Of a stretch of DNA of 64,000 bases, positions 1-64,000 are shown in pieces. The position numbers were made by a program, and so were the translations under genes. The stretch lies in assembly GCF_009914755.1 (NCBI RefSeq), contig NC_060932.1; one strand, 5' to 3'. Below the pieces are notes generated by a model that was not told the DNA's origin, searched no databases, and saw nothing but the letters and a program-made list of their open reading frames with translations. Each line of letters opens with the position of its first letter. The stretch's first letter is position 1. Source of the stretch: the human T2T-CHM13v2.0 reference genome, Homo sapiens.

Positions 1-2
1 GT

Positions 3-370
<368 letters not shown>

Positions 371-1743
371 GTCAATACTCTTTAAATTTATCTCCAGATT
401 CAACACAATGCCTGTCAAAATTCCAGTTGCCTTTTTTTTGTAGAAGTTGACAAGATGATCCTAAAATTCATTAGGAAATGCTAAAGATGCAGAATAGCCA
501 AAAAATCTTAAATTAAAAAAAAATGGAGGATTCTCACTTCCCAAACTCAAAAATTGCAACACAGCTACAGTAATCAAGACAATGTATTATAGTACTGGTA
601 TAAGGAGATAAACACATAGACCAATAGAATAGAATTGAGATTCCCAAAATTAACCCTTACATTTATTTATGTTTATTGATTTTTGACAAAGGTGACAAGA
701 CAACTCAATGTGAGAAAGAATAGTTTCAACAAGTAGTGTTGGGACAACTGGGAATCAACATGGAAAAGAATGAATTTGGACCCCTACCTCATACCACACA
801 CAACATTTAACTCAAAATAGATTATAAACCTAAATGTAGGAGCCAAAAACGATCAAACTCTTTGAAGAACATATAGTAGTCAATCTTTGTGACCTGAGGT
901 CAGATAATATTTTCTTAAGATTCGAAACCAAAAGCACAATTGGCAAAAGAAAAAATAGATAAATAGAACTGAACTGTATCTAAAGGTTAAAACTCTGTGC
1001 TACAGACAAGGCTGTCAAGAAAATGAAAGCAACACACAGAATGGGAGAAAATATTTATAAATCATATATCTGGTAAGAAACTGGAATCCAAAATATATAA
1101 AGAGCATTTATCATTCAATAAAAGACAAATAATTCAATGGAAAAATTGGCAAAGGATTTGAATACACTTTTCTCCAAAGAAGATATCAAATGGCTAATGA
1201 GCACATGAAAAGATACTAAAAATCATTAGCCATTCAGGTAATGCAAATCAAAACCACAATGAGATACTACTTTGCACCCATAATAATGGTATAATGATGA
1301 CTATAATATAGAAGATAACAACTGTTCATGAGGATGTAGAGAAATTGGAATCCTGATACGTGGCTGGTAAAACGGCACAGACACTTGGAAAACAGTTTGG
1401 CAGTTCCTTAAAATGTTAAACATACAGTTACCTTATGACTAGGCAATTCCACTCCTCCAGTTCCAAGAGAACTGAAAATACATATCCATCCAAACACTTG
1501 TCAAGAAACATTCATGGCATCGTTATTTATACTAGCTAAAAAGTGGAAACACTTATATATATACCAATGAATGGATAAATAAAATGTGGTGTATTCACAC
1601 AATGGAATATTATTTGACAATAAAAAGGAATGACATGCTAACGCTTGGATGATCCAGAAAACATTATGCTAGGTTAAAAAAAAAAAAAGCCAGTCATAGA
1701 AGACCACACCGTATGATTTAATTTCTATAAAATATCCAGAATA

Positions 1744-2050
1744 GGCCAGGCATGGTGGCTCACGCCTGTAATCACAGCACTTTGGGAGGCTGAGGCAGGA
1801 GGATCTCTTGAGCCCAGGAGTTAGAGACCAGCGTGGGCAACATAGGGAGACTCCATCTCTACAAAATTTTTTTGAAAAAAATTAACAGGGCATGGTGGCA
1901 CATGTTGGTAGTCCCAGCTACTTGGGAGGCTTAGGTGGGAGGATCACTTGAGCCCAGGAGGTTGAGACTGCAGTGCAGTGAGCTGTGAGCTGTGATCACA
2001 CTACAGCCTGAATAACAGAGCAAGACCCTGTCTCAAAACTAAATAAATAA
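1744..2050 (+). mobile_element. Alu (J-type) inserted in L1 3' UTR
   Basis: Alu dimer; TSD aaatatccagaata / aaatatctagaata. Confidence 0.95.
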
Positions 2051-2434
2051 ATATCTAGAATAGGTAAATAGATAGAGACAGAAAGATTAGTGGTTGGTTA
2101 CAGATAGAGTGAGAACACATAGAGAATGATTGTGCATGGGTATAGAATTTCTTTAGGGGGAAAGAAAATGTTCTAAAATTAGATTGTAATGACAGGTGGA
2201 CAACCCTATAACTATACTAAAAAAGTCATTGAATTGTATACTTTAAAAGGGTGGATTATATGGTAAAAGCAGTAAAATTATTTTTAAATATGATAGATGA
2301 GCAAGATTGCCACTATATGAAAAGGTAAACTGTATATAGTCTTTAGTTTATTAGTTGCAACAGATTACTGGACATACCTGAAAACTCAATGAGGAACCTC
2401 TGTGTGTTATAAACACTTTGCTTAAGAATTTCTA

Positions 2435-2798
<364 letters not shown>

Positions 2799-3139
2799 TT
2801 AATACTGCCTTGAATTTATTCTAAGAGTTTATGTTTAACTTTTGTTAGGCAACTCCTTTGAACTTAGTTCCTAGGGTTCTTTCCCGAGTGCATGTTGCTG
2901 GAAGGAGGTAGCAAGTAAACACGGCTCCGCATTTCTTTGCTTTGAACATTGAGGAGGTTTGAAAAAGTCAGCTTGATGTCAGTTCACATGTAGCAGCACA
3001 AATAGGAGCTCTGCAATAATAATAAGAGAAAGATGGAGGATTAAGAGGTTTGGAAATTAATTGCTAATCCTTCTTGTACTGGTCCAAGTGTTTTAAGTGC
3101 CTTAATCAATTTTATCTTCCCAATAACTACATGAGGTAG

Positions 3140-3851
<712 letters not shown>

Positions 3852-4713
3852 GGCAAGTACTATTATTATTATACATCCCACTTCCCTGCTGTTAGGAGAG
3901 GTAAGAGCACAGGTTTCTAAGAGAAAGCCCCGGAGAACATAGGCAGAGACTGATGGAGCCATATTGAGGATGGAGTGATGATGTTTTCAGGTGAAACACA
4001 AGACTGAAATAAAGGAAAAGATTTGGAGTCACAAGTGGTTAGGCTGCTGGCCAGTGGCCTGGTAGAGTCTGAGGTCATGAAGGAATGTGCCTACTGAATA
4101 CAACTCAAATTTCTTGGTCAATTGGCTTAAATGTAACTTAATTCTATTCCCTGTACAGGTGTACTTGAGATGGTGAGTGCAAGCATACCTTTGCTTCCAA
4201 GGGGGACTCCCTTGCCCACAGTCCCTGCTGCCTCTCCCTGAGTCCCTCATTGCTGGTTGAAGTAGGCATGGGCATCTGCTGGCCTGGCATGCAAAAATGG
4301 ACCAGTCCAGTAAGGCTTCTACTTTTAGGACTAGAAATGGGCAAGGCAACAAAAAGTAGGGGCAGAGGGAATGTGATTCGGAGAGAGGGGTCAGACTGGC
4401 CACTAAGGCCACTTCCGGGTCAAAGCTAAGATGGAACAGACCTGGATAAGGCAGAAGAAGCTGGCTGAAAGAGAACTGAACAATGCAGAAAAGCATGCCA
4501 GAGACCATACATTCTGTGAGTGGATCTGAAGATGATCAGGGGTCTCTAGAGTCACCTCCATCTCCCTAGTTCAAATATATTCTTAAAAGGACCCATCTCC
4601 CCCAGAAACCCACTGATTGCAAGAATTTGAATGGATCCTTGCATTTGCAACAACAATACCCAGTTGAAGCAATACCCCTTTCCTAAGAATTCCTTCATTC
4701 CATTACTGGGCAC

Positions 4714-5072
4714 TGCCATGGTCTCAATGCTTGTGTCCCCTCAGAATTCATATATGGAAACCTAATCCCCAGTGCAATAGTATTGAGAGACATTTAGGAG
4801 GTGATTAGGTCATGAGGGTGGAGCCCTCATGAATGGGATTAGTGCCCTTATAAAAGAGGCCTGAGGGAGTTGTTTGCCCCTTGCATCATGCCAGATCACA
4901 ACAGGAAAGTGCCATCTATAAAGCAAAGAGCAAGCCCTCATCAGACACTGTATCTGCTGGCTCACTGATCTTAGACTTTGCAAGATCTAGTACTGTAAGA
5001 AATAACTTTCTGTTATTTATAAATGACTCAGTCTAAGGTATTTGGCTATGGCAGCCTGAATGGACTGAGACA
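4714..5072 (+). mobile_element. MLT1A/MST-type MaLR solo LTR
   Basis: TG...CA termini, perfect 5-bp TSD ggcac (4709-4713 / 5073-5077), motif gccctcatgaatgggattagtgcccttataaaagag. Confidence 0.9.
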
Positions 5073-6777
5073 GGCACTCATGTGCTAGGTGCTATTTGGG
5101 GCAATGAAGATTCAATACTAGATAAGACCCTTGCATAGAGCTGATTTGCTTGTGTTCGCAGATGGTAATGTTCGATGCTCACTGCTGGATTACTCAGCAC
5201 AGCTCCGTGCCCCGCGCTGACCCATCCTGGCCACAAGCTTTTCACTCACACTGTTCAGAGTATTTCCTGATCATAGAACTCCCTTCACCAGCTGAAATCC
5301 TAACCCATTTCCTAGTCTAGCTCAAATGCTACCTCTTCCTTATAGCTTTCTAGAAACTCTCAGACAAGGTTAATTTCCCTCTTTCCTATATCACTTAACA
5401 CTTCTGTGGCCATCGTGGCCCTATGCCATTTGGCCTCAGAGTTCAGGTTATTTACATGCCTAATCATCTTCAGCACTGTAAACTCCTAAAGAACCAGAAA
5501 TGAGCCTGATTTCCCCCTTTTCCTAGGGCTTATCATGGAACTTTCCCCATATGATCCATTCAATGAATATCAGTTAAAATTAAATTCAACCTATGAGGAC
5601 CCAGTGAGGGAGAAAGTGAGCAGGACATTGACCTTCATCCCTTATTCCCAGCTTCCATATCCAAGAATATGACCCACCCTATTTCCTAAAGTAAAATGAA
5701 ATAGTGATACATAATTAAAGGCTTCAGTCTAGCTGCCCTCCTACAAATCTAAATTATCACCAGCTCATGGATAAGCTAGTTTGTTTTTCAGCCTTGGCAT
5801 GTGGTCAGGATTGCATAGCTAGGAAGAAAGCATAATAAAACACTTCCAAGTGCTTTGAACTGGCAAAACTGTGTTTATACAATTACATGAAAACAAGCTA
5901 ATGTGATGGCATTGCGGACATTTCATGATGTTTGGGGTCAGGAAATTACAGTTCCCTGGTTATATGTTTTACTGCAGAGTGGTTTGCATCTCATCAGAAA
6001 AGAATCTCGCTTTGGAGTTAGCCCTTCGTGCATGGGGCTTGCTACAAATAAGGGGCTGGGGAAATGAATTCTTAAGTGAATTTTATTTCCTCCTGAGAGG
6101 TGAATATGATAAGTGGATTCAGCTTCTGGGATGCACCAGAAAATTCCACTACTGATGTGCAGGTGGCAGCAACGTGGAGAATAATAAAAGATATCGTCTG
6201 TGTCTTTTGTATATGTGTCCAGGATTTTTTTCAACCACTTCTTCTATGGAGCCCTATGGACCTTGCCAAGACCTCATGGACATGGGCCAGAGATGAGCTA
6301 ATGCAGTACTAGAAAGAGCATTGAACTTGCAATTGGAAGACCTAATTAAAGACTCAGATAGTCACTGAGCAGCCAGGGGATCTTGGGCATCTTGCTGGAC
6401 TTCTTTAAATCTTTGATTGCTCATCTGTATACTCAATAATTGCTTAGGGTCCGTTCCATGGTTTGAGTTGAATCTACGTCAGTTCATTAGACTGTTGTCC
6501 CACATCTACAAAATTACTGGAGCTGACCCATCAACATTAGTGTTATTCTTCTAATTACACTGATTCATACACATGTTCTGACCTGGCTCTTTTTGTGACT
6601 AACGCTGCATTTTCAAACAGTGGCCTGAGGTAAGGCGATTTGGCTGGGACTGTGACAGTGTGTCCATACATGGTATTAGGGGCACAGCTTCCAGGACTGC
6701 TATTATCTCTCTAGCAGCATGTTCTAATAGATAGTTCATTCATGTGATCACCAGTCTTCAAGGATTTTATCACAGTA

Positions 6778-7704
6778 TTATTTTTATTTTTATTTTATTT
6801 TAATTTATTTTACTATTATTATACTTTAAGTTTTAGGGTACATGTGCACAATGTGCAGGTTAGGTACATATGTATACATGTGCCATGCTGGTGTGCTGCA
6901 CCCATTAACTCGTCACTTAGCATTAGCTATATCTCCTAAAGCTATCCCACCCCCCTCCCCCCCACCCCACAACAGGCCCCAGAGTGTGATGTTCCCCTTC
7001 CTGTGTCCATGTGTTCTCATTGTTCAGTTCCCACCTATGAGTGAGAATATGCGGTGTTCGGTTTTTTGTTCTTGTGATAGTTTACTGAGAATGATGATTT
7101 CCAGTTTCATCCATGTCCCTACAAAGGACATGAACTCATCGTTTTTTATGGCTGCATAGTATTCCATGGTGTATATGTGCCATATTTTCTTAATCCAGTC
7201 TATCATTGTGGGACATTTGGGTTGATTCCAAGTCTTTGCTATTGTGAATAGTGCCGCAATAAACATACGTGTGCATGTGTCTTTATAGCAGCATGATTTA
7301 TAGTCCTTTGAGTATATACCCAGTAATGGGATGGCTGGGTCAAATGGTATTTCTAGTTCTAGATCCCTGAGGAATCGCCACACTGACTTCCACAGGGTTG
7401 AACTAGTTCACAGTCCCACCAACAGTGTAAAAGTGTTCCTATTTCTCCACATCCTCTCCAGCACCTGTTGTTTCCTGACTTTTTAATGATCGCCATTCTA
7501 ACTGGTGTGAGATGGTATCTCATTGTGGTTTTGATTTGCATTTCTCTGATGGCCAGTGATGGTGAGCATTTTTTCGTGTGTTTTTTGGCTGCATAAATGT
7601 CTTCTTTTGAGAAGTGTCCGTTCATGTCCTTCGCCCGCTTTTTGATGGGGTTGTTTGTTTTTTTCTTGTAAATTTGTTTGAGTTCATTGTAGATTCTGGA
7701 TATT
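6778..7704 (-). mobile_element. 5'-truncated young L1PA (L1PA2/L1PA3-like): ORF2 C-terminus and 3' UTR
   Basis: ORF track 7024-7383 and 7359-7625 give the L1 ORF2 C-terminus ([14 protein letters not shown]...FSLIGGN) with one frameshift; G-rich 3' UTR and A-rich tail; 3' UTR has the GAG state rather than the L1HS-Ta ACA. Confidence 0.95.
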
Positions 7705-7989
7705 TTTAAACTCCAAAGAACTACATGTTCAAGTTCTTAAGCCGTTGGATGAGGGATACATTTTCTGTGCAGGGGTAATCACTTGTAGAAATAAGGAGAT
7801 TTGACACAATTCTAGGAAAATGGTAAATCTGACTTCAGAAATATTTACCCTTTGGGCACCTCTAAAATGCTCTTCTTGGAATCCATGTCTTTGAAACATG
7901 GACCGATGAGACTATGAAGTGCAGCATTCCTGAGGCCAAACTGCCCAGACGGAATCCAAAACAGATTTGCAATACATTGAGAAGACTGT

Positions 7990-8121
7990 AGCTGGGAATG
8001 GCGGTGCATGCCTATAACCTCAGCTACTTGTGAGGCTGAGGCAGGAGGATTGCTTGAGCCCAGGAGTTCAAGACCAGCCTGGGCAACATAGCAAGATCTT
8101 GTCTCATAAAAAAAAAAAAAA
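7990..8121 (+). mobile_element. Free left Alu monomer (FLAM)
   Basis: ~130-bp monomer ending gaccagcctgggcaacatagcaagatcttgtctc plus poly(A). Confidence 0.85.
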
Positions 8122-8622
8122 GGATTATAAAATACAGATGCTAAGAGGGATTGTGTTAGTAAACCCATTTTATTTTTGACATGTAGTGCTATAGATGCTT
8201 TCAAACACTATCCCTTTAAAGGTTGCCTTTTTTGGACTCATAGGTCACAGCACACTGAGGTTACAGCAGTGGAAGTTGGAGCGCTATAGAAAGCAATTAG
8301 CAATATCTGTTAAAAGTCATTAAAGCATCCAAATCCCTTCATCAAGTAACTCTACTCTCAGACGTCTATCCCAACATTATAAAGAGATGGTCAAAAATGT
8401 ATGTATAAAAGATGTTTCCAACAAAAATTAAAAGCAACAGCAGGAAAATGATTCAGCACAGTATGTGATAGAAAATGTCACTAAAATGATGCTTCTGAAG
8501 TCTGTTCTAATAATATACAGAAATTTGTATGCAGTCTTAGTAAAGAAATGAGGTTGTGAGTTTTGCATACAATATTTTTCAACACACGTGAAGACAAATG
8601 CAAGACAAAAAGTTAACAGAGG

Positions 8623-8900
8623 GGGCCGGCACAACGGCTGACACCTGTAATCCCAGCACTTTGGGAGGCGAAGGTGGGTGGATTGCTTGAGCCCAGGAGT
8701 TTGAGTCCACCTTGGGCAACACGGCAAAACCCTGTCTCTACAAAAAATAAAAAAGTTAGCCAGGCATGCTGGTGCACATCTGTTGTCCCAGCTACTCCAG
8801 AGGCCGTGGTGGGAAGATCCCTTGAACCTGGGAGGCAGAGTGCTGAGATCGGGCCACTGTACTCCAGCCTGGATGACGGAGTGAGAGACTGTCTCAAAAA
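8623..8900 (+). mobile_element. Alu (J-type)
   Basis: Alu dimer; outer TSD aaaag(t/c)taacaga at 8608-8620 / 9226-9238 encloses the next Alu. Confidence 0.9.
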
Positions 8901-8905
8901 GATAA

Positions 8906-9216
8906 GGCTGGGTGCAGTGGTTCATGCTTGTAATCCCAGCATTTTGGGAGGCCGAGGTGGGCAGATGACTTGAGGTGAGGAGATCGAGACCAGCCTGGCC
9001 AACATGGTGATGCCCCATTCTTACTTAAAATACAAAAATTAGGCGGGCTTTGGTGGCATGTGCCATAGTCCCAGCTAGTCAGGATGCTGAGGCAAGAGAA
9101 TCACTTGAACTTGGGAAGTGGAGGTTGCAGTGAGTAGAGATCATGCCACTGCACTCCAGCCTGGGTGACAGAGCAAGACTTCATCTCAATAAAAATAAAA
9201 TAAAATAAAATAAAAT
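8906..9216 (+). mobile_element. Alu (S-type) inserted in the tail of the preceding Alu
   Basis: Alu dimer, (TAAAA)n tail, TSD aaaaagataa. Confidence 0.95.
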
Positions 9217-10157
9217 AAAAAGATAAAAAGCTAACAGATTACTTTAGATTTGGGAGGATGGGTGATTTTTCCCTTCTCCTTAATACTTCACTCTGTTTCA
9301 CAAACACCCACAATAAGCTTTACCTTAAAGCTTTTATAATTATAAATTTTTAAAATTATAAAAGTCATTTAAGAAACACAGCTGCTGTTCGTCCCTTAAT
9401 TACTTGTTCCTTATTTGAGATTGCCTTGTCTCCCAGCTGGTCACCTGGTTCCTCTCTCCCTGCAGAACATCAAAGCTACAGAATTGACTTCTGCTGGTGT
9501 TGACTACGAATGTCACAGCCCATAAAGCCAGGTTTAATGGAAAATCCCAAGGTGGTGGGGACAACAGCCTATTTATTTTCAAATGATTATTTTAAGGATA
9601 ACAGAAAGAAACACAGCAAGATGGGCCTTCATGGATGACTCTGGCTCTGAATCCCTGAGCAAAGTCAAGGGCCAGAGAGAGCAAACCAGTGCCAGCACAC
9701 CTTGATCCTACAGGAAGGCAAGGATGGTTTCATACTTTTTTGGAACAGGCTTTTCTGCAGGAACTCCAAACTCTTGGAAGATTCCAGTGTTTTCCCCCTA
9801 AGTTAACCCATCCTAAAATAGTCAAGGTGGGGCCAAGGAAAATCAGAGAGCAGACTTTAAGCTTTGGATTTTTGGGCCACATCCAGTGTATGGCTTTTTC
9901 CACAAGTTTGTCTTATGGGGTAACAGCAAGTATACTTTGAAGGCATATCCCCCAGGGTAGTTACATCTCTGAATAATGAAATTATTGGCAGTGTTATTTT
10001 CTTTTTGATGCTTTTCTGTATTTTCTAATCTTTTTGAGTGAGTTTGTGTTGCTTTTATAAGGAAAAGAATACTTTTTATTTTTAACATCATAACTGAGGG
10101 TGATATATGAAAAAGGTGCATAGGAAAGAAGACTCAGAAGGTGGTGAAGTAAGACTT

Positions 10158-10285
10158 TATATATATCTTATTTATAATAAATAAGATATATCTTATTTAT
10201 AATAAATAATATTACATATCTCTTATTTATAATAAATAATATACATATCTTATTTATAATAAATAATATTATATATATATAAAAT
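10158..10285. repeat. AT-rich minisatellite: 4 copies of tcttatttataataaataa with overlapping palindromes
   Basis: 19-mer at 10166, 10191, 10221 and 10248. Confidence 0.9.
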
Positions 10286-10499
10286 ACTTCCTTTGCATTT
10301 CCTAATTACTTTGTAATGGAACTACCTTCCATTTCCCATCAGAAAAATATACATTTATTGAAATGTACCTGAGTCCTAAAGTTCTAAGTGAACTCTAGAG
10401 AAATGTTTATTTTCATGGATAGATATTATTTTATTTCTGGGGTGGGAGGAGCAATTCATTGGCTCCAGATCATTAGACATCCACACAACTCAAGCTTGA

Positions 10500-10920
<421 letters not shown>

Positions 10921-11020
10921 ATAATATTCTGTACTTTAAGTGTATTGATAAATACATTTGTCTGTATGCTGAAGGAACTTTCTGTCTTGCTGAGAATATA
11001 GATGAGTTAATCAACAATTA

Positions 11021-11497
<477 letters not shown>

Positions 11498-12509
11498 CAA
11501 TATCAGTGCTTAAAAGAGAGGTATATAGGGTGCAGTGGGACCACCTGCAGTGGTCCATTAGTGTTGAAAGCTGTGAAAGTGGAAATGAGATGGCAGACAG
11601 CATGGGCCAACGAGGCAGAATTTGCAATCAGCCCATTAGAATCCTGGAAGACTTAGTTACTAGGTAGCTCTTCTCCTCTTTCAGAGCCTGGCAACAGCTA
11701 TCACCTCTTTCCCTGCTACTCTCTGGGACAGAATTCCCCCAACTCCATTTCTCTCCTGCCTCCTCTCAAGACTCTCTTTAAACTCCAAAGAAATAAAGAA
11801 GGGGTTCTACATCCTCTGAAGAGGATAGACTCCAGGCTGTAGGAGGCTAGGAACTGGCCTCAAAACAAAAAGGATGCCAAATCATTAAAACAGTTCTGAT
11901 GCCATTAGACATGCAAGGAACACAACCTCACCACTCTTGAGTCAGGCACCGAACCATAAGGCCCTTCAAGAAGGAGACTTCACTAATAATAGCATCATTG
12001 GCCCTGGCAGAGACTCTTCCAAATGCTTGGGTAGGTGAGGATGGGTGGGAAGGAAAGGATCCGTGTCCCCTCCACTGAAAATGCCTATAAAGTTGACTGT
12101 GTTGGATAGATCCTTTGCTGTAGCTGCAGTGACCCCCATTTAGTGACTCTATGAGTACATAATGTAACGAATGGTTTCTCCTAAGTCTGTGTAATCATAA
12201 AATGTTGTAAAGCTTTGCTGTATTATTAAGTTAGTAAGGCCACATATAAAATACCTCCTGGGTGAAGGTCGAGTAGATGATTACAGTATTCCCTGAGTGG
12301 AAGTTCAGCTGTCAAACAGAAATGGCATGAGCTTTAATTTCTGCAACTGTGAACCTTGTATTTTGTCAGCTGGGTAAATTTAAATGTACCAGGACAGCTA
12401 GTCCTTTAAAGTGACCCATAGAATAGATAATTTTGCAGTAGTATACTCATTCTCTAGTTTTTATTTAATATAAACTTGGAGTTTTATGGATTGCATGTGA
12501 AGGGTTCTA

Positions 12510-12923
<414 letters not shown>

Positions 12924-13334
12924 GGGCATATAGAGAAGAAATTTGGGGTACCATTCTTCACAGGTTTCTTTTTTAATCTAGTAAATTTTGCTAGTCACTT
13001 GCTTCCTTCCCTTTCTTGTCTTGCAGCTGATCTGATTTATCTTCCTATGTATCTGATGAATGGTTTATCCAGGGACTGGCAAAAGGAGAAAAACAAGATG
13101 CAGAGGAATGAGACTGAGAGTACCACAGTGTGAACAGTTTCCCCAAAGTGCTTCATTTTGGCTCCAGGTAAGTTATAATCAACTGAAGCTGTCTTTGGTA
13201 CATTAATTCAGGGCATCAGATGTCAGAATCCACATTTCAAAGTGCTTTCCTTGCATATAAGAACACACTAGGCTGTTCTCTATAGAAAAAAAAAAAAAGG
13301 AGCACAATAGTCTGGCAGGACTTGAGTTCATGTT

Positions 13335-13628
<294 letters not shown>

Positions 13629-14106
13629 GAGTTCATGTTTTCTGTGTGCAATGCAATGATGAGGTGGAAATTATTATCCCCAGTTTACAGATAGGAAAAC
13701 ACAGATGATAAAAATAGAAATATTTGTTTTTTTTAAATGGCCATTTAGTTTTTAAACAGCAAAAATGTCCTAGGAAATATGCTTGACTACATGTGGGAAA
13801 AAAGTTAGATTTTTCTTCTTAACACATACGTAAGTAAATTCCAGAAGAGAATACGGAGATTAACTGTAAACATTGAAAATACAAAACTACTAGATGAATA
13901 GAATGAATCTTTATCTAATTTCAAATACAGTAGAATTTTCTAACAAAAGCCATGAAAGAAATTACTTCTTTTGATAATATGCATCTTGTAAAAGTTCTAA
14001 CAGTACTGCAGACAAAATATAAACGTGGAAAATAAATTTAAAGAAATATTTGCAACATAGATGAATGAAGAGATGGTGTACTATAAAAAGAAATTTAAAA
14101 AATTTG

Positions 14107-14415
<309 letters not shown>

Positions 14416-15210
14416 ATTAAAATAAACAGTCACCACCAGAAAGGGAGCAAGGAGAAGCAACCAAGTATTTTTGAAAAGAAGAATTTGACTTTATGTCCTC
14501 AGGTTAAAGACAAAAACTGTAAGCAATTATTGTAGTTAGTAGGGTTGTAGGTTTGTTTTTCACAGTGTTATGTGTTAGCCTTCTGAAGCTATGTATATTC
14601 CATAATTGACAAAATAATGGAATCCAGGTTTTTTTTTACTATCAAAGAATGGAATTACAAATACACGAAGGGAGAAAGCTACAAAGCATCTTGTAGTGTT
14701 GGATTGTAATTGGAGGTATCAGTATAAATATGTGGTTTTAAATATATAGTTATAGAAATCAATATGAATCTCAGGACACAGACATATACCTGGTTCTGTT
14801 TGCTGAGAGTGTCTAAAAGTAACGACATTCGGTAGCATTGAGCACATTTAGTGCCCAGACATGGTTTCTAAATACCACCCTCCACTGAAAGGAACCAGAG
14901 CTCCTTGGAGAGTTGGCTGAATCCAAAAATGAAACATTTTGCTGTGCAAGTAAGTAAAGAAATGCTCAAGGAATGATAGGGACATGTCACAAAGACATAG
15001 GAACCGGATCGAAGAGGCTCCCACTGACCAACTCTGGAACAATTTGAGCGTCAAAATAAAAGATAGCACAACAGATTATCATTCATTGAATAAAATTAGA
15101 ATTCATAAGTATCTACATTGATATAAACGAATGAATGAATGAATGAATACATAAATAAATGGATGGAGAGAATGAAGAGTGCTTCCTTAGAGCAGGATGC
15201 AAACTAATAA

Positions 15211-15625
<415 letters not shown>

Positions 15626-16193
15626 TAAAGATTTAATAGGATACTTACATAATATCTAGTTGCTCCCTATCAGATAGCTTTTAATTTCAAAGAGTAAAAT
15701 GGCAGCTTTTATATTAGCGCATGTTGGTAGGAGCCACCTTAATCAAATGCTCAGAGTTAACAACATCCGTAGTGTGTCAGAACCACAGCACGTGCCTCCT
15801 GCACTAAGAAAAACACTGCATCACTTCTGCAATATTCCTGCCAAGATGCATGACATGAACCTAACCAAGAGGAAGCACCAAGAAACTCAAAACTCTTTTA
15901 CAGCATAATTGACCTGTACTCTTCCAAAGTGTCAAAGCCCGACAAGAAAGGCCAAAGAACCCAGATTAAAGGATACCAAGGGTACAAATGTCATAGGTGT
16001 TGTTGGATTAGATCCTGGACCAGAATCTTTTATTTTGCTAAAAGAGCAATTGTGAGCCAATTAGTGACATTAAATAAATTCTGTGTAGATTAAATTCTAC
16101 TATAATCTCAACGTTAACTTTCTGATTTTGATAAATCGAATCTGGGGGTATATATAAGACTGGTCTTGTTTTTAGAGAATACACACAGAAGTA

Positions 16194-16507
16194 TTTATTT
16201 ATTTATTTTGAGTCAGGGTCTTGCTCTGTCTCCAGGCTGGAGTGCACCTCATAGCTCGATGTGTGGTCATGGCTCACTGCAGCCTCAAACTCCCAGGCTC
16301 AAGGGATCCTCCCACCTCAGCCTCCTGAGTATCTGGGACTACAGGTATGCACCACCACACCCCAGCTAATTAAAAAAAATTTTTTTTTGTAGAGATGTGG
16401 TTTTGCTATGTTGCCCAGGCTGTTCTCAAATTCCTGGCCCCAAGCAATCCTCCCTCCTTGGCCTCCCAAAGTTTTGGGATTGTAGACATGATCCACTGTG
16501 CCCAGCC
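16194..16507 (-). mobile_element. Alu (J-type)
   Basis: Alu dimer, (TTTA)n tail; short non-Alu insertion near 16247-16262. Confidence 0.9.
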
Positions 16508-17328
16508 ACACGGAAGTATTTAAAGGGAAGCGGGCTTGAGGTTCGCAATTTACCATCAGATAGTTCAAAAAAAGTAATATACGTAGGAGAGAGAGAAAGC
16601 TGGAGAGATATGAAGCAAACATGACAATATCTGTATTTGGGGAATCTGGGTAAGACCGTATTGGAATTCTTTATTCTGTTTTTGCAATCTTTCTATAAGC
16701 TTGAAATTATTTCAAAGTAATTGGTAGAGACAGTGAGAATTTTTTAAAAAAGTCTCTCCACAAACACACACAGAGACACACACATGCAAAAACATGACTG
16801 ACAGAAATTTAGCGAAAGTGTTAATAAAGTTTGTATCTGGATGGTGAGATTACGTAGTAATAAAAACATTACATTTGAAATTAATCTTTATGTTTTTACA
16901 TACTACACATGCTCAATCATGTGTATTTATTTTAAAAATATCCATTTATTTAAATTTTTAGAAGCTCTAGCAGGGCCTGTGGCCCTTGCTCTGCCTGTCA
17001 CGAAAGGCACCTTTTTGATGACAGTTGTTTGTCTTTGTTGCTGCTTGGCTATGCATGGACACACCCATCTGGGCTCCACCAGCAGCTGTGGTGGTGGCAA
17101 AATAGTTCTGGGTATGACCATGACAGCAAGACAGCTGTAGTCTCATATGACTGAGAGTGTCACATGCTTTTCCCCTGAGGTGCTGAGTAGACCGTATACC
17201 AGAAGGAATTCTAAAAACAGCAATGTGCATGCTTTCTGCTGCGGAAGCACCCTGTCACTTTCTTGTGGCCCAAGCATTCCAGAGTGAGAAACTTGGAGTG
17301 TGTCTGCATTGTTAAAAGTATCCTTTGA

Positions 17329-17635
17329 TTTTTTTTTTTTTGAGACAGTTTCGCTCTTGTCGCCTAGGCTGGAGTGCAGTGGAGTGCAGTGGCTCAGTCT
17401 CGGTTCACTGCAACCTCCGTCTCCTGGGTTCAAACAATTCTCCTACCTCAGCCTCCTGAGTATTTGGGATTACAGGTGCCCACCACGATGTCCAGCTAAT
17501 TGTTTGTGTATTTTTAGTAGAGACAGGGTTTCGCCAGGTTGGCGAGACTGGTCTCGAACTCTTGACCTCAGGTGATCTACCCGCCTCGGCATCCCAAAGT
17601 GCTGGGACTACAGGCATGAGCCACCACACCTGGCC
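17329..17635 (-). mobile_element. Alu (S-type)
   Basis: Alu dimer with internal 10-bp duplication ggagtgcagt; TSD tgattttt. Confidence 0.95.
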
Positions 17636-18769
17636 TGATTTTTAGAAAATTATTATTTATTACAGATTTATAGAGCATGCCTTGTTGTGCCTTGTTGTGC
17701 CTTGAAAAAGTATTCTTTTCCCTGTGGTTGTAGTTTTTAAAATAAATTTTTCAACAGCACATCTCATAGTATTGGGTAGAAATAACAGGAAATCAATACA
17801 TACGAGTCTGATTGGCTCATTAAAATATAATAAGTGAGTCAAAAAGGTAAGCGGCTGGAGTGAGCAGAAAGCGCTGCAGTTCTGGACTTTAAAGTATAGA
17901 TGATGCAATGAGTTTGACAGCCTCTTTGACCAATTAGTTTCACAGCTTTCTAATTTCTGCCAGTTAGAAGTGATATAGGTGGGTCACTGAGTATTCATTC
18001 CTCTGGCCTCAGGCCAGGTGACTCTTAATGTCAGGATGTCAGAGGGTAGGTCGCAACCCAACTTTCTCCAAAACTTCTAGAAAAGTCTCACAATTTTATG
18101 TAAGCAGACACCCTGAATTTTTTATCAATCAAAATCCAGACCTAATTGATGAAGCTCCTTAAAACATAAAGCTGAGTCTTTTATTTACTTTGTGGTTTCA
18201 GAGAAAGTCACATGTCTAGTTGTTCTAGATTGTTCTACTTTCCTTCTGTCGCTATGAGAGATCATTTCATCTATTTATTCTCAAAGGCTGCCACCATCGA
18301 AAACATGGAGAAAAACCCTTAGCCCCTCATTAGAGGAATGAGACTTGGAGTTTCTATTAACCCAATTTCTGAGCAACCTCTGTTTGACTCAACTTGAGAC
18401 ATACTCATGTTAAATGGCATACTCTTTGGGAAACCCAACTGACTTTCTGATATTTACAAAATATTTAAAGAAAGAGAATAAAAAGCCTTTAGAGCAAAAC
18501 CCTGGAAATATATAATTTAGTTCCCAAACATTCAAAAGAGAATTTATGATAGTAAAAAGCTTATTATTCTGGATTAAAACCAACCAATGTGTTTAGTCAC
18601 TTTACAGAAAATAAATTTAAATCAGGATCTGAAATTAAATATAAAAATATAACGAGATTGGTAAATAGCTTTCAGGTCTTAAAATTCAAGTGTGTCTCTG
18701 CTGTTTACATCGTAATGATTTCTGAATTAATGGTATTAATAATTTCATCACCTTTTAGTAATAGTAATA

Positions 18770-18970
18770 TCTAACACATATAGTTATTTTAAGGTGGCTT
18801 ATACAGTAGCCTTACTAAGTAGGTACAATTATATCTTTTTTACAGATGAAGAGATGGGCACCAAGAGTTGATTGCCCAACTCTACACAGCTAATAAATGG
18901 CAGAGCTTAATCTTAAACAACAGATTTAAGTCCTAAATCCTGAATACAGAGTCCAAGTTTTTAGCTGCTA
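18770..18970 (-). mobile_element. MIR SINE remnant
   Basis: Core motif tttttacagatgaagagatg...ttgcccaactctacacagctaataaatggcagagc. Confidence 0.6.
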
Positions 18971-19065
18971 CATTTGACTTTGTCCGAGTTATTATCAGAA
19001 GCAAATTGCCAAACTTTCCTCTTTTGCCTCCCAGCACAATTTATGGGCGGTCTCTCCTTCTCACC

Positions 19066-19245
19066 CAGGAGTGTTGGGTAAATGTTTAACAACCAACCCT
19101 CTGAAGAACTGATTTATAGCATTTGCCAATTTCCATGGTGTAAATATTCCTTCCTGGCCAATTTCACGTTACCAACTTGGTGTCACTGACCATGAGGTTG
19201 AGAAAAGATGGACTAAAAATTTAGCAATTGGCTCTCAAGAGCGAG
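19066..19245. mobile_element. MER63-type hAT (Blackjack) MITE
   Basis: gtgttgggtaaatgtttaacaacc...tagcatttgccaatttccatggtgtaaata. Confidence 0.65.
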
Positions 19246-19440
19246 TCCTATCAGTTCATTTTCTGGGTGTAATTTTAAGGGTAAAACTGAGGCAAGGGTG
19301 AAATTAAGGTCTTGGGTTACCGTTTCAATGGTGTCTGCCTCTAAGCCCTCCTCCAGACGAATTTCTGAGGCTACCAAATTTCTTAGGGGAGAAGAACCAG
19401 GATGTGGGTTTGCCTTGCGCTCCTGAGAGTTTGGCTTTCT

Positions 19441-19460
19441 GCTGCGCCACCTGGTGGCTG
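19441..19460 (-). promoter_or_regulatory. Strong CTCF-binding motif
   Basis: Reverse complement CAGCCACCAGGTGGCGCAGC matches the core CCASYAGRKGGCRS in unique sequence; CpG retained. Confidence 0.7.
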
Positions 19461-19939
19461 TAACTGACAGTTGCTGTATTCCCTGCTGCTGTCTTGAATT
19501 CAGGCTTTAGGGTTCTTCTCCCCGAGATGGTCAGCATTCTTTGCCCAGGAGCAAGTTCAGTTACTAATAAGGCTTCTCGTGGGTAATTGGACTCTTTAAC
19601 TGACAATCTCCTTTACTGAGGCCTTTAGGATAAATTCCCAGGCGTTGGGCCAAAGGGCAGTTGAGTAACAAATTAGCAGCCTTGTTGTCCTCCGCTGAAA
19701 CCACCCCAACTCCACAGCAGTAGAGAGCATCCCCAGGCTTGGTTCATAAATGCCAGAATATCCGGTGTCCTAGCAAATGTCCCAAAGCTCTTGTCACTGT
19801 TTTCTAAGAGGCTTAGAGGGTCTTCAGCAAACAGGTCTTCAAGTCTTCCACATTGATATTCGATAGTTCCAAAAGCCGAAGGCATAATCCCATCCGCCAT
19901 CGCATAAGCCTGCCCTTTCTATCACTACATAATTTTAAG

Positions 19940-20030
19940 ATTATATATAGATATATATAAATTACATACATATATAGATTATATGTACACATATATAGAT
20001 TACATATATATATATAGATAATAGATAGAT
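19940..20030. repeat. (TA)-rich low-complexity repeat
   Basis: Degenerate tatatagattacatata units. Confidence 0.8.
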
Positions 20031-20167
20031 GATAGTCAGATAGCAATGATTTGGAGGTTACCTTTTGGTTTCGCTGATCCATACCAACAATCTGCTCCTT
20101 AGTGTATTAGTAACTGAGCACTAATCCTATATTTGGGAGTTCCTCAAACATTCTTCCCTTCTTCATT

Positions 20168-20307
20168 TATTTTATTTTATTTTATTTTTTGTAGAGACGG
20201 GGTTTTGCCATGTTGCCCAGGCTGGTCTTGAACTCCTCAACTCAAGCGATCCTCCCGCCTCAGCCTCCCAAAATGCTAGGATTATGGCATGAGCCACTGC
20301 ACCCAGC
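20168..20307 (-). mobile_element. FLAM_C-type Alu monomer
   Basis: Single left monomer, (TTTTA)n tail, TSD ccttcttcattt. Confidence 0.85.
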
Positions 20308-20532
20308 CACCTTCTTCATTTTTGCATCTTCTACTTACTATGAATTTATTCATACAACAAGTATCTATTGAGCACAGCTATGTGCTAGTCATGTGGCTAG
20401 GATGTGGACACAATGATGAATTAGACATAGATCCAGCCCGGAGCTTGAGGGGCTACTGTGGTGTGGTGGAAACTAGGGAATACATTTGGAAGCCTTAGAC
20501 AAAGCAGAATGCTGTGGGTGTGATGATGAGGG

Positions 20533-20601
20533 GCCACTGCACTCCAGCCTGGGCAACAGAGTGAGACCCCGTCTAAACAACAACAACAACAACAACAAAA
20601 A
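20533..20601 (+). mobile_element. Alu 3'-end fragment with (CAA)n tail
   Basis: gccactgcactccagcctgggcaacagagtgagaccccgtct followed by a CAA microsatellite. Confidence 0.85.
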
Positions 20602-22279
20602 GCCCATACGTTGCTGTAGGTTGCTTCAACAAACAGTTTCACATGTCCCTCTTCCTAAAGATTCCTTTTCAGCTGGTTTGAGACAGAGCCTAGGAATCTT
20701 CATGTTAAACATATTGAATAAACACTCAGATAATATTTGATGCAGGTGATCTAGGGAACCCATTTTGAAAAGCATCGACCTTTAGAGGTGGGTTGCTCCC
20801 AAGTCCCGCTGGCATCTTGCCTAAACAGTGCTTTTGTCAGCAGACTGGATGCTTAGCAAGAACCTGCAGTCCTGGAGTTCTGAATGAGTAGATTTTAAAC
20901 TGGGGCCTATATCACCCTGAGGTTACAGAGAAACTTTACAAGGGTTTCTTGCCAGGTGGTTTTCAGGGCATTCATTTATTGACCCTCAGCTTCCCTTTGT
21001 ACTGTTTTGTAAAATCCATCCACAGAGGCGCTGCAGGGCCACCAGGGAGGGTCTTCTCTCCCCACCTGCCCTTTTGTCCTCCCACTCTCAGCCTCAAGCT
21101 CCTGGGCTCAGTTGATGCTACTGCCTCAGTGATTCTTCCATATTTTTGAATATTTGAGATCATAGACTACATGGATTTGTAACATTAGGTCTCAAACTAA
21201 CACAGTTTGAGATTCATCTGGGAAACAGAGGATGAAATCAGAGAGGGGTGGACGGTGGGGAGGTGGGCTTTCTAGGACAATGGAGAATAGCAGGCAGAGC
21301 TGTCATTCAGGGCCATCTAGACACAGCCTCTGCTTTCTACCTGGAAGGGGAGGTGGCCTTGTAGATTGTGAGGCAGGTTCAGGAACAAGGAGAGGCTGAT
21401 GCTTTCCAATACTACCTCAAATGGAAGCACATGGATTACCAGCGTATATTATTCCAGATTGGCAATGCCTGCCTGAGTCTAAAAGGGTTGTTGCACTACA
21501 AGGGTTTAGCTGTTTTCTCAACATTGACGAGGACCTACCTGGACAGAGAATGACACCAGTCCCTTGAGTACTATAGGCAAGTCAGGAGCCAGGACAAACC
21601 TCTCCGGGTCTCTCACCCACTCTCTGGGAGCCTCCTTGTTTCTGTTAATTTCTCTCTCTTCACCGAATTCAATTGGGAAATATAGCAGGTGTATGGGAAT
21701 GTGTGTATTTCTGAGGGGGAATGTCACTTCTCACTGATCTACAACCCACCTTAAACACTGCAGCATTACATCATGAACAATTTCCCTGGTCAAAACAACA
21801 ACAACAACAACTCAGTCTAATGAATACACAAGATTTTACTACATGGCCATGTCATACTTTATTTTTCTAGAAGGCAGTATTATTTATATGTATATATATA
21901 TTAGGTTTCTAAATTTTTATGGTTATATATAAAGTGCTGTATCTTTCAACTTTTAGAAAGTTGCTCTACAAATCTTATTTATTCATTCAAAGAGTATTTA
22001 TTGATATTTACTATGTGTAAGTCACTGGTCTGGGTAATTTAGAGAGTCCAAAGATAAATCATAATTAGACACTGCCCCAGAGGAGCTTATGACTTACAAG
22101 GGAATTAGTACTCTATGGATGGAAGTTATGCTTTATTTCATCTTGATAAGGATCCTGTGAGATGGGCAAGGCGGTGCTACCATCTTCATTGCTTTTGTAT
22201 GGAGGAACAGGAAGTGCAGACATGTTATGACCCTTGCCTGAGGTCACAGATGGTCTTCAGTCTAGCCTCACACTTGATT

Positions 22280-23173
<894 letters not shown>

Positions 23174-23205
23174 CCTCCTATTGTCCTTTTCAAAAACTAT
23201 CCGGA

Positions 23206-23755
23206 CCATTTGACCCAGCAATCCCATTACTGGGTAAATATTCAAAAGAAAACAAATGATTCTACCAAAGAGACACATGCAGGTGCACGTTCATCACAGT
23301 GCTATTCATAATAGCAAAGACATAGAATCAACAGAGGTGCCCAACAACAGTAGATCGGATAAAGAAAATATGGTACATGTACACCATGGAATACTACACA
23401 GCCCATAAAGAAGAAAAAATCATGTCCTTTGTAGAAATATGGATGCAGCTGGAGGCCATTATCCTAAGCGAATTAATGCAAGAACAGAAAACCAATTACC
23501 ACGTGTTTTCACTTATAAGTGGAAGCTAAACATTGAGTACTCGTGAACATAAATATGGGAACAACAGACAGTGGGGACTACTAGAGGAGAGGAAGAAGGG
23601 AGTGGGGCAAGGCCTGAGAAATGACCTATTGGATACTACGTCCACTACCTGGGTGATGGGATCATTCATGCCTCAAACCTCAGCATCACACAATACATCC
23701 AAGTAACAAATCTGCACTTGAACTCCCTGAGTCTAAAACAAACGTTGAAAAAAAC
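23206..23755 (+). mobile_element. 5'-truncated L1 (L1PA15/16-like) 3' end
   Basis: accatttgacccagcaatcccattactggg through aaacctcagcatcacacaatac...; degenerate TSD aaaaactatcc / aaaacctatct. Confidence 0.85.
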
Positions 23756-24022
23756 CTATCTGAAAAGATTTTTAAAACTCTATTTTTGAATACTTTTATT
23801 GATTTTTTAAGAAAAGTTGTGTCAGACTTTTAATTGTCAAAGCTTTTCTTGTTCTTTGATTTTTATTTTAAGGTGATACTGTTCTTGTTTTATAGATGTC
23901 TTGTGTTTGCTTATTTCTCAAACAGTCATAGTTTCTATGGAACTCTCTTATGCTCCCTGTGTTGTCTCTGTTTCTCTGAATTTCTGGTTTCCATTAGTCT
24001 GTTTTGGTCTTTTTCTCTTTAC

Positions 24023-24317
<295 letters not shown>

Positions 24318-24745
24318 TCTTTCACTTTACTTTTATTTTAGATCTTGTTTTCCCCAAATGCCTGGCAAGTTTGGCCCAGCCATTTATGAGCGAGGCATAT
24401 TTTTGAGCTGATTGTAGGTTGTGTATCTCATGAGGCTTGTGTTTAGTGGACTTTACTATAACAGGGTTGGGAAGCGACTGCGCTGCTTTATTGGGCAACC
24501 TCTAAGTGTTAATATCCCCAGAGAAGGATGCATGCCCCCGTTTCCTGTTGGGAGAGTGTAAGCTTGGGTGCAGGTGTGACGGACCCGGGCGGAGGAAGAG
24601 GCTGGGTGGAGAAAGGTAGGTAGACTCTCACGTACTCCTTGTATTTTTGGATCTGGCATCTCACTCTACTTTTGGAGAAATCTTGAGAATCACCTTTAAA
24701 GAAACTTGTGGCTGTTCTTGTGGGTTTCTTGATGACATTGAGTTA

Positions 24746-25122
<377 letters not shown>

Positions 25123-25655
25123 TACTAATTTAGCCTGTCTGCATTGTTGCCCTTTTTTTTCTCTCACAATCTTGTGACTTTTAGTCCATGTGGACATTAG
25201 AGGCACAGTTGTTGGTTCTGTGATCATGTATCAGGGAGATAAGAGTGATGGCTCAATTAATATATACTCTGAGCTACTTAAATTTCAGTCATGATATATA
25301 AGGAAGAAAAGAATCAATAAAATGAGCATATTATTGACAACTGCTCAAACACCTGTCAGTATAAGCTGTCAACAGCAATTGTTTATAACAGATGATATTA
25401 AAAGTCTCATGTCATGAGAAAGATAAATCTGTTTAGAAATCTTTTTTTGGTGACAAGTTGTCAAGCACAGCAAATAAAAGTAGTCTGGCATCTTCTAGTT
25501 GCTGAAAGTGAAGTTTGAAATGATGCCACTGCTCATGGTTCAATGACTCTGAAAACCATAGGCCAGGAGATCTGCAGTAGATCTTAGGGTCCATGTGGTA
25601 TCATTTCCTCTTTTTACGAGAAGGAGGCTGAGGTTCGGAGTGGTATATAAATTGA

Positions 25656-26006
<351 letters not shown>

Positions 26007-26524
26007 AACATAGATGCTTTTTAAAAGTTGGACATCTCTGCAACAATTACACTAGGTCTTTTGTGTTTCTCAGATCGTGCTTAGATTGTATGGTGTAATG
26101 TCAGGAATGAGATATCTTTCCTTACACACTTGATAAAGCTTAGAATTCATGTGTTAGAAGACAGGGTTTTGCATTCCACGTTGGGAGATGAAGCTTCCAG
26201 AGCAAATTCCTGAGCTGTAGTCAACTCCTTTGTTCCCCGGCATTCCTCTAACAAAAGCCCCTCAACAGGCTCACGCACTGACTGCTAGACAGAGCCTGGC
26301 TTCTTTGACGGGGTCTGCTATCTAACCCCCACCATGGGTGAACCGTCCAGAGCCTGTGCCCACACCTGCTCCAGAGGTCATGTGGGCTTGCAGTGCCCCT
26401 AAGACCCTGGCTCTTAGCCAAGCACATCTAATTCCCTTTGATCCTCCAATCTGACTTCCTCATGGAAGCTGTATGTGTCCTTCTGGCCCACAGTGAGGAT
26501 AATAGGATGAGGCCCCTTGAAGAA

Positions 26525-26897
26525 ATTGAGTCCTCTGATAAGAAGATACCAAGACAGGATTAGATGTGCAGGAGATTTCCTGCGGGAATGCCTGTGAAGG
26601 ATGAAGGGGAGAAAGCAGGACCAGGCAAAGGAGCATCAGACAGAGATGCAGGCTGGCTTCTGTAGGGGAGAGGAGGAAGGAGGGAGGGCGGGGGACGAGG
26701 AGTTCCAGGCAGCAGTGCAGCTCTGCGGGCATTGCAGCCGGGCTGGAGAGGAGCTCCTGAGCCGAGGGGCCCATAGAGGAGTTCCAGTCATGGAGGACTT
26801 GGCAGAGAGCAGCTCAGGGCCAGGAGCAGCGGCTGGGGCTGTCAGTCAACTTGCTCCCTGCAGCAGGAGGCTGGGGCTGTGCATTTCCATGGCTGCT
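26525..26897 (-). mobile_element. LTR33-like ERVL solo LTR
   Basis: agataccaagacaggattagatgtgcaggagattt...gcctgtgaaggatgaagggga pattern. Confidence 0.6.
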
Positions 26898-27747
26898 GTG
26901 CTTCTGAGCCTTTCGCCATTTGCTACTTTCTCATCGTGCCACGATGACTTGTTATTTAAGCTTGTGTGGGTAGTAATGATCATTATTAACGTTTATGGAG
27001 CATTTACTACATGCCCGATGCTGTGCTAAGTGCTTTTTTGCTTAGGAGATACAAATGTCTCAGACCTCAAATTCAAGCTTTAGAAATTATTTTTTATCCC
27101 TGATTTTATATTTTGGGCCCACGTTGCACTGGTGATAGGAATGCAATCTTAGCCACTTCAGGTATTCTCCAGTTAATCCAGGAGTTTCTCACCTCCCTCC
27201 TTCCTCCTCTGGTTGCATCTGAGTTTCAAGGGGGTTTAGTGCCAAGGAGTGGGTGAAGGGCCTGGCCCCTGGGGCTTGTGTGCCCACCCTGGCATCTTTT
27301 GCTGAATCCTCATTCTCACTGGCCTCTGATCGTCTGTGCCCATTGGCACCTGGAAGATGTTCAAAGTTTATCTGGTTTCCTAGTGAAAGGCTTTCAGATA
27401 ACCCTGCTTCCTCCTTTCTCCAGCTCGAGGCCTCTCTGGGCTGCTGGCCTCTGACCACATCTGTGCCCGTCTTGATGGCCACCTGTGCCAGGCTGCATCT
27501 GGAGCTGTCTCCTTAATGACTCCACACTGCCATTTATGTGTGACCCTTATGACATCTCCTTCATTTAGGGGCGAGAGATGCTGGGTCCTGCTGCTTTCCC
27601 AGGGGGCCACCCAGGAAATAGGGCCCAGGCTCCTTCTGCGTGCAGATTCTCAGCCTTCTCTGAGTGTTGTGTCCTTGCTTTGCCCATATACCCCAGTCTC
27701 TGGTTCACTCAGCAGCATTTTAGTGCTTGCTTCCCTTCTGACACCAG

Positions 27748-28384
<637 letters not shown>

Positions 28385-28427
28385 TTTTTAAGCTTATAAG
28401 CAACAGAAATTTATTTCTAGTTCTTAA

Positions 28428-30640
28428 ATAATTTCAACTTTTATTTTAGATTCAAGAGGTACATGTACAGGTTTGTTACCTAGGTATATTGTGTGACACT
28501 GAGGTTTGGGGTATGAACAATTCCATCACCCAGGTAATGAGTATAGTACCTAAAAGGTAGTTTTTAAACCCCTGAGGCCCGCCTGCCCTCTCTCCTCTAG
28601 TGGTTCACAGTATCTGTTGTTCCCATATTTATGTCCATGAGTACCCAATGCTTAGCTCCCACTTGCAAGTGAGAACATGTGGTTATTTGGTTTTCTGTTT
28701 CTGTGTTAATTTGCTTGGAATAATGGCCTCCAGCTGCATCCTCTTAGCTGCAAAGGATATAACTTCATTCTGTTTTTATGGCTGCGTAGTATTCCGTGGT
28801 GTATATGTATCACATTTTCTTTATCCAATCCACTGTTGATGGGCATCTAGGATGATTCTTTGTCGTTGCTATTGTGAATAGTGTTGCAATGAATATATGA
28901 GTGCATGTGTCTTTTCGGTAGAACGATTTATTTTCCTTTGAAAATATACGCAGTAGTGGGATTGCTGGGTCGAATGGTAGATCTATTTCCAAGTTTTTTG
29001 AGAAATCTCCAAACTGCTTTCCATAGTGGCTGAAGTAATTTACATTCCTGCCAACAGTGTATAAACATTCCCTTTTTTTCTGCAACCTTGCCAACATCTG
29101 TTATTTTTTCACTTTTTAATAATTGCCATTCTAACCGGTATGAGATGGTATCTCATTGTGGTTTTGATTTGCATTTCTCTGATGATTAATGATGTTGAGA
29201 ATTTTTTCATGTTTGTCTTCTTTTGAGAAGAGTCTGTTCATGTCCTTTGCCCTTTTTTAATGAGGTTGGTTTTTGCTTGTTGAACTGTTTAATTCCCTTG
29301 TAGATTCTAAATGTGAGATCTTTGTCAGATGCATCGTTTGCAAATATTTTCTCCCATTCTGTAGGTTGTCTGTGTACTCTGTTGATAGTTTCTTTTGTCG
29401 TGCAGCTCTTGTGTTTAATTAGGTTCCACTTGTCAATTTTTTTGTTGCCATTGCTTTTGAGGACATATGGAGGACTGAGAAAAACAGAAGTTTTCTGAAA
29501 TAAATTCTTTGCCAAGCCTCATGTCCAGAATGATGTTTCCTAGGTTTTCCCCTAGGACCTTTATAGTTTGAGGTCTTACATTTAAATCTTCAATCCATCT
29601 TGAGTTAATTTTTGTGTATGGGGAAGATAAGGGGTCCAGTTTCATTCTTCTTTATATGGCTAGCCAGTTATTCTGGCACCATTTATAAAATAGGGAGTGC
29701 CTTCTGCATTGCTTATTTTTGCTGACTTTGTCAAATATCAGATGGTTGTAGGTGTGCAGCTTTATTTCTGGATTCTCTATTCTGTTTCATTGGTCTATAT
29801 GTCTGTTTTTATACCAGTACCATACTGTTTTCGTTACTGTGGCCTTATAGTATAGTTTGAAGTTGGGTAATATGATGTCTCCAATTTTTTTTGCTTAGGC
29901 TTGCTTTGGCTAATCAGGCTTTTTTGTAGGGGGAGGCTCTATGAATTTTAAAATCGGTTTTTCTAATTTTATGAATAGTGACATTGATAATTTGATAGGA
30001 ATAGTACTGAATCTGTAAATTGCTTTGGGCAGTATGGCCATTTTTATGATACTGATTCCTTCAATCCATGATCATAGAATGTTTTTCCATTTGTTTGTGT
30101 CATCTATGATGTCTTTCAGCAGTATTTTGTAGTTCTCCTTGTAGAGATTTTTTACCTCCTTGGTTAGATGTATTCCTAGGTATTTTGTTTTTTTGGTGGC
30201 TACTATAAATGGGATTGTGTTCTTGATTTGGATCTCAGCTTGAATATTATTGGTGTATAGAAATGCTACTGAATTTTTGCACATTAATTTTGTATCCTGA
30301 GACTTTACCGAGGTTGTTTATTGGTTCTAGGAGCCTTTTGGTGGAGTCTTCAGGCTTTTCTAGGTATAGAATCATTAAATCTATGAAGAGAGATAATTTG
30401 ACTTATTTTCTTGTTTGGATGCCTTTTATGTCTTTCTCTTGCCTGATTGCTCTGGATAGAAATTCCAGTACTATATTTAATAGGAGTGGTGAGAGTAGGC
30501 AACTCTATCTTGTACCTGTTCTTAAAAGGAATGCCTCCAGCTTTTGCCCATTCACTGTGATGCTGGCTGTGGGTTTGTCATAGATGGATGGCTCTTATTA
30601 TTTTGAAGTATATTCCTTTGATATCCAGTTTGTGGAGGGC
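28428..30640 (-). mobile_element. 5'-truncated L1 (L1PA15/16-like), ~2.2 kb of ORF2 plus 3' UTR
   Basis: ORF-track fragments are L1 ORF2 ([30 protein letters not shown]); 3' end atttcaacttttattttagattc. Confidence 0.9.
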
Positions 30641-30876
30641 TTTTTTTTTTTTTTATCATGTCCTCTGCTTCTATCCGTCAAGCCAAGGGAATCATCTCTT
30701 CTGGGGTTGAAAACTGGGTCAGCAGCATTTTTCTAAAATCTATTACTCATACCAGAGCCTTGGCTTTTGCTCTGTGCTTTGCATGTATTACCTCAATTCT
30801 TAGAAGTCTATGATATAGAAACAATGCACAGAAAGATTAACTGGTTTGCTAAATGCCATACAGCATGTAAGTGTGA

Positions 30877-31248
<372 letters not shown>

Positions 31249-31712
31249 TTGGAAATTACACTCTTATCCACTCCTTGGAATCATCATTGACTTTCTCTTT
31301 TAGGGTAGGTTTTGTTTCCTCAATTAACTTTTAATAATTTTAGGAACAGATGATCCAATAAGGATTTATTTAATCTGTAAAATCACTTTATATAGAAGCT
31401 GGAGATATATTATTTGGACTTAAGAAAACATCTTTTTACCTACCCTAGAAGACAAAACACAGAAATGTTTTTTACCTGCCTAGGGTCATCACTACGTCTT
31501 TGATCTGGAAGATCTTTAAGGGAGAATAATCTGACTTAGAGGCTTATTCAATCACTTGCCATGAGGCAGAGGTTGAAGTAAGAGGGCTCTGAATCCTTTT
31601 AGCTGAGTCTGTGGAGTCTGGGAGTTCACTAGGCATCAAAGGAATATACCTCAAAATATTGAGAGCCGTCCATTTATGACAAACTCACAGACAACATCGT
31701 AGTGAATGGGCA

Positions 31713-31856
31713 ATGTTATGTTGCTCAGGTTGAGTGCAGTGGCTATTCCCAGGCATGATCATGGCTCACTGCAGCCTTGAACTCCTGGGCTCAAGCAATC
31801 CTCCTGCCTCAGCCTCTCGAGTAGCTGGGACGACAGGCGTGAACCACTGCACCTGG
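31713..31856 (-). mobile_element. FAM (fossil Alu monomer), abutting a short L1 ORF2 fragment (~31640-31712)
   Basis: Retains the 7SL-type segment gagtgcagtggctattcccaggcatgatc absent from dimeric Alus. Confidence 0.8.
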
Positions 31857-32759
31857 ATTTTAGTCTATGGATTCTGAGTGGCCAAGAGATTTTATCAAAC
31901 AATAGCCTTGAAAATTGTATGGGTACACACATAAAGTGGATTTGGGGAGGGGCTTTCCTCTCCAAATGTGTACGTATTTATATGTCTCTACAGGGATATG
32001 TAAACATGTAGTACAAAGCATAATATTTATTATATGCTTTACCTTGATAAGTGGGGATTACTGAGAGGAATGTGAAGAAAAAACAAAGACAGGGTGAAGA
32101 CAAGCAAAGGAAAAGAAAAAAAAAAAAACTGCCCTGAACCTTCCCTCAGTGATGTATAATACAATCAAATTAATGCATTTAAAGTTACATTATTTAAATG
32201 AAATTGAAAACATAAACTTGAAAGAAATAGAAAGAACAATGAAAAGAAAGGCTTTCATTGCCTGTGGGTAAATTCTTTGTAGTTTTTGTGAAAAAGGATT
32301 CTGAAGAAGAAAAAACAGAAACTGACTTCAGATTAGTGCTGTTAGGTGACATCATACCCACAGCACACCCCGGGTTCCCCTTATGTCCCTGTGGATGCAG
32401 GTACTCTATTGTATCTTGATATGGTTTGGGTGGCTTGCAGGAGCATGTTGGAATAAATGAATGAATGAATGAACGAATGGAAGTATCTTTACCAAGAAGA
32501 AGAGCTCATTGAAGCTATTGTGGCCATTTAGTATGGGCACTTACTAATTTTTCTTCCGAAGAATTTAGTAGTTTCATGTGGTCAGTTGCTGTAGATTTTT
32601 TGGGAGTTGGACATTGTTACCAACAGGAAAATACAGCATGAAAGTAACACATTTTACCCTTCTTCAAGGAAGGTTGTTCAAGTTGCTCGGCAATGGGGTT
32701 GATTTTTCCATGAATAAATCAAGGATGTCACACTCTGAAGAGTTGTTGAGTTTGAACTG

Positions 32760-32960
32760 CAAGATTTGGGTTTAAACCCAGAATCTATCATTTACTAGTT
32801 GTATTTTTTGGACAAGTTATTTGGTTTCTCTGAAACTCGGTTTGTTTCCTTGTCTGTAAAAAGAGGTGATGAGAGTTATTATCTCATAGTATTGTTGTGA
32901 ATAATAAATGAGATAATGCATGGGGAAGATGCCGGGCACATAGGATGCATGGAATAAATG
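32760..32960 (+). mobile_element. MIR SINE
   Basis: tttactagttgt...ggacaagtta...ctcggtttg...tctgtaaaa...aaatgagataatgcat. Confidence 0.7.
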
Positions 32961-33199
32961 TGGGTGTTTGCAGTGAGAAGTGATGAATTTCCAGGCTGGA
33001 AAGATGGCATGATTCTGGGATTCCATGCTCAGTGGTCATCTCAGGGTCCGGCAAGGGAAGATATTCCTGGTGAGAATTAATTGCTTTACCGCTGTCCCTT
33101 ATATGTAGAGGACGTGTCCCTGTAGCTCCTGTCTGGGGATACTTGCCATATTCATGGAGGCTGGATACTTACTTTGGTTCCTTGGGCAATTTGCAACGT

Positions 33200-33447
33200 A
33201 GACGCTATTTAAGGGACCTTTTGGTATGAGTCAAAAGTGGCATTAAGGGCAAAGTGTGCTGCCCAGATTGAGCCTGTAGGTGGCAGCAAAAACTCAGACT
33301 TGGAAAGCCAGCCCACAAAGCTCCAGGTGTATCCTAGAGGGTTCTGCTTTTAGTGGTTTATGGAAAAGACCTGGAAGCTGTAAGCAGCTGTAATTTTAGT
33401 GGCGTCAACACACCATTCACAGCTGTAGTCTTTTCTCCAGGGTGAGT
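33200..33447 (+). promoter_or_regulatory. Candidate enhancer/alternative promoter with CTCF motif
   Basis: Unique sequence with TATTTAA (33206-33212), AP-1 TGAGTCA (33227-33233), CTCF-like GAGCCTGTAGGTGGCAGCA (33270-33288) and donor AGG|GTGAGT (33441/33442). Confidence 0.4.
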
Positions 33448-34349
33448 AGAGATGTCTCAGATCATTAGAACAAACTTCAGAAAAATCACGTATGCACGTT
33501 TCTATACGTTAAAAAAAAAAAAAAATCAGAACCGTCTTCTCGGCAATAGGAAATTAGGCTGTTAGTGAGAGACCGCCCCCAGATGATGACCAATGAAACC
33601 ATCATTAATGCCATTTATGCTGGAACAAAGAGGTGGATTGGGTTGTTAAGGAAACGTGGCACACCCTCCTCGGGGTAGAAAGAAAATAGGGAGGTATCAA
33701 ATGATTTCTCATCACCTGCAAACTCATGTGGCTCTCCTACAGCTGATAGCAAAGTCACTGCTTTTGAATTTCATTTTATTTAAATTATTTGGTTTGCCTG
33801 TGCTTGGTATCTCTGCCTATCCCTTAAGTTTCAAATTTTCTGTCAAAAGTTTTACATGTGTGTCTTGTAGGAAGCATATAGTTTGGTATTATGTCTTAAT
33901 CCGTTCTGAGAGTCCTTATCATCTAATACTGGTGTTCAATCCGTTCACATTTCTCCCTGTATCTCATGGATTTGATTTCACATCTTCTTATTACTTTGCA
34001 TTTTACTATTTATTATACCTATTGTTGTTCATGCTTTTCTCCTTTTCACATTTCTTCCAGATTAATCAGGACATTAATTTAAAAAACTCTCTGTGTCCTC
34101 CTTCTAAAATATAAAGCAATACAAATTTTACTATATATCTTCTATATTTTAACTCATAGGGTTAGAAGTCTCTGTGAATATGTGACTATACTAAAACAGT
34201 CACTCTGACTCTCTAAAGATTCATCATCATTCCTACTCCCCACCAACTAAGACATTGAGAAGACATTCACTTTCCCCATGGGTCTCCCATTCCTAACCTC
34301 TATATTTTATTAATGAAGTTAAGAATTGAGTTATGGATAATTTTTATAA

Positions 34350-35370
<1,021 letters not shown>

Positions 35371-35603
35371 GATAATTTTAATTGTTTCTGATATTTATCT
35401 GATGTGAATGTAGCCATTCTAGCTTTCTTTTAATTAGTATTTGCATAATGTATGCTTTCCATCCTTTCATTACATTTATCACATTTTAAAATATCAATGT
35501 CATTGCATTTAAAGTGGATTACTTACAGAAGGCATATAGTTGGGTCTTTTTGTAAAATGCATGTTTATAAATTTCTGTCTTTTAATTAGTTTGTTTAGAT
35601 CAC

Positions 35604-35940
35604 ATCTTAGTCTGCTGGGTTTTTATAACAAAACACCATAAACTAGGTGGCTTATAAACAACATAAATTTATTCTTCAGAGTTCTAGTGGCTGGGAAGTC
35701 CAAGATCCAGGTGCTGGCAGATGCAAAGTGTGGTGAGAGCCCACTTTCTGGCTCACATGGTGGGAGGGGCAGGGCAGTTCTCTGGGACCTCTTTTATAAG
35801 GGTATTAATCCCATTCATGAGGGCTCTGGTCTTCATGACCTAATCACCTTCCAAAGGCCCCGTCTCCTAATATCATGACTTTGGTGATTGAGGCTCAACA
35901 TATTAATTTTGGGGAGATGCAAACATTCAGATTGTAACCA
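35604..35940 (-). mobile_element. MLT1A/MST-type MaLR solo LTR within an old L1 remnant
   Basis: ggctgggaagtccaagatccagg, ttttataagggtattaatcccattcatgagggc. Confidence 0.85.
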
Positions 35941-36039
35941 ATTAGTATAATTTAATGTAATTATTTAAATGGTTAAACTTAGGTCTATCATTTTATTATT
36001 TGTTTCTGTTTGCTTTATACGAAAAAAAGAAAAAACAAA

Positions 36040-36960
<921 letters not shown>

Positions 36961-37147
36961 GTTTTTCTTTTCATATTCATTTTTAAATTTTCATTCATTT
37001 TTATTGTAGTGCTTAAAAATATTACAAGATTAGAACAAATCTTTTTTCAAGTCAGTCTTGGAGTATACAAAAATATTAGTCATCTCTCTACCTTCTAATA
37101 CCACATAGCGAAGAATGGATGTTAACAGCTGATGCATCTTTTTACAT

Positions 37148-37312
37148 TTCTTTAAACTTTTATTTTAGATTCAAGGGTATATGTGCAGGTTTGTTACATA
37201 GGTAAACTCATGTCATGGGGGTTTGGGGTACAGATTATTTTGTCACCCAGGTACTAAGTATAGTACCCAATGGTTATTTTTCCTGATCCTTTCCCTCTTC
37301 CCACCCTTCACC
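37148..37312 (-). mobile_element. L1PA (about PA13) 3'-terminal fragment
   Basis: aacttttattttagattcaagggtatatgtgcaggtttgttacataggtaaactc. Confidence 0.8.
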
Positions 37313-37721
37313 ACCAACATGCTTTCATGTCATGACCATAGCGAAAGGTGCACATAGAGAAAGTATCATTCCCTCCCAGGTTCCTCCTATCCATTTCCTG
37401 CTCTCCTCCACTCCTTGTAGGAAATCCACTTCTTTGATATCTGGTTTATCTTTCCTGCATTTCTTTTTATAAAGATAAGTAGAGAAATGTATGTGTTCTT
37501 ATTTTTCTTTCTTCTTACATGAAGGTAACATAAATATATGTTTGTTTGCAGTTTGATTATTTTTCACTTACAGTAATAATGTCACCAATTCCAGGTCATT
37601 AAAATTTTTTCCTTATAAGATATTTATTTTTCTGTTTCAAAAGCATTTATTATCACTCAGAGTTTACAATTATATTATTTGGGATATAACTGTAGGAAAG
37701 TGTCAGATAGGAAAATTGTTT

Positions 37722-37990
37722 CTTTTTTCTCTTTTTTTTTTTTTTTTTTTTGAGATAGGGTCTCGCTCTATTGCCAAAGCTGAAGTACAGTGGCATGACC
37801 CTGGCTCACTGCAACCTCCACCTCCCAAGCTCAAGCCTCATGCCTCAGCTTCCCAAGTAGCTGGAACTACAGGTGCACACCAACATGTTGGCTAATTTTT
37901 GTATTTTTTGTAGAGATGGGGTTTCACCATGTTGGCCAGGCTGGTCTCAAACTCCTGGCCATAAGTGATATGGCTGCCTCAGCCTCCCAA
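37722..37990 (-). mobile_element. Alu, 5'-truncated
   Basis: Alu dimer lacking ~35 bp at its 5' end. Confidence 0.9.
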
Positions 37991-38574
37991 AAAGGAACAA
38001 TTAACACTTGTGTGATGAGGTAGGACCCACAAGGAGAGTACAGACGCCTAGGTGTGCCACAGCAGAGACTTCACTCCAGAGTGTGATGGAACAGAGTGCG
38101 GGAGAGGCTGCCAAAATTGGGAAGGAGAGAGCAGTGGAGAGTAGTCAACTTAAGAGGCTCAATGGCCTTCTTGAGAGGCACATGGCCAGCCCGGGAGACT
38201 TTGCCAGATGGTGAATGAAGACTCTGACCTCACTCTTCCCTTCCTTGAGACTCCTGATGGGGCTCCTCAGTGTCTGAACCTAGTGGTAGCCAGAGGACAC
38301 AGGGCCTCATTGAAGAGTCCATGTCTGTCAGTCTCCCAGGCAGGGCGGGGAAGACAGAAGGTGACCTTCACACACTTTTGCAGTATCTAATGAAACTGTA
38401 CTTTTTACAAGAATATATATTCCATTCCCAATATTCTGTATTCTTATTTTGCTTCCCTGTCATTAAATCTTAGAATTGAATTAATCTTTACTTTCTTTTT
38501 GAGCATTTTGTGATTTTCTTTGTAGTGGTACAACAATGATCAACTTCTGAATTCTTGAAAGTCTAAAAATATCC

Positions 38575-38993
<419 letters not shown>

Positions 38994-39063
38994 TGAGAAG
39001 TTTGGTGCTAGCCTGGATTCTCTTCCTATTCAAGAACTCGTTTTGTCTGTCTAACATGTTGTA

Positions 39064-39399
39064 CAGCTTGAGGGTCCCTAATCCGAGTATGCAAAATCTG
39101 AAAGGCTCCAATATCTGAAACTTTTTGAGTACCAACATGACTCCACAAGTAAAAAATTCCACACCTGACCTCATGTACAGAAAGTTTGTTTCAAGTACAA
39201 AGTTGTTAAAATAATGTATAAAATTACCTTCAGGCTATGTGTATCAGGTGTATATGAAACGTAAATGAATTTCATGTTTAGACTTGGTACCATCTCCAGG
39301 ATATCTCATTATGCATATGCAAATATTCCAAAATCGGAAAAGATCAGAGATCTGAAACATTTCTGGTCCAAGCATTTAGGATTAGAGATACTCAATCTG
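39064..39399. mobile_element. Tigger4/MER46-type Tc1-mariner MITE
   Basis: TIR cagcttgagggtccctaatcc ... ggattagagatactcaatctg, TA at left. Confidence 0.8.
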
Positions 39400-39530
39400 T
39401 GTTTTCTCCATCCTCGGGGTTCAGAAATTTCAGTGATGTATGGCCGAGGATATCCAATCTCATTCATTTTGCTTGGGAATTAATGAACACTTTCTAACAG
39501 GAAACAAGTCTCTTCAGCTCAGGGAAGTTT

Positions 39531-39599
39531 TTCCTTCCTTCCTTCCTTCCTTCCTCCCTCCCCCCCTCCCTCCCTCCCTCCCTTCCTTCCTTTCTTTCT

Positions 39600-39620
<21 letters not shown>
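39531..39620. repeat. Pure polypyrimidine tract (TTCC)n/(CCCT)n/(TTTC)n
   Basis: ~90 bp with no purines, derived from an Alu tail. Confidence 0.9.
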
Positions 39621-39902
<282 letters not shown>

Positions 39903-40204
39903 TTTTTTTTTTTTTTTTTTTTGAGATGGAATCTCGCTCTGTCACCCAAGCTGGAGTGCAGTGGCACCATATTGGCTCACTGCAACGTCTGTCTCCCGAG
40001 TTCAAGCGATTCTCATGCCTCAGCTTCCTGAGTAGCTGGGATTACAGGTGCCTGCCACCAAACCCATCTAATTTTTGTATTTTTAGTAGAGACGGGGTTT
40101 TGTTATACTGGCCAGGCTAGTTTCAAACTCCTGACCTCAGGTGATCCGCCCGCCTCGTCCTCCCAAATTGCTGGGATTACAGGCATGAACCACCACACCC
40201 GGCC
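39903..40204 (-). mobile_element. Alu (S-type)
   Basis: Alu dimer with poly(T). Confidence 0.95.
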
Positions 40205-41174
40205 TCAGGGAAGTTTTCTTATGTATACATATGTGAACATTACCATTTCCTCATCAAGTGCTTTTTGTCCCTCTGAAACTGCTATTATTCGCAAAATTAA
40301 ACTCCAGGCTAGGCTCTCCATTCTTATCTCTTCTTTCATATTTTCTGTTTGCTTGTATTTTATTTGGTGTTCTCAGCTCTTTCTTCCATTTCTCCTCCCC
40401 AAATCACAGTTCATTTATCAATATTTTTCGTGTCCTTTCCATTAAGTGTATAAATCTGTAAATCATACTTTGAATTTCTGAACATCTTATTTTTGCTCCC
40501 ATTACATCTCCTAAGTGTTCTCTAATGTTTTTTTTATCAACTTTCTCTCCTGTCTTATCAGTGAGTTCTGCCTCAGTAGAAACCACCTGTCTACCCTGGC
40601 CAGGCATCCTACCTGTGAGGCAGGTACTTCTTCAGTGTCTGCCTGTTCGTGAAGGTGGGCTCCCTCAGTCACCACAAAAGTCAGGATTTTGAAGAACAAT
40701 GGCAAACGCTGGACTGGCAGGAAATGATGAATGAGATGGCAGATTGGTTTTATGGTGGACGAGAGGAGGCCTTATTATTTTGAGGGTGAAGAGAGGTGCA
40801 AGTTATGGGGCAAAGCTCAAGGGAGAGAAGAAAAGGCACTTACAACCATAGAGCCTTGGAACAAGTCATTTCTCAGCTGTCGCTCAGCCCAGGTTCTTCA
40901 GTCTCCCAAAAGATCACGTTCAGCAAACATGCAGAGTACCAAAAAAGGGACCCAGTAGAGTCTCTCAGTTGGACTTCAGCATTTGCAGCCTGTACCTTGG
41001 AGGTTCCCTGCTGGGGAGCAAAACCCATCTCATTAGCCTAGGCTTTCTGCTTTCCACATAGCATGTCAAGCTGTGAGTCTCTGCACCTGTCCATCCTCTG
41101 GAGAATTCAGTCCTCAGGTGCACTCAAGAATCCCTTTGGAGATCTGTGCTGCGCAAAGAGGGGACACGGGTCAA

Positions 41175-41295
41175 TGGCATTAGCCTTACGTTGGAGTTTG
41201 TTAGAAATGCAGAAACTCATGCCTCACCCCAGATCTATTCAAAGGAATGTACATAGTAACAAGATCCCCAGATCATTTGTGTGCACCTTAAAGCA
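41175..41295. mobile_element. MER5A-type fragment
   Basis: gagtttgttagaaatgcagaa...aacaagatccccagatcatt. Confidence 0.55.
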
Positions 41296-41407
41296 TAACA
41301 AATGCATGCCCTTGGCCACTGCCCGCAGCCACGGGCACCTGCTGGCATGTCACCCTTATCTCAATTGTTGGGTAGTGCTTGCAAAAAGGTGGGAGGATGA
41401 AAGGTCA

Positions 41408-41878
<471 letters not shown>

Positions 41879-42165
41879 CTAAGAAACTTAACAAAAATCA
41901 TACAGCTAACAAGGAGCAGAGCAAGAAATAGAATTCCAGTCTCTTAATTTCTTGGCTGCTGCTTTCTTTTCCCATTTATTGCCTAGATCTTATTGGGGAA
42001 TAATTTCTGTTGTTCCATAAACAAATGAACATTAATCTTCAAATATTAGCAGGACAAACCTAAATAAGAAGCAAATTGGTAAAAACAAAAACAGCAACAA
42101 TCACAAAAAAAAAGAAAAGAGAGAAAGAAGAGAGAGAATCTGTTAAATAAAGTAGCAAGCTACAC

Positions 42166-42555
42166 TTTTTAAATTTAACTTTTATTTTCAGGTCGGGGTA
42201 GATGTGCAGGTTTGCTATATAGGTGAACTCACGTCATGGGAGTTTGTTGTACAGATTATTTCATCACCCAGGTATTAAGCCTAGTTCCCATTAGTTATTT
42301 TTCCTGATCCTCTCCCTCCTCCCACCCTCCACCCTCAACCAGGCTCCAGTGTTTGTTGTTCCCCTACTTAAGTCCATGTGTTCTCATCATTTGGCCCCCA
42401 CTTATAAGTGAGAACATGCGGTATTTGGTTTTCTGTTTCTGCAAAAGATAAAGGCAGTTTCTGTTAATTTGAAAAGGATAATGGCCTCTAGCTCCATCCA
42501 TGTTCCTGCAAAGGACATGATCTCATTCTTTTTAATGGCTGCATAGTATTCCATG
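42166..42555 (-). mobile_element. L1PA (about PA11-13) 3' end
   Basis: gtacagattatttcatcacccaggtattaagcctag...ggctgcatagtattccatg. Confidence 0.85.
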
Positions 42556-42992
42556 CTTTACATGTATAAAACAGATGGACTCTTTCAAAGTGACTCAGTT
42601 TGCCATATTGCCAAACAAATAGCTGAGAAAATTCACACAGATTTGACTTACTTCATAAACAATCCTCTGTGGCATGTTTCTTTTTTCTTTCAAATTGCTG
42701 CTTAAATTTCATCTTGTTCGTGAAATCTTTTCAGGCTAGTATCTCCTGGCACATCATCATTCAACATTCATTCTCTTTAGTTGTTTGATGCACACACCCA
42801 CACAGCTCTCTGCTATCCAGAATGAAAGAGTATAAAGTATTGGTGAATTGACTCATAGATGGAGATTAATATACTGAACATACATAAATCAGCAAATTTC
42901 ACAGGTAGAAAACAAAATATAACACTAAATAAAAACATTTGTGTAGCAATTTGCCTCATCTATTTTGTTATTTTATTTTTGTTTGCTATTTG

Positions 42993-43274
42993 CTTTTTTT
43001 TTGTTTTTGTTTTTGATGGAGTTTTGTTCTTGTTGCCCAGGCTGGAGTGCAATGGCATGATCTCGGCTCATCACAACCTCTGCCTCCTGGGTTCAAGCAA
43101 TTCTCCTGCCTCAGGCTCCTGAGTAGCTAGGATTACAGGCATGTGCCACCACACCCAGCTAATTTTGTATTTTTAGTAGAGAAGGGATTTCTCCATGTTG
43201 GTCAGGCTGGTCTCAAACTCCTAACCTCAGGTGATCTGCCTGCCTTGGTGTCTCAAAGTGCTGGGATTACAGGC
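42993..43274 (-). mobile_element. Alu (S-type)
   Basis: Alu dimer; TSD tgctatttgcttttt. Confidence 0.95.
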
Positions 43275-43284
43275 ATGAGCCACT

Positions 43285-43692
43285 GTGCCCGGCCCTGCTA
43301 TTTGCTTTTTATTTTATTCATACATAATATATGTACTTATTTTCAGGGTACATGTGATATTTTGATACATTCATATAGTGTGAAAGATCAAATCAGGGTA
43401 ATTGGGTTATCCATCATCTTAAGTGCTTATCTTTTTTTATGCTAGGAACATTTGAATTACTGTCTTCTAGCTGTTTTGAAATATACACTAGATTAGTGTT
43501 AACTATAGTCCCCTGCCGATCTATTAAACACCAGCTCTTATTACTTCTATCTAACTGTATTAATGTATCCACTAATCAACCTCTTTTCATGCCCCCTCCT
43601 CTTCCTGGCCTCTGGAAACCACTAGTCTACTCTTTATCTTCATGGGATCTGCCTTTTTAGCTCCCATAGATGAATGAGAACACGCAACATTT
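43285..43692 (-). mobile_element. L1MA-type 3' end
   Basis: gggtacatgtgatattttgataca...gatcaaatcagggtaattggg. Confidence 0.8.
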
Positions 43693-44103
43693 GTTAAATG
43701 TTCATTTATATGGTTTCAGAGGTTCATATGTGTCCTTAGCTAAATTCCAAGCTGTACATGTATAGGGTGGGATTTCATGAGGCCAGGCAAAGAATGACTA
43801 CTGAAGAGTTATAAGATAAACAACTCATGGATCTTAACAGGTTTCAGAGACGTTTGAGTTCTGAGCCATTACTGAACACCTGGGATATTTTGTAGGTTCC
43901 CGGAAGCCTACTGGCTCTAGAATAAAGGCTTAAGAATTATTAAGGCCTGGGCCCATTGGTGTATGCCTGTAGTCTCAGCTGTTTGAGAGGCTGAGGCCGG
44001 AGGACAGCATGAGCCCTATAGTTCTAGGCTATGGTGAGCTATGATCATGCATTGCAACTAATCATTAGAAAATTACCACTTCTTGGATTTTGGTGTTAGT
44101 ATC

Positions 44104-44880
44104 TACATAAATTTCCTAGGGCCGACATAACACACTATCACAAATTGGATGGCTTGGCAGAACAGAAATGTATTGGCTTACAGTTCTGGAGGTTAGACGT
44201 TTGAAATCCAGGTGTCAATGGGTCTGGACTCTCTGGGAAGCCTCTAGGGAAGGATGTTCCTTTTGCCACCACAGCTCCTGGTAGCCCCACACCTTCTTTG
44301 GCTTATGGATAATCCTGCCCTCGACCTCCCTCCATCTTTCCATGGCCTTCTCTCTATGTCTCCTCACATTGGTTTCCTTCACAGATAGGTATGTGTCTGT
44401 GTCCAAATTTCCCCTTTTCTTTCTTTTTCTGAGATGGAGTTTCACTCTTATTGGCCAGGCTGGAGTGCAATGGCTCGATCTTGGCTCACCACAACCTCCG
44501 CCTCCTGGGTTCAAGTTCCTCTGCTGCCTGAGCCTCCCAAGTACCTGGGATTACAGGCATGCACAAGCACGCCCAGCTAAGTTTTGTACTTTTAGTAGAG
44601 ATGGGGTTTCTCCATGTCGGCCAGGCTGGTCTCAAAATCCCAACCTCAGGTGATCCACCCGCCTCGGCCTCCCAAAGTGCTAGGATTATAGCCATAAGCC
44701 AACATGCCCGGCCCAAATTTCCCCTTTTCATAAGGACATTGGACATCTTGGATTAGGCCACATTCTATGAATTTGGTTAAATTTGCAAAGACCCTATTTC
44801 CAAATAAGGTCATGTATTGAGGTACTGGGAGTTAGGATTTCAACATATCCTTTTTAGGGGACATAAATGAACCCATAACA
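44104..44880 (-). mobile_element. MLT1-type MaLR solo LTR interrupted by an Alu
   Basis: aacagaaatgtattggcttacagttctggagg...tgcaaagaccctatttccaaataaggtca...cccataaca. Confidence 0.85.
44415..44714 (-). mobile_element. Alu (S-type)
   Basis: Perfect TSD aaatttccccttttc. Confidence 0.95.
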
Positions 44881-45301
44881 GCACCAAAGAAGAATATCAG
44901 CAATTATCTGAAAGGGCTATTGAAATACTTTTTCCACGGCCAACTGCATATCTGTGTAAGGCCAGATTTTCTTTGTATACTGGAACCAAAACAACACACT
45001 AATAGATGGAATGCAAACGCACAGGAGAGTGCAGCTGTCTTCTATTAATGTCATTAAAGAGGCTTTCAGAATGTAAAACAATACTACTGTTGTCATTAGT
45101 TTTTTATTTTGGAAAATGTGATTATTCATAAAAATGTGTTATATATGTTAACATGTAATCAGTTTATTATTGCTATTTTAATTGAATTAATAAATAAATA
45201 TTCTTTACCATTCTTAGCTTTAATTTAGGATACAGTAAGTATTGATAGATTTAGGTAGATATTCATAAACAAAAGTTCTTGGTGGAGGGGGATCCTAAAA
45301 A

Positions 45302-45481
45302 TTTTTTTTGTTTGTTTTTTTTTGTTTTTTTTTAGAGACAGTCTATGTTGCTGAGGCTGGAGTGCAGTGACTATTCCCAGGCATGATCATAGCTCACTAC
45401 AGCCTAGAACTACAGGGCTCAAGCCATCTTCCTGCCTCAGCCTTTCAAGTAGCTGTGACTACAGGTGAACACTTTAGAGCC
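45302..45481 (-). mobile_element. FAM (fossil Alu monomer)
   Basis: gagtgcagtgactattcccaggcatgatc 7SL-type segment, poly(T) tail. Confidence 0.8.
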
Positions 45482-45701
45482 AGAAGCCTTTTGGGCCCCT
45501 GTGAAATATCTCAGGTGTTCAATAACTGCTTAGAACTTAGATGTCTGAAACCTGTCAAAATCTATGAATTGTTGATAACTCTTCGGTAGTCATTCTTTCC
45601 CTGGTCTCGTGAAATCTCACCCTATACATGCACACCTTGGGATTTAGCCAAAGATACAAACAAACTCCTGTAAAGATTTTGTAAACTCTTTTATGTAGCT
45701 C

Positions 45702-46015
<314 letters not shown>

Positions 46016-46340
46016 AGCTCTCTTCTCTTTAGTGCTCTGCCTCTCAAGTTCCAGCTGCTTCAGGCTGCCCAAATTCTGATCTCTGTGTATCTCTGTCTCC
46101 TTAATTATATGAGACTACTGTGTTCCTCCTCTATTGCCAGGTTTGGCAAATGCCTCCAGATGGAAACTCATGGTGATTGTTTTCTTTCTTTGGGGGATTA
46201 ATCTCCCTGAAAACAATTTTTTCATGGGAAGTTGACCAGTTTTCTAGGTGTTTATTTAGAGGGAGAGGGTTGGTTCCCTGCCAGTTCCTCTGTCATACCC
46301 GTGACCCTATGCCTTTTATAACAACAGCTCTTAATTCATC

Positions 46341-46589
46341 TTTTTTTTTTTAAGTTCTGGGGAACATGTGCAGAACATGCAGGTTTATTACATACGTATA
46401 CATGTGTCATGGTCATTTGCTGCACCTATCAATCCGTCATCTAGGTTTTAAGCCCTGCATGCATTAAGTATTTGCCCTAATACTCTCTCTCCCCATTCCC
46501 CTTCACCCCCAACAGGCCCCGGTGGGTGATGTTCCCCTCCCTGTGTCCATGTGTTCTCATTGTTCAACTGCCACTTATGAGTTAGAACA
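46341..46589 (-). mobile_element. Short L1PA8-like 3' end insertion
   Basis: L1PA 3' UTR; perfect 16-bp TSD tcttaattcatctttt (46329-46344 / 46590-46605) with a canonical TT/AAAA site. Confidence 0.9.
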
Positions 46590-46667
46590 TCTTAATTCAT
46601 CTTTTAAACATTTTGAATTTCTTTTCGTAACTACTTTCAGATTACCCAGAGCTCCTAGGGAAACTGA

Positions 46668-47550
46668 GCCCGCACCTCGCGCGCCTCTCTGCTACTCCCA
46701 GCGAGCGCAGCTGCAGCCCGGAGACGCCGGTATCCAGCGCCAGGTCTTCCACGCCCGACCCCTCCCGGGTCTGGGGCGCTGGACACCCGTCCTCCTCCTT
46801 TCGCCGGGATTGGCCACGCTGGTAGCGTCGCGGTGTCCAGGTCAGGTGAGTGGGTCGGGCTGCCAAGGGCGCCCAGAGAGAGGACTGCTCTGCAGGGCGC
46901 AGGCGTCGCGTGTCGCCGAGGGGCGCGGCAGGGGCCGGCGGCTGGGGCTCCCTCGCGGGGTGTGTCCTGTCCCATGCTGCAGCGTCGGGTTGTCCAGGAT
47001 CTAGCAGGGCGTGGCTGGGCCTTCTGCAGGGGCCGCCGTCCATGCCCCGGGCTCGGACCACCTGCTTCTCGGCCCTTTACAGACCTCCCAGTGGCTGGGA
47101 GGGGAGGTGGGCTCAGCGGACAAATTCAGTGTCTTTCCGTTTTTGCACCCTCAAACAGGTGGGAGAAGAGGTCCGCTCCAAACCTGAGAGCGGGCCGCAC
47201 CCTCCCACCTGGGCTCTTCCTTCTAACGTCGGGGCCGAGTGGGATTCGCTTTCGCCTAGATCTCGGTGGGTCGGGCCCCGCGCCCCGGGTTTTACAGGCA
47301 GCAGGTTTAGCCTCCTGGAGACGCCGGACCTCGCAGACAGGTGCCCAACTCCAGAAACAGCCCAGAGGAAAGGGTGTTGGGGGCTTGAGGTGCATTTAGG
47401 AAGACACTTTCTGGAGGCACTTATTGACACCGTTCAGGTGTAGGCAGACCCCAAAGCAGGGGTGAGATGAGTGCCGGTTCCAGGGTGACCCAGACACGCA
47501 CAGTTCCCGAAGGGTGAAGGCGGTGCCTGGAGATATAGCCCGGCGCCCAG
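46668..47550 (+). promoter_or_regulatory. CpG island / promoter, putative 5' end of the fossil LRP-family gene
   Basis: Abrupt GC- and CpG-rich unique ~0.9 kb; consensus donor CAG|GTGAGT at 46845/46846 indicates + orientation. Confidence 0.85.
46771..46845 (+). pseudogene. Putative exon 1: signal-peptide-like segment with CTG in place of ATG
   Basis: CTG GGG CGC TGG... = (L)GRWTPVLLLSPGLATLVASRCPG; G at -3 and +4; phase-1 donor CCAG|GTCAGG (46840) or phase-0 CAG|GTGAGT (46845). Confidence 0.45.
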
Positions 47551-48564
47551 CACTTGTTAAACCACCTGGCCAGGCAGGTGCTCCTGGTTAGCCCCCTATG
47601 ATTGGAAAGTCGATTTTAAGCCATTTTAACTTATGCAGACTCTTTCTTGGTCAAGATACTGTGAACCAGTTTGGAGGGGGCGCCACTTAGCATCTGAGTT
47701 GCATCTCTTTCAGGAAGGATTCTAACCCTCCGATTTTGCTTCAGAATTTTTGCCAAACCGGGTCCAGCCTCTCTGTTGAAGCTGATCTGCCCACACCAGT
47801 TCTGAAACAGGAGTCAATGTTACTTACCTTTCTTGCTTCTACCAAGCAGTGATTTCTAACACCTTCTAGTGTGAAGACACCTTTATGATGTCTGTTTTAG
47901 AACGGCACGTAGTCATTGTACTTGGTATAGTGACAGACTATGAGAAAGCTACCAGGAATTTAATATGAAAATAAATACATTCATAAATAAATTGCTTATG
48001 TATTCACAACAAGCATTTCCTTAAATTTGGAAAGTAAGGTTTGAGACTCATCTGCAGATAATGTGTAGAATCCACATGCACTTTTGGTCCCTGGACCAAG
48101 AATCATCATTGTTCAAGTTGTCACTCACCTGATGTGAGTCTTTGAGGGCTGACTGCAACCTTGTGATCCTTCTGGGAGAATCTGTGGGAAGAGGGAGCAA
48201 AAGAGTTACTAGTTTATGAGCATTTATGTGGTGGGTATTGTGCCGAGCGGTTTTGTGCTCACTTAATTCCTGAACCTTCGTAGCGTCACTTATTTACTAC
48301 CCGCATTTTATGAACAAGAAAACTGAAGTCCAGAGAGAGGAAGGAACTCTCCCAAGGTCGCGCTTCTAGTAAGTGATCCAACTGAAACTTCAACCCAAGT
48401 AGCCTGTTGACTGAGCCTGAGCTCCCATGTTAGTTACTGACATCGACTACTCTCAGTTTAATAGTTTTCTTCAAGTCATGTGAGGTACAGATAGAATGTG
48501 AGTAGACAGCAAAGTTGTTAGCTATCCATTAAAAACTAATATTGCCTCAGTATTTTATTTTTAA

Positions 48565-48780
48565 TGGTTTTTATAAGCCAGACTTTTAAAATCAAATGAC
48601 TATCTATACTAAGTACAACTTAGTAAGAACTAAGTACTGGTTTTTTATAAGCCAGACTTTTAAAATCAAATGAGTAACTATACTAAGTACAACTTAGTAA
48701 GTAGTAAGTACTAAGTACTTAGTGGTACTACACTAAGTACCACTAAGTATTTAGTACAAGTACAACTAACTACAACTAAG
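48565..48780. repeat. 63-bp direct duplication followed by an ACTAAGTAC mosaic with a 22-bp inverted repeat
   Basis: Copies at 48565-48627 and 48638-48701; stem 48708-48729 / 48736-48757. Confidence 0.9.
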
Positions 48781-48806
48781 ACATGATCCCTTTACCAAGA
48801 TACTTG

Positions 48807-49015
48807 AACATTGGTGTTCAATGATCTGTTTGAATTTCTGCTTTCAATTCTCTAGATATAAACCAGAAGTGGAACTGCTAAGTCATATGGTAATTCTGTG
48901 TTTAACTTTTTGAGGAACCGCCAAACTGTTTTCTGTAGTGCTTGTACCATTGACAGTCTCACCAGCAGTAATTAAGTGTTTCAGTGTCTCCACATCCTCA
49001 CCAATGCCTGTTATC
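48807..49015 (-). mobile_element. Old L1 ORF2 3' fragment
   Basis: catatggtaattctgtgtttaactttttgaggaaccgccaaactgtttt. Confidence 0.8.
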
Positions 49016-49558
49016 ATCCTCTTTTGTGGGAACTGCTGGTCAACTGTAGCCTAATGAGAAAACATTAAATTTAGCATATTTCTCTTATGGAATTGAAGGG
49101 TTTCTGTCATGGAAAAAAATAGATGTTTGTTACTTCATGGCCATGTCTGAGGTACACACCTTGGCATCAGAACAGATTCTGAAATTAGAACCCACTGTAT
49201 GTTTATCCTTTCGTGTTTCTGCTAGCTGAGCTTCTCCAAGTCTTCAAGTCTCATTTCTCCTCTTTATAAAATGGGATTCTTGTGCCAGAATGGTTGAAAT
49301 AAATCTCATATATCTTCACCATTCATTAATAATGTGTAAAGGTTATGGCTGCTATTGTAGCACTTGTCCATAAAAATACAGGATGGTATTTTAGGTTAAA
49401 ATGTGATTAGGAGGTTAAAGGATTTATTGTCTTGATGCTTTGGCCTGTTCGGTAGATCAGTCTTGCCACCCTGAGCCTTAATATCAGTTACCCTTAATCA
49501 ATAGTTCCCTCTGTCTACATGGGCTCTACCTGCAGCCTTACCTATTTAGGTGGAAAGG

Positions 49559-49918
49559 TGTATTAGTCTGTTCTCACGCTGCTAATAAAGACATACCCAA
49601 GACTGGGTAATTTGTAAAGTAAAAGAGGTTTAATGGACTCACAGTTCCACATGGCCGGGGAGGCCTCACAATCACGGCAGAAGGCAAATGAGCAAAGTCA
49701 CATTTTACATGGTGGCAGGCAAGAGAGCATGTGCAGGGGAAATCCCCTTTTTAAAACCAACAGATCTCATGTCTTATTCACTATCTCCAGAACAGCACGG
49801 GAAAGACCTGCCCCCATGATTCAGTTACCTCCCACAGGGTCCCTCTCATGACACATGGGAATTATGGGAGCTACAATTCAAGATGAGATTTGGGTGGGAA
49901 CACAGCCAAACCATATCA
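49559..49918 (-). mobile_element. THE1 (THE1C-like) MaLR solo LTR
   Basis: tgtattagtctgttctcacgctgctaataaagacataccc...cagccaaaccatatca; TSD aaagg / gaagg. Confidence 0.95.
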
Positions 49919-50163
49919 GAAGGATACAAGAGAAAAGGCCCTGGTTTAATAACATGAGAGTTACAGTCAATGATGATTTTATATTGAGAATTCATCAATA
50001 AGTTTTTGTCATATTATGAATAATTATTAAGCCTATTTTGGATAAAACAACTTATTTATTCATTCTTTATTAGGAGTCTGAAGTCAGTTTCTGGTCCTGA
50101 CCCTGGAGAGGTCTGGGTTTTGTATTATACATACGCCCAGGCTCCTGCGGCATCTTTCCGCAG

Positions 50164-50256
50164 GCATCCTGCAGCATTCCGGGCCCACTGCAGGACTTGA
50201 CTGGCCACTGAACTTGACTTGTAGCCATACATTGATTATTCTCCTGGGATGGGAAG
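50164..50256 (+). pseudogene. Possible highly degraded EGF-type exon remnant
   Basis: After acceptor tctttccgcag, frame-shifted reading AHCR-LDWPLNLTCSHT-DYSPG loosely resembles the EGF that precedes a cbEGF; needs two frameshifts. Confidence 0.2.
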
Positions 50257-50838
50257 GCATCATTCTATTCTAGAACCCCATGGTTTTGGAGAAATGATGT
50301 TTTTCTGGCAATGCCCCAAGGAACCACACTTCTTTCTGCCAAACAAACAACAAACACCAAAATAAATCATTCCTGGTCCTGTGACTCATATTCTAAAGGG
50401 TCCCTGCCGTCGAGCTTTGAGAAATGATAATACTTGATCTAAATGTCACCAGTTATACCTGGGAAGCTTAAGTTGTTTCCATCACCTTGGACAGGTTGTC
50501 CCATGACACCAGTAGTGAAGTCCAGGCAGTAACATTTGTCATTCTGAGTTACACTCTGGCCAGCTTGACATGTGGCATCCCAATAAATGTTGCTAAAGTA
50601 ACATAAATCAATATTCTGTACCAGTCAAACGTCTGGGGTTCCTATACTGATGTGTCTGTTAAATTATATTCATGTGAGTGGGAACTCTATAGAGAAAGAG
50701 ACTGTCTATTCTGGCCCCTGGCTCAGTGACTTCCACATAGTACATATTCAGTGAGCATCTGGGAAGTGGCTCCGGAGAACAAAAATACTGAAAAGATTGT
50801 TCCTGGGTCCTCTCTAACTTAGGGATCTCTGTCATCAC

Positions 50839-50964
50839 ATGTAGACGAGTGCTCTCTGGCATGTGGTCCTAGCAACCGACTATGTCATGATACCCCAGGC
50901 TGTTACTCCTGTGGCTGTATTCAAGGTCACCAGCTCTACGATGGCAACAACTGTCCAGTTACAA
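50839..50964 (+). pseudogene. Pseudo-exon: calcium-binding EGF domain
   Basis: 126 nt, phase 1-1, (D)VDECSLACGPSNRLCHDTPGCYSCGCIQGHQLYDGNNCPVT; donor GTAAGT intact; acceptor position reads AC (50837-50838); Cys2 is Ser and two extra Cys are present. Confidence 0.9.
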
Positions 50965-51532
50965 GTAAGTTTCAATACTGGAGGCAAAGCCTGGCTCCTG
51001 CTCTATTCTTAGCAGTAATAGATAAAAGTGATATAGATGATTCATGTGAAAGTCTAGTATAGAAACGACTTTATTTTTTCCATAAGGAAGCTGCTATTGT
51101 AACATTCCTTGTTCTGTTTGAGGGTCAGTTGCTATTAAATGTCTTTAAAATAACGTCATCTATAAACTATAGAACTAGGTGCTCCAGAGACCCAGTCAAT
51201 ATAATCTCACCTTCTCCTGTGTTTCTTTACCACTGGGACACTTAATTACATTCAGCTACTGTGTATGAAGCATGGATAGGACTTCTGTTGAGGTGAGAGA
51301 GGAGCTGACTCTGAAACCAAGTAAGGCAGTAAAGTTCCGACGATGAGTTATAGTGTGTTGAGGTTCAGAGGAAGGAGGGGGAACTAAGGAGATCAACTAG
51401 CTTTCTTCTGCACACACAGTCCAGACTTCAGGGATAGGTAGATTTTGAGATAGGAGATGGGAAAACACCTTTAGTTAAAGGAAAAAGTGTGAAGTAAAGC
51501 TTCAAAGTAATGTGTCACTACTTCTAGTACAG

Positions 51533-51740
51533 CTGATAATGTTAAAATTCTTATAGCAGCAGATTGAAAGCTTGATGTCTTGGATCAACAAACAGGCACC
51601 TGTGAGATTCTCATATCTTTAAATTCAAGGCCAAGGTTGATTGCATATGATCTTGAGAGAAGCATGTGTATACTTCTAGGTGGATGAAGTCTTAAATGTG
51701 TTTGTCCTTGGGAAGTTGAACTCTATTCTCCTCTATCCAA
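51533..51740 (+). pseudogene. Pseudo-exon: start of a YWTD-type beta-propeller
   Basis: AG acceptor and GTATGT donor; DNVKILIAAD*KLDVLDQQTGTCEILISLNSRPRLIAYDLERSM-YF*VDEVLNVFVLGKLNSILLYP; stops at 51565 and 51677; removing a 4-nt insertion gives 204 nt, phase 1-1; IAYD...YF(W)VD fits a YWTD repeat. Confidence 0.8.
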
Positions 51741-52861
51741 GTATGTTTCTTGGTAGGAAGAGCCTTACCTTCTTCAAGCCACATAACCATAGTCTAAGAA
51801 GCATATGTATTTATCCGGACGATCTTCTTCTGTGACTCACCTGTCCTGAAGCATAAATGTATATATAATTTTGATTTGAGACTTCTATAATAACTATTGT
51901 CTAAAACTGAGGTCACATTCTCTTGGATTCCTCGGTTATGTTTCTGTTAAGGTCCTCCTCCTTCCTAATGGCCCTCTGTATGTTGGAAACACCTTAGCAC
52001 ATCTCTGGCCATTATTCCTTTTGTCCTATTTCCCTCACTGTAGTATGTGAAATTAGAAAATGCAGAAAAGTTGTGCTGTCTGTTATCCAGGCCTGTTTAT
52101 AGATGGCAGGGTTTCTGACAAGCCATCAGCATATAGTTTTCAGCTCATCTTTACATTGAGTGTGCCAGTGTCAGTGTTGTTTTTTCTTGAGCATGTTATT
52201 CATATTGAAAATTGATGCTAGAAAATACAGACGAAATTTCTAGTGAAAAATGGGAGGCTTCCAAAATTCTGTTTCAGAACTAGAGTGCATGCCTTTAAGA
52301 ACCAGTGTAGCATTGCTCAAGGAACATTCTGTGACCCTGAGCTTTCAACCTTGAATCTGTGCAGTGCCAAGGCTAAATTTATAACTCCAGAGGAAGGTGC
52401 ATGTTCTCTGCAAGTGGCAGAGCCCAACAAAGGGGTCAAACCAAATATGGCCAGCCTCATCTTAACAATTTCCAATAATTTCTAAGTCACTTCTCCTTTC
52501 CTGGGTAGGAGTAACTTCATGGATGTGGGAGTATACAGAAATGTAATTTTATGGAAGTTCCTCCATATGCAAGTGCGAGGAAATAGTAAAGAAATTCTCC
52601 CACTCTAACACCCAGTATGTAGGAAGAATTTTACAGCATGTCAAGCCCTGGGGGTATCAGCGTCCTCATTCTGCTACTCCAGCCCCACCTTCATGCTTTG
52701 CCTGTTTGTCAACATCCCTGGTAGTTAATATTTGAGTTCTTACTATAATACCTATTGATGTGCTGGGAAATGTTTAACAATCAGCTCTCTGGGAAAAAAA
52801 TATGTGCACATATATACCTACATCTGTTTATAATTAAGTGTACTGTATAAAGGATATGTAA

Positions 52862-53543
<682 letters not shown>

Positions 53544-53968
53544 ATGATATTTGTTATTACAAATTTCATATAGCTAACTGATTTTCACAGACTGCTTTTT
53601 TATTTGGAATTCTTAGATCAGAAGCCAATCTATGGTTACAATTCAAGATTTAACAAAAGCGATGAATAAGTGCTTGATTACTATCTGAGTAGGCAAAGAA
53701 GTCAGTGCGTGAGTGTTCTTGACATGAATGTTTTTTGATGATTTTATTTCCATAAACAAGTGAGATGAAAGTGAAGCAATGAAGACTTGTGGGAATTAGT
53801 CCATCAGTGACATAAATGACTTCTTTGCTGAACTGGATAATAGATTTCAAATACTATGGCAATATTTCCTCAATTTTTTATGGTATTTAAAATTTAATGG
53901 TTATAGACACAATACACATATATTTAGTCTGCCTCATTAATACTTCACCACTTCCTTTAAGTCTAGAC

Positions 53969-54162
53969 TAGGGATTGGCCAACTTTTTCTCCAAAAGGTC
54001 AGATAGTAAATATTTTAGGCTTGGTGGATTCTCTGCCATTGTCTCACAGAATTAGCCATTGATAACATGTGAGTGAATGGCCATAGCTTTACTCTGCTAA
54101 AACTTTACAAAAACAGGCATTAGGCTGAGTTTGGCTCAAGGGCCATTGTTTGCCATTTCCTG
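53969..54162. mobile_element. MER58A hAT-Charlie MITE
   Basis: aaaggtcagatagtaaatattttaggctt motif; 8-bp TSD gtctagac / gtctagaa. Confidence 0.85.
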
Positions 54163-54429
54163 GTCTAGAAATCAAAATGAAAAAAAAAAAAAAAATGAAA
54201 TCCCCGTTTGTAGTGTTTGCCAATTATCAGGGTGTAAATACTCCCACGATGCCAGATTTCAAGCTCCCAATGTAACATTAAACATACAATTGGGAAGGAA
54301 TGTGCAGTAGCAAACCTTGACATGGCATTTCCACCATATGCACACAAAAGACACAATTAAATGGGACCCATGCTTTCTCCCATCATAGGTGACTTGTTCA
54401 GTATTAGTTAATAAGAACTTGACTCTTAG

Positions 54430-54959
54430 GGTTGCAAAGTCTGAGTCTTCTCTTTTTTTCTTTTTTTTGAGACAGAGTCTCACTCTATCGCCCATGCTGG
54501 AGTGCAGTGGCGTGATCTCGGCTCACTGCAACCTCCGCTTCCTGGGTTCAAGTGATTCTCCTGCCTCAGCCTCCTGAGTAGCTGGGACTATAGGCACCCA
54601 CCACCATGCCCAGCTAATTTTTGTATTTTTAGTAGAGACGGGGTTTCACCATGTTGGCCAGGATGGTCTCAATCTCTTGACTTTGTGATCTGCCCACCTC
54701 GGCCTCCCAAAATGTTGAGATTACAGGCGTGAGCCACTGCGCCCAGGTAGTCTGAGTCTTCTAAGAAATAGAAATAAAACACACTCTTTAAACAAATCCT
54801 GGAGCAACGGGATTAGAGGAGCCTACGAGTCCTACCTGGTGACTATGGACAAAGCCGCTCTTGTGCTGTGGAACAAGAGGACGCAGCAGCCTTCTCGGTG
54901 TTGAAAGAGCCATATATAAAGAAAATGATCATCTTGGCAGACAACCAGGAGGTGGCCAG
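54430..54959 (+). pseudogene. Pseudo-exon (putative propeller C-terminal region) split by an Alu
   Basis: Acceptor cttgactcttAG; removing the Alu and one TSD gives [72 protein letters not shown] with a frameshift near 54891; 3' boundary uncertain. Confidence 0.6.
54452..54748 (-). mobile_element. AluSc-type element inside the pseudo-exon
   Basis: Perfect TSD agtctgagtcttct (54438-54451 / 54749-54762); ggatggtctcaatctcttgac and 2-bp deletion diagnostics. Confidence 0.95.
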
Positions 54960-55379
54960 CTAGCCTTCCTCTGTGGGGTTATTCTTTGAGATCCACTTTA
55001 CCTGTCTCTTTTCAGTGTGTTTTTCTAGGATAAAATCCTGGGCATCTTTATGTTTGCACTGGCAGTGGTCCCAACCCACAATTCTTCAGGCCTTCTCTCT
55101 AAGTTGTCTATGTTCTGGAAATTTCCCAAAGGCTAAAGTTAGTAGGCTGGGAAGGAAAAAACTCCTTGCCCAAATTCACTGTGAGTTGATGATAGGCTAA
55201 CGTACCACACTTAACCTAAGGATCCAGGCTTTGGGTCAGTTGCACATTTTCTTCCTGTGAGATAGAAAAATGTATGTACGCAGCCATGACGTGATTTTCT
55301 GAAGGAGGGGGACAGTAGGGGCACGTGCCCATTGCTGGAACCTACTGGACTGACTTGCTGAAGCAGCTGTTTGCTTTGG

Positions 55380-55579
55380 ATCCCGGGGTTGAAGGAGCAG
55401 CCCCAACCACCGCTCCTGCTCCTCCCGCTCCTCCTCCGTCACATGTGCTTTGCATCCATCCTCTGTTCCCTGTGGGAACGGGGAGGAACGTGTTTCTTGG
55501 GAGCACCTCCATGATGGCACATGCACCTGTCAGGATGGCTCAGATAAAGAGTGATCCTCCCAGTCCTGCCACAGGCCAG
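55380..55579 (+). pseudogene. Pseudo-exon: Pro/Ala linker plus LDL-receptor class A repeat
   Basis: DPGVEGAAPTTAPAPPAPPPSHVLCI-SSVPCGNGEERVSWEHLHDGTCTCQDGSDKE*SSQSCHRPG; stop at 55552; 200 nt (+1 restores 201, phase 1-1); acceptor position reads GG; GT donor at 55580. Confidence 0.8.
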
Positions 55580-56085
55580 GTCTGCCACCGTCTTCTCTTC
55601 TCAGGCTTCTGTCCAGGCACATTGACTCAGCTTTGAGTGCATGGTATGAATTTCCTGAGTGTTTACTATGATCATACTAACTGTCCCTAGACAAATTAAT
55701 GTGGATGAAAGCCATCGCATGTCAGAATACTGAATCTGTGCGTGTTTGTTTTATCACAATTAAGTGTTTTACCAGGTATAACTTGAGGGGCAAAGAGAAC
55801 TCACAATGCGGCCCTGAATGAGTCGGAGTTCCCCTCAGTTTTTCTTAAGCCATCCAACATCTGAACTCCTAGGCTTCTAAAACCATCCTTATCCATGAAG
55901 AAAGAATCTCCAGTCATTCAGTATCTAGTTGAGTAAAAGGAATTAAATTGAAGAGCAATCTAATTTGGGGAAAACATTTGGGTCCCGTAACTCTGATAAT
56001 GTATTTGCAAGAAGTTTGCAGAAGACCTTTAAGAAACCTAATAACTCAGTATGCTTTTCAGGGAGGTGGTGGGAATATTCCACAG

Positions 56086-56324
56086 GTAGTAACAGGTGCT
56101 CAAAAGACCATGGAGGATGTGGCCATATTTGTATCCCAGACCCTGAAGGACAGATTCTTAGATGTCCCAGGGAGTCCTACGAGGCTGATGCAAACACATG
56201 CACTGGAGCCGTTGTCTGCTTGGCACCGTCACATCCTGTAAGGATGCTCAGACATGCATTTCCATGGGGCAAGTTTATGATGGTCCTGCTGACTGTGTGG
56301 ATGCATCTGGTAACATGGGCTGGA
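56086..56324 (+). pseudogene. Pseudo-exon: EGF repeat plus LDL-receptor class A repeat
   Basis: ttccacAG acceptor, GTAATT donor; GSNRCSKDHGGCGHICIPDPEGQILRCPRESYEADANTCTGAVVCLAPS-SCKDAQTCISMGQVYDGPADCVDASGNMGW; 239 nt (+1 restores 240, phase 1-1). Confidence 0.9.
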
Positions 56325-56521
56325 GTAATTTATTCATCACCACGCATGACTTATTTTTATTAATATCTAATTCTGCAATATTCCTCAAGTTTTCATCCTA
56401 TAAATTATTACCTTGTTAATACTGTGGGTTCTTTAAACTGAACAAGATGAAATATCTAACTATCGGCAACAGATATAGACTATGAGGACTCCAGAAAATT
56501 CATGTGCTCTCTGATTCTATT

Positions 56522-56834
<313 letters not shown>

Positions 56835-57164
56835 TTGATTCTATTTTAGAACAGACAATAGGATAGTGAGCTCCAAAGGGCTAGACTATTTGTATGTTGT
56901 CTCAGAGAACATGCTCTTGATGTAGATTTGATTCAGTCAATTTAAATAGATCACATTGTGACGATAGCCAGGGGTGAAGGAGGTTGGACAAACTATTTGA
57001 CCCGCCTTGGTGTTCCTCCTTTTAAAAGTGGAAACAGCACTTTCTGCCTTGTAGGGTTGTTAAGGAACACAAAGAATGTGGAGAAAGCTGTCCTGTTACA
57101 ACTTGATACTGTCATGTTCATACTCGAATACTAGCTGCAGATGGTTACAGAAATATCCTGCCAA

Positions 57165-57284
57165 GGCGAATCTCTTGAACCAGGGAGTCGGAGGTTTCAG
57201 TGAGCTGAGATTGCGTCACTGCACTCCAGCCTGCTTGGTGACAGAGCGAGACTCCGTCTCAAAAACAAACAAACAAACGAAAAA
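57165..57284 (+). mobile_element. Severely 5'-truncated Alu
   Basis: Last ~95 bp of the right monomer plus (CAAA)n tail; TSD agaaatatcctgccaa / agaaataccttgccaa. Confidence 0.9.
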
Positions 57285-58553
57285 GAAATACCTTGCCAAA
57301 TAGGGTCTTCACGGAAAGGTGTTGTCACGGGCCGTCAGTTGAGCAACTGTAATATCCAATTCTTCTGTAACCACCATCCTCTAATTCTACAGCTCCAGCT
57401 CCAATGGTATCTAAGATTTATAAGCTATAGAATAGAAGAGACAGTGAGCTCAGTATTGAATCTGGTCATAACTAGTAAAGAAAAAGATTTGGAACGGGAA
57501 TCTTATAGTCAATAGTTCTCATTGACTTCACAATTTAAATTCTCTTCTTCCTAAAACTTCACTAGCTAGACGTCCAAGCAGTTATGACCCCTAGTCACAT
57601 CATCTTAAATAGGAAAAGAAAATGAATTTTGACTCCCAGAGTTGAATCTAGATGCTAGCAAATGAAGATGCTTTTGTGGAAGACCCTGTGTTGCTGTCAC
57701 CCGATGCGGGGGGTCATTGAGTGGGGGAATTTGTTACCTTCACCACTTGGTTTTAAAACTAAACCAGAAATCTGATGTACTTCCACTTGCTTTTTCATTC
57801 CTGATGGCCTAGGCCAAAGAATTGGCTCTGCTCCTTAATAATTAAGTCACCCTGAGTTTTACATAAAGCTTTGAGAGGGTTGAGGGGAAGGGTAGCAGGT
57901 GTATAAAGTTAGGCTGGCTTCCTCTGGATATACCCTGCCACAGAGGTCCCCCAGCTGCACAGGAGTGGAAATAGCCCGGTGATACCAGCTTAAGGCAGAG
58001 GCAAGATGTAGTTTTATTGCTAATACTGCTGTCTTCCTACCCAGCTGTTTTGCCTGTAGCGTTCACGAGGGGGAGTAATTCTTGTGCCAATAATAATAAG
58101 GAATATGGTGAAATCACTTAAACACAACTTTAATTTTTGGATTTCTCTTTTGTTAGAAGCATGCTGTTGGCTACTTCCTGCCTTATGTGTGCACCTTCTA
58201 CCACTTCCACCAGATCCGTTTCCATATCTGCAACTTATAGATTTGCTGAACCTACAATTTACGTGGATTCACAATATAAAAATAATTCCAGATACACCTA
58301 CTTACATGGGAAAAATATTTCTAGTCCATTTACTCACCACTTTGATCTACCACATGAATCCTTATAGAATATAACTTTGGTTAAAACTATGCATATGGCC
58401 ATTTAAAAATAGATTGGTATGATAAATAGACTGCAGTGGTCCTGAAACCAAATATTTTAAGTGTCTTAAGTTATATAGTTTTAAAAATATATATAAACTT
58501 TTGATTGTTTTTCTGTTTGACCAAAAGTAATGGCAGTGATATTGATTTCATAA

Positions 58554-58922
<369 letters not shown>

Positions 58923-60257
58923 TAACAAATATGTATGCATATATATCCACACCTCACTACTTGTGTTTGTACGTACCTTGTCCATCACTTAAGTCCATCA
59001 CTCTGTCTCTGTGACTGGTGGACAGAGCAAGCATCATTAAGTTGCCCCAGAGGCTCAGCTGTATCTCAGAGAAACCATGTCAGCTTCACCAAACTCTCAA
59101 CTTGTCATACACAGAATGAATCTTACTATCTTCTCCCAAGAGCCAAGCTCACTGATAATTTTGCTTTAGGTAAATCTCTCCCTATGCACAAAATGCATAA
59201 AATGACATGAAAAAATCAGGCTCAAAAGCATGTACAAATGATGTACTACAGGACGATCACTTTGTCTGGACAGATTTAAGTTAGTGCCTTGGCCTCCTTT
59301 GGACCTTAAGCCTTCCACCAGCCTTTCAGGGCTTGTGTTCCAGCTAGCTCAGCTGACTTCCCCAGGCTCTGTGAGAAATGTTACCCTCAGCCTCTCTCTT
59401 CTGCTCTGCAGGTCTCATTTCCTACTTGGATCCAAGAAACACCTGCCATTTCCTCTTCCTGGGAAGGTTGCTGACTATATGCAGCCACATCCCTGTATAT
59501 CAGATATGTACCCTCTTCCCCTTGCTCTGTCCCTGGCTTATTTATACTATACCTTTTTTTTCCTATCTTTGGTCTCCTATGAATGTATGCCTAGGTGTTA
59601 CCCTACCAGAACCTAGTTTAATATATCCTGTTATTATGCTTTCTCCATTCAAGAATTTACAAAACACATCCAAATGTCTGTTTTATCAGAAATACTTGAT
59701 CTTGTAGATGGATACTCAAGATTTTATATTTAAAAATTCTTAGCCATCCCTGTCCCCTAAATAGATTTTCATACATCAATTTTCTAACTGTATCTATTTG
59801 TAGAAATGTCTTGTTATCAATTTTAAGAGCCTTCTGTTGTGATCATCTCTACATTACATGTTGGTTTCTCACTTAATTTCTCTACGCCCAATAGATGGAG
59901 CAGTGAGCCTGTGGCAGATGCAAAATCTGAATTTCATTCTAGAAACTCAACTTCTGTAATATAGTAATAGGTTTGGGTTTTCTTCTGGAAAAACAAGACG
60001 CTTTAGAAAAGTTAATTGGTTCGTGCATTAAGCTGAAAGAGCTCCACACAACGCTTGACTTTTTGTGTATCTAGCAATTAAGAGTTAGATTAAGCACTTT
60101 ATGTTCATTCTCTTTAGGAAGTAAATGGGTGATGGTCATGGATGGTGAGGGGGAAGTACTAAGTTTCTACTGTTTTAACTACCGAGGAATAGCGACGGAA
60201 TTCAGAGAAACCAGGAACTAGAATATAGAGTTTGTTGGGTTCAGACTAATAATTAGC

Positions 60258-60460
60258 TTTTGTTTGTTTGTGTTATGTTTTGTTTTTGAGATGGGGTTTC
60301 ACTTGGTCCAGCTCAGGCTGGAGTGCAGTGGTGCAGTCATGGCTGTCTGCAGCTTTGACCTCCTGGGCTCAGGCAATCCTTGAGTAATTTGCCGTCAAAT
60401 TGCCCCTCAGCCTCCTGAGTAGTTGGGACTACAGGTGTGAGCCACCACACCCAGCGAATT
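60258..60460 (-). mobile_element. Alu right-monomer fragment
   Basis: Right arm only, ~20-bp foreign insertion near 60381-60400, abuts the L1. Confidence 0.8.
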
Positions 60461-61600
<1,140 letters not shown>

Positions 61601-62272
61601 AATTTTACACATCATTCAGCTTCCTCAGGCTCCACTGTTCAAATTTTACTTCTCTCCTCTCAGCCTCCTTTAATTCTTAACTGCCACCCTCAGAATAAAT
61701 TTAGAGAGGCCCTTTGAAAATATCTAATTCATTCTTCCCAGTTTAATGGATGAGGAAACAGAAGCCCAGCAAGGGCAAGGCTTACCCTCTTGGGAGACAG
61801 GTATCATCAAAGTTCTAGAAAAATTGCAGTGATCTTGTCTAGCCTCCCTCAGCCCCGTGGTGAGAGCAGCTCTTTGGGAGCCACTGTGAATAGCAAACAT
61901 GGTGGTGGGGGAGAAGTGTCAGTGGCTTCAGGCTCCATGTCACTTTCTCTATGCAAAACAATGGAGAGTCATTTGGTACCTGTGAAAGGCATCTCCTGGC
62001 TTCCCAGGCTCTCAACCCAGCTTATTGGTCACATTGCTTTACAAGAGGGGCTGCTGGCTCACCTTGTCAGCGCCTTGGTATAACTTGGGCCACCAGTAGG
62101 ACAAGAGTTAAATGGGTTCAATCAAGTCTTAAGCCATTCTCTCCATGTGCCACTGAAGAATCAAGTCCCCTTGTCAGCACTGTCCCCCCTGCTAAGCTCT
62201 GTCTATATTTTCCTTGATTTGAACAAATGAAACCTCATTTTCATGTGTTCAGTCCTGCTTAGTGGAGGACTA

Positions 62273-62600
<328 letters not shown>

Positions 62601-62627
62601 GAAATTGCTTATTTTTGATTCTGGAAA

Positions 62628-63131
62628 TGTTACCCCCCCAAAATCAGGGTTTGTTGGTCCGATGAATAACAAACCACGCTCCTTGAGAACGCAGGTGTGT
62701 GATCAATAGGAGTTTTATTACTTGGCACAAGGAAGAGGGGCACTGGGATTATTCTCCAAAGCAGTGTCTCCCAGAGGGAATGTGACAGGAGGGTTTTAAG
62801 GGGTAATGGAGACAGGAGGGACTGCGTCGCATGCCGAGGAGGGGTCCCAGTGGCACCAATGCAGTGAGTCCTCATGCCAGCACATAGGTCGCATGTGGTT
62901 GCTGCTGAAGCTGCTCTTCCCCTGGGGTGGAGACTATAGAATGGCCATGAGGAAAGTTCACCGAATTCATCTAAAAGTTGTTGGGGCCTGTCAGGAGCTG
63001 CTTTAACCTGCTGGGTGACCACGCAGGGTCTAGGAAGAAACAGACTGCAGGGCACGAGGCTGCAAAACAGGCTGATTGCTCAAGTTGATTAAATTCCTAG
63101 AATCCCCAGAGACCCTCCCTGTCTGCTTATG
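62628..63131 (-). mobile_element. ERV solo LTR (probably ERV1 class; family not determined)
   Basis: ~500 bp starting TGTTAC, flanked by direct repeat (g)gaaa; minus-strand AATAAA at ~62714-62719. Confidence 0.65.
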
Positions 63132-63441
63132 GAAATATTCTAGAAGACAGGGTGAATTTGTTCCAGATGGTATTCCCTCTGAAAGAATCTGTTAGCCTGG
63201 CAAAGAGTAGATGACAAGGTTGACTCAGGGTTACTCCGTTGTACCACCAGCTGCTTCTTGGCCTTACCACCCGATTCTAGAAAGAGAAGCAAAACTAGCT
63301 GGTAGTAAGACTGAGACGCCCACCTGTTTTCACATTTTCTCTAGTGGAAACTTGAAGTTGTTCCTTCTGCCTAAAAGGCTCCTCTCTCTCTTCTTTCAGT
63401 TCTCTGCCCAAGTACCTCCTTCTTCTTGACCACTTTTCCTA

Positions 63442-63822
<381 letters not shown>

Positions 63823-64000
63823 TCACAGGAGATTATTTAAGTTCCACACAGAATGGGCCTGGATGGTATTGTTTTTCATGGTGCCCACAAATGTGCTGGC
63901 AAAATGTCAGACGCTCAAAAACATACTGGGTGAACGATCTACACAATGAAGGGAAGGATGGTTGCCAAAGCACCCTGACAGCACCTCCCGCAGCCTCCAC

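What the first reader, a model, noticed from the sequence alone, without database searches (positions are those of the whole stretch)
46771..56324. Fossil intron-containing LDL-receptor-family (LRP-like) gene, a candidate unitary pseudogene
Seen in sequence: five colinear + strand segments in unique DNA between repeats. They read as a cbEGF (DVDEC...CGC..GH.L.DG..C), a YWTD-type repeat (IAYD....YF[W]VD), a further propeller-like stretch, a Pro linker plus LDLa (C.DGSD.E), and an EGF (N.C...HGGCGHICIP.P.G...RCP) plus LDLa. Four restore to lengths divisible by 3 with phase 1-1 boundaries (126, 204, 201, 240 nt) and keep GT donors. Disablements: three in-frame stops, at least four frameshifts, two mutated acceptors, lost cysteines and an Alu insertion. 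Established knowledge: LDLa + EGF + YWTD in phase-1 exons is the LDLR/LRP family architecture. Inference: introns and a CpG-island 5' end exclude retrocopying. The peptides do not look to me like any functional human LRP, so this may be the dead orthologue of a receptor intact elsewhere. From memory only, they recall predicted 'LRP2-like' / LRP13-type receptors of non-primate vertebrates, some of which bind vitellogenin. Loss of a yolk or lipoprotein uptake receptor would be an evolutionarily interesting gene loss.
Basis: partly seen in the sequence, partly recalled or inferred. Interest (0 to 1): 0.92.

Follow-up and report, generated by a model that had tools for sequence, protein, structure and literature searches.

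The report
Dead human LRP13 lipoprotein-receptor gene
This stretch of human chromosome 8 holds the eroded remains of a large LDL-receptor-family gene (LRP13, a yolk-protein receptor in fish) that is still intact in rodents, dogs, bats, whales and most other vertebrates but has been lost in our lineage.

Summary
Six colinear + strand exon remnants (46771-56321) match intact ~2,100-aa LDLR-family proteins of rodents, carnivores, bats, ungulates, whales, armadillo, platypus, reptiles, birds and amphibians at 55-63% identity. A profile of 32 orthologues gave 8 hits in 84 kb, all + strand and colinear; 20 orthologues gave 142 of 142 HSPs in the locus, reversed queries gave 0. The family includes the records a 2025 paper calls lrp13 (Pelodiscus, Protopterus) and 'Predicted gene 19410' (mouse Gm19410); that paper lists lrp13 for mouse and chicken but not human. 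Disablements: ATG to CTG, four in-frame stops, four frameshifts, an Alu with a 14-bp target duplication inside an exon, broken splice sites and lost cysteines. Deletions have removed about 83% of the coding sequence. No better copy exists elsewhere in the human assembly, and a tree places the human sequence with rodents on a very long branch. So it is an old, intron-containing unitary pseudogene. Synteny rests on one over-extended mole gene model running into antisense CLDN23. No primate appears among 117 organism-named orthologue clusters, but the timing was not tested directly. Existing GENCODE annotation could not be checked.

The parts
46640..47360 (.). CpG island at the ancestral 5' end (promoter and first exon)
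   Evidence: GC 0.677, 61 CpG, observed/expected 0.74, against 0.24 for the whole window. It is the only run of 200-bp windows in the window with GC>=0.55 and o/e>=0.65.
46771..46845 (+). Exon 1 remnant (signal peptide); start codon is now CTG
   Evidence: The human translation from LGRW to LLLSPGLATL aligns by eye with orthologue N-termini MGR.ALLLLLSP.LAALGSLGGSG. The upstream 5'UTR-like part matches N-terminally extended horse and armadillo models (tblastn E 0.003-0.05). CTG lies at 46771-73 and GTGAGT follows 46845. This is the weakest of the six exons: the profile HMM did not detect it.
50839..50964 (+). Exon A: calcium-binding EGF that precedes propeller 1 (orthologue aa about 263-303)
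   Evidence: HMM i-E 7.3e-16 at profile positions 261-304. tblastn identity up to 75.6%. The frame is open and the exon is 126 nt. The acceptor reads AC and the donor GTAAGT. One canonical Cys is replaced: orthologue GPCGQLC reads GPSNRLC in human.
51533..51740 (+). Exon B: first YWTD blade of propeller 1 (aa about 303-373)
   Evidence: HMM i-E 4.8e-07 and 0.0031 at profile positions 317-373. Stop TGA at 51565-67, 4-nt insertion TGTA at 51667-70, and stop TAG at 51677-79 where orthologues have W. Acceptor AG, donor GTATGT; 208 nt = 204 + 4.
54408..54951 (+). Exon C: last blade of propeller 2 (aa about 775-850), split by an Alu
   Evidence: HMM i-E 1.2e-13 and 8.2e-04 at profile positions 784-851. 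An Alu at 54452-54748 is flanked by an identical 14-bp duplication at 54438-51 and 54749-62. With the Alu removed the frame reads LGLQSLSLL, as in orthologues. Stop TGA at 54420-22 and a 1-nt deletion at 54890-91. The 5' boundary and the donor (GTGGCC) are inferred.
55367..55579 (+). Exon D: Pro-rich linker plus the first LDLa of the second ligand-binding cluster (aa about 853-919)
   Evidence: HMM i-E 5.6e-06 at profile positions 867-907. tblastn identity up to 63%. 1-nt deletion at 55460-61 and stop TGA at 55552-54. Two Cys are lost: ECIS reads ERVS and LCDG reads LHDG. Donor GTCTGC.
56086..56321 (+). Exon E: post-propeller EGF plus the single membrane-proximal LDLa, the '+1' repeat (aa about 1808-1900)
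   Evidence: PDB search: LRP4 E 1.2e-11, LRP6 E 7.5e-08. HMM i-E 8.4e-15 and 1.4e-07. The intact orthologous ORF P0002 matches with tblastn E 1.2e-23, including upstream intron. 1-nt deletion at 56232-33. Cys changed to Leu, Tyr and Trp. The donor reads GG.
63357..63455 (+). Conserved block downstream of the pseudogene, matched by the C-terminal over-extension of one orthologue gene model
   Evidence: Residues 78-110 of the 196-aa extension of P0085 (Galemys): tblastn E 6.3e-05, 54.5% identity. A second block at 67096-67209, outside the window, has E 1e-06 and is antisense to the CLDN23 CDS at 67101-67979.

Best explanation
The locus is the unitary, unprocessed pseudogene of the human orthologue of LRP13 (also called LRX+1). 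Mouse-derived annotation names the gene 'predicted gene 19410', i.e. Gm19410.

The ancestral gene encoded a type I membrane receptor of about 2,100 aa in the LDL-receptor family. Its parts, in order, were: a signal peptide, 5 LDLa repeats, EGF modules, two YWTD propellers, 7 LDLa repeats, EGF modules, two more propellers, an EGF, one further LDLa, a Ser/Thr/Pro-rich stalk, an EGF, a transmembrane helix and a short tail.

In the human lineage the gene was inactivated and has decayed without constraint. The start codon is lost. Four stops, four frameshifts and an exonic Alu disrupt the surviving exons. Deletions removed the exons for roughly aa 75-260, 375-770, 920-1805 and 1900-2100. About 17% of the coding sequence remains in a 9.6-kb span, so no receptor can be made.

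Shown here: homology, colinearity, the disablements, the absence of another copy in this assembly, and the placement of the human sequence among placental orthologues. Inferred: the exact exon boundaries, the age of the loss, and what the receptor did in the mammalian ancestor.
For: (1) Intact relatives exist. An unnamed 115-aa ORF (P0002) is the intact counterpart of exon E. Searching with it, and then with a vole protein, gave 986 hits. The best 120 are mostly 2,050-2,170-aa proteins from rodents, carnivores, bats, perissodactyls, cetartiodactyls, eulipotyphlans, armadillo, platypus, turtles, squamates, birds and amphibians, plus longer fish forms.

(2) The exons are colinear. Every full-length query maps about aa 263-303, 303-373, 784-850, 873-913 and 1808-1895 to 50.8, 51.5, 54.7, 55.5 and 56.1 kb, in that order.

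(3) Controls. A profile HMM of 32 orthologues was run against 4,413 six-frame ORFs from 84 kb. It gave 8 hits with i-E<5, all + strand and colinear; the next best hit has i-E 8.3. Twenty orthologues gave 142 of 142 HSPs (E<1e-3) on the + strand inside 46.7-56.4 kb, and the reversed queries gave 0.

(4) The disablements were read directly from the sequence.

(5) It is unitary. In the whole human assembly the best match to P0002 is this locus (E 4.9e-17). The next best are at chr12:12.03 Mb, chr2:141.2 Mb, chr2:169.7 Mb and chr11:47.0 Mb (E 1e-6 or worse), which I recall as LRP6, LRP1B, LRP2 and LRP4. With a full-length squirrel orthologue, the two hits in this locus have the highest identities (57% and 61%) of 24 hits.

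(6) Tree. On 356 columns and 40 taxa the human sequence falls inside placentals (UFBoot 89) and with 13 rodents (UFBoot 88). Its terminal branch is 0.516, against 0.03-0.28 for other placentals.

(7) Name. PMC11772764 Table S1 lists lrp13 for gar, coelacanth, lungfish, newts, turtle (XP_025041567.1, 2060 aa), chicken and mouse (XP_006509297.1, 2104 aa), but not for Homo sapiens. P0103 and P0160 match the turtle and lungfish entries in species and length.

(8) Architecture. Intact orthologues have 12 Ldl_recept_a stretches, Ldl_recept_b, FXa_inhibition-type EGF, cEGF and EGF_CA. One LDLa follows the last post-propeller EGF. That is the '+1' feature described for Lrp13.
Against: Synteny is shown only indirectly and for one species, through the over-extended Galemys model P0085. 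I could not fetch any vertebrate genome other than the human one.

Teleost lrp13 is reported next to rchy1, smad2, tia1 and upb1, not mfhas1 or cldn23, so the fish neighbourhood does not match.

Exon 1 rests on a short, GC-rich alignment that the profile HMM did not detect.

The equation of 'Gm19410' with mouse lrp13 rests on the name of an Apodemus record, not on a mouse sequence.

Pfam alone gave only sub-threshold hits on the human ORFs and none for the YWTD pieces.

UFBoot 88-89 is good but not decisive.
Confidence: 0.93

Rival explanations
1. The protein-coding gene is dead, but the locus still works as a non-coding unit: the preserved CpG island drives an unannotated transcript or acts as a regulatory element. 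This adds to the pseudogene call rather than replacing it.
For: The CpG island over the former first exon keeps CpG observed/expected 0.74, against 0.24 for the window. The coding exons on the same branch carry the long terminal branch of 0.516. From general knowledge, CpG islands that become methylated in the germ line decay quickly.
Against: RefSeq annotates no gene in the window and places its enhancers elsewhere, at 16.9-17.4 and 33.4-33.9 kb (hub annotation). I have no expression, methylation or conservation data.
Confidence: 0.25
2. It is a duplicated, non-unitary pseudogene copied from a functional human LRP gene such as LRP2, LRP1B or LRP4.
For: Databases call the relatives 'LRP2-like', 'LRP1-like' or 'LRP4-like'. 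The EGF of exon E matches human LRP4 and LRP6 chains in the PDB.
Against: Identity to those human paralogues is about 50% in the EGF only. The cbEGF and LDLa pieces gave no significant LRP hit in the PDB. Identity to placental orthologues is 55-63% over 347 residues. The human genome search found no closer copy. The tree places the sequence among placental orthologues in species-tree position.
Confidence: 0.01
3. The matches are chance resemblances of Cys-rich or low-complexity ORFs.
For: Each Pfam hit is below its curated cut-off. An exact YWTD at 55343 turned out to be an intronic chance match.
Against: E-values down to 1e-23, strict colinearity, strand specificity and zero hits with reversed queries.
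Confidence: 0.005
4. The large gaps are a deletion allele or assembly peculiarity of this one genome in the rearrangement-prone 8p23.1 region, and other humans carry a more complete or intact gene.
For: The window lies in the 8p23.1 inversion region, and only one assembly was examined.
Against: The surviving exons already carry 4 stops, 4 frameshifts, a lost start codon and an exonic Alu, and sit on a branch of 0.516 substitutions per site. That points to long neutral decay, not a recent event. The human proteome list in PMC11772764 has no lrp13.
Confidence: 0.02

Closest known systems
Lrp13 / LRX+1 of teleosts (vitellogenin receptor of white perch, striped bass, trout, eel, mullet)
   Same: Same LDLR-family module set, and the hallmark single LDLa between the last EGF and the membrane. 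Exon E (EGF plus LDLa) matches that position. Unnamed short ORFs found with exon E (P0016, P0018, P0021, P0028, P0030) show the same EGF-LDLa unit, and P0030 continues into a Ser-rich stretch, an EGF and a transmembrane segment. Carp 'Si:dkey-88l16.3' is in the hit list.
   Different: Teleost proteins described in print are 1,234-1,373 aa with one propeller region. Tetrapod and lungfish forms are about 2,060-2,450 aa with four. Vitellogenin binding is shown only in fish (PMC4651544 passages). The teleost gene neighbourhood differs.
Mouse Gm19410 and the predicted 'LRP2-like / pro-LRP1-like' proteins of other placentals
   Same: Direct orthologues: 55-63% identity over 347 residues, the same exon order, and the expected phylogenetic position.
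   Different: They are intact at about 2,100 aa; the human copy keeps about 17% of the coding sequence and is disabled. Gm19410 is used as a marker of layer-5 extratelencephalic cortical neurons in mouse (PMC12868666, one passage). Nothing comparable can exist in human.
Classical human unitary pseudogenes (GULO and others in Zhang et al. 2010, PMC2864566)
   Same: Unprocessed, no functional paralogue in the genome, functional orthologue in mouse, decayed in place.
   Different: This locus does not appear in the main text of that paper: 0 occurrences of lipoprotein, LDL or Lrp, and none of its chr8 entries is at this place. It is also absent from Zhu et al. 2007. It is far more eroded by deletion than most listed examples.
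Human LRP4, LRP5/6 and LRP2 (functional paralogues)
   Same: They share the post-propeller EGF motif GGC.H.C..P.G...C.CP and the LDLa and YWTD modules.
   Different: Different genes at other loci, with lower identity, and none has the LRP13 arrangement.

Membership tests
LDL-receptor family | LDLa, EGF / calcium-binding EGF and YWTD (Ldl_recept_b) modules in one chain | tested here: met
   The human remnants match a cbEGF, two YWTD-blade exons, two LDLa and a post-propeller EGF of orthologues. The orthologues score Ldl_recept_a 1e-104 (12 stretches), Ldl_recept_b 8e-43, FXa_inhibition 2e-37, cEGF and EGF_CA. On the human ORFs alone, Pfam is sub-threshold.
LRP13 / LRX+1 orthogroup | A single LDLa repeat after the last post-propeller EGF, near the membrane ('+1') | tested here: met
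   Exon E encodes the EGF followed by that LDLa. In orthologues it lies at about aa 1850-1905, before the stalk, an EGF and the transmembrane helix. The feature is described in PMC12480657.
LRP13 / LRX+1 orthogroup | Closest relatives are sequences that the literature calls lrp13 | tested here: met
   P0103 (Pelodiscus, 2060 aa, XP_02504156...) and P0160 (Protopterus, 2155 aa) match lrp13 entries of PMC11772764 Table S1 in species and length. Carp Si:dkey-88l16.3 is also present. The accession in my output is truncated, so the match is by species, length and accession prefix.
LRP13 / LRX+1 orthogroup | Binds vitellogenin | not testable with these tools
   Shown for fish receptors only. The human gene cannot make a protein.
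Unitary (unprocessed) pseudogene | Disabling mutations in the coding sequence | tested here: met
   ATG changed to CTG, 4 stops, 4 frameshifts, an exonic Alu, AC acceptor, GG donor, and about 83% of the coding sequence absent.
Unitary (unprocessed) pseudogene | Keeps introns and its own promoter region (not a retrocopy) | tested here: met
   The exons are separated by 0.4-3.9 kb, four GT donors are kept, and a CpG island lies at exon 1.
Unitary (unprocessed) pseudogene | No functional copy or parent gene in the same genome | tested here: met
   Whole-assembly searches with P0002 and P0062 were run. One search used a stricter first look, so weak matches may be missing, but an intact orthologue would score strongly.
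Unitary (unprocessed) pseudogene | Functional orthologue in other species at the syntenic place | tested here: inconclusive
   Intact orthologues are abundant. Their position is supported only by the Galemys model, which runs from the LRP13 C-terminus into sequence antisense to CLDN23 (E 1e-06). No other vertebrate genome could be read. The microsynteny PDF of PMC11772764 was unreadable.

The most novel reading that the evidence does not exclude
LRP13 was lost early on the primate stem, so that all primates lack it, while most other placental orders keep it under constraint even though mammals have no vitellogenin. The receptor would then have a non-yolk role in mammals. In mouse it marks layer-5 extratelencephalic cortical neurons. 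Primates would have dispensed with that role, and the old promoter CpG island would have survived as an active non-coding element.
Probability: 0.4. Interest if true: 0.65.

Novelty: new member of a known kind. Interest (0 to 1): 0.55.

Why it matters
It adds a large, ancient member of the LDL-receptor family to the list of genes that humans have lost but mouse, rat, dog and pig retain. That matters for translating lipoprotein-receptor and cortical-neuron work from those models: mouse Gm19410 has no human counterpart.

It also explains why comparative surveys list 15 LDLR-family genes in vertebrates but only 14 in human, by showing where the fifteenth lies and how it died.

Finally, it raises an evolutionary question that can be tested. 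A receptor known as a vitellogenin receptor in fish is conserved in yolk-less placentals yet dispensable in our lineage. What does it bind in mammals?

Tried and rejected
**Pfam on the human ORFs.** On 141 stop-free ORFs it gave only sub-threshold hits and nothing for the YWTD pieces.

**Word-index protein search.** A search with the human exon-E ORF (243-2000 aa candidates) found nothing. The full HMMER scan was needed to find P0002.

**The YWTD at 55343-55354.** This exact motif looked like a propeller blade, but it lies just upstream of the inferred acceptor of exon D and has no counterpart in orthologues. I treat it as a chance match.

**Search for more exon remnants.** I looked for N-terminal LDLa repeats, the missing propellers, and the transmembrane and tail exons, using sensitive tblastn and the profile HMM over the window plus 10 kb on each side. 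None was found: the next hits have i-E>=8.3 and are scattered on both strands.

**N-terminal extensions of orthologue models.** The extensions of P0085, P0071, P0081 and others gave no match near MFHAS1. P0087 gave one weak, non-colinear GC-rich hit at 46973-47227, which I disregard. Pfam found no LRR or Roc domain in the extended models.

**Literature.** No paper holds both Gm19410 and Mfhas1, and none holds XP_006509297. 'Unitary pseudogene' plus 'lipoprotein receptor' gave 4 irrelevant papers. A search for MFHAS1, CLDN23, pseudogene and LDL receptor gave nothing relevant. A whole-word search on Lrp13, pseudogene, primates and gene loss listed no paper holding Lrp13 among the 15 shown. Reading et al. 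2014 (PMC4617131), the founding Lrp13 paper, is not held. What it says about mouse, dog and human is therefore not seen.

Full report
**What is in the sequence.** The window is human chr8p23.1, between MFHAS1 and CLDN23 (hub annotation). Pfam on 141 stop-free ORFs from 45.9-57.5 kb gave only sub-threshold hits, but of the right kinds and in the right order. These were EGF_CA (E 0.0025) at 50.8 kb, FXa_inhibition-type EGF (7.5e-4) and Ldl_recept_a (0.0073) at 56.1-56.3 kb. Nothing was found for the YWTD pieces. Against PDB sequences, the EGF at 56.1 kb matched LRP4 (E 1.2e-11) and LRP6 (7.5e-8) at the EGF that follows each YWTD propeller. The cbEGF matched generic calcium-binding EGFs (1e-3). 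The two LDLa pieces gave weak matches to LDLa modules only (E 0.04-0.5).

**Finding the intact gene.** A full HMMER scan of 1.84 billion representatives with the exon-E peptide returned 32 hits. One of them, P0002, is an unnamed 115-aa open frame that reads straight through an EGF and an LDLa. It also matches the human sequence upstream of the exon, in what is intron (tblastn E 1.2e-23). Using P0002, and then a vole protein, as query in the named protein collection gave 22 and 986 hits. The best 120 of the latter are mostly 2,050-2,170-aa proteins of 12 LDLa repeats plus EGF and YWTD modules. They come from many rodents, squirrel, beaver, rhinoceros, horse family, cats, dogs, seals, mustelids, bats, camels, pig, whales, hedgehog, moles, armadillo, platypus, turtles, lizards, snakes, birds, frogs, caecilians, a newt and a lungfish, plus longer fish forms.

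**Mapping and controls.** Every full-length orthologue maps to the window in the same order. Residues at about 263-303 map to 50841-50963, 303-373 to 51529-51745, 784-850 to 54749-54954, 873-913 to 55459-55581, and 1808-1895 to 56076-56320. I built a profile HMM from 32 orthologues and ran it against all 4,413 six-frame ORFs of at least 12 aa in the window plus 10 kb on each side. It gave eight hits with i-E below 5. All are on the + strand and colinear in both genome and profile; the next hit has i-E 8.3. Twenty orthologues gave 142 HSPs at E<1e-3, and 142 of 142 lie on the + strand inside 46.7-56.4 kb. The same 20 sequences reversed gave 0.

A sixth piece is the former first exon, at 46771-46845 inside the only CpG island of the window. 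It aligns with orthologue signal peptides (MGR.ALLLLLSP.LAALG) and with the 5' extensions of two models. This piece is the least secure.

**How the gene is broken**.
- Exon 1: the start codon reads CTG.
- Exon A (126 nt): the frame is open, but the acceptor reads AC and one structural cysteine is replaced.
- Exon B: TGA at 51565, a 4-nt insertion at 51667-70, and TAG at 51677 in place of the Trp of YFWVD. Without the insertion it is 204 nt, and its AG and GT are intact.
- Exon C: an Alu at 54452-54748 with a perfect 14-bp target-site duplication. Removing it restores LGLQSLSLL as in the orthologues. The exon also has a TGA at 54420 and a 1-nt deletion.
- Exon D: a 1-nt deletion, TGA at 55552 and two lost cysteines.
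- Exon E: a 1-nt deletion, three lost cysteines and a GG donor.

Nothing remains of roughly aa 75-260, 375-770, 920-1805 and 1900-2100. Only about 360 of 2,105 profile positions (17%) survive, within 9.6 kb. The exon boundaries are inferred from protein alignments and splice motifs, because orthologue gene structures were not available.

**What the gene is.** PMC11772764 (abstract, sections 5 and 8, and Table S1 read) treats LRP13, also called LRX+1, as the fifteenth member of the vertebrate LDLR family. Its Table S1 lists lrp13 for gar, coelacanth, lungfish (2155 aa), two newts, softshell turtle (XP_025041567.1, 2060 aa), chicken (2417 aa) and mouse (XP_006509297.1, 2104 aa). It does not list it for Homo sapiens or Xenopus tropicalis. 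My hit list contains the turtle record (2060 aa, accession prefix XP_02504156) and a 2155-aa lungfish record. It also contains carp 'Si:dkey-88l16.3', the name that PMC12480657 gives for lrp13, and an Apodemus record named 'Predicted gene, 19410', i.e. mouse Gm19410.

The defining '+1' LDLa next to the membrane is the LDLa of exon E. In fish, Lrp13 binds vitellogenin Aa (PMC4651544, passages). In mouse, Gm19410 is used as a marker of layer-5 extratelencephalic neurons (PMC12868666, one passage).

**Unitary and orthologous.** In the whole human assembly, the best match to P0002 is this locus (E 4.9e-17). The others are at chr12:12.03 Mb, chr2:141.2 Mb, chr2:169.7 Mb, chr11:47.0 Mb, chr13:112.4 Mb and chr1:53.2 Mb, with E 1e-6 or worse. 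I recall these places as LRP6, LRP1B, LRP2, LRP4, the F7/F10 region and LRP8; no call named them. With a full-length squirrel orthologue, 24 hits were reported. The two in this locus have the highest identities (57% and 61%), and the rest are 27-55% at paralogue loci. That search used a stricter first look, so weak hits may be missing.

Over 347 aligned residues the human remnant is 55-63% identical to placental orthologues, 45% to platypus and 37-41% to sauropsids and amphibians. Intact placentals are 64-83% identical to each other in the same columns. A maximum-likelihood tree (LG+G4, 40 taxa, 356 columns) places the human sequence within placentals (UFBoot 89) and with the 13 rodents (UFBoot 88). 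That is the position expected for a vertically inherited primate gene. Its terminal branch is 0.516 substitutions per site, against 0.03-0.28 for other placentals.

**Synteny.** I could not read any other vertebrate genome. One indirect piece of evidence exists. The Galemys gene model P0085 runs 196 aa past the normal C-terminus. That extension matches the human + strand at 63357-63455 (E 6e-5) and at 67096-67209 (E 1e-6). The second block is antisense to the 3' end of the CLDN23 coding sequence at 67101-67979. This puts CLDN23 tail-to-tail just downstream of the intact gene in that species, as in human. The reported teleost neighbourhood (rchy1, smad2, tia1, upb1) is different.

**Age.** The branch length and the extent of deletion point to a long period without constraint. 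By my own rough calculation, marked as inference, 0.5 amino-acid substitutions per site is at least what full neutrality since the primate-rodent split would give. The estimate is inflated by alignment error near the frameshifts. Of the 120 listed clusters, 117 carry an organism name and none is a primate. The same is true of the 22 hits. Lagomorphs, tree shrews, afrotherians and marsupials are also absent from the list, so absence alone is weak evidence. Shared mutations in primate genomes were not examined.

**Prior knowledge.** Human absence of lrp13 is implicit in Table S1 of PMC11772764. I found no paper that describes the remnant. The main texts of two human gene-loss surveys do not mention it (PMC2134963 and PMC2864566). 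The targeted searches found nothing. RefSeq annotates no gene in the window. I could not check GENCODE pseudogene tracks, the founding Lrp13 paper (not held) or the microsynteny PDF of PMC11772764 (unreadable). Any of these could reduce the novelty.

**Verdict.** This is a real, well-supported, ancient unitary pseudogene of LRP13.

Noticed in passing
window 46640-47360: The CpG island over the dead gene's first exon is still strong (GC 0.68, CpG o/e 0.74, 61 CpG) and is the only one in the window, although the coding exons have decayed. It may still be an active promoter or regulatory element.
   Followed up: partly
window 55343-55354: An exact YWTD in an open frame lies just upstream of exon D. 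It has no counterpart in orthologues and sits in the inferred intron, so it is a chance match that could mislead a motif-based reading.
   Followed up: yes
window 63357-63455 and L009 3096-3209 (window 67096-67209): Two blocks downstream of the pseudogene are conserved with the spurious C-terminal extension of a Pyrenean desman gene model (P0085). The second is antisense to the end of the CLDN23 coding sequence.
   Followed up: partly
orthologue proteins P0062, P0059, P0074, P0064 (C-termini): In the four placental orthologues checked, the short cytoplasmic tail lacks a canonical NPxY. It carries a conserved ETFVNEAYDEQE..LTSLQT(D/E) end, where FVNEAY resembles FxNPxY without the proline. This may bear on how the receptor is internalised.
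   Followed up: no
one search hit list: Cyprinid, clupeid and characiform relatives are 2,750-3,290 aa, and a carp one has 40 LDLa stretches. That is far larger than the 1,234-1,373-aa teleost Lrp13 described in print, so 'lrp13' in fish may cover very different gene models or paralogues.
   Followed up: no
window 48540-48790: An AT-rich block contains a near-exact direct duplication (wording '...ttttataagccagacttttaaaatcaaatga...', seen twice about 80 bp apart) followed by short 'agtac/ctaagta' repeats. It lies in the first intron of the pseudogene.
   Followed up: no
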